Shown: positions 1-64,000, counted from the first letter of the stretch. The stretch: DNA of 64,000 bases from Candidatus Harrisonbacteria bacterium (GCA_023245035.1 JAHFLD010000001.1:196002-260001); one strand, 5' to 3'. Numbers and translations: made by a program. The notes: generated from the sequence alone by a model not told the origin.

Positions 1-1
1 C

Positions 2-940
2 TATCTTGGCTCGCTTAAAACACGCCTCGAACTTCAAGACAAATATAAAGTCTATATTTTGATCGCCGACATCCAGGCGCTAACCGACAATTTTGATAAT
101 CCCAAAAAAGTTAGCGACAACGTCCTGGAAGTTTTGCTGGATTATTTAAGCATTGGACTGGATCCCCAAAAAACCACCTTCGTCCTGCAATCCGCCGTGC
201 CGGAAATCGCCGAGCTCACGGTTTTCTTTATGAATCTGGTTACCCTGGGCCAGCTGGAGCAGAATCCGACGGTCAAAACCGAAATTGAGCAAAAGCGTTT
301 CAAAGGGGGAATCCCGTTGGGCTTTCTGGCCTATCCGGTTAGCCAAGCCGCCGACATCGCAATCTTTAAAGCCAACCTGGTGCCGGTGGGCGAGGATCAA
401 CTGCCAATGATTGAACAAACCCGCGAAATCGTCCGGCGCTTTAATCGCTACTACGGAAATATTCTGGTGGAGCCGGAGGCGATGCTTTCAAAATTCCCGC
501 GTCTTCCCGGCACCGATGGCAAAGACAAGATGAGCAAGTCTCTCGGCAACGTCATCAACTTGTCCGACGACGCGAAAACATTGGAGAAAAAAGTCCGCGG
601 CATGTACACCGATCCGGCGCGCGTCCACGCCACGACCCCGGGCAATGTGGAGGGCAATCCCGTCTTCACTTATCTGGATGCCTTTGACCCCGACCCGAAA
701 ATCGTTGAAGAACTCAAAACCCGTTACCGCAAAGGCGCAGTAACCGACGCCGAAGTCAAAGAGCGCCTCATCAAAACCCTCAACGATTTTCTTGATCCCA
801 TCCGCTCCCGCCGCGCCGAATATATCGATAATAGAGAGGCTCTGATAGAAATTTTAAGAAGCGGCACCGAAAGGGCTCGAAAAATCACCGCCACTACAAT
901 TTCAGAAGTTAAAGCGGCTCTGAGTCTTAAAAACTTTTAA
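2..940 (+). CDS. trpS: Tryptophanyl-tRNA synthetase (5'-truncated by window edge)
   Basis: Frame is open from position 2 (YLGSLK...IADIQALT). Contains [16 protein letters not shown] and KMSKS motifs. Confidence 0.96.
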
Positions 941-962
941 AACCGCGGAAAAATGACGGCTA

Positions 963-991
963 TTGACTATAAATATAAGATTGTTTATAAT
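963..991 (+). promoter_or_regulatory. Sigma70-type promoter upstream of the dehydrogenase/ligase/ThiF cluster
   Basis: TTGACT (963-968), 17 bp spacer, TATAAT (986-991). Confidence 0.7.
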
Positions 992-1111
992 AGCCTCTAT
1001 ATAAAGCCTATATCTCGCTCATTAATTGAGATGAATATAGAAGAAATAAGGCCTCAAAAAAAAGAGCGCCTTTTATCTTGCTATTACGCGAGAAAATAAA
1101 CTTACTACAAC

Positions 1112-2185
1112 ATGGTTGTCGAAGCGGTCAAAAACATCAAAGAGATAAAAGAATTCAACGATCACCGACTCGTCCTTAGATTTGAAGACAAAAAATTGAA
1201 TTTGCGGGGTTTTGTGGCTATTCATAACGACAACCTTGGACCCGCGACCGGAGGCACGAGAATGTTTCCTTATCAAAACGAGAAAGAAGCTCTGGTAGAC
1301 GTACTGCGCCTTTCTCGGGCCATGACTTATAAATGCGCTCTTGCCGGTGTCCGCCATGGTGGCGGCAAAGCGGTAATTATCGGAAATCCTGGAAAAATAA
1401 AAAACAAAGAGCTCCTAAAAAATTACGCTAGAGTAATTAATGAATTGAATGGAAGATTTCACACCGGCGAGGATGTCGGGATATCCGAAGATGACGTTCA
1501 GGTAATGCTAACCGAATCCAAATTTTTTATAGGCCGAAAAGGAATCGCCGGGGATCCTTCGCCTTACGCGGCTTTAAGTACCTTCTATGCCATTAAAACC
1601 GGAATCGCCGAAGTCTTTGGAAGTGAGAATCTGGAAAATCGAAGTGTCGCCATCAAAGGAATCGGTAAAGTTGGCAGTGAATTAATGAGGCTTACCCTCA
1701 ATGAAGGCGCCAAGATTTGCATCGCGGATATCGAATCGGCAAGGGTAGACGCGACACAAAAAAAATTCCCAAAAATTAAAACGGTGGATACCAAAGACAT
1801 ACATCGCCAACTGGTTGATGTCTTATCTCCTTGCGCGCTTGGCAACGACATCTCCCAAGAAAACATTAAAGAAATTCACGCGCGCATTATTTGTGGCGGA
1901 GCCAACAACCAATTGACGAACAATGAAATCGGCGATGAACTTTTCCAGCGAAGAATACTCTATGTTCCGGATTATGTGGCAAACGCTGGTGGTTTAATCA
2001 ATGTAGTCGACGAGCTGGAAAAAGATGGCTACAACCGCGACCGCGTCTTAAAAAGAATAGAAAATATCAAAAAAACCCTTTCAACCATTTATCTCTTGGC
2101 CAAGCAACGCAATCAACCGCCATTCCGCATTGCCGATAAACTCGCGGAAGAAATTTTTAATGGGAATTCCCATCGCCAAAGCTAG
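1112..2185 (+). CDS. Glu/Leu/Phe/Val dehydrogenase (leucine dehydrogenase-like)
   Basis: GPATGGTRM, LSRAMTYK, GGGKAVI, TGEDVG, GIGKVG Rossmann motif, GGANNQL and PDYVANAGG. Confidence 0.92.
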   Translation: MVVEAVKNIKEIKEFNDHRLVLRFEDKKLNLRGFVAIHNDNLGPATGGTRMFPYQNEKEALVDVLRLSRAMTYKCALAGVRHGGGKAVIIGNPGKIKNKELLKNYARVINELNGRFHTGEDVGISEDDVQVMLTESKFFIGRKGIAGDPSPYAALSTFYAIKTGIAEVFGSENLENRSVAIKGIGKVGSELMRLTLNEGAKICIADIESARVDATQKKFPKIKTVDTKDIHRQLVDVLSPCALGNDISQENIKEIHARIICGGANNQLTNNEIGDELFQRRILYVPDYVANAGGLINVVDELEKDGYNRDRVLKRIENIKKTLSTIYLLAKQRNQPPFRIADKLAEEIFNGNSHRQS

Positions 2186-2202
2186 TCACCACTCCAAAAG
2201 GC

Positions 2203-3702
2203 ATGAATATCAAAATAAGAAGGGAAAAAAGAATTTTAAATTTGCTTCATAAAAAGAGTTGGAATTTCTGGGCGAAAGAAAGAGAAAAAAGAGCCCTAAA
2301 GATTTTCCACGAAGCGGCCATACGGGTGCCAGCCTATAAAAATTTCTTGAAAAAAAATAGAATCAACTCAGAACACATTCGGACTTTCAAGGATTTTCAA
2401 AAAGTTCCCACAACCAGTAAGCAAAATTATTTAAAACATTATCCGATTGAGTCGTTGCCCTGGGATGGAACCCTAAAAAAACCGCTCGTCTTCACCTCAA
2501 CCTCTGGTTCCACGGGAAAGCCGTTCTATTTTCCTCGCGGACATCGTTTGGATTGGGAATATTCCATTCTCGCCGAATTTTTTCTTAAAAATAGCTCATA
2601 TAAATCAGGTGGGCCGGTTTTGGTTATTATTGGGTTTGGTATGGGTGTTTGGATTGGCGGTCTGATTACCTACCAAGCTTTTGAGATAGCTGGAAATCGC
2701 GGTTATCCGATATCAATCATTACTCCTGGCATCAATAAAAAGGAAATATTCAATGCCCTCAAAAATCTCTCCCCTCATTATAAAGAAACGATTTTTATCG
2801 GATATCCTCCATTTTTGAAAGATATTTTAGATGAGGCGCCCGATGAGGGAATTAATCTTAAAAAAATAAACTTCCGCGTTCTTTCTGCGGCCGAGGCTTA
2901 TACTGAAAAATTTCGTGAGTACATAGTAAAAAAAGGAGGAATCAAAAATCTATATTTAGACACGCTCAATATCTACGGGACCGCCGACATCGGAGCGATG
3001 GCTTGGGAGACGCCAACCGCCATCTTAATTCGCCGCCTTGCCATGAAGGATCCGCATGTCTTTCAATCTATTTTTTCCAAGATTAACAAAACACCTACGC
3101 TCGCCCAGTACAATCCCTTATTCATCACCTTTGAAGAAAAAGATGGAGAAATTATATTAACTGGAAATAACACCATTCCTCTAATCCGGTACGCGGTTGG
3201 CGATCATGGCGGAATTACGACTTTTTCGGAAATAATCGAAAAACTAAAAAAGCACAAAATTGATTTTTACAAGGAAGCTAAAGCCGCGGGGATTGAAAAT
3301 CACATCACGCAATTGCCCTTCGTCTACGTCTACGAGCGTAATGATTTTTCTACAACTTTGTATGGTCTGCAAATATACTCGGAAACAATTCGCGAAGTTT
3401 TAATCGACGAACCGCTAGATAGATTCCTTACCGGAAAGTTCTCTATGGCGACAAAGTTCAACAATAAACAGGATCAATATCTGGAAATCAATCTGGAACT
3501 AAGAAAAAACCGTCTGGCCAATAAACGCTTAGAAAAACTGGTTCTATCCAAAATTATGTCCAATTTGGAACTCAAAAATTCGGAGTTCAAAGAACTGCAT
3601 CAATATCTTGGCGATCGGGCATTGCCTCGCCTCATATTCTGGCCTGCGGAACACGCCCTGCACTTCAAGCTTGGCGTTAAACAGAAATGGGTTAAAAAAT
3701 AA
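2203..3702 (+). CDS. Phenylacetate-CoA ligase (PaaK)-like adenylate-forming enzyme
   Basis: TSTSGSTGKP P-loop, YGTAD, PLIRYAVGD and VPAY motifs. Confidence 0.8.
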   Translation: MNIKIRREKRILNLLHKKSWNFWAKEREKRALKIFHEAAIRVPAYKNFLKKNRINSEHIRTFKDFQKVPTTSKQNYLKHYPIESLPWDGTLKKPLVFTSTSGSTGKPFYFPRGHRLDWEYSILAEFFLKNSSYKSGGPVLVIIGFGMGVWIGGLITYQAFEIAGNRGYPISIITPGINKKEIFNALKNLSPHYKETIFIGYPPFLKDILDEAPDEGINLKKINFRVLSAAEAYTEKFREYIVKKGGIKNLYLDTLNIYGTADIGAMAWETPTAILIRRLAMKDPHVFQSIFSKINKTPTLAQYNPLFITFEEKDGEIILTGNNTIPLIRYAVGDHGGITTFSEIIEKLKKHKIDFYKEAKAAGIENHITQLPFVYVYERNDFSTTLYGLQIYSETIREVLIDEPLDRFLTGKFSMATKFNNKQDQYLEINLELRKNRLANKRLEKLVLSKIMSNLELKNSEFKELHQYLGDRALPRLIFWPAEHALHFKLGVKQKWVKK

Positions 3703-3707
3703 AATTT

Positions 3708-4850
3708 ATGGATAGTCAAAAACGAGATTGTGATTCATGGCAGCCAATCAAGATTTCTTCGGTTGAGAACGATTCGCTAATCGCCGCGCATCCGGAAATA
3801 TCAATCATCGATGAAAGTAAAAAAAATCTAGAAGAATTATTCTTATTGCGCAACCCTAAATATCGCTTTGATAAAAATTATCAAACGGAATTTGAAAAGT
3901 TCTTCAATCAGCGCAACGCCGAAAATGCGGGGAACTGGTTTTATTTTCCCTGGCTAAACAGCTCGGTTCTTTATTTACCGGAAGACCTGCACCTCGAGCT
4001 TCGTACCGGAAGAAATAAATATCTCATCTCCGAAGAAGAACAATCGAGGTTTTATAATTCCACGATTGCTTGCTTGGGAATGAGTGTCGGCAGCCACGTC
4101 GCCGTGGTGATGGCAATGACTGGTGGGCCAAAGCATTTAAAACTTGCCGACCCAGACACGCTCTCCGGCGATAATCTAAACCGAGTCCGGAGCGGTTTTC
4201 AGAATGTCGGCCTGGCAAAAGCGATAGTGGTCGCTAGGCAAATTTATGAAATAAACCCCTACGCGGTCATTGAACTATACCCGCAAGGGATTACCCAAGA
4301 CACCGCCGGAAAAATATTAGAAGGTGCCGATGTTGTTATCGAAGAAATGGACAATATGTATTGGAAACTAAAAGCCAGAGAATTGGCGCGGGAAAAGGGA
4401 ATCCCCGTGTTAATGGGAACCGATAATGGCGATGGCGCGATTGTCGATGTTGAGCGCTTTGATCTAAATAAAAAACTACCTATTTTAAACGGCTATGCCA
4501 AAGGCTTGAGCGCCGAAAAATTAAAAAGCCTTCCGCCAAAGGATATTCCAAAAGTTGCCGGAAAAATTGCTGGTGCGAATTTGGTCGTTCCGCGTATGCT
4601 GCACTCCGTCTCCGAGGTAGGGAAGTCGCTTTATTCTTGGCCCCAACTGGGAACTGCCGCCAATATGTGCGGTTCATTGCTAGCCATGCTTGCCCGTCGG
4701 ATTATCAACAAAGATAAGAACATCAAATCCGGCCGATATTCAGTTAATCCAGACGCGATTTTTGAATCCGGCTACCGCCGCCGATGGTTTTCCCGCAAAA
4801 TCGCCTTCATAAAATTCATCCGAAAAATGCTGAAGCAGGGCAAGCAATAA
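3708..4850 (+). CDS. ThiF/E1-like adenylyltransferase, Rv1355c/MoeY-like
   Basis: N-terminal WFYFPW...LRTGRNKYLI, LGMSVGSH, LADPDTLSGDNLNR, DVERFD and SWPQLG. Confidence 0.85.
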   Translation: MDSQKRDCDSWQPIKISSVENDSLIAAHPEISIIDESKKNLEELFLLRNPKYRFDKNYQTEFEKFFNQRNAENAGNWFYFPWLNSSVLYLPEDLHLELRTGRNKYLISEEEQSRFYNSTIACLGMSVGSHVAVVMAMTGGPKHLKLADPDTLSGDNLNRVRSGFQNVGLAKAIVVARQIYEINPYAVIELYPQGITQDTAGKILEGADVVIEEMDNMYWKLKARELAREKGIPVLMGTDNGDGAIVDVERFDLNKKLPILNGYAKGLSAEKLKSLPPKDIPKVAGKIAGANLVVPRMLHSVSEVGKSLYSWPQLGTAANMCGSLLAMLARRIINKDKNIKSGRYSVNPDAIFESGYRRRWFSRKIAFIKFIRKMLKQGKQ

Positions 4851-4897
4851 ATAGTATTAAGAAAATTAAAAACTAGTTTAGTGTTATCATAGAAGAT

Positions 4898-5285
4898 ATG
4901 ATCTCTTGCGAAGAGATTGAAAAAAATAGTCGCTGCTTCCATCAACGCCCCATCAGGGAGCAACTCTCAACCCTGGAAATTCAGGGTTTTTAATAATCAA
5001 TTAGAAATTTTGGGATTTCCTGAAAAGGACCACCCGATTCTAAATTTTCGAAATCGTGGAACTTGGATAGCTCACGGAGCTTTAATTGAGAATATCAATA
5101 TCGCCGCAACGGCTTTCGGATATGAAGCCCAGATTCAGGTATTTCCAAATGGAGAGAATACCGGCATTACTGGACGAATTAACTTTAAGAAAACAGAAAA
5201 ACCAAAAGACGAACTTTTTGATTCAATACTCTTAAGAGCAACGAATCGAAAGCCCTATAAAGACAAGATATTAACTGTGAAATAA
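4898..5285 (+). pseudogene. Truncated, frameshifted duplicate of the nitroreductase 5' third
   Basis: ATG at 4898 gives MISCEEIE, then an A7 run shifts the frame relative to IVAASINAPSGSN. TAA at 5283 falls where the intact copy has CAA. Confidence 0.8.
4935..5281 (+). repeat. 347-bp exact direct repeat, copy 1 (copy 2 at 7545-7891)
   Basis: Line-by-line comparison shows identity from gcttccatcaacgccc to ttaactgtgaa at an offset of 2610. Confidence 0.95.
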
Positions 5286-5324
5286 AAAGAAGGCATAAAT
5301 TTGAATATGCCCTCCGGACCTGTT

Positions 5325-5537
5325 TTAGGACGAATCTCTAGTTCCATTAATTAAATCGAGGGACTTTTTATGTCCACGACTTGCCTTTAAAAGTTCTTCT
5401 TGTCTAGCTACTACTTGGATTTTTGCAATACTCATTTGTTTTACATCGCAAAGACAGAACATAGAAAGATCTTCTAATACCGCAGGAAGGATATAAATAC
5501 TCCTATCGCGCTTCTTTCCGCACATGGAACACATCAT
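5325..5537 (-). CDS. Small hypothetical protein with CxxC and CxC (possible Zn finger)
   Basis: MMCSMCG...FCLC. Preceded by a TTGACA promoter, boxA-like TTGTTCTTTAAAA and TAAGGA. Followed by a hairpin and U-tract. Confidence 0.6.
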   Translation of the reverse strand: MMCSMCGKKRDRSIYILPAVLEDLSMFCLCDVKQMSIAKIQVVARQEELLKASRGHKKSLDLINGTRDSS

Positions 5538-5712
5538 GATTAGTGATTCCTTATTTTAAAGAACAAAGCCTTCACGCCTAGACCACCAGACTCAACGGCC
5601 GAGTGTCGATCCATCTAAGGATATATATTTTTAATATAATGTCAAACACCTAGAGAATTTTGCTAATTATCCCTCTTTATTAAGAGGTAGTGTTCTCTGT
5701 CAAAATTCACTC

Positions 5713-6975
5713 TCAAAAAACATCCTTCGGGCCAAAAATCCCAATGAATCTCCTGTCTGGAGTGAGATATTTTCTGTTGGCATTTCTAATGTCATCCACT
5801 GTCAGGGCATTCATACTTTCAATTACTTCTTCAGGGGTTATGAGTCTATCGTAATCAATGAATTTATCTCCCAAAAAATTAAATTTCCCATTCGAAGTTT
5901 CAATGTTTCTTAAAAGAGTATTTTTTATCTGTATTTTTAAATCACCTAAAAGCTTCTCGTCTATCGCAGTAGGTATGTTCTCAAAAACTTCTTCTACTCC
6001 TCTTAAGACCTCGACTGGGTGAATAGTTTTCGTTTTAATCTCCAAATCTCCAGCATCAAGCTGATAAGGAAATCCTGCCCAAGCTCCATATATGAGTCCA
6101 AGCTTCACTCTTAATTTTTGGATCAATGCCGAAATAGATCCAGCGCCAAGATAGATCGCAATTAGCTCAAGGGATAAAATTTCTTTTTGACTTAGTTCAC
6201 TCAACCCAGCATTTGCGAACCCATATATTATTTGGGTTTGATCGCTCTTACGATACTCGTAATATTTTAAGTCTTTGACTATGGGTGAAAAAGGAACCTT
6301 ATCCATTATTATAGAATCTTGATTTTCCATCCATGTCGCAAAATACTTATGAGCCCAATCAACGATTTGAGAGTGACTATAACTACTAGCTACAACTAGC
6401 GCCGAACGATTTGGTACTAAAAACTTTTGACGATAAGCATCCAGGCTTTCTACGGTTGCCCGTAAAACATTCTTTGGATCATTCCATGTATGATAAGAAG
6501 CTGGATGTTGGAAAAAAACTTTATTTTTTAATTTTATACCGGAAAAAGCAAAAGCATCATTAGAATTTCCGGCATATTCTTCAAGTGTTGCTTGTTTCTC
6601 TTTTTCAAGCACTTCAGGGTCCATGAGGGGATTCAAAATTGTATCAGACATGAGATCTATCATGGCTTCGGTTTGATCTCTGCCAATAATAATTGGGAAC
6701 CACATGCGGTGATTGTCTGTATGTCCGTTTTTATATCCACCAAGGCGTTCAACCTGGCCGGCAAGTTCAATGCGACTCGGCCATCTCTTAGTTCCCTCTA
6801 ATAACATATGCTCTAGCAAATGAGAGAATCCCAAATTCTCTGATGATTCATGGCGGTATCCAGACTTAATCCATATACCCAAAGCTGCGACATCAGAATT
6901 GTCGCTTTCGGCAGAAATTATCGTCAAGCCATTTTCCATTCTTGATGATTTATATTTTGTGAGCATGCTCTTCAT
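5713..6975 (-). CDS. M16B (pitrilysin/insulinase family) zinc peptidase
   Basis: Inverted zinc motif HLLEH, ENGLTII and LRVKLGLIYG. Likely start is MKSML at 6975. Confidence 0.88.
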   Translation of the reverse strand: MKSMLTKYKSSRMENGLTIISAESDNSDVAALGIWIKSGYRHESSENLGFSHLLEHMLLEGTKRWPSRIELAGQVERLGGYKNGHTDNHRMWFPIIIGRDQTEAMIDLMSDTILNPLMDPEVLEKEKQATLEEYAGNSNDAFAFSGIKLKNKVFFQHPASYHTWNDPKNVLRATVESLDAYRQKFLVPNRSALVVASSYSHSQIVDWAHKYFATWMENQDSIIMDKVPFSPIVKDLKYYEYRKSDQTQIIYGFANAGLSELSQKEILSLELIAIYLGAGSISALIQKLRVKLGLIYGAWAGFPYQLDAGDLEIKTKTIHPVEVLRGVEEVFENIPTAIDEKLLGDLKIQIKNTLLRNIETSNGKFNFLGDKFIDYDRLITPEEVIESMNALTVDDIRNANRKYLTPDRRFIGIFGPKDVF

Positions 6976-7005
6976 TGTAAACTCATTATTTAATCTTGTA
7001 AATTT

Positions 7006-7043
7006 AAAAAAATCACTCGCCTTATTTTTTATAAGGCGAGTGA
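7006..7043 (-). terminator. Stem-loop/intrinsic terminator between the peptide gene and the M16 peptidase
   Basis: 13-bp perfect stem (7013-7025/7031-7043) with a 5-nt loop, followed by U7 on the minus strand. Confidence 0.8.
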
Positions 7044-7060
7044 AAACCGAGCGAAGTTCT

Positions 7061-7156
7061 CTACTTCGTACGGTTCGGACACGTCGTTGACGTGCAGTCG
7101 GGATCATCGCTGGTGTTGCATCCGGCGTCCCCGGGACCGCTGTAACTGGCAAGCAT
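7061..7156 (-). CDS. 31-aa Cys/Ser/Thr/Asp-rich peptide MLASYSGPGDAGCNTSDDPDCTSTTCPNRTK
   Basis: ATG preceded by SD-like AAGGGGT. Own promoter upstream and a terminator hairpin downstream. Confidence 0.6.
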   Translation of the reverse strand: MLASYSGPGDAGCNTSDDPDCTSTTCPNRTK

Positions 7157-7360
7157 GGTACTTACCCCTTTTCGCTCATCGCGAAAACTCGCATCCTTTG
7201 ATGGCTCCACATACAACACTTCCAAATCCTGAGTTAGGATTTGATGTGAAATGAGGTTATTAGGACAGACGCCTACTAACATCACCGAAGTTGTAAAAGA
7301 ACCACCCCCAAACAGACTCAAGTTGGAGAGTCCAACGCGCAGTCTATCTGTATGAGAGTC

Positions 7361-7388
7361 ATTATACGTTCTCAATAAAATAAGTCAA
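7361..7388 (-). promoter_or_regulatory. Sigma70 promoter for the peptide/M16 unit
   Basis: TTGACT, 16 bp spacer, TATAAT on the minus strand. Confidence 0.7.
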
Positions 7389-7508
7389 GGCCCAAAAAGC
7401 AGCCATCTTTTATAAAGGCACCAAAAAGGCTATAATCAAAGACACAAATACCCATCCATGACCCCAAACTACTCCGCCTGGATCTCTGGAATCTGATATA
7501 CTTCTTAA

Positions 7509-8573
7509 GTGATCTCAAATCAAGAAATAGAGGAAATAGTTACCGCTTCCATCAACGCCCCATCAGGGAGCAACTCTCAACCCTGGAAATTCAGGGTTTT
7601 TAATAATCAATTAGAAATTTTGGGATTTCCTGAAAAGGACCACCCGATTCTAAATTTTCGAAATCGTGGAACTTGGATAGCTCACGGAGCTTTAATTGAG
7701 AATATCAATATCGCCGCAACGGCTTTCGGATATGAAGCCCAGATTCAGGTATTTCCAAATGGAGAGAATACCGGCATTACTGGACGAATTAACTTTAAGA
7801 AAACAGAAAAACCAAAAGACGAACTTTTTGATTCAATACTCTTAAGAGCAACGAATCGAAAGCCCTATAAAGACAAGATATTAACTGTGAAGCAAAAAAG
7901 AGAATTTCTTATATCCGCGCAAGAAATTAATCCAAATTGCGATATTCGTATCACTGAAGATAAATTAGCAAAAAATATTTTAGGCAGTGCAGTCAGTGTT
8001 AACGAGGTTGTAATGCTAGAAAACGAGAAACTGCACCAACTTTTTTTTGATGAAATTGTATGGACCAAAGAAGAGGAATCAAAAAAGCAGAAAGGGTTAT
8101 ATTTAAAAACAATGGAACTAGGTTTTCCGCAGCGCACTGCTCTCCGACTTTTTAAACACTGGTCAATAATGAAAATAGCAAATAAATTTGGTGTGGCAAA
8201 AAAAATCGCAAATGATAATGCAAAAACATATAGCGCCTCTTCAATTATGGGGATAATAATAGTTGATGATACAGATAAAGATTTTATAGATGCAGGCAGA
8301 ATCATTGAGCGACTTTGGCTTAAGGCAACAAATGAAAAACTAGAATTCCATCTAATTACAGGAGTTATGTTTTTTTATCAAAGAGTCATGTCTGATCCCA
8401 AAGGATTTTCCCCGGTTCATATTGAACTAATCAAAAAAACATATAATCAAATTAAAGAAGTTTTCAAAGTGGAGAAAGGGGTCATCGCCGGACTTTTTAG
8501 AATCGGAGAAGACGGAAAGCCAACTGCAAGATCAATAAAATCCCCGCCAGAATTTATAAAAAAGTATGTCTAG
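7509..8573 (+). CDS. Nitroreductase-fold (Acg/Rv1355c C-terminal-like) FMN protein
   Basis: APSGSNSQPW, HGALIENI, R-x-TNRKPY, AGRIIERLWL and FRIG. Confidence 0.85.
   Translation: MISNQEIEEIVTASINAPSGSNSQPWKFRVFNNQLEILGFPEKDHPILNFRNRGTWIAHGALIENINIAATAFGYEAQIQVFPNGENTGITGRINFKKTEKPKDELFDSILLRATNRKPYKDKILTVKQKREFLISAQEINPNCDIRITEDKLAKNILGSAVSVNEVVMLENEKLHQLFFDEIVWTKEEESKKQKGLYLKTMELGFPQRTALRLFKHWSIMKIANKFGVAKKIANDNAKTYSASSIMGIIIVDDTDKDFIDAGRIIERLWLKATNEKLEFHLITGVMFFYQRVMSDPKGFSPVHIELIKKTYNQIKEVFKVEKGVIAGLFRIGEDGKPTARSIKSPPEFIKKYV
7545..7891 (+). repeat. 347-bp exact direct repeat, copy 2
   Basis: Identical to 4935-5281. Confidence 0.95.
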
Positions 8574-10176
8574 TTTAGGAAATTTAGATCTGTTATCTGT
8601 AGGCGTCGCCATAGCGGCGAGTGCGATTCTTGGTTTCATTGTTTTTCTCTCAAATAAAAAAAGCGTAACGAATAGAACATTGTTTTTTTTCACGATAGAA
8701 TCAATTTTCTGGAATATTTTTAACTATCTAATATTCCAATTCAGTACTCCAGAAAAAGCTTTAATAATTCTTCGGTTTCACGTTTTCTTTGTAGTTTGGT
8801 ATTGCTTCTTACTTTTTCAGCTCTTTTACGTATTCCCAGAAGAGAAAAAAGCCTTCCCCAAGTGGTATAATTTCTTCCTTCTTCCGGTGGTGACGCTAGT
8901 TTCCATCCTAACCCTAACACCATTCACATTTGCCAAGGTTTTAGAATTTTCCAATGGACACATTCAAAAAGTTCTGAATGGATGGGGTATCTTCATATTT
9001 GGGGCAACGGTAGTTTCTTTGATTGTTGCTGGCCTATTAATTCTTTTAAGAAAGACAATGAGCGCAAATGCCACAGAAAAAAATCAATTCAGACTTATAT
9101 TAATTGGAACATCAATCACATTCTCGTTACACATAGCTTTTAATTTGATCTTTCCGGCATTTCTAGATAATCCAAATTTGATTATCTATGGAGCGATTTT
9201 CACTTTTCCATTCATCATCTTTACAGCTTATGCCATCCTAAAACTCCGCTTGTTGGGAGTAAAGGTGATTGCGACTGAAATATTAACCTTTTTCATTACA
9301 GTTGTTTCGCTGGCGCAGCTTATTTTAGCGACAACGTTAACAGAAAGAATTTTCCGTTTTGGAATCTTTTTACTAGTTCTTGGTTTTGGAATTTTACTTA
9401 TCCGCAGCGTCCGCAAGGAAGTCGAACAAAGGGAGAGATTAGAGATACTAACCAAAGATTTAGAAGCGGCCAATGCCAAGTTAAAAGAACTCGATGCCCA
9501 GCGCGCCGAGTGGTTGGGGTTCGCCTCGCATCAGGTTAAGTCGCCAATGGCTGTGGTCAAAGGCTACGCCCAGCTCATAATGGACGGCACCTACAATCCC
9601 GTCTCCGAAAAAGCCAAAGAAACCGCCGGCAAGATCAAAGAAAAAGTTGACGACTTGATAACCCTCGTCAGCAACTATATAAACGTAAGCAAAATTGATG
9701 AAGGCAAACTGGAAACGCCCAAGCTAAATCCGATAGACATCGTCAAACTTCTGCGCGATCTGGTGGAGGGCGAAAAAATCGTTGCCAAAAAACGCAACCT
9801 CGTCCTAACTTTCGAAAGCCTTGGCCCTTCGCTCATCATCAAAGCCGACGAAGAAAAAATTCGGCAAGTGGCGCAAAATCTCATCGACAACGCCCTCAAA
9901 TATACCGAAAAAGGTTTTGTTAACGTTAAACTGGAAGACAAAGGCCCATCGGTGCTGATTTCCATAACCGACTCCGGCCGTGGCATGTCGCCAACTCTTA
10001 TTGGCCGCCTGTTCAACCGCTACATTCGCGACGAAAAAACGAGCAAAGAAGTGCAAGGCACCGGTCTTGGTCTTTTTATCGCTAAACAAATTGTGCTCGC
10101 CCACAATGGAGAAATTTGGGCTGAGTCCGACGGCGAAGGCAAGGGTAGTAGGTTTTATTTCCGCCTACCAAAATAG
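8566..10176 (+). CDS. Sensor histidine kinase with N-terminal multi-TM (HisKA_7TM-like) domain
   Basis: About 9 hydrophobic segments. H-box ASHQVKSP, N-box NLIDNALKYT, G1 DSGRG and G2 GTGLGL. Confidence 0.92.
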   Translation: MSSLGNLDLLSVGVAIAASAILGFIVFLSNKKSVTNRTLFFFTIESIFWNIFNYLIFQFSTPEKALIILRFHVFFVVWYCFLLFQLFYVFPEEKKAFPKWYNFFLLPVVTLVSILTLTPFTFAKVLEFSNGHIQKVLNGWGIFIFGATVVSLIVAGLLILLRKTMSANATEKNQFRLILIGTSITFSLHIAFNLIFPAFLDNPNLIIYGAIFTFPFIIFTAYAILKLRLLGVKVIATEILTFFITVVSLAQLILATTLTERIFRFGIFLLVLGFGILLIRSVRKEVEQRERLEILTKDLEAANAKLKELDAQRAEWLGFASHQVKSPMAVVKGYAQLIMDGTYNPVSEKAKETAGKIKEKVDDLITLVSNYINVSKIDEGKLETPKLNPIDIVKLLRDLVEGEKIVAKKRNLVLTFESLGPSLIIKADEEKIRQVAQNLIDNALKYTEKGFVNVKLEDKGPSVLISITDSGRGMSPTLIGRLFNRYIRDEKTSKEVQGTGLGLFIAKQIVLAHNGEIWAESDGEGKGSRFYFRLPK

Positions 10177-10181
10177 TAAAT

Positions 10182-11375
10182 ATGGATTTAGAAAACATAG
10201 ACCAAAGTCGAAAGAAAACAACCATAGCTATTCTAATTTCTATTATTTTAATAGAATCTTTTTTAATTTATCTATATTTAAATGCTATTTCTCCCAAGTT
10301 AAAACCAATTTTACGACAAGAATCATCAGACATAATTTCACCTCAAGCAGAGATATTAAAAAATCATTCTAATCAAAAACTCGAACCATTTGTAAATTTC
10401 TTTCAAAGTGAATTATTTAAATTCTCTTTTCGATATCCAGCATCTGGTAGGATATTTAGTTTGGAAGAATTTGCTGGCGCTGAGGGATCTTCAGCGCTTG
10501 GAGTGAGTATAGGTGACAACGCGTTAACGGTCTTTATTGCGCGGATAGATAGCGATCTAGAGCAATACGCAAATGCAATTGCCTCTGCAAATAAAAAAAT
10601 AGACATGTTAGTGAAAACAAAAGTTGGAGAAGCTAACGCCTATACTTTTACAATAACAGGATCTGTTTTTACAACCTGCATCAATGGAGGGCCCAATGGC
10701 CATGAAGTCTGTGGTAGTTATGGTGGTCTTAATTCAGATCCAGGAGAGAAGAAAATAGCTGTTATAGACGGTGGTATTATAAAATTAATTTTTATATATC
10801 CAAAAAATATATCACCATTCGAGGAAGTGTTTAAAACAGTAAGCGTCGCCAACTTTGAAGTTTTTTCGTTCGAAAATATAGTTTGGAAAAATTTTGATGA
10901 GAATGAATTCGGAATTAGATTTGAGTATCCAGATGTTTACAACCTCACCCTAATATCTAATCCAAAATATCCAAATAATGTTTCAAAAGAATTTTCTTTA
11001 ATCGATAGTAAATCTAAAAACTTCCTTCCGCTACCATGGGTAGTAATTGATATTTTACCGATAGCGGGATATTCCGTTGGTGGAAGTGTATTTGGTGTTT
11101 CTTGGACGTACAATAGCAATACTCAAACTTGGGATAAACATGAAACTACTTCAAGAGCTGGAGAATATCTTTTCCCAAAGGAAATAATTTCCGCTCAAGG
11201 ATATAAAGGGTATTATTTTAACATCTCATATGAGGGTGGGGCGCATAATATAATCATATTGCCGTTCAAGGATAAGCTCATACAATTAGACTTCAAGATC
11301 CCGCCAGCTTTATTTGATCAAAGCCTCGTAGAGAAATTAGAAAGTAGTGTTTTTGATCATGTACTTCTAAAATAA
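10182..11375 (+). CDS. Membrane-anchored hypothetical protein with PsbP-like repeats
   Basis: N-terminal TM helix. FSFRYP and WKNF...FGIRFEYP motifs typical of CPR surface proteins. Confidence 0.6.
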   Translation: MDLENIDQSRKKTTIAILISIILIESFLIYLYLNAISPKLKPILRQESSDIISPQAEILKNHSNQKLEPFVNFFQSELFKFSFRYPASGRIFSLEEFAGAEGSSALGVSIGDNALTVFIARIDSDLEQYANAIASANKKIDMLVKTKVGEANAYTFTITGSVFTTCINGGPNGHEVCGSYGGLNSDPGEKKIAVIDGGIIKLIFIYPKNISPFEEVFKTVSVANFEVFSFENIVWKNFDENEFGIRFEYPDVYNLTLISNPKYPNNVSKEFSLIDSKSKNFLPLPWVVIDILPIAGYSVGGSVFGVSWTYNSNTQTWDKHETTSRAGEYLFPKEIISAQGYKGYYFNISYEGGAHNIIILPFKDKLIQLDFKIPPALFDQSLVEKLESSVFDHVLLK

Positions 11376-11423
11376 CATTAGTGTAGTCAAATCCTAGCTC
11401 AAGATTTGCTATACTAAACCCAT

Positions 11424-11987
11424 ATGAAAAAAACACTTATTTTAGTGGCGGTGGTTGTGGTGGCTTTTCTCGGTTATGCGGTAATTCAAAAATCAAGAAA
11501 TACCGCCCAATCAACCGAGATTATTAGCGATAAAACTGAATGGAAAACTCACATCCACAGCGCTGGAGATTATTCATTTGAGTATCCAACAGGATGGTTC
11601 ATTAACGACTCGCCTAAAAATGGGGATGCATACGTTCGAGTTAGTAATTACGACCCCGAGATTTTTGTGAATGACATACACGCGAAAGGAAGTTATTTTA
11701 AAATAGAAATATACACTTTGGAAAATAAAAAACAGCTTAGTATTAACGACTGGATTGCGGAAGCTAGATCACGAACAGGCGATAGCTCAAAAATAACAAA
11801 ACAGGAAGAAATTATAATAAACGGAAAAACAGCAACTGCGATTACCCAAGAAAGCCCAGAAGGTGTGTATAAATCGCTGTATCTAAGCAATGAAGACAAA
11901 ATAGTAACGATTTTATTGTTTGGTGCGATTGAAGAATTTCACAAAACAAGCGATGCGATCATACATAGCTTTGCATTTAGTAATTAA
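11424..11987 (+). CDS. PsbP-like secreted/anchored protein
   Basis: Signal anchor, WKTH...YSFEYPTGW and IIINGKTA. Confidence 0.65.
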   Translation: MKKTLILVAVVVVAFLGYAVIQKSRNTAQSTEIISDKTEWKTHIHSAGDYSFEYPTGWFINDSPKNGDAYVRVSNYDPEIFVNDIHAKGSYFKIEIYTLENKKQLSINDWIAEARSRTGDSSKITKQEEIIINGKTATAITQESPEGVYKSLYLSNEDKIVTILLFGAIEEFHKTSDAIIHSFAFSN

Positions 11988-14900
11988 GCAAAACAGAAAA
12001 GCGAGATTTTTTTTAGCGAATCTCTTTGTTTTGCTTGCATGGTTGCTGGTTTTACCCGCAAGTGTTTTTGCCAGTCAATTGACTTCTCCACTGACCAATT
12101 ATCAGGTTGTAAGCTGGTTTGATCATGATTATCCAGGAAGCTTACAAAACAATAATTTCACACGATATGATGGCCAACTATGGACTGATGGATCGGCGAA
12201 TCTATCAAACGCCACAGCGACTAGTTGTACTAACGGAATTAATTGTTATGACAGACATAATGGGATAGATCTGTTTGCCGTTACTGGAACTCCCGTATTC
12301 GCAGCCGAGAATGGTGTAGTTCAGCTCAACACCACCATGGGTTGTAATGGTAAATATGTTACAGTTCTAGACTCAGAAGGAAATACCGCTTTTTACACGC
12401 ATCTTGATTATGCAACCATAGGATCTGCCGGGACACCAGTTTTAAGATTTCAGCAAATAGGAGTAAGCGGAAGCACTGGTTGCACTACTGGTCCTCATCT
12501 TCATTTTGGGATCCATAACTCCGGTGACCTTGTCATTGACCCCTACGGCTGGTCTCCATCGCCAAACGCGCCAGTTCAGATAGACCCCTGGGTTCACAAC
12601 CAAGGCTATCTTTGGACTACTAATCCGCCATCGCTGAACGTGAACCCCGCCACCTACGTCTCCGGAGTTATCTCGCAAAACACCATATGGACTGCCCAAG
12701 GCAGTCCATATGTCATTCAAAATAACCTCACTGTTTCCGCCAGCACCACACTCACCATTAATCCCGGAGTAGTGGTGAAGTTTGACTCCTCCGCCAGCCT
12801 CTATATATACGGAACTCTCCTCGCCCAAGGCGGAACTTCCAGCACCACCCGAGTCTACTTCACCTCCATCAAAGATGACTCAATCGGCGGCGACACCAAC
12901 AACGACGGCGCCACCACTACTCCAGCCGTCGGAGATTACATGGGTATCTATTTCTATCCGAGTTCAATAGGAAATCTAACCCGCAACACCCTCCGCTATG
13001 GTGGAAACGATTTCTACCCATATCACTTTGGTGTGATCAAAAACCTTGGCGGCTCGGTAACACTTGCAAATAGTGAAATTAATTCTAACTATGGCAATGG
13101 CCTCAAACAAATTTCTGGAAACATATCACTAACCAGCAACTCAATTCACAACAACGGCGGCAGTGGATTTGAGCAAACTGGCGGCATGTCTACCACGACC
13201 AATTCAACATTTTCCGGAAACCAGACTTACGGGATCTTTCTCCAAAACGGAACCTCTACCATTACAAGTAATATTTTCAGCGATCACGGCAATGCGGATA
13301 TAAATATCAACGCACAATCGTATTTTAATCAATCCGGAAACGTTAGCTCCGGAATTGGTAAACATGGCATAGAAATATATGGAAGTTTAACGCACGACCA
13401 AGTTTGGAATCCTGGCATTCCGTTTATTCCGCAAAATATGGCCGTTAATTCAGGAAAAAGCTTAACAATTCTCCCTGGATCGGTCATAAAATTCGATGGA
13501 ATCAACGGTAATGGCGCCAACAATGGGGGGTTTATTACAGTTTATGGGCACCTCATCGCTCGTGAAAATCAACTCCAACCAAACTCACCGCAAATCTACT
13601 TCACCTCCTATGTTGACGATACCATCGGCGGCGACACTAATGGCAACGGTACGACAACGGTGCCATATTCAGGAATCTATCAAGGAATTTACTTCTATCC
13701 CGGTTCCACTGGTCTTTTTCAAAAAACTGCTTTGCGTTACGGAGGAGCCAGTTACTATCCATACTATGCTGGTGTGATTAAAAATTTCGGTGGCGAGATA
13801 AATATACAAAATAGCAACCTCTCATTAAACTCTCCAAGCGGTATCTATCAAGCATCCGGCACCACAACTATCAGCGGAACTTTAATAACAGACAACGTGA
13901 ACGACGGATTTTCTCAAAATGCGGGCGTTTCCACGGTCACTAACTCAATTTTCAGCAACAATCAATTTTTTGGTCTGAATCTTACTGGTGGCACTAGTAC
14001 TATAAATCAAACCATGTTTTCCAATCACTTGGGCGGGGACATTCAAATGTGGAATAATGGGGTCTTAATTCAATCCAATTTGCAAACCTCCGGAACCGGC
14101 AAACATGGTATTCGGGTTGCTGGCGGAATGACTAACAACCAAACCTGGACACCTGGACTACCTTATGTAATGAGTAGTTTTAATATTTTTGCCAATGCTA
14201 ATTTATCAGTCGCGCCAGCGACTGTTATAAAATTTGAGCCAGGTGGATCACTCTATGTTTTTGGCACTCTACAAATTTCAACTACTAGTCCCAATGCGGC
14301 CCGGGTCTATTTAACTTCGGTTCGCGACGATACTCTCGGCGGTGATTCCGATGGAGATGGCCGAGTCATTCTGCCAGCTCCCGGTGATTACACGGGAATT
14401 TATGCCCAACCGGGATCTTTAGTGAATCTTTTTAAAGTTGAAATGCGTTATGGGGGAAGTGATTATTACCCATATCGCTTTGGTGCAATTAAAAACTTCG
14501 GTGGACTGGTAGCTGCGCGATATACTAATTTTCTCAATAACTATTATCAGGCTTTGTACCAAATGAGCGGCACCTCAACCATCGTCTCGTCTTTAATCGC
14601 AAGCAGTACCCAAAACGGTATTAACCAATTAGGCGGCGGTCTTACCGTGGCCAACACCATTTTTTCCGGAAATTCCGGTTATGGCTTAAATCTTTCAGAC
14701 GGATTTGCGACCGTAACCAGTTCCTCATTTAATAACAATCAAAACGGCGATGCCTTCATTAATGGATTAGCTAACTTTACCCACGCTAATAATACTTTTC
14801 TTGGCGGCAAACACGGTTGGTATATGGGTGGCTATACAGATCATGACTGGACGTGGTCGCCGGAACAAGCCTATATTATTAATCCGGGTTTTCTTGTAGC

Positions 14901-15483
14901 TAGTGGCACTAGCTTAACAGTGCAACCAAATACCATCATCAAAGGCATTGCCTATGGAGAAATCGCAGTCGCGGGCACGGTCAACATGAATGGCATCGCT
15001 TCTACGAGTCGCATCTTCATCACCTCGCTAAAAGACGATTCCATCGGTGGCGATACAAACGCGGATAGCAACGCAACCACTCCGCAAAGCGCCGACTATA
15101 ATGGACTAACAATTCTGCCTGGCGGGAGCGCGAACCTAAATCAGGTTTTAGTAAAATATGGCGGTGGAGGTTATTACCCCAATTATTGGGGTGCGATTAA
15201 AAATCTTGGCGGCAACCTCTTTTTGGCCAACGACATTCTCCAGCAAAACCAAGTTGGCATATATACAACAGACGGCACAACTTCGATAAGTCAAAGCTCC
15301 ATTTACAGCAACACTGTCTATGGCATTTTGAATCAAAACTCAAATGCAACGGTAACCGCACAAAGCAACTGGTGGGGCGATGCCTCTGGCCCGCATAACT
15401 GGCTTACCAATACCGGTGGCTCCGGCAACGAAGTTCTCGGCAACGTCCTTTTTACCCCCTGGCTTGTAAGCGACCCGAATTAG
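11920..15483 (+). CDS. Secreted M23 peptidase fused to repeated right-handed beta-helix modules (start uncertain, probably about 11953)
   Basis: Signal peptide ending SVFA. M23 motifs HNGID and GPHLHFG. Four copies of a TS..DD.[IL]GGD motif. Confidence 0.8.
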   Translation: MVRLKNFTKQAMRSYIALHLVIKQNRKARFFLANLFVLLAWLLVLPASVFASQLTSPLTNYQVVSWFDHDYPGSLQNNNFTRYDGQLWTDGSANLSNATATSCTNGINCYDRHNGIDLFAVTGTPVFAAENGVVQLNTTMGCNGKYVTVLDSEGNTAFYTHLDYATIGSAGTPVLRFQQIGVSGSTGCTTGPHLHFGIHNSGDLVIDPYGWSPSPNAPVQIDPWVHNQGYLWTTNPPSLNVNPATYVSGVISQNTIWTAQGSPYVIQNNLTVSASTTLTINPGVVVKFDSSASLYIYGTLLAQGGTSSTTRVYFTSIKDDSIGGDTNNDGATTTPAVGDYMGIYFYPSSIGNLTRNTLRYGGNDFYPYHFGVIKNLGGSVTLANSEINSNYGNGLKQISGNISLTSNSIHNNGGSGFEQTGGMSTTTNSTFSGNQTYGIFLQNGTSTITSNIFSDHGNADININAQSYFNQSGNVSSGIGKHGIEIYGSLTHDQVWNPGIPFIPQNMAVNSGKSLTILPGSVIKFDGINGNGANNGGFITVYGHLIARENQLQPNSPQIYFTSYVDDTIGGDTNGNGTTTVPYSGIYQGIYFYPGSTGLFQKTALRYGGASYYPYYAGVIKNFGGEINIQNSNLSLNSPSGIYQASGTTTISGTLITDNVNDGFSQNAGVSTVTNSIFSNNQFFGLNLTGGTSTINQTMFSNHLGGDIQMWNNGVLIQSNLQTSGTGKHGIRVAGGMTNNQTWTPGLPYVMSSFNIFANANLSVAPATVIKFEPGGSLYVFGTLQISTTSPNAARVYLTSVRDDTLGGDSDGDGRVILPAPGDYTGIYAQPGSLVNLFKVEMRYGGSDYYPYRFGAIKNFGGLVAARYTNFLNNYYQALYQMSGTSTIVSSLIASSTQNGINQLGGGLTVANTIFSGNSGYGLNLSDGFATVTSSSFNNNQNGDAFINGLANFTHANNTFLGGKHGWYMGGYTDHDWTWSPEQAYIINPGFLVASGTSLTVQPNTIIKGIAYGEIAVAGTVNMNGIASTSRIFITSLKDDSIGGDTNADSNATTPQSADYNGLTILPGGSANLNQVLVKYGGGGYYPNYWGAIKNLGGNLFLANDILQQNQVGIYTTDGTTSISQSSIYSNTVYGILNQNSNATVTAQSNWWGDASGPHNWLTNTGGSGNEVLGNVLFTPWLVSDPN

Positions 15484-15592
15484 GCGAAAAATTGACAAAC
15501 TCCGGCAAAAAAACTAATCTACAAGCGTCCGTGTGATTGACTTTTCGTCACTTCTGATTGATCCTTGAAATAAACCAGGAGCAATAAATAGT

Positions 15593-16933
15593 ATGACCAT
15601 CAAACCAGAACTTGGAGCGGGTTTCAAAGATTATCTGCCCCAGGACGCCATTCCGCGCCAGCAAATGTTCGCCACTATCCAAAGAGTTTTTGAACTCTTT
15701 GGATACCAACCGCTTACGACGCCGGGCATTGAACGTGAAGAGATCTTGACCGGAGGCGACCCGAATTTTGACAAGCAGATCTTCCGCATCGCCGGTCAGT
15801 CCGGCGACAAGGATCTGGCTCTTCGTTTTGATTTGACCATACCTCTCGCTCGCGTCATCGCGGCCTACCCGCAAGAAATCAAGATGCCCTTCAAACGGTA
15901 TCAAGTTGGTTCGGTTTGGCGGGCCGAAAAACCGCAAGCCGGACGCTTCCGCGAATTTACTCAGTTTGACGCCGATGTCGTTGGCGCACCCGGAATGATG
16001 GCGGACGCCGAAATCGTGGCCATTATGTATGCCGTCATGACCGAACTCGGTTTCGGTGATCGCTTCAAGATTCGCGTCAACAACCGCAAAATCTTGAACG
16101 GTCTCGCCGCCTACGTTGGCTTCGCTTCGGAATTGAGCCCGATGGTCCTGCGCGTCATTGATAAAATGGACAAGATTGGTTGGGAGGGCGTAGCTCGAGA
16201 GCTCTCTACAGCAACCGAAGAGTTCGCGGGATTTTCCCCGTCACAGATGACTGCCATTAAGAGCTTTTTGGAAATTAGAGCGGACGGCAACTCCGGCATT
16301 CTGGAAGCGGTCGCCACGCTGATGGCAAACTCCAAAGAAGCCATGCAGGGCGTGGCCGAACTTCGGGAAATTCTGGACAGCCTCAAGGCTTTGAAAGTTC
16401 CCGACTCCGCCTGGGTGATTGACTTGTCGGTCGCTCGCGGTCTTGGCTACTACACCGGTCCCGTGTTCGAAACCATCCTGACCGACATTCCCGAACTTGG
16501 CAGTGTTTTCTCCGGCGGTCGCTACGATGACTTGGTAATGCGCTTCAGCTCCAACAAGGTTCCGGCCACCGGAGCCTCGGTCGGTGTTGATCGTATCTTC
16601 GCGGCCATGGAAAAACTGGGGTTGGTAAGGCAGCAAAAGAGTGTCGCCAAAGTGGTGGTTTTGAATTTCGACCCGACCTGCTCGGCAACGGTGCAGGGGA
16701 TTGTGTCGAACTTGCGCGCCGCAGGTTTGCCAAGCAATCTCTATCTTGGGCAAGAAAAGACGCTCAAAGGCCAACTCGCCTACGCCGTGAGTCAGGATGT
16801 TCCGGTCGTGGTGATTGTTGGCGCTACCGAAAATAGCTCCGGCGTGGCGCAGGTAAAAGATCTGAAGACCAGACAGCAAGTCGAAGTTCCGCAAAGCGAA
16901 ATTGTCGCCGCGGTTCAAAAGATATTGACCTAA
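15593..16933 (+). CDS. hisS: Histidyl-tRNA synthetase (alphaproteobacterial/eukaryote-like subtype)
   Basis: GFKDY, LRFDLTIPLAR, motif 2 WRAEKPQAGRFREFTQFDAD, ARGLGYYTG, GGRYD and a C-terminal anticodon-binding domain. Confidence 0.93.
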   Translation: MTIKPELGAGFKDYLPQDAIPRQQMFATIQRVFELFGYQPLTTPGIEREEILTGGDPNFDKQIFRIAGQSGDKDLALRFDLTIPLARVIAAYPQEIKMPFKRYQVGSVWRAEKPQAGRFREFTQFDADVVGAPGMMADAEIVAIMYAVMTELGFGDRFKIRVNNRKILNGLAAYVGFASELSPMVLRVIDKMDKIGWEGVARELSTATEEFAGFSPSQMTAIKSFLEIRADGNSGILEAVATLMANSKEAMQGVAELREILDSLKALKVPDSAWVIDLSVARGLGYYTGPVFETILTDIPELGSVFSGGRYDDLVMRFSSNKVPATGASVGVDRIFAAMEKLGLVRQQKSVAKVVVLNFDPTCSATVQGIVSNLRAAGLPSNLYLGQEKTLKGQLAYAVSQDVPVVVIVGATENSSGVAQVKDLKTRQQVEVPQSEIVAAVQKILT

Positions 16934-16953
16934 GGGATCGCTTCCGTTAGAAT
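16925..16953 (+). promoter_or_regulatory. Promoter for tRNA-His
   Basis: TTGACC, 17 bp spacer, TAGAAT, overlapping the end of hisS. Confidence 0.65.
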
Positions 16954-16963
16954 GGCTTCCGCC

Positions 16964-17036
16964 GGGTGTATAGCTCAATTGGTAGAGCGTCGGGTTGTGG
17001 TCCCGAAGGTTACGGGTTCAAAGCCCGTTACACCCC
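16964..17036 (+). tRNA. tRNA-His(GUG); G-1 and CCA not encoded
   Basis: Cloverleaf with acceptor GGGTGTA/TACACCC, D arm GCTC/GAGC, anticodon stem TCGGG/CCCGA with GTG at 16997-16999, T arm ACGGG-TTCAAAG-CCCGT and C73. Confidence 0.95.
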
Positions 17037-17081
17037 TCCCCCTCAACTGAAAAGTTGTGGGGGCTTTTTTTATTGATTACG

Positions 17082-17134
17082 AACCCGCCTTCGCTAAACT
17101 TGCCTGCCGGCAGGCAGGGCTACGGACGGGCAAG
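17082..17134. repeat. Nested short palindromic repeats (CCGCCTTCGCTAAA...CTACGG-type interrupted by CCTGCCGGCAGG)
   Basis: Visible palindromes resembling REP-like elements common in CPR intergenic DNA. Confidence 0.55.
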
Positions 17135-17346
17135 TTTACGACTAAAACAATGTACTCATTGTTCGTCCGGCCAAATGAGTACATTTGGCTTAGGAATTTT
17201 TTACGAATATACGAATTAAGAATCGCCTCACTCCTTGACTCCTTCGCGAAGACCTTTCTCCAGCAGGAATAAATGCAACTCAATGGCCTTGGCATATCGC
17301 AGTTGCATTTTATGCAAACTCCCTATACTATAGTGGCAAGTTTTAT

Positions 17347-17433
17347 ATGGAGAGCGCACCATTAATTCAAAGCCATTCGGTCGCGCCAGACCGGTCGCAT
17401 CGCCCGGGGCAGTAATTACTGCCCTCTTTTTTT
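17347..17433 (+). promoter_or_regulatory. Candidate attenuator leader of hutH (22-aa uORF plus terminator hairpin)
   Basis: uORF MESAPLIQSHSVAPDRSHRPGQ ends inside the palindrome GGGCAGTAATTACTGCCC, which is followed by TCTTTTTTT just before the hutH ATG. Confidence 0.45.
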
Positions 17434-17442
17434 AGATAAAAT

Positions 17443-18999
17443 ATGAAACAAATCATCGAAATCGGCCCCGATCGTCGTCTCACCGCCGAGATTGTAAAAC
17501 TGGTCGCCGAAGATCCAAAAGTTGAAGTCGCGCTCACCAAGCGCGCCAAAAATAAAATCACCGCCTCCCGCAAAGTGGTGGAAAAAATCGTCAAAGAAAA
17601 AATGGTGGTCTATGGAGTTTCCACCGGCTTCGGCAAGTTCAAAGACAAGGCGATTAACGAAAAAGACACCGCCGAATTGCAGAGCAACTTAATTCGCAGT
17701 CACGCGACCGGTGTCGGCGCCCCGCTGTCCGCGGAACTTGTCCGCGCTATTATGCTGGTGCGTCTCAACTCGCTCTCCCAAGGTTATTCCGGTGTTCGTC
17801 TGGAGCTGGTGGAGACCGGACTTAAAATACTCAACTCTGGTGTCATTCCCGTAGTGCCCGCGCAAGGATCGGTTGGCGCTTCGGGAGATTTGGCGCCGCT
17901 CTCGCACCTTGGTTTGGTGCTGATGGGCGAGGGCGAAGCTTGGTTTGGCGGCGAACGCTTGCCTGGCGGGGAGGCCATGTCTCGCGCCGGAATCAAGCCG
18001 ATTATCTTCTCCTCTAAAGAAGGTCTGGCCTGGACCAACGGCACCGCTTTTATGACTGGCATCGCCTCGCTGGCGTTTGAAAAAGCCAAGCACCTGCTAG
18101 ATGTTGCCGACATCGCTTGCGCCTTAACTTTAGAGGGAGTCGCCGGAATCCCAACCGCCTTTGACGAGCGCATTCACCAGCTCCGCGAGCATCCGGGGCA
18201 AATCAAGGTTGCCGAGCACATCCGTGCCCTAACCAAAAATTCCAAATTGGTTAACAAGTTTCCGCAAAGGATTCAGGACTCCTACACGCTCCGTTGCGCT
18301 CCCCAAGTTCACGGCGCGGTGCGCGACGCCGTCTCCTATGTTGAAAAAGTTTTGGAACGCGAACTGCGCGCCGTCACCGACAATCCGTTGATTTTTAACG
18401 AACCGCCCTATGCTCTTTCCGGTGGCAATTTTCACGGCCAGCCGCTTTCAATTTCTATGGATGTCCTCAAAATTGCCATCTCGGGATTGGGTAATATCTC
18501 CGAACGCCGAACCGCCAAACTGGTAGACTCGGCGACTAACGAAGGTTTGCCGCTCTTCCTGATTCCCAAAGAAAAAGCCGGACTGCACAACGGCTTTATG
18601 ATTCCGCAATATACCGCCGCCGCCCTCGTCTCGGAAAATAAGATTCTTTCTCATCCCGCCTCGGTTGATTCCATTCCGACCTCCGCTAACCAAGAGGATC
18701 ATGTAAGCATGGGTTCCATCGCCGCCCGCAAGGCGCTCGAAGTTGTGCAAAACGCGGAGAACATTCTGGCGATTGAACTTCTAACCGCCGCCCAAGCCGT
18801 GGAATTCCGCGACCCGCAAAAACTGGGGCAGGGAACTAAAAAAGCCTACAAAATTATCCGAGCTAAAGTTGCCCCGCTGACCCACGACCGCGTCTTGCAT
18901 TATGATATAGTAGCCGTACAGCAAATAATCGCCGGCAAAAAGCTGGCCAAGATTTTGGAAAATCAAACCGCTAATGGAGCCAAAAAAAGCCGAAACTAA
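17443..18999 (+). CDS. hutH: Histidine ammonia-lyase
   Basis: YGVSTGFG, LIRSHATG (HAL-type SH), MIO-forming GSVGASGDLAPL, QDSYTLRC and NQEDHVSM. Confidence 0.92.
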   Translation: MKQIIEIGPDRRLTAEIVKLVAEDPKVEVALTKRAKNKITASRKVVEKIVKEKMVVYGVSTGFGKFKDKAINEKDTAELQSNLIRSHATGVGAPLSAELVRAIMLVRLNSLSQGYSGVRLELVETGLKILNSGVIPVVPAQGSVGASGDLAPLSHLGLVLMGEGEAWFGGERLPGGEAMSRAGIKPIIFSSKEGLAWTNGTAFMTGIASLAFEKAKHLLDVADIACALTLEGVAGIPTAFDERIHQLREHPGQIKVAEHIRALTKNSKLVNKFPQRIQDSYTLRCAPQVHGAVRDAVSYVEKVLERELRAVTDNPLIFNEPPYALSGGNFHGQPLSISMDVLKIAISGLGNISERRTAKLVDSATNEGLPLFLIPKEKAGLHNGFMIPQYTAAALVSENKILSHPASVDSIPTSANQEDHVSMGSIAARKALEVVQNAENILAIELLTAAQAVEFRDPQKLGQGTKKAYKIIRAKVAPLTHDRVLHYDIVAVQQIIAGKKLAKILENQTANGAKKSRN

Positions 19000-20134
19000 A
19001 ACCGAAAAAATACTTCAGCAACTCATTTCCATTCCGAGCTATGTTGATCAAAAAACCGATGAAGGAAAAATCGGCGATTTTGTCTGCGACTATCTCGCCC
19101 GCTTTTCGCATCTTCGAATAGAAAGGCAAAACCTCGGCGGACAAAGAGCTAACATCATCGTTCGCACGCCGGGCATTCCCAATCTTCTCATCGCCGCCCA
19201 CTTGGACACCGTGGAACCAAAAACCGGCTGGGCTAGTGATCAGTTTTTGCCGCAAATAAACAATGACAAGTTATACGGCCTGGGCGCGGTAGACACCAAG
19301 GGAGGCATTGCCGCCTTGCTTGTAGCGCTCGGCGAAGCCGAATCCGCCAGCGGAGTCACGGCTCTTTTTTACTGCGACGAAGAATATCACTTTGCCGGAA
19401 TGAAGCATTTTTTGGCGAACGAACCAAAATCCTCTTACACTTTAGCTATCGTAACCGAACCGACCGATCTAAAAATCTGGAACGCGCACCGCGGTCTGAT
19501 TCAAGTCCGCCTCATAGTTCGCGGAAAAACCGGTCACGCGGCCAATCCAGAGAGCGGTATCAACGCCATTAAAGGACTTGCGAATGTTCTGCGAGCGGTT
19601 GAGCACTCGCTCAAAAAATGGAAGACCAGAGAATTAAAACAATCAACCATGAATCTTGCTTTTATGCGAGGCGGTCTTGATCGTGGCGCGCGCGACGACC
19701 GGGGCGAAACCATCCTCGGTTCAATGGGCAATAACATCGCCGACTACGCCGAAGCGGTAGTCGAAGTCCGGTCAGCGAACTCAAAGCTCAACGGTCAAAA
19801 ATTGAGCGAGTTGTTGCATCAAGCCTGCGCCAAAGAAAATCTAAAAATAGAAAAAATACAAATCGAACTAGATCTCCAAGCCCTGGTGACGGAAAAAAAG
19901 AAACTGCGCCCCCTGGAATTATTGCTGAAAAATTCCGGAATAAAAGTTTCCTATCTTGATCCGGCAAAAAAGGGCTACAGCGACGGCCAGCTGATTTCCG
20001 AAAAATGGAACCTGCCCGTGGCCTATCTTGGGCCAAGTGGTGGCAATATGCACGGAGTAAATGAATGGGTCAGTCTGGATTCTTTGCGCTTGCTGGGGGA
20101 TTTCTACCGAGTCTTGCTCAAAAGACCGGAATAA
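18974..20134 (+). CDS. M20 family (ArgE/DapE-like) metallo-deacylase
   Basis: AHLDTV, GLGAVDTKGG, DEE, EPT, GKTGHA and MHGVNE. Confidence 0.85.
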   Translation: MEPKKAETKTEKILQQLISIPSYVDQKTDEGKIGDFVCDYLARFSHLRIERQNLGGQRANIIVRTPGIPNLLIAAHLDTVEPKTGWASDQFLPQINNDKLYGLGAVDTKGGIAALLVALGEAESASGVTALFYCDEEYHFAGMKHFLANEPKSSYTLAIVTEPTDLKIWNAHRGLIQVRLIVRGKTGHAANPESGINAIKGLANVLRAVEHSLKKWKTRELKQSTMNLAFMRGGLDRGARDDRGETILGSMGNNIADYAEAVVEVRSANSKLNGQKLSELLHQACAKENLKIEKIQIELDLQALVTEKKKLRPLELLLKNSGIKVSYLDPAKKGYSDGQLISEKWNLPVAYLGPSGGNMHGVNEWVSLDSLRLLGDFYRVLLKRPE

Positions 20135-20181
20135 TCTAGAATCCCAAATGTTCGCTGTGTCCTTTAACAAAGGAGGCGGTT

Positions 20182-20844
20182 GTGTTGCAGAACTCGATTG
20201 AATTTGTCCGGTGCAACGGTTCCAAAAGTCTGGCTCCGGAGCTCATGGCGCAATTGTTTGATTGTTATCCGCCAATTTACGCCGAAGCTCCCTGGTTTGA
20301 ATGGAAGAAGTGCTCGGTGTGCAAACGGCAATGGGGGACGGTTCATCAAGAAGAACTGGCCCTAACCGACTTCATGCATTGCGGTGAGCCGCTGGTTGAA
20401 TTTTGGCCTAGAGCGACCGTTGAAAGCGACCTCAAAGAAGCGATGGATGCAAGCGGTGCTTCGTTCTGGCTCGCCCTTCAAGGGAATCGTTTGGTTGGCT
20501 TCTGCTATGGCTACGCCAAAACCCCCGAAAAACTGGAAGAGCAAATGGAGCGCCCCGGCTTGGCGCTAGCAGTCAAAGAAAAATTTGGCGCCTCGGTAAG
20601 ATACGTGGCCTATCAAGCGGACATCGCGCTCATTCCCGAATTTCGCGGTCGACATTTGGCAAGCCAGATGTTTGAACTGCGCCGCAAGGATTTTCTCGCT
20701 CAAGGGATGCAGATCGGCGTAGTCCGGGTCAAGATGGATCCGCCGAGCGTTACCTATCTCTGGTATACCACCAAGCTCGGTTACGAAGTCATTAGCGAAT
20801 ACCATGATGCCGGCAAGCGCGTTCTCCTCGCTCGAAGTCTGTAG
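20182..20844 (+). CDS. GNAT family acetyltransferase with Cys-rich insert
   Basis: YAEAPWFE, CSVC...HCG and acetyl-CoA motif PEFRGRHLA. AGGAGG upstream and terminator hairpin downstream. Confidence 0.75.
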   Translation: MLQNSIEFVRCNGSKSLAPELMAQLFDCYPPIYAEAPWFEWKKCSVCKRQWGTVHQEELALTDFMHCGEPLVEFWPRATVESDLKEAMDASGASFWLALQGNRLVGFCYGYAKTPEKLEEQMERPGLALAVKEKFGASVRYVAYQADIALIPEFRGRHLASQMFELRRKDFLAQGMQIGVVRVKMDPPSVTYLWYTTKLGYEVISEYHDAGKRVLLARSL

Positions 20845-20935
20845 TTCTCAACCACGACGGCGCCCCTCGGCGCCGTTTTATATTTTAATCAAAGGAGTTA
20901 GTATCTAAATAGATTCCCCAGTAGTTTCATTTTCA

Positions 20936-22243
20936 ATGACTAATTCGCTAAGTATCATGGGCGGCAAGCCTCTTCGGGGCCAAGTAATCGTTCGTGGCGC
21001 CAAAAACGCGGTTGCCAAAGAAATGGTGGCCGCGCTCTTAACCGCGGAGACCTGTCTGCTCAAAAATGTTTCAAACGTGCAAGATACCGAAATTGTCGCG
21101 AGTATGATTCAAGCCATGGGCGGAGAGGTGAGCCCGAAAGGGGACGGAGTTCTGGCGATCAAGGCCGCCAAACTCCATTCCGTCCACTACCGCGAGCTCA
21201 AACACATCGCCGGCAAAAGCCGGATTCCAATTCTTTTCGCCGGCCCGCTTCTCGCGCGTTTTGGCGAGGCCATGCTTCCCGAGTTGGGCGGTTGCGGCAT
21301 CGGCGAACGGCCGATTAACTTTCATCTGGACGCTTTGCAAAAAATGGGCGCCACGATAGAAATGATCCCGAAAGGCGTGCATCTTAAGGCCAAAAAACTC
21401 ATCGGCGCCAAAATTCATCTGCAGTTTTCAAGCGTCGGCGCGACCGAGCAGGTCTTGCTCGCCGGAGTTCTGGCCGAAGGAGTAACCACGCTCACTAACG
21501 CCGCTATTGAACCCGAGATTTTAGACTTAATCGCGGTTCTGCAAAAAATGGGCGCGATTATCTCGGTTGATACCGATCGAGTCATCACAATTACCGGCGT
21601 CAAAGAACTCAAAGCCTACGAGCACTCCACGATTCCCGATCGCAACGAAACCGTCTCCTGGGCCTGCGCCGCCGCCGCTACCAACGGAAAAATTAAGATC
21701 AAAAACGCCCGCCAAACCGACATCATGACTTTTTTAAACGTCTTCCGTCTGGTGGGTGGGGAATTCGAGGTCGCGGACGATGGCATAACCTTCTTCCGCG
21801 GAGCCGAAGGGTTAAAACCCATCACGCTCGAAACCGGCGTCCACCCGGGCTTTATGACCGACTGGCAACAGCCGATGACTATCTTGCTCACTCAAGCGAA
21901 CGGCACTTCTATCATCCACGAGACGGTCTACGAAGAGCGCTTTGGCTATATTCACGCGCTCAACCAGATGGGCGCAAAAATTAAACTTCACACCGAATGT
22001 CTTGGTGGCAAACTTTGTCGCTACTCGCAAAGGGGCTACCAACATAGCGCCATCATCACCGGCCCGACACCCCTCCACTCGGCGAATATCGAAGTTCCCG
22101 ACCTCCGCGCCGGATTTTCCTACGTGGTCGCCGCGCTCGTCGCCAACGGAACTTCAACCATCGGCAATATCGGCCTCATCAACCGCGGCTACGAAAACTT
22201 TGTGGAAAAATTATTGTTGCTTGGAGCGGAAGTCACGGAGTAG
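20936..22243 (+). CDS. murA: UDP-N-acetylglucosamine 1-carboxyvinyltransferase
   Basis: GAKNA, GGCGIGERP (Cys115 type), SVGATE, HPGFMTDWQ, ETVYEERF and DLRAG. Confidence 0.95.
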   Translation: MTNSLSIMGGKPLRGQVIVRGAKNAVAKEMVAALLTAETCLLKNVSNVQDTEIVASMIQAMGGEVSPKGDGVLAIKAAKLHSVHYRELKHIAGKSRIPILFAGPLLARFGEAMLPELGGCGIGERPINFHLDALQKMGATIEMIPKGVHLKAKKLIGAKIHLQFSSVGATEQVLLAGVLAEGVTTLTNAAIEPEILDLIAVLQKMGAIISVDTDRVITITGVKELKAYEHSTIPDRNETVSWACAAAATNGKIKIKNARQTDIMTFLNVFRLVGGEFEVADDGITFFRGAEGLKPITLETGVHPGFMTDWQQPMTILLTQANGTSIIHETVYEERFGYIHALNQMGAKIKLHTECLGGKLCRYSQRGYQHSAIITGPTPLHSANIEVPDLRAGFSYVVAALVANGTSTIGNIGLINRGYENFVEKLLLLGAEVTE

Positions 22244-22251
22244 GGTAGAGC

Positions 22252-22280
22252 TGTCATCCCTGCGAAGGCAGGGATCTAGA
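22252..22280. repeat. REP-like palindrome GTCATCCCTGCGAAGGCAGGGATC
   Basis: Stem ATCCCTGC/GCAGGGAT directly after murA. Confidence 0.6.
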
Positions 22281-22327
22281 CCCAACCAATTTGCTTTTCT
22301 CTCGCGATTAGTATATACTGATTCCAT

Positions 22328-22981
22328 ATGAAAAAATCACTTTTAGTTGGAGCGACGGTCTTATTCACCGTTTTCGGTATTTTTTCTTTTGCCGGAGCGC
22401 AAGCGGTCAATGTACCAACCCTTGGTCAAATTTGGAGCGCGATTTTGCAATTAAGAAATGCCGTCGCCAATATTCAACTTACACCCGGGCCCCAAGGTGT
22501 CGCCGGCCCACAGGGCCCGCAAGGGATTCCAGGTCAGCAACTGCATTTATATGATGCGAACAACCAGGATTTGGGGGTGTTGGTGAATAGCGATCCGGAT
22601 TATGTAGGAAGAAAATTTACTTCATACCTCAGTCAGGAAGAAATTTTTCTTAAATTTGAACATCAGTATTCCAATTCTTTGGGGTTCTCTGTTAATCTCC
22701 CTCCCTCGGGGGGATCAGTTAAATATTCTCAACTAAATTGCCAAGGTCAGGCTTTTACAAGCTTTCCCGGGTACGTTCGTGGTGCTTTCTTCGTAAACAG
22801 CAACGGAGCTCACCATTTATTTAAATATATTTATGTATCCAATGTTTCATATGCGTCAACGCTGTCAGAGCTAGCACCATCAGGATGTGTAAATAGTGCA
22901 AACACAGATACGTCCTATCCAATTCAAGAAGTTCCCTTACCCTTCACCGAACCCCTCGTATATCCGCTTCATATCCAGTAA
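22328..22981 (+). CDS. Secreted protein with short collagen-like (Gly-X-Y) segment
   Basis: Signal peptide, then GPQGVAGPQGPQGIPGQQ followed by LYDANNQDLG. Confidence 0.7.
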   Translation: MKKSLLVGATVLFTVFGIFSFAGAQAVNVPTLGQIWSAILQLRNAVANIQLTPGPQGVAGPQGPQGIPGQQLHLYDANNQDLGVLVNSDPDYVGRKFTSYLSQEEIFLKFEHQYSNSLGFSVNLPPSGGSVKYSQLNCQGQAFTSFPGYVRGAFFVNSNGAHHLFKYIYVSNVSYASTLSELAPSGCVNSANTDTSYPIQEVPLPFTEPLVYPLHIQ

Positions 22982-22998
22982 CTCTAAAAACTAAAAAT

Positions 22999-23307
22999 AT
23001 GAAAGACTATTCGCTCGAAGATTTAGCAGATATTCGTAAAATCCTAAATGAAAAATATTTTAAGAACACAAATTATTTTTGCCAAGAAGTTAGCATTAAA
23101 GAAAGTATTATTCGGTCAATAAAAACTAAGCATGGAAATTATATAACAAGTTGCAAATTAATTACTGCATCTAAAGAAAATTATTTAAATGATATTTTTC
23201 ATTTTGTGAGTAAAATAAGCGTTGAATATGTTGCTCTACAACTCGCACATAAAATTTGGGCAAAAATTTATGGATCAAAGAAAAGTCAACTTTATAAAAA
23301 TCTTTAG
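22999..23307 (+). CDS. Hypothetical protein (AT-rich)
   Basis: ORF only. Confidence 0.45.
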   Translation: MKDYSLEDLADIRKILNEKYFKNTNYFCQEVSIKESIIRSIKTKHGNYITSCKLITASKENYLNDIFHFVSKISVEYVALQLAHKIWAKIYGSKKSQLYKNL

Positions 23308-23340
23308 GAAGAATCGTCTTCAAAAAAGACACACTAAATT

Positions 23341-23625
23341 ATGCAGATTTCATCTGGCAGTCCTGCCTCACCTGATAACGATGCCATTCGAGAACTTAGG
23401 GATGGCGTTAATAGATTGAACAAAACGATTGAGACCTCTAATAAGGTGAATGAAAAATTCACATTGATTCTTTTAACCGTTGCACTGTTTCAGCTTTTAG
23501 TACCTTTCTTTCTTGGGGGTGTAATCGATGCTTGGAAAGGAGTACTCGTTGAAGTTTTTTTATTCATTTTCCTGTATTTTGTAGTGGGCTTAAAACATAA
23601 AAATCGGAAAAGCGAAAAGTCATAA
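23341..23625 (+). CDS. Hypothetical 2-TM membrane protein
   Basis: Short coiled segment followed by two hydrophobic helices. Confidence 0.5.
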   Translation: MQISSGSPASPDNDAIRELRDGVNRLNKTIETSNKVNEKFTLILLTVALFQLLVPFFLGGVIDAWKGVLVEVFLFIFLYFVVGLKHKNRKSEKS

Positions 23626-23718
23626 TAAAATCATTCCATCGGTATTACATACAAGAGAACTTTTTATCATTATATTATTAGAATTTGATTAGAAATTGGT
23701 CATTGGATATTTCTCTTC

Positions 23719-24405
23719 TCATCCCCCTCCCATCCGCCTCCGTTTTTCAAACTCCGCAAGCGCCGCGGCAAACTGCTTCTCCTTAAAATCCGGCCACAAG
23801 TCACGGGTAAAATAAAACTCCGCGTCCGCCGTGTTCCACATCATAAACCCCGAACTCCAATGAGGTTCGCCTCCGGTGCGAATCACTAAATCCACCGGCG
23901 GAAGTTCTCCGGTCCACATCAATTTGCGCAAAACCTTTTCATTTACCGGTTGAGAAATTTTCCGCGCCTCGTTTATTGCGGCGAGCATTTCGCGCCGTCC
24001 GTCATAGGCCATCAGAAAAGTTAGGTGATGGCGGGAAAACTTTTTCGTTTTTTCCTGCAACTCATCAATCGTTTTTTTTAACTTGGCGGGAAAGTAGTCT
24101 CGCCACTCGCCGATAACCCGCACCCGCACCTGATTTTTAGTAATCGTTTCGCTGGTCAGCAAGTCGTTAAAATGCTCCAAAAAAAGTTTGAACAAAAAAC
24201 GCACCTCGTTAACGCTCCGCTTCAAAACATTGTCTCGCGAAGTGCCCCAGGCCGAAAGATAAGTAACACCCTGGGCAATCGCCTCGTCTAAAATAGTCCG
24301 CAAAGACCTTACCCCCTCGGTGTGGCCATCCGAATTCTTTAGCCCCTTCTCCTGTGCCCAACGGCGGTTACCGTCGGGAATAATGGCGATATGATGTGGG
24401 TGCAT
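23719..24405 (-). CDS. uppS: Undecaprenyl diphosphate synthase
   Basis: HIAIIPDGNRRWA, YDGRRE and DLVIRTGGE. Confidence 0.93.
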   Translation of the reverse strand: MHPHHIAIIPDGNRRWAQEKGLKNSDGHTEGVRSLRTILDEAIAQGVTYLSAWGTSRDNVLKRSVNEVRFLFKLFLEHFNDLLTSETITKNQVRVRVIGEWRDYFPAKLKKTIDELQEKTKKFSRHHLTFLMAYDGRREMLAAINEARKISQPVNEKVLRKLMWTGELPPVDLVIRTGGEPHWSSGFMMWNTADAEFYFTRDLWPDFKEKQFAAALAEFEKRRRMGGG

Positions 24406-24463
24406 AAGAAGTTAAACCGCCAGATATAAAAAAATGTTTACCCTCGACCCTCAACCCTAAACC

Positions 24464-24751
24464 TTGTACCCTAATTTTGTGCGCTACGAAAGACTAAGAA
24501 TCTACGGCCGGGTGCAAATGGTGCTTTTTCGCGATTCTACCCGGACTCGCGCCCAAAAACTTGGGCTAAAAGGCTTTGTTCGCAACCGCAAAGACGGCTC
24601 GGTGGAAATCTATGCCGCCGGAAGAGGCGAAGCCATAGAAAAACTCTTCGCCTGGGCCATGTCGGGCCCGCCCTTGGCGTCGGTCAAAAAATACGAACGG
24701 GACTCCTGTGAGCTCCCGCTCGTCTGCGATCGCTTTTACTTGGTTCTCTGA
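24464..24751 (+). CDS. acyP: Acylphosphatase
   Basis: GRVQMVLFR, GFVRNRKDGSVE and GPPLA. Confidence 0.85.
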   Translation: MYPNFVRYERLRIYGRVQMVLFRDSTRTRAQKLGLKGFVRNRKDGSVEIYAAGRGEAIEKLFAWAMSGPPLASVKKYERDSCELPLVCDRFYLVL

Positions 24752-25053
24752 TTCCGCGATCCCGGAATACCGCCGGCTTTGACCACGGCGATCTTCTTGG
24801 CCTTGGCCGCTCGCCTACGTTCGGTCTTCTTTGGCGTTGCCACCACGGCAGCCGCTTTAACTCTTCGCGACTTGAACCGCTCCACCTTGCCGGCCGTATC
24901 AATCAGCTTTTCCGTTCCGGTATAGAAAGGATGGCACTGGGAGCAGATTTCCGTGCTTATCTTCTCCTTGGTAGAACCCACGACCAGCGTGGATCCGCAG
25001 GCGCAGATAACTTTGGCGTTCTCGTAATATGCTGGGTGGAGGTCTTTTTTCAT
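24736..25053 (-). CDS. rpmE: 50S ribosomal protein L31 with basic C-terminal extension
   Basis: MKKDLHPAY, CACG, ICSQCHPFYTG and DTAGKVERF. Confidence 0.95.
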   Translation of the reverse strand: MKKDLHPAYYENAKVICACGSTLVVGSTKEKISTEICSQCHPFYTGTEKLIDTAGKVERFKSRRVKAAAVVATPKKTERRRAAKAKKIAVVKAGGIPGSRNQRTK

Positions 25054-25267
25054 AGAGTCCTCATTATAACTATTTTTAGGTGCGGGTCAATAACCCCCGG
25101 TAATTAGGTTTCGGCTCATGGCGATTGGCGTCTGGGGTCAAATCCATCACTAAACGCTAACCGCTTATCACTAGCCACTAACCGCTCAACGCTAGACGCT
25201 TTTATGTATGCTATACTGCTCTAAAATAAATCGTCGAAAATTGACTAAACTTAATCAAAATAAAAAA

Positions 25268-25756
25268 ATGTTAAAAAAAATGTGGAGTTGCGAGTGCGGT
25301 TCAAAATGGAGTGGCGTGGGAATGATGATTTTGCGGGTCGTGGTCGGCTTGACCTTTGCCTTGCACGGCTGGCAAAAATTACAGGGAGGAGTTGAAGGTG
25401 TGGTCGGCTTTTTTAACCAGCTTGGAATTCCGGCCGCTGGTTTCTTTGGGCCATTTATCACTTGGCTGGAACTCCTGGGCGGTATCGCGCTTATCATCGG
25501 CGTCGGCGCTCATTGGGCCGCGAAATTGTTGGCCATTAATATGATTGTGGCGATTTTTACGGCGCACATCAGCAACGGATTTTTTGTGAACAAGGGGGGA
25601 GTGGAGTTGCCCTTGGTTCTGCTCGCGGCCCTTATCGCTATCATGTGCAATTCTTGGCATGGCAGTTTTTTCTGCTGTGGCAGTGCCTGCAAAAACGAGA
25701 AGCATAAGCACCAAGATCACGGTATGCCGGAAGGTGGAATGAATCACACCCACTAA
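25268..25756 (+). CDS. DoxX family membrane protein with Cys/His-rich termini
   Basis: LRVVVG...HGWQK, ELLGG and GGVELP. Confidence 0.85.
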   Translation: MLKKMWSCECGSKWSGVGMMILRVVVGLTFALHGWQKLQGGVEGVVGFFNQLGIPAAGFFGPFITWLELLGGIALIIGVGAHWAAKLLAINMIVAIFTAHISNGFFVNKGGVELPLVLLAALIAIMCNSWHGSFFCCGSACKNEKHKHQDHGMPEGGMNHTH

Positions 25757-25782
25757 CGGAATCTGGTCTTAATCTTGAATTT

Positions 25783-25810
25783 AAAAATCCCCGCTTTTGC
25801 GGGGATTTTT
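25783..25810. terminator. Bidirectional intrinsic terminator
   Basis: AAAAATCCCCGC-TTTT-GCGGGGATTTTT. Confidence 0.85.
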
Positions 25811-25864
25811 ATTAGGGGTTTTTATCCCAGGAAAACGTAGTCAGCCTCTTTTATTATTTAGAGC

Positions 25865-25988
25865 TAGAGCCTATTCATTTGAATGCAGTTTGAGGCGCGG
25901 GCGAGGAGCGGAATAAGCTGTACTTATTCAAGTACTGCGCCCGGCACCACAGCCCGCAACAAAAAAATGCGTCAAAGGATAGGCTCTA
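25865..25988. mobile_element. MITE-like element with terminal inverted repeats
   Basis: TAGAGCCTAT...ATAGGCTCTA ends, with imperfect pairing extending inward and no ORF. Confidence 0.55.
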
Positions 25989-25998
25989 TCGCCCCCTG

Positions 25999-26028
25999 TT
26001 GACACGCCAATACCTCTGCCCCTATAAT
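25999..26028 (+). promoter_or_regulatory. rRNA promoter
   Basis: TTGACA, 18 bp spacer, TATAAT. BoxA-like GGCCTTTGAAAA at 26066-26077. Confidence 0.85.
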
Positions 26029-26204
26029 GGTTTCTACCTGCCAGATACGGCCGGGCTGATTTCTTGGCCTTTGAAAAGTTAATCACCGATAATGAGTCAA
26101 AGATTTTATAGTTGTCCCAATGTTTAGAAGTTACTGATTTACGAATCGTGGCGAACTTGCGAATTTATTCGCATATTCGTACGCATTCGTATATTTGTAA
26201 TTTC

Positions 26205-27866
<1,662 letters not shown>

Positions 27867-28195
27867 TACACTTTCTCACCTTGCTTCGGCAGGAGAAAAA
27901 GTGGAGTGTCGATCTATAAAAAAAGAAGGTGTTGACCGATGAACCTTAAGTCTCGGTCCGTCAGTCGCTTCGGCGACCGCGTAAGGTTTTAGATATTGAG
28001 ATGGCGCAAGCCGTCGCGATTTATAAGACTATTGGGGCAACTATAAAGTGTTTGGACTCAAATTAACGGTAAGCAACAATCAAAAATCGGTACAAGAAAA
28101 ACAGCCAAAACCACAGAGCTGTTTTTTTTGTTATAATAATATGGTAGACATAAAAGAGCGCGGACAATCCCGTGCCAGGTAGTCTTGTATATCAA

Positions 28196-28585
28196 ATGGC
28201 CACTATTCTGTTAGTTGAAGACGATCAATTCCTTTCTTCATTGCTCAAAAATCGCCTCACCCGCGAGGGTTTCACCGTTGCTCACGCCGACAGCGGTCCG
28301 GCGGCTATAGAAATTTTAAAAACCACTCGGCCGGATTTGATGTTGTTGGATCTGATTCTTCCCGAAAAATCCGGTTTTGAAATTTTGGAAGAAATCAAAA
28401 GTGATCCTCGCCTCCAAGGTACAAAATTTCCGGTTATCATCACCTCTAATCTCGGTCAAGAAAGCGACATGGCCAAAGGCAAAGACTTGGGCGTGGTTGA
28501 TTACTTTGTCAAAGCCCGCATCTCTATCGACGAAATTGTTTCCAAGATTAAAAACGTTCTGGCCAGCACATCCGCTAGATCCTAG
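28196..28585 (+). CDS. Single-domain response regulator receiver
   Basis: ILLVEDD, PDLMLLDLILP, SGFE, TSN and YFVKA. Confidence 0.9.
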   Translation: MATILLVEDDQFLSSLLKNRLTREGFTVAHADSGPAAIEILKTTRPDLMLLDLILPEKSGFEILEEIKSDPRLQGTKFPVIITSNLGQESDMAKGKDLGVVDYFVKARISIDEIVSKIKNVLASTSARS

Positions 28586-28866
28586 TTTTTACTAGCTTTT
28601 TCCTAAGTGTTACCAGGGCAGCGACCGGCCATAAATATCCAAAAAGAGGATAAGAAGCAGTTATTAACAATACCTAGTTGCAATAAGTGCTATAATCAAA
28701 CCAGCTTTTGTGAGCGCACCTTGGACTACGGAATGCGTTTTAGCCTATTTTTTAGGAGATTTTTATCAAGTCTTAATCAAGATTTGCCGAAAATCAAAAA
28801 ACCGCATTCCGTAGTTCAAGGAAATGGTCGATGAAATAAAGATTAATGAAATAATTAATTGAAACT

Positions 28867-29508
28867 ATGCAGACACGAAAAGGATTTACCCTGATTGAAC
28901 TTCTGATTGTTATTGGCATTTTAGCGGTGCTCGCCACCACGGTGGTCTTAGTCTTAAACCCGGCGCAAATCTTGGCCGAAACTCGCGACACCCAGAGAAT
29001 TTCTGATTTGGGATCGGTAAACAGCGCTATTGGTTTGTATTTGGCGACGGTTTCGAATCCAACGTTTGGAAGTGGTACGAGTTGCGGCACTTTGGCGCTT
29101 TGGCGATCGAGTGGCGCTGGCGCTACAATCGCAGCGGTTGCGGCGACCCTTAGCCCATTTGCCGGCACCTATACAGGGGCTTCTCTTCCGGCTTCTAATT
29201 TCCGGAACGTTGACGGCACTGGTTGGGTTTCAGCGAACCTCGGAGGTATTAGCGGTGGCTCTCCATTGTCTAATCTTCCTACCGATCCTTCCGCCGCCAA
29301 TGCGGCATCGGCAGCTGCGCTTTCCGCGGCTGGACACTTCTATGCCTTCCAATGCGGTGCTGCCTCGGCGGCCCTAACCTACGAACTTGATGCCAACATG
29401 GAAAGCACTAAGTTCGGCAATACGGGAACTGCTGATGTTGAAAGTACCGATGGCGGAAATGTTGCCTCGGTTTACGAAGTCGGCAACGATCCAGGTCTTG
29501 ATTTATAA
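28867..29508 (+). CDS. Type IV major pilin 1
   Basis: Class III signal KG|FTLIELLIVIGIL followed by RDTQRISD. Confidence 0.9.
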   Translation: MQTRKGFTLIELLIVIGILAVLATTVVLVLNPAQILAETRDTQRISDLGSVNSAIGLYLATVSNPTFGSGTSCGTLALWRSSGAGATIAAVAATLSPFAGTYTGASLPASNFRNVDGTGWVSANLGGISGGSPLSNLPTDPSAANAASAAALSAAGHFYAFQCGAASAALTYELDANMESTKFGNTGTADVESTDGGNVASVYEVGNDPGLDL

Positions 29509-29674
29509 AGTTTTACGGTAATCGTAAAAAAACAAGAAACAACTCGTCTGTCCGGATTCTTTGTGAGGAAGAATAAGGATAAGGGGTTGTTTTTTGTTTT
29601 TACGCCAAGCCCGATATGCTATAATTAAAATAATCGCAAAAGTCATTTCAATAAATCAATAAATTTAAAAACTC

Positions 29675-30382
29675 ATGAAAAATATAAAAACAAAAGGATT
29701 TACCCTGATTGAACTTCTGATTGTTATCGGTATCTTGGCCGTTTTGGCCACAACAGTGGTGTTGGTCTTGAATCCGGCACAGATTTTAGCCGAAACCCGC
29801 GATACCCAGAGAATTTCTGACTTGGGATCGGTGAACAGCGCTATTGGTCTGTATCTGGCTACGGTTTCGAATCCAAATTTAGGTAGTATTCTAGGTGGTG
29901 TCAATGGAAGTTGTGGCGGAGGAAATTTTTACTCCTGGCGATCCAGTGGCGCCGGTAGTCCTCTGGCGGCGGTTCCAACCGCCAACAGCCCATTTGTAAC
30001 CCCAAGTGGATTCACTGCCACCAGTGGTTCGGTTTCCATGCCAGCCTCAGGGTTTAGAAATGTTGACGGCACTGGCTGGATTTCCACGGATTTAAATAAT
30101 ATCTCCGGCGGCTCTCCTTTAGCCAATCTGCCCTCTGATCCTTCAGCGGCTACCGCCTCCGCCGTAGCTCCGCTTTCTGGCGACGGCTCTCTTGGTCATT
30201 TCTATGCGTTTCAATGTGGTGGAGGCGCGGCAACCAGCACCCAATTCGAACTTGATGCCAATATGGAAAGCGTAAAATTTAGCGGAGGTACGACCCCGGG
30301 CTCAGCCGATGTAGAAGGGAATGACGGTGGCAATCAAGCTACGGTTTACGAAGTGGGTAATGCCCCGGGACTCGCGCTGTAA
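29675..30382 (+). CDS. Type IV major pilin 2 (paralog of pilin 1)
   Basis: Same N-terminal ~60 aa as pilin 1, with a diverged head domain. Confidence 0.9.
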   Translation: MKNIKTKGFTLIELLIVIGILAVLATTVVLVLNPAQILAETRDTQRISDLGSVNSAIGLYLATVSNPNLGSILGGVNGSCGGGNFYSWRSSGAGSPLAAVPTANSPFVTPSGFTATSGSVSMPASGFRNVDGTGWISTDLNNISGGSPLANLPSDPSAATASAVAPLSGDGSLGHFYAFQCGGGAATSTQFELDANMESVKFSGGTTPGSADVEGNDGGNQATVYEVGNAPGLAL

Positions 30383-30385
30383 TAA

Positions 30386-30994
30386 ATGGCAATGAGTGTC
30401 AGAAATTTTTTGGTGGCCAATATTTTCGACCTCCCGTTTTATTTTGGGTTGTCAATTTTAGCTCTAACCTTGGGCGTGCAAATTCTAAAACCACTACTTC
30501 TCAAAAAGTGGTCGCCTAAGGTTTTTGTCGTCGTGCTTGGGTTGTTCGGCTTATATCTCTTCCAAGTCTCCCTCTTGCAATATCACGCCTTTCTAAGCGG
30601 GTTGTTGTCGCCGTTGATTGCTTCTGGGCAAAGTCTAGATTGGTTTTTTGGCTATGTTCGTCTCCACTTCTGGGATCAATACCTTTTCAGTCTCATCGCC
30701 GCGCTATTGTTTTACCTCGCCGCCAAATATTTTAACGACAAAAAAGGGGAGCGTTTTTTTGAACGCGAAGAAGTCTGGCTGGGAATGCTCGGCATCTTTC
30801 TGGTTGGTTATCCAGGGTTGTTTTTCTACATCGCCTTGATGCTCTTATTGCCGGCGTTGCTTTCCGTGGCGTTTCTTCAGAAAAACGAACGTCTCCCGCT
30901 CTACTACTTCTGGTTGCCAACCGCCGTGTTTGTTATACTTATAGTGCATTTTGTTTTGGTTAATCAGGCCTGGTGGGTCAAGTTTATCTTCTAG
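30386..30994 (+). CDS. Multi-pass membrane protein in the pilus locus
   Basis: 5-6 hydrophobic segments; sits between the pilins and the ATPase. Confidence 0.6.
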   Translation: MAMSVRNFLVANIFDLPFYFGLSILALTLGVQILKPLLLKKWSPKVFVVVLGLFGLYLFQVSLLQYHAFLSGLLSPLIASGQSLDWFFGYVRLHFWDQYLFSLIAALLFYLAAKYFNDKKGERFFEREEVWLGMLGIFLVGYPGLFFYIALMLLLPALLSVAFLQKNERLPLYYFWLPTAVFVILIVHFVLVNQAWWVKFIF

Positions 30995-31096
30995 CCAATA
31001 AGCGTTCAGCTTTTAGCGTAAAGCGTTTAGTAAGTTGCGCTTCTTGAGTTATGCCCACCTAAACCCTGACCGCTCAACGCTAGGCGCTTTTTCTGT

Positions 31097-32812
31097 ATGC
31101 TAAAAGTTCCTCCAAATAAATTAAAAGAAATTCTGGTTGTTGACGGATTAATCACTCCGGAAGATTTTGATCGCGCCGCTTTGGAATCCAGTCGCATCGG
31201 ACAAGACATCGCCGACACGCTTATTGGCCGCAACGTCATAACCAAAGAATATTACAACGGAGTCATTACTCGTTTTTATAAGATAGAAAAAGCAGATCTT
31301 GGAGCAAATATTGATGAGGCTGTCCTGGAACTTATTACCCAAGACATCGCTCGCGCCAAACGCGTCTTGCCTTTCAAACAAGAGCCAGATGGAACGATTG
31401 ATCTGGCGATGGCCGACCCCACCGATTTAGTAACCATTGATTATTTAAGAAAATATCTCAAGCGCGAAGTTCGCCCATTTTTAGCCTCGGAAGACGATTT
31501 AAACAAGGGGTTGGCGCTCTATAGCAAAAAGTCAGCCGAGAATTTTCGGGAGCTAATCACCGCCAACATCGAAGAATCGCTCAAGGTCATCGGCAAAGAA
31601 GCTCGCGACGCGGCGGTAGATCTCCCTGTGGTGGCTATTATGGACAACATGTTGGCCTATGCCATTGCCGTCGGCGCCTCCGATATTCACCTTGAAGTCT
31701 TGGAGTCGGAAATAGTCGTTCGCTTTCGGATTGACGGGATTCTGCACGAAATTGTTCGCATGCGAAAAGAGATTCATCCGGCTCTCACGGCTCGCATAAA
31801 ACTATTAGCCGGATTAAAACTGGACGAGCACTATAATCCGCAAGACGGCCGATTTCGCTTTGCCACCGGTCCCAATGGTACCGAATTTGTGGATGTCCGA
31901 GTTTCGGTCATGCCCACCTTCTACGGCGAAAAGGCGGAAATGCGCCTGCTAACCGCCTCCAAACAGCACTTGTCTTTTGAGGAGCTGGGTCTCTTGCCCG
32001 ACATGATGAAGTCTTTAAGAGAAAACATCGTGAAGAGTTACGGCATGATCTTGGTAACTGGCCCGACCGGTTCCGGCAAAACAACTCTCATGTATTCCAT
32101 TATGGGAGTTCTCAATCGTCCCGAGGTCAACATCGTAACCATTGAAGACCCGATTGAATACGACATGAAGTATGTCAACCAAACCCAGGTCAATGCTTTG
32201 GCCGGCATTACCTTTGCCAACGGCTTGCGAGCTCTTCTGCGTCAGGATCCCAACATCGTCATGATCGGCGAGATTCGCGACAATGAAACCGTAGACATAG
32301 CGGTCAACGCCGCCTTGACCGGACACTTGGTAATCTCCAGCTTGCATACCAACGATGCCATCGCCGCCATTCCTCGCCTGTTCGATATGAAAGTTCAGCC
32401 GTTTTTGATTGCGGCGGTCTTAAACGCCATCACCGCCCAGCGCCTGGTTCGTCGCATTTGCCTCCATTGCATCGTCTCCTACACCCCGACCGCCGAAGAG
32501 TCGGCCAACTTCGAACGGCAAATCAAACGCATGAATCCAAGTTTTGAATTCTTGGTTCCCAAGACCATGTTCAAAGGACAGGGCTGTGCCGCCTGCGGCC
32601 ACACCGGCTATCGAGGTCGGATCGGCATCTACGAAATCTTGAATATCAGCGAAGATATTCGCAAGGCCATTACCGAACCCAACTTCAATACCAGCCGGAT
32701 AACCGAAATCGCTCGCAAGGAAGGTTTTATATCTATGTCCGAAGACGGTCTGCGCAAAGTTCAACGAGGCATGACGACCCTGGAAGAAGTTCTTCGCGTA
32801 ATCAACGAATAA
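31097..32812 (+). CDS. pilB: Type IV pilus assembly ATPase (PilB/GspE)
   Basis: ASDIHLE, RFRIDG, PQDGR, Walker A GPTGSGKTT, LRQDPN, AALTGH and tetracysteine motif. Confidence 0.93.
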   Translation: MLKVPPNKLKEILVVDGLITPEDFDRAALESSRIGQDIADTLIGRNVITKEYYNGVITRFYKIEKADLGANIDEAVLELITQDIARAKRVLPFKQEPDGTIDLAMADPTDLVTIDYLRKYLKREVRPFLASEDDLNKGLALYSKKSAENFRELITANIEESLKVIGKEARDAAVDLPVVAIMDNMLAYAIAVGASDIHLEVLESEIVVRFRIDGILHEIVRMRKEIHPALTARIKLLAGLKLDEHYNPQDGRFRFATGPNGTEFVDVRVSVMPTFYGEKAEMRLLTASKQHLSFEELGLLPDMMKSLRENIVKSYGMILVTGPTGSGKTTLMYSIMGVLNRPEVNIVTIEDPIEYDMKYVNQTQVNALAGITFANGLRALLRQDPNIVMIGEIRDNETVDIAVNAALTGHLVISSLHTNDAIAAIPRLFDMKVQPFLIAAVLNAITAQRLVRRICLHCIVSYTPTAEESANFERQIKRMNPSFEFLVPKTMFKGQGCAACGHTGYRGRIGIYEILNISEDIRKAITEPNFNTSRITEIARKEGFISMSEDGLRKVQRGMTTLEEVLRVINE

Positions 32813-32832
32813 ATCTTCAAAATAATCCATTT

Positions 32833-34044
32833 ATGAAATTTCACTACATCGCTTACGATAAAGACGGCCAAAAATTTGAAGATGACTTCATTGCCGAGGC
32901 GACCTCGGAAGTAATTCACTACTTGACCAACAAGGGTCTTAAGCCGGTCTCCATCGAAGCGCAAAAGTCCACGGCGGCAAGCCCCTCGCGGCAAGTTTTC
33001 GGCCAAAAAATAACCATTAACGACAAGATCTTCCTCACTAAATATTTGGCGCTAATGCTCAAAGTCGGCACCGATATTTTTAAAGCCATCGATATTTTGA
33101 TTCACGATTTTAACAAGCCGGTTCTCAAAGCTCTGCTTCTCGAGGTCAGAACCAATCTGGAAAAGGGTCAGCCGCTCTACACTACTTTTGGCCACTACCC
33201 GCATTATTTTTCTCCGGTTTTCATCAATCTTATTAAAGCCGGAGAATCTTCCGGCAATCTGGAGCAGGCCTTCGCGGATCTGAACCTTTCCTTAGAAAAG
33301 GAAAAAGATTTAAAAGGCAAGATTAAAGCCGCGCTGATTTACCCGCTCCTCCTCTTGGGTTTGTCTTTTGTGATTTTGATTTTTCTCATCACCTTTGCCC
33401 TGCCGAAGATTGCCGCCGTATTTGAAGGCGGCGGTATCAAACCGCCGGCTTTTTCCCGAGTCGTTTTTGCCATCGGCCTCTATTTAGGCAATCACATTGT
33501 TGTTATTATCCCGGCCATTGTCGCAACCCTGACGGCGGTCGCCATTTTTTTCCTCAAAATGCCTCTTGGCAAGAAGGCTCTGGCTTATCTCGGAGCCCGT
33601 CTGCCGATTTTTAAGGGCGTCATCGAAAGAGTGGCTCTCCAGCGTTTTGCCACCACCTTGAGCTCGCTCATGAAGTCCGGTTTGCCGATTTTAAATTCGC
33701 TCGAAATCACCGCCGGAGCCGTCAGCCATGCCGGTATTCGCCAAGCGCTGGAGCGCATCGCCCGCGAACACATTCCCAAAGGCGTCACCCTCGGCGAATC
33801 TTTCCGGCGCGAACCGGCCTTTCCCTCGGTCGTTTCCAACCTCATCGCCATCTCGGAACGAACCGGTCACCTAGACGAGATTCTCCAGACTTTAAGCGGT
33901 TTTTACGAGGCCGAAGTTGACGCTTCGCTAAAAACCCTCGTCGCCTTCATCGAGCCGATGCTCCTGCTCGTCATCGCCGTCGTTGTCGGCACCATAGCGC
34001 TTTCCATTATCGTGCCCATTTATCAACTCGTTGGTCAATTCTAA
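32833..34044 (+). CDS. pilC: Type IV pilus platform protein (PilC/GspF)
   Basis: AGESSGNL, ALIYP, ERTGHL and IEPMLL. Confidence 0.92.
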   Translation: MKFHYIAYDKDGQKFEDDFIAEATSEVIHYLTNKGLKPVSIEAQKSTAASPSRQVFGQKITINDKIFLTKYLALMLKVGTDIFKAIDILIHDFNKPVLKALLLEVRTNLEKGQPLYTTFGHYPHYFSPVFINLIKAGESSGNLEQAFADLNLSLEKEKDLKGKIKAALIYPLLLLGLSFVILIFLITFALPKIAAVFEGGGIKPPAFSRVVFAIGLYLGNHIVVIIPAIVATLTAVAIFFLKMPLGKKALAYLGARLPIFKGVIERVALQRFATTLSSLMKSGLPILNSLEITAGAVSHAGIRQALERIAREHIPKGVTLGESFRREPAFPSVVSNLIAISERTGHLDEILQTLSGFYEAEVDASLKTLVAFIEPMLLLVIAVVVGTIALSIIVPIYQLVGQF

Positions 34045-34049
34045 AAAAC

Positions 34050-34547
34050 ATGGGCTCTCGTCGCGGATTTACTCTTATCGAAATTTTGCTCGTTGCCGGC
34101 ATTATGGCTATTTTAGGCACCGGAATTTTTCTGGCTCTTGATCGCTATCAGTTTGGCAGAAATCTGGAGCTTGACGCCAAGACTCTGCTCTATGCGATTC
34201 GCGATGCTCAACAGCGATCCATCACTCAAGAAGTCAGCTCCGGCGACACACCGGCGCAATGGGGCGTGGTGATTACGCGCACTGCCGTGGCCCCATCATA
34301 TTTTGAGCTGGTGGCTCAAGCAGTCGGTCGTACCAGCACGGTAACCAGCCCCATAACCCGCTTTCAATTGCGCAACGGCGTAGAGTTTGCCTCCGCTGTC
34401 GCGAGCACTAGTATTATTTTTTCCCGCGTGAGCGGTACGCCGCTTGTGGGCGGCACCACAACCGTCAGCTTGTACCTAATTAGCAATTCAGCCGAACGCA
34501 AAACCATCACCATCGATGCCCAGAATGGCCAAGCCAAACTCTTCTAA
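34050..34547 (+). CDS. Minor pilin (FimT/GspH-like)
   Basis: RG|FTLIEILLV signal. Confidence 0.8.
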   Translation: MGSRRGFTLIEILLVAGIMAILGTGIFLALDRYQFGRNLELDAKTLLYAIRDAQQRSITQEVSSGDTPAQWGVVITRTAVAPSYFELVAQAVGRTSTVTSPITRFQLRNGVEFASAVASTSIIFSRVSGTPLVGGTTTVSLYLISNSAERKTITIDAQNGQAKLF

Positions 34548-35634
34548 TCAAAAGGGACAGTCGCTGATCGAAATGCTCCTCGGCTTAACGGTTGGGGCTA
34601 TTATGATTATTGTCGCGGTTGGCGCCTTGTCGGTCAGCTTGCGCACCAATTATCGGGATAACTTTGCTCAAGACGCGAGTTTTATGAACGAGGCTCTTCT
34701 GCAGAATGTTATCAATGTCGCCGAGGGTTTTTGGGGCCAAGTAGCTGCCTTTGCCAATGGCTGTTCAACTATCTTTTGCGGCATTCAGTATCACTTTCCC
34801 GAAATCAGCAAATATGGCCAGCCGGAGTTCAATTTTAGTCAGGTGATTTTTACCATTGTTGATTGCGATAGCGCCAACTACTCGGTCAAAATTAACGACA
34901 ATGACTATTATCCCTGCTTCCGTATTCGCCGAATGTCTCGCGACCAAAACGGGCTTATCGAGGCCGTTTATAACGTCGCCCACGACGACCCGTCAACGCT
35001 CGAGGCCAGCATCAAGACGCGTTGGGTTAACGGCGGCATTTCACAAGAAACTCCGACCTTGATTCGTACCGTTACCCGCAAGCAGGATGAGGTCTTTGTC
35101 CAGACTCGTTGGGAGGGCGGTCCCACGACTCCGGTTGATTCGTCTTATATCTTGCCTCCCACCACTTTTTATTCATCAAGCGCCATCAGCTATGGAACCG
35201 CGGGCGAAATCAAACTGCAATCGCCGGGATCGGGCGAAACCGGAATACTTTTCTCCAATGCTATTTTCGCGCAAAGACTGGTACTGTTGAACTCGGTTAT
35301 GTGGCGGGGAATCTTGCCATCGGGAGCCAGTGTTCAGTTTCAAATCGCCTCCAGTAATTGCGTAAACGGCGCCACCGATGCCCAATGCCTTGTCGGCGCC
35401 TGGGGTACCAGCAACTGCTTCACGACCGGTGGTATAAATAGCTGTTATGTCGGACCCCTTGGTACGAGCGATGGCGCCGATGTCTACACCGCGACTGGCC
35501 CCAATATTCAAATGGCGGTCAATGGCGCGCACCACGGCGACAAATTATATTTCAGATATAAAATCATGCTGAAGCGCGGTAATGGCAACAGTACTCCGAA
35601 TGTGACCGACGTTATTCTAAACTGGTCTCTTTAA
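34516..35634 (+). CDS. Minor pilin with C-terminal beta domain
   Basis: KG|QSLIEMLLG signal; C-terminal YFRYKIML...TPNVTDV. Confidence 0.75.
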   Translation: MPRMAKPNSSNQKGQSLIEMLLGLTVGAIMIIVAVGALSVSLRTNYRDNFAQDASFMNEALLQNVINVAEGFWGQVAAFANGCSTIFCGIQYHFPEISKYGQPEFNFSQVIFTIVDCDSANYSVKINDNDYYPCFRIRRMSRDQNGLIEAVYNVAHDDPSTLEASIKTRWVNGGISQETPTLIRTVTRKQDEVFVQTRWEGGPTTPVDSSYILPPTTFYSSSAISYGTAGEIKLQSPGSGETGILFSNAIFAQRLVLLNSVMWRGILPSGASVQFQIASSNCVNGATDAQCLVGAWGTSNCFTTGGINSCYVGPLGTSDGADVYTATGPNIQMAVNGAHHGDKLYFRYKIMLKRGNGNSTPNVTDVILNWSL

Positions 35635-35645
35635 GCTAAAAAAAT

Positions 35646-36086
35646 ATGCGCCAAAATAGATCAACATCCGGAGTCGCTTCCTTGCTTGTTACTCTCTTAC
35701 TCGGCGGAATCATCGTCGAGATGAGTCTTATTGGCATGTTGCTTATCACCAAAACGCAAAATGCCAACAGCGGCATTCGCCAGAGTCAGGATACTTTATC
35801 CGCGGCGCAGTCGGGTCTTGATGACGGCATTCTGACCGTTATCCGAAATAAAAACGGCCCGTATGGTGATAAAAATTTCACCGTCGGCGTAGCGACGGTG
35901 GAAGTTGGTTTTTGCAAAAACGCCTACAGTAAAAATTCGGATTGCGACACGCCAGCCGTTGGAATCTACGAGGTGAGCGCCGTCGCGAGTACCGGCTTAA
36001 AACGGCGCAAAATGGCGGCTCAACTGCGAGTTGACGCCATTACCGGCCTGGTTGTAGTAGAATCAATCAAGGAGGTCGTCTTCTGA
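35646..36086 (+). CDS. PilX-like minor pilin
   Basis: SG|VASLLVTLL signal and AAQSGLDDG. Confidence 0.7.
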   Translation: MRQNRSTSGVASLLVTLLLGGIIVEMSLIGMLLITKTQNANSGIRQSQDTLSAAQSGLDDGILTVIRNKNGPYGDKNFTVGVATVEVGFCKNAYSKNSDCDTPAVGIYEVSAVASTGLKRRKMAAQLRVDAITGLVVVESIKEVVF

Positions 36087-36093
36087 TTAAGAG

Positions 36094-37614
36094 TTGCTCG
36101 ATATGAACATTCTGGGAAAAATCAAACAAGCGCTCAATCTTATTAATCCGATACCGTCAGTCGGTGGGCTCGAAATTAACGACACCGATATCAAGTTTTT
36201 TTCGGTCAAGGGTTTGAGTTTTAAAAAAGTTGGCCTTCGCCTGCCGCCGGGTATTGTGGAAAACGGCAAGGTTAAAGATCTCCACAACCTAACTCGAGCT
36301 CTGGCATCGCTTCACGCCAAGATCACCAGCCCCAAAGATATACTTCCGGTAGTCTTCCTGATGCCGGCGGAAAACTTATATGTTCAAACTTTTTCCGTGC
36401 CCCAGGTTGATGATGCGCGCCTCGAGGAAACAGCCCGTCTAAATCTGGAAATCATATCCCCGCTTGAATTTTCTAAAGTCTATGCCAGTTGGCAAAAAAT
36501 CGAAACTGCCGGAGAAGCGAGTAACGGCCTCGAACTGCTCGGGGCTTTTGTAGAAAAAAATATCGCCGATGAATTTTCTACCGCCGCCGCCGAAGCTGGA
36601 TTTGCTTTTGTTGCCGTGGGTTTTGCCGCTCTCGCCCTCACTCGAGTCATTAGTCAGGAGGGGATTGGCATCGATAAAAATAAATCTTATTTGGTGTTAT
36701 TTTTTGGCCCCAATGGCGTCGAAATTATCATTATCAAAAACAGCCATTTGCACTTCCACCACTTTACCTCCTGGCGCTCCTTGCAGTCGGAGACTAGAAG
36801 GGGTGAGATCGGTTTGCCGGAGGTGGAAAAATTTCTTATCGGAGAGCTTCAGCGAGTTATTAATTTCTACGCCAGCAAATGGGGCGGAGTGCTGGACTCG
36901 GCTATTTTACTAACTCCCGGCTTTACTCCGGAGGTTGCCGCGATTGTGCGTGACAAATTCGGACTCAAGATTCAAAACCTGACCTTGGGGCACTTTCCCG
37001 ATCTTGGCGAAGGTTGGCTGCCAACTTTAGGCGCTGCTTTGCGCGGACTCATCCCGCGTTCTTCGGATAAGATAATCAGTCTGGCCAGCACCTCGGCGCA
37101 AATGCACTACATCCAAGCTCGTATCATAAAATTTGCCGGATTTTGGCGCCAGGTGCTTATCTCTGTTTTTAGCTTTTTCCTGATCGCCGAACTGGTGGTT
37201 TGTGTGATTGTCGCTCGGGAAGCCGCGAGCATAAATTCTTTGGCGGTGCCAAGTTTAAATTCTGAAAAAGTCGCGACCCTAAGCGATCTTCAGGAAAAAT
37301 CCCGTGCGTTAAACGCCTTAACAAGCAAGGTCGTCGGTATCAAAAAAACCAGCGTGGATTGGATCAAGGTTCTTAAAAAAATACGGGAAACTGGCGCTGG
37401 CTTGGTTCGCCTTAGAACTATAGCTATGAACGGCGGCGGGGTTATTATTGGTGGAACCGCGATCAACCAAGAAGCTGCTATTGAATTCCGCGACGCTCTC
37501 GGTCGCGATCCAGAATTGCTGGAAGTCCGTCTGCCGCTGGCGAATTTAAAAATCGCGGAAGATGAAAGCGCCGAATTTATCGTCAATCTCAAAATTAATC
37601 AAGAGCAGAATTAA
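36094..37614 (+). CDS. PilM-PilN-like fusion protein
   Basis: N-terminal GLEIND...PGIVENG actin-like PilM features, then a TM helix and a PilN-like periplasmic domain. Confidence 0.7.
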   Translation: MLDMNILGKIKQALNLINPIPSVGGLEINDTDIKFFSVKGLSFKKVGLRLPPGIVENGKVKDLHNLTRALASLHAKITSPKDILPVVFLMPAENLYVQTFSVPQVDDARLEETARLNLEIISPLEFSKVYASWQKIETAGEASNGLELLGAFVEKNIADEFSTAAAEAGFAFVAVGFAALALTRVISQEGIGIDKNKSYLVLFFGPNGVEIIIIKNSHLHFHHFTSWRSLQSETRRGEIGLPEVEKFLIGELQRVINFYASKWGGVLDSAILLTPGFTPEVAAIVRDKFGLKIQNLTLGHFPDLGEGWLPTLGAALRGLIPRSSDKIISLASTSAQMHYIQARIIKFAGFWRQVLISVFSFFLIAELVVCVIVAREAASINSLAVPSLNSEKVATLSDLQEKSRALNALTSKVVGIKKTSVDWIKVLKKIRETGAGLVRLRTIAMNGGGVIIGGTAINQEAAIEFRDALGRDPELLEVRLPLANLKIAEDESAEFIVNLKINQEQN

Positions 37615-38120
37615 CCGATATATTGTTCGTGAGCCGTGAGGTTGTTAATTATCTCATCGGCTAACTTTTTGAAAACCGTTTCAAAAATAGCCAGCTCTTC
37701 GGAGGGGATTGGCAGGAGCACGAATTCCAAAGCCTGCCTTTTCTCGGTGCCTGAACGGATTCCAATCCGCGCCCGCCAGAAGGCATTGCTATGAGCGCCG
37801 TCAAAAACACTTTGGACGCCGTTATGCCCCGCCGCCCCGCGATCATGATTTAGCTTATAACTTCCTAAAGTCAGATCGCTATCATCATGAGCCAAGAGAG
37901 TAGTCTCCGGCTTCGCTCCCAGTCTCGTCATCGCGGGCAGAATCCAGGAACCGCTCTCATTCATGAAGCCCGACGTAGGCAGCAAGGCAATCTTCTCTGC
38001 CAAAGAAGCAAACGGAGGGTATTTTTGCAGAAAATTAACAAAACGTGCCCCGATATTATGGTAGGTTCCGGTGTAGCGACCCTCGGAGTTGCCCAGCCCG
38101 GCAATTAATTTTAGTTGCAT
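37611..38120 (-). CDS. pth: Peptidyl-tRNA hydrolase
   Basis: LIAGLGN, TYHNIG, FMNESG, HDD, GHNG and RIGI. Confidence 0.92.
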   Translation of the reverse strand: MQLKLIAGLGNSEGRYTGTYHNIGARFVNFLQKYPPFASLAEKIALLPTSGFMNESGSWILPAMTRLGAKPETTLLAHDDSDLTLGSYKLNHDRGAAGHNGVQSVFDGAHSNAFWRARIGIRSGTEKRQALEFVLLPIPSEELAIFETVFKKLADEIINNLTAHEQYIG

Positions 38121-38193
38121 TGTTGTTCTTTAAAAATAAGTATAGTAGAATGGCTCACAATAGACCACCTCACCGGGATTCAAGACCTAAACC

Positions 38194-38781
38194 ATGTCCG
38201 CTAAGATAAAAAAGTTCTTATTGTCAGTCTGGGAAGTGATGGAAGTGGTATTTGTGGCAACGGCGACCGTCTTTTTGATTCGTAGTTTTCTTATTCAGCC
38301 TTTTCTAGTCAGCGGCGCCAGCATGGAGCCCAATTTTTCTGATGGCAATTATCTTATCATCGACGAAATCACTTATCGTTTTCGCAGTCCCGAACGCGGC
38401 GAGGTGGTAGTTTTCCGTTTTCCCAAAGATCCCTCGGTATTTTTCATCAAACGCATCATTGGCCTTCCAGGGGAGCGCGTGGTTAGCAACGGCAACGGCC
38501 TCGTTGTCTACCAAGGCGTCAAAGACACCACAGGAACGCCTCTGGCCGAGAGCTATTTGCCGCACGGAAGCATTAAAGACCGGTTTGATATTTGGCTAAA
38601 CAATGACGAGTATTTCGTTCTCGGTGATAATCGCAACTTTAGCTTTGACTCGCGGAGCTGGGGGCCGATCAAGCGCGACGCCATCATTGGCGTTGTGCGA
38701 GTTCGCGTCTTTCCGCTCCAGCAGTTTGATAGCTTCACCGCCCCGCGTTACACAACACCGGAAACCGCTCCAGTTCTCTAA
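38194..38781 (+). CDS. lepB: Signal peptidase I
   Basis: SGASMEP, IKRIIGLPGE and GDNRNFSFDSR. Confidence 0.95.
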   Translation: MSAKIKKFLLSVWEVMEVVFVATATVFLIRSFLIQPFLVSGASMEPNFSDGNYLIIDEITYRFRSPERGEVVVFRFPKDPSVFFIKRIIGLPGERVVSNGNGLVVYQGVKDTTGTPLAESYLPHGSIKDRFDIWLNNDEYFVLGDNRNFSFDSRSWGPIKRDAIIGVVRVRVFPLQQFDSFTAPRYTTPETAPVL

Positions 38782-38789
38782 CTACGCCC

Positions 38790-40070
38790 ATGGGATCCGC
38801 GAAAAAAAAGGCCAATATCATCAAAGCTCCCGAAGGGATGTACGACATTCTTCCGTCGGAGTACATGATGTGGGATCGAATGCGCAAAGTTGTTCGGGAT
38901 TTCGCTGACTTCTACAATTTTTTTCGCATCGAAACATCGCTGATCGAGCGGGAAGAGCTCATGACACGATCTTTTGCGGTTGATGACGAGATGCGGGATC
39001 GGTCTTTTGTAATTCAAAAAGGCGGTGAACGCTTCGTTGTCCGCCGGGATCCGGCGCTTTCGGTTATTCGGGCCTATGTGGAGCACGGATTAAATTCCGC
39101 CAACCAGGCATTCAAAGTGTTTTACGAGGGCCAGATCTTCGATAAAAACGGTTTTAGCGATGCTCCTGAATTTCGGGAGGCTCATTGCGCCGGCTTTGAA
39201 GTTATTGACGGCGAATCCGATCCGGTTTACGACGCCCAAATTATTCTGACTCTCTGTCGGATACTGGAGGAACTGAAGGTAACGGGGATTACTATTGGAT
39301 TAAATACCTTATGCTGTCGCCACTGCCGCATGGGCTATCGCAAGCAAATCAACGAATACATCAAAGGCAAAAAAAACGATCTCTGCGCGCAGTGCGAGAA
39401 GCACTTGACCGGAAAAATAGAAAAGATTCTCATCTGTGAAAACGAAAAAGACAAGTTGGTGCGTGATAGTTATCCGGCCTCCGTGGATTACCTCTGCACC
39501 TATTGTCGGAGCGGTTTCAAAATAGTGTTTGAATATCTGGAAGAGCTTGGGCTGCAATACGCGCTTTCTCCGCGTCTCTCAAGCGATTGCGGATATACCA
39601 CCGGAACCTTGTTCGAAATCTACGGAGCCGACTTGCCGTATCCGCTCGCGAGCGGCGGTCGGCATGATTATCTGGTGGAATCCGTTGGCGGCAAGAATAC
39701 TCCGGCGGTTGGCGGCCTGATCTATCTCGATCGAGTCGCTCGCTGGCTTAAGGCTAAAGGGGTGACCATCGCTCCTCACCGAGCCAAACCAAAAACATTT
39801 TTGATTCACATTGGAGCTCTGGCTCGCAAAAAAGCCCTCGGACTCATTGAGCAATTACGCGAGTCCAATATTAGCGTCTGGGAATCTTTGGGTCGGGACG
39901 CGCTCGATGTTCAGCTTAAACTGGCGGCCAAAATGGAATCGCCGCTGGCTCTGATTTTCGGACAAAAAGAAGCTTTTGAAGACAGTATTATTGTGCGGGA
40001 TATGAAAAGCGGCATGCAGGAAACTGTTCCGCTAAAAAAAATAATTGAGGCCATCAAGAAAAGGCTGTGA
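38790..40070 (+). CDS. HisRS-like protein with degenerate catalytic motifs
   Basis: HisRS layout is retained (PEGMYDILP, DAQII, GGRHDYL, TPAVG, anticodon-binding domain), but LRPEGT, motif 2 and RGLDYY are replaced. Confidence 0.8.
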   Translation: MGSAKKKANIIKAPEGMYDILPSEYMMWDRMRKVVRDFADFYNFFRIETSLIEREELMTRSFAVDDEMRDRSFVIQKGGERFVVRRDPALSVIRAYVEHGLNSANQAFKVFYEGQIFDKNGFSDAPEFREAHCAGFEVIDGESDPVYDAQIILTLCRILEELKVTGITIGLNTLCCRHCRMGYRKQINEYIKGKKNDLCAQCEKHLTGKIEKILICENEKDKLVRDSYPASVDYLCTYCRSGFKIVFEYLEELGLQYALSPRLSSDCGYTTGTLFEIYGADLPYPLASGGRHDYLVESVGGKNTPAVGGLIYLDRVARWLKAKGVTIAPHRAKPKTFLIHIGALARKKALGLIEQLRESNISVWESLGRDALDVQLKLAAKMESPLALIFGQKEAFEDSIIVRDMKSGMQETVPLKKIIEAIKKRL

Positions 40071-40217
40071 TTAAAATCGCCGAATCCCGTATTTTTTCTG
40101 GGATTGCTAAAAAACGAACTTCCAGCCCCGCCTCGCTCTAAATTGGGTGATCTAAAAAAATGGATCCTTGCCTCTAGACAAACAATAAGGAAAAAAGTTA
40201 GAATAAACGACCAATCT

Positions 40218-40433
40218 ATGGGTATAGAAATACGCAAAAAAGAAGGGGAGTCGGTCAACGCGCTCATCTACCGCTTTACCAAAAAAACCCAACAAAGCGG
40301 TATTTTACGCGAATCAAAGAAGCGCTTTTATCATAAGCGAGAGGTAAGTCGCGTCAAACGAAAGGCTTCAGCCTTGCACCGAGCCAAGAAACGCGAAGAG
40401 TTTACTCGCGCCAGGAAGAACGGACTTGTATGA
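40218..40433 (+). CDS. rpsU: 30S ribosomal protein S21
   Basis: MGIEIRKKEGESVNALIYRF...SGIL, in typical position before yqeY. Confidence 0.8.
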   Translation: MGIEIRKKEGESVNALIYRFTKKTQQSGILRESKKRFYHKREVSRVKRKASALHRAKKREEFTRARKNGLV

Positions 40434-40882
40434 ACACTCTCCAAGCCTTAACCGCCGATCTAAAAGAGGCCATGAAGGCTAAACGCGAAGGTGATTTGCA
40501 AACCGCGCGTCTTCTGATTTCCGCCATTAGAAATCGCGAAATTCAGAAAAGAACCGATGGCGGAACCTCGGAGCTTACCGAGGAAGAAGTCGTCCAAGTC
40601 ATTCGCGCCGAAGCAAAAAAGCGCAAAGATTCCAGCGCTGTTTTTTCCGCGAATAATCGCGAAGACCTCGCCATGAAAGAGCTGACCGAATTAGCTTATA
40701 TCGAAAAATACCTGCCTCAATTGCTAAGTCGCGAAGCGACCGAAGAACGCGTTAAAAGCATCATCCAACAGACTAAGCCGGCCGATGTCGGTTCAGCCAT
40801 GAAAGAGGTAATGAAAGAGCTCAAAGGGAAAATAGACAACTCTCTTGCCGCCGAAATTATTAAGCGATTACTGCAAAAATAA
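40430..40882 (+). CDS. GatB/YqeY domain protein
   Basis: LKEAMKAK, KKRKDS and YLPQLLS. Confidence 0.9.
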   Translation: MNTLQALTADLKEAMKAKREGDLQTARLLISAIRNREIQKRTDGGTSELTEEEVVQVIRAEAKKRKDSSAVFSANNREDLAMKELTELAYIEKYLPQLLSREATEERVKSIIQQTKPADVGSAMKEVMKELKGKIDNSLAAEIIKRLLQK

Positions 40883-40906
40883 TTCTGTCGCCGCCAGAAA
40901 AGATTT

Positions 40907-41371
40907 TTGTGTCCAGAGATTATGGGAACTTTCCAAAAACGATCCAGATCGGTAAGTAATCGCGCTGTCGTAATCGCGCTCCAGAAAAAAATGTCGGCGC
41001 GTTTTCTTTCTGCTCTAAAAAAAGCCGCGGAGTTTGTCGCCAAAACCCAGGGCGCGAGCGGTGTTGAATTTGAAGTCTATCTGGTGGATAACGCGATTCT
41101 GCCCAAAAATGTCTTGGCCTATCCATGGCCCGCCGGTTTTCCGCGCCCAGAAACCGCCAATCAATTCATTGGAGAGATTTTTATCAACCCGCAATATATC
41201 CGCGCGGAGGGGCAAAGTGTTCTCTTTATGCTGGTCCACGGGTTTTTACATCTGCGGGGATATGACCACAAGAAAAAAAATGATACAATTGCCATGGAGA
41301 AGGAGGAACAGCGACTCCTTGAAGTAGTTAGTCGTCAAGCGCCCGCGAGCATCATCAAAACGCTCGCGTGA
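40907..41371 (+). CDS. ybeY: rRNA maturation RNase YbeY
   Basis: GEIFI and HGFLHLRGYDH. Confidence 0.85.
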   Translation: MCPEIMGTFQKRSRSVSNRAVVIALQKKMSARFLSALKKAAEFVAKTQGASGVEFEVYLVDNAILPKNVLAYPWPAGFPRPETANQFIGEIFINPQYIRAEGQSVLFMLVHGFLHLRGYDHKKKNDTIAMEKEEQRLLEVVSRQAPASIIKTLA

Positions 41372-42621
41372 TCGGCGCACCCGCCGCAATGCCATCTCAT
41401 CACATTCTTGGATTAGATATCGGTACTCATACCATCAAAGCCGCCGTCGCCGAAGTTAAAAAAGGCGGCGAGTTAAATCTTGTCTATCTCGCGAAATCAC
41501 CCTCGGCCGGCCTACGGCGCGGCGCGGTTCATGATATCACCGAAGCTACGCAAAAAATCGGCATCATCCTTTCGGAAATAAAAAAGAATTATAAAGACGC
41601 GCTGGATAACATTGTGCTTTCTGTCGGCACCGCGGATGTCAAAATCCAGCCATCAATCGGCGTGGTTGCGGTTTCTCGAGCCGACTACGAAATTTTTCAA
41701 GATGATATTCAGCGAGCCGTTCAAAGCTCTCAGGCCATCAACTTGCCGCCGAACCGCGTAGTCTTGCATCACCTAATCAGCGAATATATTGTTGACGGTG
41801 TTCGCGACATTCGTGACCCGCTTGGTATGATCGGCAACCGGCTTGAAGTCGGCAGCTTGATTATTGACGCCTTCGCGCCGATGGTAAAAAACCTTACCCG
41901 TTGCGTCGAAGTACTCGGAGGCAACCTAAATGGAATTATTTTGGGAACCATCGCCGCCGCGGAAGCCGTCGTTAGCCGCCGCCAAAAAGAGCTCGGAGTG
42001 GTAGTCGTGGATATCGGCTTCGGAACCACTGGTATGGTAGTTTACGAAGAGGGCAAGCTTCTTCATACCGCTATCTTGCCCTTTGGTTCTGGACACATCA
42101 CTAACGACTTGGCAATCGGCCTTAAGGCCCCGATTGAAGCCGCCGAAGCCATCAAGCTTTCCTTTGGTTCGGCCATCGCGAAAGAAGGCGGCAGTCGCGA
42201 TAGTATCGATGTGGCGAGAATTGATCCGCGCCTCAAAGGCCTTGTCTCCAAAAAGCTGGTTACCGAGATTATCGAGATGCGACTTGCGGAGATCTTCGAG
42301 TTTGTGAATAATGAGCTCAAAAGCATCGGTCGTGCCGGAAAGCTTCCCGCTGGCGTAGTGCTGGTTGGCGGCGGCGCCAAAATGCCTGGTATTGTGGAGC
42401 TGGCCAAGCAAGAACTGCGGCTTCCGGCCCAGGTTGGCATACCGGATGTTAGTAAGTTGAGTGTTTTGAACGGCGAGTTGGGGTTGCAGGTTGAAGACCC
42501 GGAATACGCCTCGGCAGTCGGCCTTCTCCTCTATAGCCGAGAAGCCAGTCCCTTGAGTCATCAGTTTAAGAGCGGTCTCGCGACTTTCTTCCGAAAAATA
42601 TTTAGATACCTTATCCCTTAA
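41368..42621 (+). CDS. ftsA: Cell division protein FtsA (start may be 41389)
   Basis: GLDIGT, VVDIGFGTT, HITNDLA and VLVGGGAKM. Confidence 0.95.
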   Translation: MIGAPAAMPSHHILGLDIGTHTIKAAVAEVKKGGELNLVYLAKSPSAGLRRGAVHDITEATQKIGIILSEIKKNYKDALDNIVLSVGTADVKIQPSIGVVAVSRADYEIFQDDIQRAVQSSQAINLPPNRVVLHHLISEYIVDGVRDIRDPLGMIGNRLEVGSLIIDAFAPMVKNLTRCVEVLGGNLNGIILGTIAAAEAVVSRRQKELGVVVVDIGFGTTGMVVYEEGKLLHTAILPFGSGHITNDLAIGLKAPIEAAEAIKLSFGSAIAKEGGSRDSIDVARIDPRLKGLVSKKLVTEIIEMRLAEIFEFVNNELKSIGRAGKLPAGVVLVGGGAKMPGIVELAKQELRLPAQVGIPDVSKLSVLNGELGLQVEDPEYASAVGLLLYSREASPLSHQFKSGLATFFRKIFRYLIP

Positions 42622-42633
42622 GCTTTTCCCGAC

Positions 42634-43884
42634 ATGATTAAAAAAAATATGACTACCATAGCGGCGAAAAGATCCGCGCCATCAAGTTACAATGCCAGAA
42701 TTAAAGTCGTCGGCATCGGCGGCGGGGGCGGACACGCCGTTTCCCGAATGTACGACAATCTAGGCGTTCGCGGCGTAGAGTTTATCGCTATCAATACCGA
42801 TATCCAGGATTTGGAATATTGCCAGGCTAAGAGAAAAATCCAAATCGGAAAGAATCTCACCCGCGGCTTGGGAGCCGGCATGAATCCCGAAATTGGACGG
42901 CAAGCCGCGGAAGAAAATCGTGCCGAGATCGCCGAAACTCTAAAAGGCGCCGATCTGGTTTTTTTGACCGCCGGTTTGGGCGGCGGCTCCGGCTCGGGCG
43001 GAATTTTAACCGTTGCCGACACCGCCAGAGAGAATGGCATTTTAACCGTTGCCGTTGTTACCAAGCCGTTTGCTTTTGAGGGAGCTCAGCGGGCCAAGAT
43101 TGCCCAAGAGGCTCTGGCCAAACTTAAAGATAAGGTGGACACCTTGATTGTGGTGCCAAACGACAAAATTTTTGACATCATAAAAAAAGACACTCCGCTA
43201 CTCAAAGCCTTTGAGCATATTGATGATGTTTTACGGAGCGCCGTTCAGGGTATCGCCGAACTCATTGCCATGCCCGGTATTGTTAACGTGGATTTCGCCG
43301 ACATTAAGGCCATTATGCAAAACTCCGGCCCGGCCCTGGTCGGCATTGGCATCGCAAGCGGCCAGGAGCGGGCCACGGCGGCCGCCAATCAGGCCATTCA
43401 CTCGCCCCTTCTCGAAATATCCGTCGACGGCGCCAAAGGCGTGCTCTTTGGCATCTCCGGCGGCCGCGATATGCGAATGACCGAGATTAACGAAATCGCC
43501 AAAAGCATCTCCCAAACCATTGACCCATCGGCCAAAATAATTTTTGGCGCCTATCATGACCGCAAACTTAAACCCGGGCAAATTAAAGTAGTTTTGATTG
43601 CCACCGGATTCGGAGCCCACTTTGGTCGGGATAACGAATCGGTCGCGCCGTCGCTCTTCAATCCGGAATCCAATTTTGGTCTAAGTAAAGCCGAATATTC
43701 TAACCCAATTAACGCGCCGCTCAAAGAGATGCCGGCCTCGTCTAAAGAGACTAAAGAAAAAAGCGAAAAGCCACTCAAGGAAGCCAAGGATGATAACAAA
43801 AAGACCGGAGCTCAAATCCCGCCTAAAAAAGACGACGACCTTTGGGACATACCGGCGTTTTTAAGAAAACGCCGTCGGGAATAA
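42634..43884 (+). CDS. ftsZ: Cell division protein FtsZ
   Basis: AINTD, GLGAG, GGGSGSG tubulin-signature variant, PFAFEG, NVDFAD and C-terminal DIPAFLR. Confidence 0.96.
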   Translation: MIKKNMTTIAAKRSAPSSYNARIKVVGIGGGGGHAVSRMYDNLGVRGVEFIAINTDIQDLEYCQAKRKIQIGKNLTRGLGAGMNPEIGRQAAEENRAEIAETLKGADLVFLTAGLGGGSGSGGILTVADTARENGILTVAVVTKPFAFEGAQRAKIAQEALAKLKDKVDTLIVVPNDKIFDIIKKDTPLLKAFEHIDDVLRSAVQGIAELIAMPGIVNVDFADIKAIMQNSGPALVGIGIASGQERATAAANQAIHSPLLEISVDGAKGVLFGISGGRDMRMTEINEIAKSISQTIDPSAKIIFGAYHDRKLKPGQIKVVLIATGFGAHFGRDNESVAPSLFNPESNFGLSKAEYSNPINAPLKEMPASSKETKEKSEKPLKEAKDDNKKTGAQIPPKKDDDLWDIPAFLRKRRRE

Positions 43885-43919
43885 ACAGACCCGCCGAACT
43901 TGCGCTAAAAAATCGGCCA

Positions 43920-44969
43920 CTAAGAATTGGCCTGAACCTGGCGTTGCTGATGCAGGCGATAAGTCTCCAAAAGCACCAGGAAGATTGCCGCGATCAGCGG
44001 TCCGTAGATAACTCCCAAAATTCCAAAGATTTTCAAGCCGCCGAGAATGGCAATAAAAATAAAAAGAGGATGGGCGTCTATTTTGTTGGCGATAATTTTT
44101 GGCCGGATGATGTTATCAATCGTGGAGACGATTAAAAAATTATAAAAGAAAAATCCCAAAGCGAGCGCCGGCGACTTGATGGTCAGCAAATAAATTGTTG
44201 CCGGAATATAGATGATATAAGGACCCAATAGCGGGATCAGGGAAAGAAAGGCCATAACGGCGCCCCATAGCACCGGAGTATCAAGACCAAAAATATAAAA
44301 ACCCAAACCGGCCAGTATTCCCTGTGCGAGTGCCGTCAGAAAGATGCCATAAAGAATCGCCTTGCCGGTTTCGCGAAACGTCCGAAACAAGTGAGCCCCC
44401 TCATTGTTTTTAAAAAGCTGTAGGTTGCTAAAAAACTTTCCGAATAAATCGCCGTCTCGAAGCAAATAGAAGATTGTAAACAGCATGATGAAAAAAGAAA
44501 CTAACAAGCTGAAAACTCCGGAAAGCAATGTGCCGGTCTTCTGATAAATCGAGAGGCTGAAGCTCTTAAGCCAAGGAGCCACTTGCTCCTGGATAAAATT
44601 CTCAACATTGACGTTAAGATTTAGTTTTTGTGAAGCAATCTCCAACTTGTTGGCCAGATTTTGATCCAGAGTTATGTCGTCCTTAGTACTTAAAAAAAGG
44701 TTAAACGCCTCGCTGCCCAAAAGCGTCGTTGTGCCGATAAATGGCAAAATAATGCCAACGACAATCACAAAAATCGTAACCAAAGCCGCCAGGTTTTTCT
44801 GGTCGCGGAAAAAAATGCGAAGCCGATTATAGAGCGGAAAGGTTAGCGTTGCGAGTAGTGCCCCCAAAATAACCGGAGCATGAAATCCGCTTATCAAAAG
44901 CAGAGTAAGTCCTAAGAAAACAATCAGCAACACAACTAGAATCCGTTCCGAGCCTTGAGGAGTCATCAA
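43920..44969 (-). CDS. AI-2E family (PerM) transporter
   Basis: YLLRDG, LIPLLG, DNIIRP and FGILGVIYGP. Confidence 0.88.
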   Translation of the reverse strand: MMTPQGSERILVVLLIVFLGLTLLLISGFHAPVILGALLATLTFPLYNRLRIFFRDQKNLAALVTIFVIVVGIILPFIGTTTLLGSEAFNLFLSTKDDITLDQNLANKLEIASQKLNLNVNVENFIQEQVAPWLKSFSLSIYQKTGTLLSGVFSLLVSFFIMLFTIFYLLRDGDLFGKFFSNLQLFKNNEGAHLFRTFRETGKAILYGIFLTALAQGILAGLGFYIFGLDTPVLWGAVMAFLSLIPLLGPYIIYIPATIYLLTIKSPALALGFFFYNFLIVSTIDNIIRPKIIANKIDAHPLFIFIAILGGLKIFGILGVIYGPLIAAIFLVLLETYRLHQQRQVQANS

Positions 44970-45111
44970 GCTAAAGTATAAAACATATCCAACTCACCGG
45001 CAACGCGAAACCCGGCGTCAAGGCAATTATTCAAAAACCTATCGCCAATAAACGCGCCACCAATCATAGCTACAACGAAGCAGAAGGCATTTTTGTTAGC
45101 TAAACCTCTGT

Positions 45112-45591
45112 CTAGTGCTGGATTTTGAGCAATTCAACGGTAAAGATGAGCGTCGCCGAAGGGGGAATTGGTCCTTGTCCGGAGGCTCCATATCCTAGAT
45201 CAGGCGGAATGGTCAGGGTTCGCTTGCCGCCAACTTTCATACCGATAAAACCCTGGTCCCAGCCCTTGATTACCTGACCGGCCCCAACGGTGAACTCAAA
45301 CGGCGTTCCCCGAGGAATTGAACTGTCAAAAACACTTCCATCAACCAGCTTGCCGGTATAGTGAACGGTCAGCTTGTCGCCGTTAACCACCGAATCGCCA
45401 GTCCCGACAACTTCATCCGTAATACCTAGTTTAGTTGGCATTGAGGAGTTTATATTAGCTTCTTGTGTTGAGTCTTTAGTTTCGACCTCGCTTACAGTCG
45501 CCGGAGTTTCGTTCTGGCCGCTTCTAAGAAAGGCCGTAACCAATAAAACCGCAACCACCGCCAAAATTGAATAAAAAATTTTTGAGCCCAT
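45112..45591 (-). CDS. FKBP-type peptidyl-prolyl isomerase
   Basis: [25 protein letters not shown] and IPPSATL. Confidence 0.95.
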
Positions 45592-45635
45592 AGATAAACT
45601 TGATTATATCAAACAGTGGCGAACGCGCAAGTTGA

Positions 45636-46586
45636 TCAGTAAAAAATCGTCCTGGTTCTGTGATGCGGCATCGCCAAAGAAGTTTTTTGACTGGCCTGCC
45701 ACAAGAGCCAATCAATCTGATAGCTCATCAAAGCAACACCTCGTCTCCGAAGCTCGCGGCGCATATATTCCACCGCCCAAACAGTATTGGCGCGAATCTC
45801 AAGTTCAGATTTTGCCCCGGAGGGGATTAAGGTCTTGTTCGCCAATGACTGGCGAAGTCGCGGCGAATAAACCAAAATGCCCAGCGCTTCCAAAATCTGC
45901 GGAACCCGATAATCGGCGAACGCGGTAAGATAACTTAAATCTTGAAATTCTCCTATGCCGCGATAGCCAAAAGCGCCGGCAATATCGCCGGCCAGAATTT
46001 GGGCCCGCTTCCAAAAATAAATCTTTTTCCCCCGGTCGGTAATTTCATCGGCAAATGAGGGTAATCGCGCGATTTTGGGAACCAATCGAGCCAGCTTGCC
46101 TTGAGCCGAACTTATAAAACTCAAAATTCCACCTTGATCTATAATCGCTCGAGCAACGCTTCGCGCCGCTAGGTAGCGCTCCGACATCATTTGCAGTCGC
46201 CGTCCGCCCTGAAAAATCTTCCTAAAATCAGTCAACCGCATTTCGGCAAAAGTGCTTAAAGTAGCCCCGGGGTTTTTCTTAAAAAAAGCCTTAAGAGCCA
46301 GCGCCAAGGCGTAGTAGCCGGTATGCGATTTACCGCGATCCAAAAACTCCCAACGCCCTCCCGAACGCGCCCAAAAGCAAAAATTAAGCGTGTCGAGCAT
46401 CACCAAATAACTCAAACTTCGTTCCGGATTTTTTTTGTCAAAAAAATGCTTGGCAGTCTCCCATCTTGGTAGTCTTTTGCGCTGCCTAGCAAATCTATCC
46501 ACCCAATCCCGCAGAGCCGCTCGATCAATCTTCACCGAGCGGGATTTAAGCATGATTTTTTTGGTAGTCGTGAGAACCGGATTCAT
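45636..46586 (-). CDS. Queuosine salvage hydrolase (DUF2419/Qng1-like)
   Basis: DTLNFCFW, GYYAL, FWKRAQI, LTAFADYRVPQ, ELEIRA, IDWLLW and HHRTRTIFY. Confidence 0.88.
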   Translation of the reverse strand: MNPVLTTTKKIMLKSRSVKIDRAALRDWVDRFARQRKRLPRWETAKHFFDKKNPERSLSYLVMLDTLNFCFWARSGGRWEFLDRGKSHTGYYALALALKAFFKKNPGATLSTFAEMRLTDFRKIFQGGRRLQMMSERYLAARSVARAIIDQGGILSFISSAQGKLARLVPKIARLPSFADEITDRGKKIYFWKRAQILAGDIAGAFGYRGIGEFQDLSYLTAFADYRVPQILEALGILVYSPRLRQSLANKTLIPSGAKSELEIRANTVWAVEYMRRELRRRGVALMSYQIDWLLWQASQKTSLAMPHHRTRTIFY

Positions 46587-47734
46587 AAAGTTCCTCGCTT
46601 AATTCGCTCTCGCATGGTCGCCACAAAATGATTGAAATAAAAGAGATTATGCTGGGTTAAAAGTACCAGACCCGTAATTTCCTTGGCTCTAATCAGGTGG
46701 GCGATGTAGGTTCTGCGATATCCCAAACAGGTTGGGCATTGGCATCGCGAATCGAGCGGCTCCTGGTCTTTTAAAAAAAGAGACGAGCCCAGATTTAATC
46801 GCCCGGCGCTGGTAAAGGCAATGCCGCGGCGGGCATAGTGCGTCGGAATGGTGCAATCAAAGGTATCAACTCCGGAGGCAATAATTCGCGGAATATCATC
46901 CAGCGCCCCGATGCCCAAAAGATGCCTCGGCTTGGTCTCGGGAAGCAGTGGCAAGGTCCAATTTAAAATTTTTTGCATTGTCGCCTTGCTGCTGCCAAGA
47001 TCTCCGCCGATGCCGAAGCCGTCAAAACCAAGCCCGCCAATAAAACGGGCGCTCGCCTCCCGCAACGGCTTAAACCTAGAGCCCTGCACAATGCCGAACA
47101 GGGCTTGATTGCCTTGGCGCGCGCGGAGGGAAATTTTTGCCCAACGATGCGTGCGTGCCAAAGAAGTTTCAATGTAAGCCCGGGTGGCGGTCGGCGGCGT
47201 GCACTCATCAAAGGCGAACATAATATCCGCGCCAAGTTTTTCCTGGATGGCGATTGATTCTTGCGGTCCCATAAAAATTGTTCGGCCATCAAGCGGCGAT
47301 TTAAAGAAAACGCCGGCCTCCAGAATTCGCAAAGAGTTCGGTTGGCGGCCTTCGTTAACCGCCAATTTTCCCGCTCCGCGTCCGTCAAAATATTTTAATA
47401 TCTTGCCAAGGTTAAGATCTCGGCCAAAGCCCAAGCTAAAAATTTGAAAACCGCCCGAGTCGGTCATAAGCGGCCGCTTCCAGTTCATGAACTTGTGAAG
47501 TCCTTGGCTTTTGTTTACTACCGCCTCCCCCGGTTTTAGATGCAGATGAAAGGTATTGGCGATAGCAATTTGAGTACCGGTTTCAGCCAGCATTTCGCTG
47601 GTTAAGGTTTTCGCCACCGCTTGGGTCGCGACCGGTACCAAACTCGGAGTTTCCACCTCGCCATTTGGCGTGGTTATGATGCCAAGCCGCGCCCGACTCG
47701 CGCGTGAACGGCGAAGTATCTTGAAAGAAATCAT
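46583..47734 (-). CDS. tgt: tRNA-guanine transglycosylase
   Basis: NTFHL, TDSGGFQ, FDECT, GIVQG, HLLGIG, DTFDC and CQCPTC. Start at MISFK. Confidence 0.93.
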   Translation of the reverse strand: MISFKILRRSRASRARLGIITTPNGEVETPSLVPVATQAVAKTLTSEMLAETGTQIAIANTFHLHLKPGEAVVNKSQGLHKFMNWKRPLMTDSGGFQIFSLGFGRDLNLGKILKYFDGRGAGKLAVNEGRQPNSLRILEAGVFFKSPLDGRTIFMGPQESIAIQEKLGADIMFAFDECTPPTATRAYIETSLARTHRWAKISLRARQGNQALFGIVQGSRFKPLREASARFIGGLGFDGFGIGGDLGSSKATMQKILNWTLPLLPETKPRHLLGIGALDDIPRIIASGVDTFDCTIPTHYARRGIAFTSAGRLNLGSSLFLKDQEPLDSRCQCPTCLGYRRTYIAHLIRAKEITGLVLLTQHNLFYFNHFVATMRERIKRGTL

Positions 47735-47853
47735 AGTGTTGATATAAGAGTCACAATCTGTGAGCGGGGAAGGGGATAAAAAAAGCCCACTTTGGATATA
47801 ACCCAAGTGGACTTTTTTCGCAAATAAAATCCTATAACGACTCAAATCCGATC

Positions 47854-48099
47854 CTACAAAGTTTTAAGAGCGTCATCCACCTCTTTCAAATCAGCTTCTA
47901 TGTCTGGCAATCCCTGTTCGGCATCCTTGGAAAGCTTCTCCGGAGCATCATCCGGAGTTACTGCCGCCGGTTGTTCGTTGTTTACCGGAGTAGAAGCCGA
48001 TGGCTCCTGATTTTGTCCGGCATAAAAGAAGATCAAGCCCAAGGCCACCACCACAACCAACGCCCCGATAATAATTCCTTTCTGAGATTTTTGTTCCAT
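47854..48099 (-). CDS. Small membrane-anchored hypothetical protein
   Basis: N-terminal TM helix and acidic tail. Confidence 0.6.
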   Translation of the reverse strand: MEQKSQKGIIIGALVVVVALGLIFFYAGQNQEPSASTPVNNEQPAAVTPDDAPEKLSKDAEQGLPDIEADLKEVDDALKTL

Positions 48100-48113
48100 G
48101 GTTGGTAGTTGAA

Positions 48114-48857
48114 TTAGTTAATGGGAGCCGGTTGCTCGGAGGTCTCGGCGGGAGTCGCCTCAACGATTGCTTTAATCAGCGTTCGTACAGCCTCTCTAGC
48201 GGAAGCAACAGACTGATGAACCGCTACCAAATCCTTACGCAGGCCGGCAATAGCCGCCCCAAGCTGTTTCTTCGCGGTTGATTCGGTAAAAGTGGCGTCA
48301 TAAACCTTGGCAGATTGAGCTTCAATGGCCGTGTTGGCCGCCTCCACCGCTTGTACCGCCTTCTCACGAAGAGTCTTTAAAGAAGCGACGCTCGTGCCGC
48401 TGGCTTCTACTTTGGCGATTCTTGAATCGGCTCGTTCCAGAACCTTTTGCAGATTTAGGGTTGCCTCTTCAAATCGCTTGAGCAGATTTTGATTGATCTT
48501 GTTAAGATTATCGGCAATCTTCAAGCTCTTATCCGCCTTCATCTTGTCTTTAAAAGCCTCCACTCGGCCACGATTCATCTCCATCTTCTTATCAATTAGT
48601 TCTTGGGTTTTGAGCATCTTCTCTTCACGCGCTCGGCGCATGGCCGAAATCTTGTTGTCGTCCATCTTATTCTCCATCGCGTTTTCCTTCTTCTCCATCA
48701 CATCAGAGACGCTATCAGCTTTTCTCTCCCCCAAAACAGCCCGCTTCAAAATCGGGGTATTAATCTTCTTGCCCTCTTCGGCGTGGGCAAAGCCGGTCAT
48801 CGCTACCACAGAAAACACCGCCATTGCGGTCAAAAAAGCATTTTTCTTAGTCATCAT
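48114..48857 (-). CDS. Secreted coiled-coil protein
   Basis: Signal peptide ending AHA; long helical K/E/A-rich body. Confidence 0.7.
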   Translation of the reverse strand: MMTKKNAFLTAMAVFSVVAMTGFAHAEEGKKINTPILKRAVLGERKADSVSDVMEKKENAMENKMDDNKISAMRRAREEKMLKTQELIDKKMEMNRGRVEAFKDKMKADKSLKIADNLNKINQNLLKRFEEATLNLQKVLERADSRIAKVEASGTSVASLKTLREKAVQAVEAANTAIEAQSAKVYDATFTESTAKKQLGAAIAGLRKDLVAVHQSVASAREAVRTLIKAIVEATPAETSEQPAPIN

Positions 48858-48946
48858 ATGTTAATAATTAAACTTTTAAATCAACGACCCGACGCGTGCA
48901 TTATGGCACGCCACGGCAAAAAACACCAGACACAAGGTAAACGAAG

Positions 48947-49153
48947 CTAGGCTAGATGCCGTTTCTTGCGATATTCAAGCCACATCGGCCAAACGAAGAT
49001 ATATAGTATCTCCAAAACGCCAAGTGTATTGAGTAACAACAAGGCCACAAACCACGGCTTGCTTCCCAAACGAGCCGCCTTCCACAGAGCGACTCCTTTC
49101 CAGGGAAGCGTCCATAAAATCGCCAAAACAAAGCTGATTTCTTGGTTGGTCAA
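48947..49153 (-). CDS. DUF5652-like small membrane protein
   Basis: WTLPWKGVALWKAA...WF...NTLGVLEILYIF. Confidence 0.75.
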   Translation of the reverse strand: MTNQEISFVLAILWTLPWKGVALWKAARLGSKPWFVALLLLNTLGVLEILYIFVWPMWLEYRKKRHLA

Positions 49154-49193
49154 TGAAGTGTTTTTGGGCCGAAATAGGCGACTATTGATTTGG

Positions 49194-49823
49194 CTAAAGA
49201 GCCACGAAAGATGACATTACTGGCAGTCCTTGAGCGTCCGTAAGCGGGGGATTTTTCTTGGTGTCAAAAACATGATCTTCACCGGCGACGTGGATCATAG
49301 CCGTATAGCGTCCTCCGGCTACCGTTCCGCGAAGCAATTCGACTACGCCCGAATAAGCGCCAACATCAAAAAGTTGCACTCCCAAAATTCTGCCGACCGT
49401 CGCGTCGGCATTCATCTCATGAACCACAACCCAGGCGGGGGCGGCCAGAGTTCCCGAAACCTGAACCTTTAGTCCAGCCGGTTGATCCTTGACCGCGACC
49501 GTTGACTGCCCGGGTTTTGCCATTGCCTGACCGGCTTCTTTTTTTACCAAAACCGAAGATTCCACATTCGCCTGACTGGCTATCGGCTTCTGCTCCATGT
49601 TTTTATCCGAATTGGCGGCCGTGGCATCCTTATCAACTCCCGTAACATCGCTGTCTTGAGTTGTGGTATCAACTTCATTTTGCGTTATGAGGCCATCACT
49701 CTGCACTCCAAGTCCCTTGCCCAAAAAGAAGCCGATTAATCCGGCTAGCAACGCTATAACTAATGTCGACCACATCGAACGACCCTCCGACTGTCCCGCA
49801 CCCTGCTGATTGTTTGTATCCAT
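49194..49823 (-). CDS. Membrane-anchored hypothetical protein
   Basis: TM helix, linker and C-terminal beta domain (VKDQPAG...WVVVHE). Confidence 0.6.
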   Translation of the reverse strand: MDTNNQQGAGQSEGRSMWSTLVIALLAGLIGFFLGKGLGVQSDGLITQNEVDTTTQDSDVTGVDKDATAANSDKNMEQKPIASQANVESSVLVKKEAGQAMAKPGQSTVAVKDQPAGLKVQVSGTLAAPAWVVVHEMNADATVGRILGVQLFDVGAYSGVVELLRGTVAGGRYTAMIHVAGEDHVFDTKKNPPLTDAQGLPVMSSFVAL

Positions 49824-49944
49824 GCGACTTATAAATTAAAAATTAGTTGATAAAAGTGGCAGTGCTAGTGCCAAGAACTGCCCCAATTATAAAGTTCCAA
49901 AAATAAAAAAGCAATCGCCAAATCACCAAGGCTTCGCATGGCGA

Positions 49945-50307
49945 TTATTTCTGGTGTCGCGATAAAATAAACAAAGATCCGGCGGCCAAAGCCAAAGCTA
50001 AATCGCGAAAAACTATATCCAGCAAGACCAGGTTTGGCGCCACGATTCCAACTAGGGTCAACGCCGCCGCTAAAGCCGCTAAGCGCGATGTCCTCTGGTA
50101 GAGCAGTGCCCCGCCAAGCATTAACTCATAGATGGAAAAAATAGCGAGCAAGATATTTTGCGGAACCAATGCCTTCATGAATTGCGGAAAATAACCAATC
50201 CACGAATCCGGATCAATAAAAGAAGCAATTGCGGCATAGAAAAAAACGCCGGCCAAAGCAACGCGCAACAACCAGATCGCCAAAGCCAAGCGTTTTTCTT
50301 CGGGCAT
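49945..50307 (-). CDS. DoxX/MauE-like membrane protein
   Basis: LLRVALA, YELMLG and DIVFRDLAL. Confidence 0.75.
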   Translation of the reverse strand: MPEEKRLALAIWLLRVALAGVFFYAAIASFIDPDSWIGYFPQFMKALVPQNILLAIFSIYELMLGGALLYQRTSRLAALAAALTLVGIVAPNLVLLDIVFRDLALALAAGSLFILSRHQK

Positions 50308-50316
50308 ACTTAAGAA

Positions 50317-50802
50317 CTATCGCACGACAACGACCCCGCCTCGGCTTGGTCGGAGATGGTCATGATACTTCCAAGTTCCGGGAGTCGTAAAAGTAAAGGC
50401 ATAACTTTCGCCAGAACCAAAACCTCTATCCGCGTCAAATTCCTTTAAAGTCGTATGCGCCGGATGCGGATTGGAAGCCACCCACATCTTATCCGAAGTC
50501 TGATTGGTAAAGGTAACAGTTGTGCCCGGCGAAACGGTAACGGTATTCGGCAAAAAACCATCTTGAGTGTAATTTACGTTTACTGTGGTCGGCTTAACTT
50601 GATTCGGCGCCGGATTTTCGGCAACAACTTTTTCTTCTGTCGCTGGTTGTTGTGTCGCGGGCTGGGGTGTTGATGCTTCTGTCTCCGTGGTAGGAGCACT
50701 ATTAACTTGCGCTCGGCGACGGACAAAACTACCGCCAAAAAACGAGGCCGCCGTCGACACTGCTACTATCAGTACCACAAAAACCGTAAAGAATTTTTTC
50801 AT
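50317..50802 (-). CDS. Cupredoxin-fold anchored protein
   Basis: GFLPNTVTV.PGTTVTFTN, PHPAH and FTTPGTWKYHDHL. Confidence 0.8.
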   Translation of the reverse strand: MKKFFTVFVVLIVAVSTAASFFGGSFVRRRAQVNSAPTTETEASTPQPATQQPATEEKVVAENPAPNQVKPTTVNVNYTQDGFLPNTVTVSPGTTVTFTNQTSDKMWVASNPHPAHTTLKEFDADRGFGSGESYAFTFTTPGTWKYHDHLRPSRGGVVVVR

Positions 50803-50880
50803 GTTAAAAGATTATTTATCAGTACTCTTTATTTATCCTACGCTTGAAGCAAAAATAGTCAATCAAACAAAGGAGGTGTT

Positions 50881-52641
50881 CTATCCGCGGCCGCGATAAC
50901 TGGCGTCTTCATCCTCAATTGCGAGCGCGGCCCGTTTTTTCTTTAACAGCGCGTGGGAGCGAAAAGCAAAAAAAGAACCAATGCCCAGCGCCACCAAGGT
51001 CAGGCTTCCATAATAAGGCAATCCGCGCCGCAAGCGATCCCAGACCAAGGATTTGACGATGGTCACCCGAATCGGCGCTTGTAATTTTTCCCAGGTGCCC
51101 TTGTTTCGGTAGTAGGCGATTAAGTAGTAGTTTCCCGGGGCAAAGCCATCAAGTTGTATTTTTTGGCTTCCTTTGGGAACGATAATCTGTTTGGTTAGGC
51201 GAAAATTCTCGTCAAAGACATCAATTCGGTACTCCTCGGCCGATTTTGGAATTATCAGATCGTTAAAGGAGATAACAATACTGCCGGTGCCGTTGAATCC
51301 GGTCGCGGTAAACGCGACACTAATCGGTCCATCGATTGGCGCGCCTGGTTGGTCAGGAGTAGTCCCGGTATTATTCGGCGGTGGCGTAGCGCCCGGGGGC
51401 GGTGGAGGAGTCACGGTCCCCGAAGGCGGAATCTGCGGTGGCGGCGGTGTTGAGGAAGAAGATGAGGCCGTGAGCGTTGTAAAGATCAACGTTGAGGAAG
51501 CGGCGTTGCCCGCCGGATCGGCGGTTAACAAGGTTGCCGTATAAGTAGTTGCCGGAGCCAGGCCAGAGACACTAACCGAGTGCTCCAACTCATAAGTCGG
51601 ATCAAAGGCATTCCCGCTGAAAGTGCCGGCTCGCGAAACCGTAACCCAGGAATTGGCCGCTTCATTGGTTGTCCAAACGAAATTAACGTTCGTGGCGCCA
51701 AGATTGCTAATCGTCGCGGAAATAATTTGGGGTGGGGTAATATCTCCCGAAGGCGGCGGTGGTGGTGGAGGCAAACCGCCAGTTGGCGGCGGAGGTGCTA
51801 TGGCGGAAAAATCTTGTGGTGTTACAAACGATCCAGTCGTTGAAGCTTGATTTCCCCACGAATCATAAGCCGTCAGCGTAAAGTTATAATTTGCGCCGGG
51901 CAAAGTGTCGAGCGTTAAGCTACAGTTCGCGATTCCCGACGGACAGGTTGCGTATGAGCCGTAAGGTCCGGCAACTTGCGGTGCTTGTCCTGGTCGCGCG
52001 TAATTCACGTCAAAGTCAACCGGCTCGTTAGCGTTAAAAAACAAAGTGGTGGCGTAGGGAGAAGATGGCGAAGTGGTGGCGTTCGAAATTAAAGGCGGCG
52101 ATGTCTCGGTGGTCTCATAAAGCGCGAACTTAAAACTAAAAGGTTGCTCCGACGCGCCCAAGTAAGCGGTTCCCAAAAGATATTCGGGATAAGCTTGAGA
52201 ATTGTGCGGCAAAATTTGAAAGCGATTTACGTAGTGCAACCACAACTCCGGCGGAAAACTCAAAAGTTTCAAAGTATAAGTCGCTCCGGTGTTGACTGGA
52301 ATTAACGAGGAGAAATCAAAATGAAAGCGAGTGCCGCCCCAAACCGGCGGAGCGACGGGAATCGTTACTGTTACTGCCGCAAGTTGCCCGCCGCTCGCGC
52401 CATAAAGTCCAAAAGTAGCCGCGCCCGACCCGCCCTCGTTGTCTATCCAAATATCCAGACCGCGCAAAAAATCGTTGTAAACCGGAAACTCCTGCGAGAC
52501 GGTATCATACGCCGCCACCTTAAGTCTTTCATCGTAATTCTCCGGCGCGAATTCAAAAAAACGTGTTCCGTGCGCCAAGCTTTGAGCCGGCCAGAAGGCC
52601 AAACCAACTAAAACAAAAAGAAAAAAAGGTCGCAGTCTCAT
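50881..52641 (-). CDS. Surface protein with fibronectin-III-like domains, Pro-rich linkers and C-terminal TM anchor
   Basis: Signal peptide, WTTNEAA...HSVSVSGLAPATTY, poly-Pro and C-terminal TM plus basic tail. Confidence 0.75.
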   Translation of the reverse strand: MRLRPFFLFVLVGLAFWPAQSLAHGTRFFEFAPENYDERLKVAAYDTVSQEFPVYNDFLRGLDIWIDNEGGSGAATFGLYGASGGQLAAVTVTIPVAPPVWGGTRFHFDFSSLIPVNTGATYTLKLLSFPPELWLHYVNRFQILPHNSQAYPEYLLGTAYLGASEQPFSFKFALYETTETSPPLISNATTSPSSPYATTLFFNANEPVDFDVNYARPGQAPQVAGPYGSYATCPSGIANCSLTLDTLPGANYNFTLTAYDSWGNQASTTGSFVTPQDFSAIAPPPPTGGLPPPPPPPSGDITPPQIISATISNLGATNVNFVWTTNEAANSWVTVSRAGTFSGNAFDPTYELEHSVSVSGLAPATTYTATLLTADPAGNAASSTLIFTTLTASSSSSTPPPPQIPPSGTVTPPPPPGATPPPNNTGTTPDQPGAPIDGPISVAFTATGFNGTGSIVISFNDLIIPKSAEEYRIDVFDENFRLTKQIIVPKGSQKIQLDGFAPGNYYLIAYYRNKGTWEKLQAPIRVTIVKSLVWDRLRRGLPYYGSLTLVALGIGSFFAFRSHALLKKKRAALAIEDEDASYRGRG

Positions 52642-52686
52642 GCGCCATTAAGTATATCATCCGCAAGGCCGAACTCCGTGCACAGC

Positions 52687-52920
52687 CTATTTAGATTTCA
52701 GACCAAAAATTTCTACCAACTTTCGGCGCGACGTCCGTCCGGAAATAATCTGAACCTGATTCGGCGCGATTTTGAAATAATCGGCCAGCGCCCGAATAAT
52801 TCCCATGTTGGCTTGCCCCTTGACCGGCGGCTCGGTAACCCAAACGCCAAAAGTATTTGGCGCTATCTCCGCAACCTTAACTTCTCGTGCCGCCGGGTGC
52901 GCCTGAACCAGAATTTTCAT
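52687..52920 (-). CDS. DUF167/YggU family protein
   Basis: EPPVKGQAN and ISGRTSRRK. Confidence 0.85.
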   Translation of the reverse strand: MKILVQAHPAAREVKVAEIAPNTFGVWVTEPPVKGQANMGIIRALADYFKIAPNQVQIISGRTSRRKLVEIFGLKSK

Positions 52921-52923
52921 AGA

Positions 52924-54144
52924 TTATTGCAAAGATTTTGCCGCCCTTAACTTACGGTGATAGCTGATGGCAAAGCGGTGCGCCTCATCGCGAACTCGGA
53001 TCAGCGCCGAGGCTAATTCCTCCGGAGGTTTCATTCCTATAAACTCATTCTTGTCCCGCCACGGCCCTTTGGCAATGCCGACTACGGGAATACTTATCCC
53101 AAAATCGTTTAACACGCCCTTCGCTGCGTTGACTTGAGGAGTTCCGCCATCGATCAGTATCAAGTCTGGCAAGGTCCACTTATTTTCAAAACGCCGGGTA
53201 AGAACCTCGCGCAACATGCCGGTGTCGTCCGGCGTGGTCAGACTTTGAATTCTAAACTTTCGGTACTCATTTTTGTCCGGCTGACCGCTCCTAAAAACCA
53301 CCATTGATCCCGTCGCCGAAGTTCCGGAAATATTGGAAATGTCGTACCCTTCAATGCGCTGGGGTATCGTGGAAGTTGCCGGCGGTATTAATGGATCATC
53401 GGAGAGCACCGCTACGTCGCGAATATGTTGTAGGGCAAAAATCCGGCGTTTTATGACCTCCGCTTTTTCATAGTCAAGTTTTCGGCTGGCCGCAAGCATC
53501 TCTCTCTCGCTCTGCTTGATTAAAAAAGCCTTCTTGCCTTCAAAAAAACGGCAGATATTTTTAATGGTCAACAAGTACTCGGCACGGCTTACTGAACCGA
53601 CGCACGTTCCCGGGCATAAGCCAATTTCGTAATTAAAACAAGGCCGCCCCTTCTCCGCTGTTTGGTGTCGGGTCAACTCTTCGGATGTGTGAGTGGAATA
53701 GGGGAAGATCCGCCGGACTATTTTCAGCGCCTCGCGAAGGCTGGTAGCCGAGGTAAAAGGTCCGAAGCGCCGCCTCGCCGTCCCACCGGTGCCTCGCGCC
53801 AAAATTACTCGCGGCCAATTATCTTTGGTAATTTCCACGTATAAAAAACTCTTGTCGTCTTTTTCCCGAATGTTGAACGGCGGACGATAAAGCTTAATCA
53901 GCGCCGCCTCGCGAATCAGAGCCTCAATCGCGGTCTCGGTTAGTTCATAGTCTATCTTTACGATTTCCCGGACCAGCTTTTCAATTCTGGCTTCATGGGC
54001 CCGCGCAAAATAACTGGCGACTCGTCGCCGCAGATTCACCGCCTTGCCGACATAAAGCACCGCGCCCCGCGCTCCGCGCATAATATAAACCCCGGGCGTC
54101 TCGGGAAAAGACTGAGTCTGTTTAAAGTTATTTTCTTTATTCAT
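52924..54144 (-). CDS. uvrC: Excinuclease ABC subunit C (short form)
   Basis: PGVY, YVGKA, IEGYDISN, LIDGG and RDEAHRFA. Start at MNKENN. Confidence 0.92.
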   Translation of the reverse strand: MNKENNFKQTQSFPETPGVYIMRGARGAVLYVGKAVNLRRRVASYFARAHEARIEKLVREIVKIDYELTETAIEALIREAALIKLYRPPFNIREKDDKSFLYVEITKDNWPRVILARGTGGTARRRFGPFTSATSLREALKIVRRIFPYSTHTSEELTRHQTAEKGRPCFNYEIGLCPGTCVGSVSRAEYLLTIKNICRFFEGKKAFLIKQSEREMLAASRKLDYEKAEVIKRRIFALQHIRDVAVLSDDPLIPPATSTIPQRIEGYDISNISGTSATGSMVVFRSGQPDKNEYRKFRIQSLTTPDDTGMLREVLTRRFENKWTLPDLILIDGGTPQVNAAKGVLNDFGISIPVVGIAKGPWRDKNEFIGMKPPEELASALIRVRDEAHRFAISYHRKLRAAKSLQ

Positions 54145-54157
54145 ATCACTGCCCAAA

Positions 54158-56686
54158 TCAGTCCAACACTTTCCGCAAATACTCTCCGGTAAAGCTTCCT
54201 TTTTTGCGGGCGATTTCCTCCGGCGTGCCAACGGCCACAATCGTCCCGCCCTTATTGCCGCCCTCGGGTCCCAAATCAATCACCCAATCGGCGGTTTTAA
54301 TCACATCCAGGTTGTGCTCAATGACCACAATCGTATTCCCTCGATCCACCAAACGTTGGAGCACGATCAACAAGTTCTCAATATCGGCAAAATGAAGCCC
54401 CGTCGTCGGTTCGTCTAGTAGATAAAGCGTCTTCCGCGTGTCCCGCTTGCCAAGCTCCGCCGAAAGTTTAATGCGCTGGGCCTCGCCGCCCGAAAGTGTC
54501 GTTGCCGATTGTCCCAGCTCCAGATAACCCAAACCAACCTCGTTGAGGATTTTAAGCCGATCCGCGAGCCACGGAATATCGGCAAAAAAGGGCAAGGCCT
54601 CTTCCACCGTCATCCGCAAAACGTCGTAAATATTTTTTCCCTTATACTCCACCGCCAAAGTTTCTCGATCAAAACGCTTGCCCTTGCACACGTCGCAAAC
54701 CACGTAAACCGTCGGCAAAAAGTGCATCTCGATGGCGATTGTACCGTGTCCCTCGCAGTGTTCGCATCGCCCGCCCGGCACGTTAAAACTAAACCGGCCA
54801 ACCTTGTAGCCCCGCACTCGCGCGTCCTCGGTGGAGCTAAAAAGCTCGCGGATAAAAGTCCAGGCGCCGACATAAGTCGCCGGATTGGATCGCGGTGTCC
54901 GCCCGATAGGCGATTGATCGATGTTGATTACGCGATTGATATATTCCAAACCCGTAATTGATTTCACCGCCCCTGGTTTATAATCCGAAAAATTAAACTT
55001 GTTGGAAACGGTCTTGTAGAGCACATCATAGACCAAGGTGCTCTTGCCCGAGCCGGAAACTCCGGTTACCGCCGTAAATCGCCTCAAGGGAATGTCTACA
55101 TTTAATCCTTTCAGATTGTTTTCGGTCGCTCCACGGATTTTTATATGCTCGTGGTCTTTTTTAATTTGTCGCCGTTTCTCCGGCACCGCGACTTTTTTGG
55201 CGCCGTTCAAAAAATCTATCGTCAATGATCGAGACGCGTTCTTTTGGCTGGTTTTGGCCAGAATCTGCGGAATCGGTCCCGCCGCTACGATCTGTCCGCC
55301 ATGAATACCCGCGCCCGGACCCACATCAACCAAATAATCCGAGGCGCGAATCGTCTCTTCGTCGTGCTCAACTACCAGCACCGTGTTTCCCAAATCGCGA
55401 AGCTCATGCAGGGTTTTGATGAGTTTGGCGTTATCTCGTTGGTGCAGGCCAATCGTCGGCTCGTCTAAAATATAAAGCGTGCCGACCAGTCGCGAACCTA
55501 TCTGCGAAGCCAGCCTGATTCGCTGTGATTCACCGCCAGAAAGCGTTCCCGAAGCGCGCCCCAAGGTCAAATACTCCAAGCCGACATTCATCAAAAAAGC
55601 CAGCCGATTTTTTATTTCTTTAAGCGGCGCCTCAAGCACTCCGCCGAGATTTTTGTTCTCCATCGTCAATCCGCCAAAAAACTTCACCGCCTCCTCAATG
55701 GAAAAAGCGGTCACCGTGGCGATGTTTTTATTTTTGATTAAAATACTCAAACTCTCTCTCTTAAGCCGCGCCCCGTTGCAGGCTGGACAGATCTTTTCCG
55801 ACCAAGCCTCCTCGGTGCCGAGGCCGTGGCATTGTTCGCAGGCGCCAAACGGACTGTTAAAAGAAAACAGCCGCGGCTCAATTTCCGGAAAAGAAAATCC
55901 ATCGCGCGGACAGGTGAATTTTGCCGACAGCGAAACTTCGCGGCCATCGTGAACAATGGTCACCACATCGTTTCCATATTTAAGCGCGGTCTCAATGGCT
56001 TCGGCCAAGCGTAGCCGGTTTTCCGCCTCCTTAAAATTCAACAGCGACGGAATTCTATCCACTACCAGATCAATGGTGTGAGTTTTATAACGCGACAACT
56101 CCACCCGGCTTCGCAGTGAACACATGATGCCGTCAATGCGCGCCTCGCTGAAACCGGCATTCAAAAAATCGTAGAGCATCTGGTAGTATTCGCCCTTGCG
56201 TCCGCGCACTACCGGCGCCAGCACTAATAAATTTTTATCCGAGGCGTCCTGCGCCAACAACTGCAAAACCGTATCCACAATCTCCTCCTTGGTCAGTTTA
56301 CGAATTTCCTGTCCGCAGTCCGGACAAAACGGAGTTCCCAGTCTGGCAAACAAAACCCGCAGATAGTCATAGATTTCGGTAATGGTCGCCACGGTTGAAC
56401 GGGGATTGCCCGAGCGGCTTTTCTGGTCAATGGAAATGGCGGGAGAGAGTCCTTCAATCTCATCCACGTCCGGCTTGTCTAGTTTGTCCAAAAATTGGCG
56501 GGCGTAGGCGGAAAGCGACTCCATATATCTCCGCTGGCCCTCGGCAAAAATAGTGTCAAAAGCCAGCGAGGATTTACCGGAACCAGAAAGTCCGGTAAAA
56601 ACCACCATCTTGTCGCGGGGAATTTCCAAGCTGATGTTTTTGAGGTTATGCTCCCGCGCGCCTTTGATTTTTATCTTGTCGTGCAT
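54158..56686 (-). CDS. uvrA: Excinuclease ABC subunit A
   Basis: GAREHNLK, two Walker A motifs, LSGGE signatures and Zn fingers. Confidence 0.97.
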
Positions 56687-56698
56687 ATAGGATGGTTT

Positions 56699-58717
56699 TT
56701 AGCTTGTAAGTTTGACCTGCTTCTGAAGCTCCTTAATCTCATCCCGCAACAGAGTCGCCAGCTCAAAGTCCAACTCATCGGCCGCTCGCCGCATTTCGGC
56801 TTGTTTCTCGCGGATTAGCGATTGTCGGGCGGTTCTTGATTTGGGAATCGGCATCAGTTCCAATTTTAAAATCTTGTCCGCCGGCAAAATATCCCTGATT
56901 TCCTTGATAATTGTTGTCGGCGTGATGTCGTGCTCGATATTATACGCCAATTGCAAAACTCGTCGGCGATTGGTCTCTTTAACCGCGCGATCAATTGAGC
57001 CGGTAATCTGATCGGCGTAAAGCAAAACCTCGCCGCGCACGTTGCGCGCCGCCCGTCCGATGGTTTGAATCAGCGAAGTCTCGCTCCGCAAAAAACCCTC
57101 CTTGTCCGCGTCCAGAATCGCTACCAATGAAACCTCCGGCAAATCCAATCCTTCGCGCAAAAGGTTAACCCCGATCAAGACGTCAAAAGTTCCCTTGCGC
57201 AGATTGGTCAAAATCTTAATCCGTTCCAGAGTTTTTACGTCGCTGTGAAGATAATTGACCTTCATTCCCAAGCTCTCAAGGTGAGCGCTCAAATCCTCGG
57301 CCATGCGCTTGGTGAGCGTGGTGACCAGTACTCGCTCTTTTTTACTCACTCGCTCCTGAAGTCGGGGAATCAAATCATGCACCTGTCCGGTAGCCGGTAA
57401 AATTGTGATGACCGGATCAACCAATCCAGTTGGACGGATTATCTGCTCCACGATTGCAGAGCTTATCTTGCGCTCGTGGGCGCTTGGAGTCGCCGAGACA
57501 TATACCACCTGGCCGACTCCGGAGTTGAATTCGTCGGCGGTCAGGGGTCGATTATCGGCGGCCGAGGGCAGGCGGAAGCCATACTCAATCAAAGTCTTTT
57601 TTCTGGCGGCATCTCCCGCGTACATCCCGCCGATTTGTGGAATCGTCACGTGCGACTCATCAATCACCGTCAAAAAATCGGCCTGCCCTGAGCTTGTCGA
57701 GTGGGGAAAATAATCCAGTAGTGTCTCGGGCGGGGCTCCAGCCTCGCGTCCCGAAAGATGGCGGGAATAATTTTCAATGCCGTGGCAGTAGCCGATTTCT
57801 TCCATCATCGCCAAATCAAACTTGGTTCGGCGTTCCAAACGTTCCGCTTCCAGCAATTTGCCAGCTTTTTCAAAATAATTGAGCTGTTCCTTAAGTTCGG
57901 CGCGAATGCCGGCTATGGCCCGCTCTCGAGCCTGAGGAGTGGTAATAAAGTGCTTGGCCGGAGCAATAAAGATTTCTGACACCATCGGAGTCTTACCGGG
58001 AATAAAACCGGATACCGGATCAACTTCATAAAGGGCCGTGATTTTTTTTGACTCCGGATCATCCGGAATACTCGCGAGCTCAAAGCGATAGATTATCTCG
58101 CGATCCGGCGGCATAATCTCCCAATTATCTCCCCGCACCCTGAATGTTCCGCGTTTCACGTCGGCGTTGGTTCTCGTAAAGTGCAATGTAACCAATTTCC
58201 GCATTAAGTCCGCGCGTCTAATAATTGTTCCCGCTCGAAAGTGAAAGATATTTTGTCGATACTCATCCGGCGCCCCCAAGCCATAAATACAAGAAACCGA
58301 CGCGACCACAATCACATCGCGCCGCGTCAGCAAGGCCGCGGTCGCCGCGTGGCGCAGTTTATCAATTTCTTCGTTGATTAGAGCCTCCTTATCTATATAG
58401 GTATCGCTTGCCGGCATATACGCCTCCGGTTGGTAGTAATCGTAATAAGACACGAAATAATGCACGGCGTTGTGGGGAAATAACTCGCGAAACTCATTGC
58501 ACAATTGAGCGGCGAGCGTCTTATTGTGGGCAATAACCAAGGTTGGTTTCCCGATTTTTTCTATCACATTGGCGATGGTAAAAGTCTTGCCCGAACCGGT
58601 CACGCCAAGCAAAGTTTGCCGACTCATTCCGGATTCAAGTCCACGAGTCAAATCCGCGATGGCTTGCGGCTGATCACCGGCGGGCTTATTTTTTGATTCC
58701 AACTGAAAGACGGACAT
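56699..58717 (-). CDS. uvrB: Excinuclease ABC subunit B
   Basis: GVTGSGKT, YYDYYQPEAY, DESH, NLLREGLD and QTIGRAARN. Confidence 0.97.
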   Translation of the reverse strand: MSVFQLESKNKPAGDQPQAIADLTRGLESGMSRQTLLGVTGSGKTFTIANVIEKIGKPTLVIAHNKTLAAQLCNEFRELFPHNAVHYFVSYYDYYQPEAYMPASDTYIDKEALINEEIDKLRHAATAALLTRRDVIVVASVSCIYGLGAPDEYRQNIFHFRAGTIIRRADLMRKLVTLHFTRTNADVKRGTFRVRGDNWEIMPPDREIIYRFELASIPDDPESKKITALYEVDPVSGFIPGKTPMVSEIFIAPAKHFITTPQARERAIAGIRAELKEQLNYFEKAGKLLEAERLERRTKFDLAMMEEIGYCHGIENYSRHLSGREAGAPPETLLDYFPHSTSSGQADFLTVIDESHVTIPQIGGMYAGDAARKKTLIEYGFRLPSAADNRPLTADEFNSGVGQVVYVSATPSAHERKISSAIVEQIIRPTGLVDPVITILPATGQVHDLIPRLQERVSKKERVLVTTLTKRMAEDLSAHLESLGMKVNYLHSDVKTLERIKILTNLRKGTFDVLIGVNLLREGLDLPEVSLVAILDADKEGFLRSETSLIQTIGRAARNVRGEVLLYADQITGSIDRAVKETNRRRVLQLAYNIEHDITPTTIIKEIRDILPADKILKLELMPIPKSRTARQSLIREKQAEMRRAADELDFELATLLRDEIKELQKQVKLTS

Positions 58718-58975
58718 ATTGTGAATTGTGAATAAGGAAAATTCCCCTCGGGTTCTCTTGCGAGGGGGTCTGGCTTCAAGTATAGGGCCTAAAAACCAGA
58801 GATGTCAATTCCGTCTACTAATCCGCCAAATCAAAAAAAGTTTTCCACCGTTGACACGCCTTGCGTGAGGCGTAATGTTGAATGAAGCGCATAATTCAGC
58901 AGCTTGTAAGACTCGCGACGGACAGAAGTGCGCCAAAGGCAAGAATCCCGCGCTCTTTGAAAAAAAGGAGGTGAC

Positions 58976-59524
58976 TTGATGACGATTATCGATACGCTCA
59001 AATCGGCGATCAGCGCCGAGCGGAAAAAAAAGGAGAAGTTGCGTGAAGTTTTGACTGGTGTCGCGACGTTGGAAGACGCGGAAATGTGCACCGGCTTTGT
59101 GGTTCTGCACAATCACGTCACGCGCGCCGTTCGTCACGAGATGCTGAGGTTTTTTCTGAAGGATACCCTCCGCGACAATCCCGCGCGTTGGCAGGAATCG
59201 CTGGGCTTTTATATGGAGCGACTCTGGCACGATGGTCACATCAAGCTTGCCCAGCGTTGCGCTAAAGCCCTGATCGAAGAAGACGCAGGGTGCGGCAGAT
59301 GTGACGGCACCAAAAAAGTGGTTTCCTTGTTCGCGATTTTTGGGCGCTGGAACGACCAGCCGGAAGATTTCGGCATCGTTAAATCCGACCTCCGAAAAGC
59401 TCCTTGGGTTAAAGCCTCGGTCTATCGAACTGCCGCCGCCTTGGTTCTAAAGGCGCCTTTCAAGTCAAAAAAAGATTACATCGCCTGGTGTCTCAAAAAA
59501 CGCCATCAAGCGAACGACTCTTAA
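58976..59524 (+). CDS. Hypothetical protein
   Basis: Own TTGACA promoter, strong AAGGAGGTGA and terminator at 59523-59546. Contains CGRC. Confidence 0.7.
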   Translation: MMTIIDTLKSAISAERKKKEKLREVLTGVATLEDAEMCTGFVVLHNHVTRAVRHEMLRFFLKDTLRDNPARWQESLGFYMERLWHDGHIKLAQRCAKALIEEDAGCGRCDGTKKVVSLFAIFGRWNDQPEDFGIVKSDLRKAPWVKASVYRTAAALVLKAPFKSKKDYIAWCLKKRHQANDS

Positions 59525-59558
59525 ACCTCCCCGCGGAGGTTTTTTTATATGCGCAACA

Positions 59559-59664
59559 TAAGAAAACCCCGGCCGTTTTAGGCCGGGGATGAAGCGCATA
59601 TAACCCCGAGCGTAGTCGAGGGGTATTCCAAAGAGGCCACGGCCGTAAGGCCGTGAAGGTTCAC
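59559..59664. mobile_element. Non-autonomous IS200/IS605-like remnant (paired end hairpins)
   Basis: CCCCGGCC-GTTTTA-GGCCGGGG and CACGGCC-GTAA-GGCCGTG...GGTTCAC, with no ORF between. Confidence 0.5.
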
Positions 59665-59668
59665 TCAG

Positions 59669-60145
59669 CTATTTTGCCAAGCCCGCAAGATCTCGCAAAA
59701 CCTCGGCGGCATGTTCTATCGGCTTCACGTTATTATAAATCTTGGCAATTTTTCCTTTTGGATTAATTAAAAAAGAAGTGCGAACCGTTCCCATATATTC
59801 CCGTCCCATCATTTTTTTCTTTTGCCAAACATTGTAAAGTGCCACAACTTTTTTGTCGGTATCGGCAAGCAGGGGAAAGGGAAGCTGGTATTTTTCGGCA
59901 AACGAAGCATGGCTTTTAACCGAATCAACGCTAACACCCAAAACCGTGGCCTTGATTTTCTTGAAGCCGTGAAAATCATCGCGAATCGCGCAGGCCTCCG
60001 TCGTGCACCCCGGCGTGTTGTCTTTGGGGTAAAAATAAAGCAAAACCCAACTTCCTAAAAAATCCTTCAGCGATCTATTGACGCCATTCTGGTCCGGCAG
60101 AGAAAAATCTGGAGCAACTTCGCTAACTTCTATTTTTGTTCTCAT
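59669..60145 (-). CDS. bcp: Thioredoxin-dependent peroxiredoxin Bcp
   Basis: YFYPKDNTPGCTTEAC and RTSFLI. Confidence 0.93.
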   Translation of the reverse strand: MRTKIEVSEVAPDFSLPDQNGVNRSLKDFLGSWVLLYFYPKDNTPGCTTEACAIRDDFHGFKKIKATVLGVSVDSVKSHASFAEKYQLPFPLLADTDKKVVALYNVWQKKKMMGREYMGTVRTSFLINPKGKIAKIYNNVKPIEHAAEVLRDLAGLAK

Positions 60146-60296
60146 GACCAGATTTTAGCATATTATCAAGTTTTCATCCGTCGCTTCTAGCCAGGCCACA
60201 AAGTCAGCTTATTGACAAATTAGAAGAATCTGTGCTATACTGCCCGCAGTTCCTTACGGCGTGCGCTAGTTTTCAGACTTCTATAGGAGAAGCATC

Positions 60297-60596
60297 TTGA
60301 AGCCAATGCTCCCTTATCCCGTGTTGGCCACGAAAGTGGCCGACCGGATGCGCGGTTCTCGGGGCCTGCTCTTTAAACCGGCAGTCTTCGCGGTGTTGAA
60401 AGACGAGAACATCGAACCCGACCGCCAGCATCTGTCCGAGATCGGCAAGCTTCTGGGTCGTCGGCGCAAAACCCAGCGTCCCAGAATCAGGCAAGTTCGG
60501 CAGGAAGTGCTCAAGCCCATGGCCTTCAGTCGCTTCATTCGCGACGCCGAACGTGTCTGCCGTCTCCGCCGCGACCACCTTCTGCGCGATCCCTAG
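60297..60596 (+). CDS. Hypothetical Arg-rich protein
   Basis: TTGACA, 17 bp, TATACT promoter (60212-60241), AGGAG and terminator at about 60605-60636. Confidence 0.55.
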   Translation: MKPMLPYPVLATKVADRMRGSRGLLFKPAVFAVLKDENIEPDRQHLSEIGKLLGRRRKTQRPRIRQVRQEVLKPMAFSRFIRDAERVCRLRRDHLLRDP

Positions 60597-60645
60597 CGCG
60601 GAACATCCCCCAGCACCATGTTGGGGGATTTTTTTTCGAACCGCA

Positions 60646-61494
60646 TTACTTGAAACAAGATTTCAAAATATCCACATTCTTCTTATCCGGCCCCAGATCG
60701 TCAAATCCCGGCACCTCTAAAATCCAATCGGCTTTTTGCAGCTCCTTGGTCTTCGCCAAGGCGCGGAAGGCCTCCAAGCCGATAAATCCCTCGCCCAAAT
60801 TTTCGTGCGCGTCATGCCGCGAGTCAAACTTTGTCTTGGAATCGTTAACATGCAAAGCAACCAGGCGATCCAAACCAATTGCCTCATCCAATCGCGCGAT
60901 TAATTTTTCAATACCGGCACGGTCATAATGCTCAACCAGCCCCGCCTCAAAAGCGTGCGCGGTATCAAAACAAGTCGCCACTCTCGGCGAACGCAAGGCG
61001 CTAATAATCTCGCCGATATCTTCCGGTTTAGAGCCGATTTTCTCTCCGCCTCCGGCGGCATTTTCAATAATCAACTTTGAGCTCCCAGGTATCGTTTCCA
61101 AAATAGTAGCCAGCGACTTTATGGTTTGTTGCAGGGCTTGGCCGCTATTGCCCTTAGCCGAACCGGCGTGAAAAATTAAACCGCGAGCGCCAAGTTGTTC
61201 GGCGATTACAAGGTGGGCGCTCAAGTTAGCAATGGATTTAGTCAGCAGTTCCGGATCCGGCGTCCCTAAATTAACCAGGTAACTGGCATGAAGATAGGCT
61301 GATTTTACATCGCTCGGCGCCATTGCTCCTTTAAACAAGGCGACATCTTCCCTGGTGGGAACTCGGGCGCTCCAAGCTCGCGGTGAAGCGCCAAAAAACT
61401 GAATTGTCTCGGCGCCGATTCGCGTCGCGTTTTCTATTGCCTTATGCAGGCCGCCCGCGGTAGATACATGTGCTCCTAGATTCGGTCTAATCAT
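60646..61494 (-). CDS. nfo: Endonuclease IV
   Basis: GAHVS, HASYLVNL, IENAAG, CFDTAH, HVNDS and HENLGEG. Confidence 0.93.
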   Translation of the reverse strand: MIRPNLGAHVSTAGGLHKAIENATRIGAETIQFFGASPRAWSARVPTREDVALFKGAMAPSDVKSAYLHASYLVNLGTPDPELLTKSIANLSAHLVIAEQLGARGLIFHAGSAKGNSGQALQQTIKSLATILETIPGSSKLIIENAAGGGEKIGSKPEDIGEIISALRSPRVATCFDTAHAFEAGLVEHYDRAGIEKLIARLDEAIGLDRLVALHVNDSKTKFDSRHDAHENLGEGFIGLEAFRALAKTKELQKADWILEVPGFDDLGPDKKNVDILKSCFK

Positions 61495-62450
61495 ATCGAA
61501 ATGTTTAATGCTTCAACAATAACACGCCGCAACTCTTCAAGTGTAGAGGCGCCAAGTAGCCGCATTCGCAATTCTTTAGCTCCAATACTTCCCGCCACAT
61601 AGGCCGCCGCGTGTTTGCGCATGTTTAAAAAATTCTTTTTCCCGCGAAATAATCGATCAAATAATTCAGCGTGAAAAAGCAAAGCTTCTAACTTTTCTTT
61701 AAGCGCCGGCGCCTGGCTTTGTTCCGAAAAAAACCAGGGATTTCCCAGTGCCGCTCGGCCGATCATCGCGCCATCCAATCCATAGGTTTCCGATTTTTGT
61801 TTGGCATCAGAGAGCGTTGCCACGTCTCCGTTGCCTATAACCGCGATTGTCGGATCATTTTTTTTAATCAATTCCCGCGCTCGGGCGATCTCCTCCCAAC
61901 GCGCCGGAACCTTAGACATCTCCTCGCGGGTCCGCCCGTGAATCGTCACCGCCGCCGGCCTTGCTTCCAATATTTTTGGCAACCATTTTTCAAAATCCAC
62001 GTTTTTGTAGCCCAACCGAGTTTTAATAGAGATTGGCAATTCCGGCGCTCCCTCGCGCGCCGCTAAAATCAAATCCCGCGCGAGTAGAGGATTTTTCATC
62101 AGCGCCGCGCCGGCGCCTTGTTTTTCCACCGCCCGATCCGGACAGCCCATGTTGATATCCACTCCGTCAAAACCAAGCTGAGCGACCAGTTTTGCCGCCT
62201 GGCGCATAGTCTCTAAATTAGCGCCAAAAATTTGGGCCACTATCGGCCGCTCACTTTCAGAAAAATAAAAATCCGGCAGGAGTTTGTCTTTGCCCGCCGA
62301 ACAAAGTCCGTCCGCCGACACAAACTCGGTAAAAAACAAGCTTGGCTTTCCGTAGCGGATAACCGTCTGCCGAAAGGCGGAGTCGGTCACGTTCGCCATC
62401 GGCGCCAAAATCAAAATCGGCCGGGGCAGTGCTTTCCAGATATTCTTCAT
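61491..62450 (-). CDS. tRNA-dihydrouridine synthase
   Basis: LAPMANVTD, DINMGCP, KTRLG, HGRT, NGDV and MIGRA. Confidence 0.92.
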   Translation of the reverse strand: MKNIWKALPRPILILAPMANVTDSAFRQTVIRYGKPSLFFTEFVSADGLCSAGKDKLLPDFYFSESERPIVAQIFGANLETMRQAAKLVAQLGFDGVDINMGCPDRAVEKQGAGAALMKNPLLARDLILAAREGAPELPISIKTRLGYKNVDFEKWLPKILEARPAAVTIHGRTREEMSKVPARWEEIARARELIKKNDPTIAVIGNGDVATLSDAKQKSETYGLDGAMIGRAALGNPWFFSEQSQAPALKEKLEALLFHAELFDRLFRGKKNFLNMRKHAAAYVAGSIGAKELRMRLLGASTLEELRRVIVEALNISI

Positions 62451-62507
62451 TGGCACTGAATCTATCCTCAAAAACAGTCCGCGTCAAAGTAAGTAGTCGG
62501 GCAAAAT

Positions 62508-62708
62508 TCAGCTTCGTCCGAGCAATCTTAAAACCTCTTCTCGCGTCATAAGTCCCCGCCGCTTTACCTCCTGCTCCACCAGCTCCCGAACTTGGTCCTC
62601 CAAAATCTTCTTGCTGTCTTTGGCCTGTTCCATTAACACCTTTAATTGATCGGGGGACATGCCCTTCATCATCTCGGAGGCCGCCTTAAATTGATCAAAC
62701 ATTCCCAT
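62508..62708 (-). CDS. Small hypothetical protein
   Basis: MGMFDQFK...; helical. Confidence 0.55.
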   Translation of the reverse strand: MGMFDQFKAASEMMKGMSPDQLKVLMEQAKDSKKILEDQVRELVEQEVKRRGLMTREEVLRLLGRS

Positions 62709-62758
62709 AAGGATAAGTTGCGCGATGAGTAAAAAACCAAAAATCTTTCTAATATATT

Positions 62759-64000
62759 CTACCAAGCCGTGTCCGCGTGGTGCACCTCGCCGTCGGGAAA
62801 GCTTACCACAATACCGCCGGTAGCCGGAGCGGACAAAGTTACGGTATCCTCCAGATGAACATCAGTGTCTAAATTATGCGTACTCCCGCGGAATTTCATC
62901 CTGGAAAGATGGCCATAGCGCGAAGCCTTGGTCGTCGGCGCGTGAACCACGCTAGTCCCGCCATGCACATCCGTGCTCTTAAAATGCTGGTTAGTGGTTG
63001 AAAGATGGTCGGTTGTATCTCTTCCGTGGGTATCAGTATTCACCAAATGATCATCAGTTTCATAAGTATGAGAATCAGTGTTCGGCTGATGTTCGTCGCT
63101 GTCCAGGAGATGAGTCACCGTGCTTGGTTGGTGGACGGTGGTTATTTCGGAATGACTGTTAGTATTCCCATAGTGGGAATCAGTGCTTAAAGTGTGTTCC
63201 TCGGTAGTTCCCAAATGACTTCCGGTGTCCGGAGCATGGGTATTGGTATTGAACAAGTGTTCATCGGTATTTTGCGCGTGCTCATCGCTGTCATCAGAAT
63301 GCGCGTTGGTTGAAGATTGATGGCTGTCGGTATTTGCCAAATGATCGCTTGTATCGCTGTAATGCAAGTTGCTGTCTCCCGTGTGCTCAATGCTGTCGGA
63401 AAAATGACTGTCAGTATCCGTGGCATGAGTGCTAGTGTTGACCAAGTGACTATTCGTATTAGCTTCGTGTTCGTCGGTATTTATCCAATGCTGAGCGCTA
63501 TCTGAATAATGATCATCTGTGTTTAAAAAATGCTCGCTAGTAGTTAGTAAATGAGTTCCGGTATCAGCCCCATGCGTATCGGTATTGGCCAAATGTTCGC
63601 CAGTGTCATTCAAATGAACATCGGTTTCACTAGAGTGGCTGTTAGTGTTCGCCTCATGTGAATCGGTATTCGGGGTATGACTATCGGTGCTCGAATTATG
63701 AATATCCGTAAGCAGAGTGTGTTCTAACGTTGTCGCAATGTGGCTTCCGGTATCAACTGCGTGGGTGCCGGTATCGGGTGAGTGCTGATCAGTATTTTGA
63801 TAATGGTCAACCGTACTTACTAAATGATCGCTCGTTGATTGATAATGCGCATCTGTATCTTGTGTGTGGCCACTAGTATCTTGCCAATGATTATCCGTGT
63901 TCTGTGCGTGAGATGTCGTGTCCTGCCAATGATCATCTGTGTTCTGCATATGAGAACTTGTCCCTGGATAATGCTCATCCGTTAGGAACGAATGAACATT
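62759..64000 (-). CDS. His-heptad repeat protein (5'-truncated by window edge)
   Basis: Frame is open to 64000. At least 50 consecutive xx[NDS][TS]xxH heptads. Confidence 0.85.
   Translation of the reverse strand, partial: NVHSFLTDEHYPGTSSHMQNTDDHWQDTTSHAQNTDNHWQDTSGHTQDTDAHYQSTSDHLVSTVDHYQNTDQHSPDTGTHAVDTGSHIATTLEHTLLTDIHNSSTDSHTPNTDSHEANTNSHSSETDVHLNDTGEHLANTDTHGADTGTHLLTTSEHFLNTDDHYSDSAQHWINTDEHEANTNSHLVNTSTHATDTDSHFSDSIEHTGDSNLHYSDTSDHLANTDSHQSSTNAHSDDSDEHAQNTDEHLFNTNTHAPDTGSHLGTTEEHTLSTDSHYGNTNSHSEITTVHQPSTVTHLLDSDEHQPNTDSHTYETDDHLVNTDTHGRDTTDHLSTTNQHFKSTDVHGGTSVVHAPTTKASRYGHLSRMKFRGSTHNLDTDVHLEDTVTLSAPATGGIVVSFPDGEVHHADTAW

Follow-up and report, generated by a model that had tools for sequence, protein, structure and literature searches.

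A tRNA-His gene without G-1 beside a relative of the Caulobacter-type histidyl-tRNA synthetase in Patescibacteria

Introduction

A few histidyl-tRNA synthetases (HisRS) are known to act on tRNA-His that lacks G-1, the guanosine before position 1. Among bacteria, a clade of alphaproteobacteria is named as the only exception to G-1, at least according to PMC4338351 and PMC9976931. A wider set of papers names two kinds of bacterial G-1-less cases: the alphaproteobacteria, and the 8/4 tRNA-His of phages and alphaproteobacteria (PMC3064791, PMC4357726, PMC4338351, PMC5389517, PMC5370408, PMC9437257, PMC9976931). The HisRS of Caulobacter loses 3-fold if A73 is changed to C, 5-fold if G-1 is added, and 91- to 1000-fold if the anticodon is changed; it also requires U72 (91-fold) and rejects the tRNA-His of E. 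coli (250-fold; PMC3064791). Outside of bacteria, G-1-independent or G-1-tolerant HisRS have been described from Trypanosoma brucei and Acanthamoeba castellanii (PMC4338351) and from C. elegans (PMC9976931). Recognition of G-1 or of the acceptor end in T. thermophilus involves contacts with R122, Q117, and the first glycine of the G-1 pocket (PMC4357726).

We do not know of a description of such a system in Patescibacteria. The available part of Mukai et al. 2017, which concerns synthetases from candidate phyla radiation (CPR) bacteria, mentions HisRS only for alphaproteobacteria (PMC5370408). Also, our search of the open-access literature found no paper on a G-1-less tRNA-His in Patescibacteria or in Acidobacteriota.

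Here we analyze a stretch of 64,000 nucleotides from Candidatus Harrisonbacteria (GCA_023245035.1 JAHFLD010000001.1:196002-260001), which we will call the window. The source genome, G000, is 716 kb and is 99.4% complete, and its nearest homologues by name place it in Patescibacteria. A preliminary description of the window had reported a tRNA-His gene without G-1 next to an unusual HisRS. Features of the window are given in its own coordinates, and all of them are on the plus strand.

Results

A tRNA-His gene with C at position -1

ARAGORN and Rfam each call one tRNA-His(GUG), at 16964-17036 (69.4 bits, full model). In the acceptor stem, GGGUGUA (16964-16970) pairs with UACACCC (17029-17035), so the top pairs are G1-C72, G2-C71, and G3-C70. 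The discriminator is C73 (17036), CCA is not encoded, and position -1 (16963) is C, which is unable to pair with C73. Because U8-A9-G10 (16971-16973) sets the register, position 1 falls at 16964, and the base there is not a G-1 read out of register; this placement, together with the full-model call, led us to reject a shifted register. The D-loop is 8 nt long, so the 9-nt D-loop with U20a of the Caulobacter type is absent, and the T loop has G60.

Could the missing G-1 be a sequencing error? Another genome from the same genus (G001) contains an identical 73-nt gene, C-1 included, and its linked hisS differs from that of the source genome at 43% of synonymous sites. The probability that a neutral 73-mer would be unchanged between these genomes is near 2e-18, so the tRNA gene is under selection. 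Furthermore, contigs from sequencing runs X1 and X3 span the site with 0 differences (X1 is possibly the source of the genome, and X3 is from the same study), and a contig from X5, which is from another study, spans it with 3 differing letters, none of them listed at 16963. The identity with G001 and the contigs from three runs and two studies exclude a sequencing error at 16963. The tRNA is as the preliminary description had it.

The tRNA may have its own promoter: a sigma-70-like sequence, TTGACC-17-TAGAAT (16925-16953), has 10 of 12 consensus matches. Its -35 box overlaps the stop of hisS, and the predicted leader of the tRNA is about 3 nt. This site is a consensus match only, as our scan returned 3 sites versus 1.8 by chance. 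There is a promoter-like sequence in the same register in G001, and by eye, hexamers that resemble the promoter are found in the 3' end of hisS in two more genomes (G115 and G309). After the tRNA, a hairpin with a U tract (17038-17071; -17 kcal/mol, z -3.3) resembles an intrinsic terminator. It is nearly identical in G001; a simple terminator scan did not list it. As an aside, a dispersed short repeat (17060-17230) lies between this terminator and hutH. It has roughly 20 partial blastn matches in the genome and is also found in many foreign contigs, and G001 lacks it at this place.

If G-1 is not encoded, it might be added. Dependence on a Thg1-like enzyme had been proposed. The genome, at 99.4% completeness, gave no match to the Thg1 families PF04446 and PF14413; the positive-control genome did match. 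Similarly, no Thg1 or Thg1C was found in any of the six further genomes that have a linked tRNA (described below). The genome does have an RNase P RNA, whose 99 bits fall slightly short of the gathering score. A broader version of the idea is that the mature tRNA gains a -1 nucleotide, either because an unrecognised Thg1-like protein adds G or because RNase P leaves C-1, and that the enzyme needs this extended 5' end. Thg1-like proteins could use C73 as a Watson-Crick template when adding G-1, and the predicted leader is very short, both of which suit this explanation. So does the HisRS of Aeropyrum, which accepts C-1 and A-1 (PMC9976931). However, besides the missing Thg1, A73 in three of the seven linked tRNAs argues against it, and C-1 is unable to form the pair with C73 by which RNase P cleavage is shifted (PMC3064791). 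We consider it very unlikely that a -1 nucleotide is gained.

The adjacent HisRS is a relative of the Caulobacter type

The adjacent hisS (15593-16933) encodes a type-2 (archaeal/eukaryote-like) HisRS. The protein is full-length, scores 365 bits against TIGR00442 (cut-off 287), and has intact class II catalytic motifs. Its best matches in PDB are 6nhi, 3net, and human HisRS, and it is about 25% identical to the type-1 HisRS of relatives. The preliminary description had quoted motifs from this protein as diagnostic of the Caulobacter subtype. These motifs are present, but most of them are general to type-2 enzymes, being shared by those of Bacteroidota, Bacillota, Nostoc, and human, and hence are not diagnostic of independence from G-1.

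We rooted a tree of 31 proteins on type-1 enzymes (model LG+G4; Caulobacter itself was not among them). The HisRS of this kind from Patescibacteria form a clade (support 99/99), as do the enzymes of Sinorhizobium, Methylobacterium, and Ruegeria together with those of Acidobacteriota and Planctomycetota (100/99). The two clades are sisters (95/97), and the first is not nested inside the second. Another tree, which was unrooted, agrees with the sister grouping, and two earlier trees left it unresolved. Also, an insert (G..D.SG, as defined from our own alignment) is present in 5 of 5 alphaproteobacterial and 71 of 71 Acidobacteriota/Planctomycetota enzymes versus 0 of the 120 best matches of our HisRS, and the motif-2 loop KP[GDE]xGR is likewise found in none of those 120. 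By sequence, then, our HisRS is a relative of the Caulobacter type and not a member of it. Of the likeness that had been claimed, the sister relationship stands, and the membership does not.

Near the G-1 pocket, the enzyme keeps the Q117 equivalent, the R122 equivalent, and the first pocket glycine, which counts against indifference to G-1. Gln is at the Q117 position in all 109 of the sequences that could be scored among its best 120 database matches; the sister clade (alphaproteobacteria with Acidobacteriota/Planctomycetota) has Gly, Asp, or Glu there. Lys is at the R115 equivalent in 82 of 109 members of the Patescibacteria clade and in all alphaproteobacterial and Acidobacteriota sequences scored. 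The pocket dipeptide is Gly-Asp, as compared to Asp-Asp in the Caulobacter type and Gly-Gly in canonical enzymes. This does not separate the groups, as Gly-Asp is also found in type-2 enzymes of Bacillota and the second residue is Lys in 8 of 21 intact native enzymes. A single-sequence structure prediction was unusable (pLDDT 38). In viral_contigs, a low-sensitivity test, there was no relative of this HisRS and no match to the linked-tRNA pattern, so a phage origin of the pair has no support from that source.

A second tRNA-His and a degenerate native HisRS

The genome contains another tRNA-His gene and another hisS-like gene, both of which were missed at first. A search for a second tRNA-His, as had been suggested, found a canonical gene (U-2, G-1, C73) at G000:C3:15318-15390, and this gene is identical in G001. 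The second hisS-like gene is within the window (38790-40070). It is part of a conserved lepB-hisS-yqeY-ybeY-ftsA-ftsZ locus (the names of the neighbors were read by eye from their translations), where relatives keep an ordinary type-1 enzyme. We scored HisRS proteins at 13 positions, in E. coli numbering, that we take to be catalytic. Most intact relatives score 13, and this native protein, though full-length, retains 4. It scores 228 bits against TIGR00442 (cut-off 287), retains the anticodon-binding domain PF03129, and is far under the cut-off for HisZ (101 versus 272 bits). Its dN/dS versus G001 is 0.032, which indicates that it is under purifying selection despite the loss of catalytic residues. 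With just 4 of the 13 catalytic residues left in the native protein, histidylation in the cell very likely falls to the type-2 enzyme alone, which would face two different tRNAs.

Linked tRNAs in seven genomes

In a protein search across 401 genomes of the order, 54 had type-2 enzymes at E <= 1e-50; the weaker matches were from other type-2 lineages. A tRNA-His is linked to an enzyme of our clade in seven genomes from six genera (G000, G001, G115, G309, G345, G602, and G726). Two more loci, L040 and L236, share the enzyme (87%) and the tRNA with G001 and were not counted separately. In G602 and G726, the tRNA is directly upstream of hisS. All seven linked tRNAs share the anticodon and start with GGG/CCC (G1-C72, G2-C71, G3-C70). 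In contrast, positions -1 and 73 vary: they are C and C in G000, G001, and G115; G and C in G309; G and A in G345; U and A in G602; and C and A in G726. That is, G-1 is absent from 5 of 7, the G-1:C73 pair is found in 1, and A73 is found in 3. The other tRNA-His genes in 57 genomes are uniform, with U-2, G-1, and C73 in 50 of 50 (this survey gave 67 rows, of which 12 were dropped by eye as tRNA-Leu or chance matches and 5 were linked). Free variation at both -1 and 73 is the pattern that would be allowed by an enzyme that ignores both positions. The earlier proposal of a co-adapted pair with a new identity set is thus upheld as to the linkage and as to the combination of no G-1 with G1-C72, which is unlike Caulobacter, but C73 is not constant within it.

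We also searched by pattern for tRNA-His without G-1. Of 401 genomes from the order, 5 had true tRNA-His genes of this form (G000, G001, G115, G383, and G163), as did 3 of 401 genomes from the phylum (G000, G602, and G726). Inspection by eye had first removed 37 of the 42 rows in the order and 7 of the 10 in the phylum, which were tRNA-Leu or chance matches, and because the patterns demand G1, U8-R9-G10, and an intact T loop, they can miss genes. Two results count against the explanation that we favor below. First, the linked tRNA is beside hisS in only 5 of the 37 clade loci that we checked. Second, G383 and G163 have tRNA-His-like genes without G-1 and no enzyme of the clade.

The latter genes are odd in themselves. 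The gene in G383 (L213/L329) has U-1, U72, and A73, and the gene in G163 (L214/L330), which has A-1 and U73 and no clade enzyme beside it, is the sole tRNA-His detected in that genome. They seem to be at the same locus in one genus, with type-1 HisRS intact and no Thg1. Another unusual arrangement is in G115, where the tRNA-His gene (L171:512-586) overlaps the last codons of hisS. The stop of hisS lies inside the tRNA at U8-A9-G10, and there is a promoter-like TTGACT-17-TAAAAT within the coding sequence. Finally, motif 2 of the HisRS from G602 and G726 (L405 and L406) lacks equivalents of both arginines with which the T. thermophilus enzyme clamps the phosphate of G-1. These two enzymes are the best candidates for true exclusion of G-1 and might be better suited to orthogonality.

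The sister clade

Of the 75 Acidobacteriota and Planctomycetota loci (L045-L119), 57 have tRNA-His near hisS and 53 have hutH. The neighboring tRNAs have G1.U72 in 56 of 56 cases, with A73 in 49 and G73 in 7, and G-1 is not conserved (33 U, 13 G, 5 A, and 5 C). This looks like the Caulobacter-type system outside of the alphaproteobacteria, with the alpha-type insert in the enzyme. In 22 of these genomes, we found no match to Thg1 and no canonical G-1:C73 gene (0 of 22), although the latter search had no positive control and is weak. Because the HisRS of Caulobacter needs U72 and rejects the tRNA-His of E. coli, the Patescibacteria clade must have changed the rules.

Decay of the native enzyme

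A native hisS homologue is kept in 46 of 50 genomes with a type-2 enzyme, and we examined the catalytic residues at 30 of these 46 loci. With degenerate defined as fewer than 11 of 13 catalytic residues, the native HisRS is degenerate in 24 of 26 genomes with the clade enzyme, by substitutions that differ between lineages, versus 9 of 57 native genes from genomes without it (the other 48 are intact). Where a more distant type-2 serves as the second enzyme, 8 of 10 native genes are also intact. There are 17 genomes that combine a degenerate native hisS with tRNA-His of the G-1:C73 kind only, as far as we found, so it appears that the clade accepts G-1. Most likely, these enzymes charge tRNA-His with or without G-1 by reading the anticodon.

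The exceptions with an intact native hisS (G115 and G345) carry the linked tRNA, as do G602 and G726, whose native enzymes are intact too. This fits a pair that was acquired recently. In G000, G001, and G309, the old enzyme is dead and both tRNAs are kept. Counting against the explanation that we favor, there are also seven genomes (G025, G248, G333, G337, G369, G382, and G385; 93-100% complete) with a degenerate native hisS in which no second HisRS was found. Either a second HisRS falls in assembly gaps, or the seemingly dead form is active in some genomes.

We noticed two other peculiarities of hisS in these genomes. G289 and G394 (L375 and L376) have an archaeal-type HisRS from outside the clade beside a degenerate native copy, which looks like an independent displacement. 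And in family f7 (G017, G159, G113, G185, G130, G073, and G049; L038 and L344), both hisS genes contain in-frame TGA. In G017 and G159 the TGA stands where motif 2 has its conserved Trp, which suggests that f7 reads UGA as Trp.

What is the canonical tRNA-His for, if there is one active HisRS? Perhaps our HisRS charges only the tRNA without G-1, which would then be the sole source of histidine for translation, and the canonical tRNA-His is a ligand of the dead native HisRS. Both tRNAs are identical in G000 and G001 and the dead hisS has a dN/dS of 0.03, as would be expected; the related enzyme from Caulobacter rejects E. coli tRNA-His 250-fold (PMC3064791), and the enzymes of G602 and G726 have lost both of the phosphate-clamping arginine equivalents. 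Nevertheless, we think that an exclusive pair is quite unlikely, as G-1:C73 is the only kind of tRNA-His in the 17 relatives whose native enzyme is degenerate, and our HisRS retains the R122 and Q117 equivalents. Another idea, which is unlikely too, is a division of labor: the transferred G-1-less pair would do the charging, and the dead HisRS would bind the old tRNA without catalysis, the two having some regulatory or structural role. This would include a third bacterial identity rule, with the anticodon as the only determinant, no G-1, no U72, and a free position 73. As for use as an orthogonal pair, which had been suggested, the second canonical tRNA and the clade's apparent charging of G-1:C73 tRNAs in relatives make full orthogonality unlikely.

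A histidine module beside the pair

The tRNA is followed by hutH (17443-18999), which encodes a histidine ammonia-lyase (TIGR01225, 662 bits, over the cut-off), by an M20 ArgE/DapE-like deacylase or peptidase (18974-20134), and by a GNAT acetyltransferase with conserved Cys pairs (20182-20844). The hutH-M20-GNAT-hisS set is also present in G404, and homologues of the GNAT are beside hisS in G345, G404, G726, and G264. Close homologues of this hutH (identity of about 60% or higher) are found in 5 of the 401 genomes of the order, always near a clade hisS, and urocanase was found in none of these 5, G000 included. The neighbors in the module include deacylases of M20 or AstE-like type, GNATs, a peptidase that resembles VanX, and a protein that resembles histidine racemase but scores below its cut-off. 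A DapF-like protein (L328:10257-11027 and L033:12190-12960), whose best match is histidine racemase (93 bits versus a cut-off of 400), adjoins the VanX-like peptidase and the GNAT.

Folding and homologous leaders indicate a 22-codon leader ORF before hutH (17347-17435), with 2 His codons and its stop in the loop of a terminator. There are 2 His codons in G000 and G001, 7 in G602, and 8 in G726. The leaders upstream of hutH in L405, L406, and L033 end in or just before an intrinsic terminator. When folded with a ribosome footprint, the leader is predicted to allow read-through once the ribosome completes it, i.e., if His-tRNA is plentiful. So we predict an attenuator that senses His-tRNA, with logic that is the reverse of a biosynthetic attenuator. 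None of the 53 Acidobacteriota/Planctomycetota hutH loci had a leader with 3 or more His.

Might the tRNA serve this module and not translation, as a dedicated donor of His-tRNA, or as a regulator, for the GNAT, the deacylase, and the ammonia-lyase? Some GNAT-fold enzymes do use aminoacyl-tRNA, and the linkage to hutH, GNAT, and deacylase is stable. G60 in the T loop, and the A49.C65 mismatch in the linked tRNAs of G345 and G309, would also suit a tRNA with a special role. But the tRNA scores against the full model, native tRNA-His genes also have the A49-U65 T-stem, the module is variable (no GNAT is beside the pair in G602), and the GNAT has no close relative among solved structures (the best has E = 0.047). 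Such a role seems highly improbable. We infer that the cassette of tRNA-His, hisS, and hutH descends from a G-1-independent lineage.

Discussion

What is new, as far as the sequences tell, is a tRNA-His without G-1 that has a Watson-Crick 1-72 pair and a free discriminator and that goes with a HisRS from the Patescibacteria clade that is sister to the Caulobacter type. It is conserved and rare. The explanation that we favor, with a probability of about 0.68, is that this tRNA arrived with, and is charged by, the adjacent HisRS, and that this HisRS is indifferent to G-1 and also serves the genome's G-1:C73 tRNA-His.

In this explanation, the tRNA would be transcribed from the promoter at the end of hisS. 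RNase P would cut at +1, since C-1 cannot pair with C73, and the mature tRNA would begin at G1; CCA would be added after transcription, and no G would be added at the 5' end. The HisRS would pick out the tRNA mainly by its GUG anticodon on a G1-C72/G3-C70 stem and would tolerate the presence or absence of G-1 and either C or A at position 73. Such reading of the anticodon would parallel the fold-losses of Caulobacter HisRS (PMC3064791) and would differ in not needing U72. As to history, a cassette of tRNA-His, hisS, and hutH from a G-1-independent lineage would have been passed around within Patescibacteria. Catalysis by the native HisRS would have been lost after the incoming enzyme had also taken over charging of the resident tRNA, and the native protein would have been retained for a non-catalytic role. 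Most lineages would never have had the cassette tRNA or would have lost it later. So the enzyme is probably G-1-indifferent rather than orthogonal, and any engineering value is probably one-way: E. coli HisRS should charge this tRNA poorly, while the type-2 HisRS probably charges the host's tRNA-His.

It is a long-standing question how a cell can exchange a synthetase, and with it the identity rule of a tRNA, and still translate. Here, there appears to be a second bacterial solution to the absence of G-1, without any of the acceptor determinants of Caulobacter, that has been caught in transition. The genomes form a series, from both enzymes intact, to an old enzyme that is dead with both tRNAs kept, to a dead old enzyme with the old tRNA only, and this makes the question testable.

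How does this compare to known systems? It resembles the delta-G-1 pair of Caulobacter crescentus (Yuan et al. 2011, PMC3064791) in that there is no encoded G-1, no Thg1, and an enzyme from a sister clade. It differs in that the tRNA has G1-C72 instead of G1.U72, C73 instead of A73, and no U20a; in that the HisRS has neither the G..D.SG insert nor the KP[GDE]xGR loop; and in that a canonical tRNA-His and the native HisRS, in degenerate form, persist in the genome. With the canonical system of E. coli and T. thermophilus (PDB 4RDX; PMC4357726), it shares C73, G1-C72, and the Q117 and R122 equivalents, but this tRNA lacks G-1, the enzyme is type-2, and the pocket is Gly-Asp and not Gly-Gly. The native hisS, which lacks catalytic residues yet is conserved, recalls HisZ, the inactive paralogue of HisRS (PMC9437257). 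Unlike HisZ, it keeps PF03129, scores just 101 bits against the HisZ cut-off of 272, and is at the ancestral hisS locus.

The archaeal-type TyrRS and TrpRS of CPR bacteria offer a parallel, with a foreign synthetase and a matching tRNA identity that are sometimes beside the native pair, although those cases involve Tyr and Trp and archaeal donors (Mukai et al. 2017, PMC5370408). The eukaryotic HisRS come closest to the mechanism that we predict: charging depends on the anticodon, with a Watson-Crick 1-72 pair and no G-1. They differ in being eukaryotic and of separate origin, and in that their discriminator is not C73.
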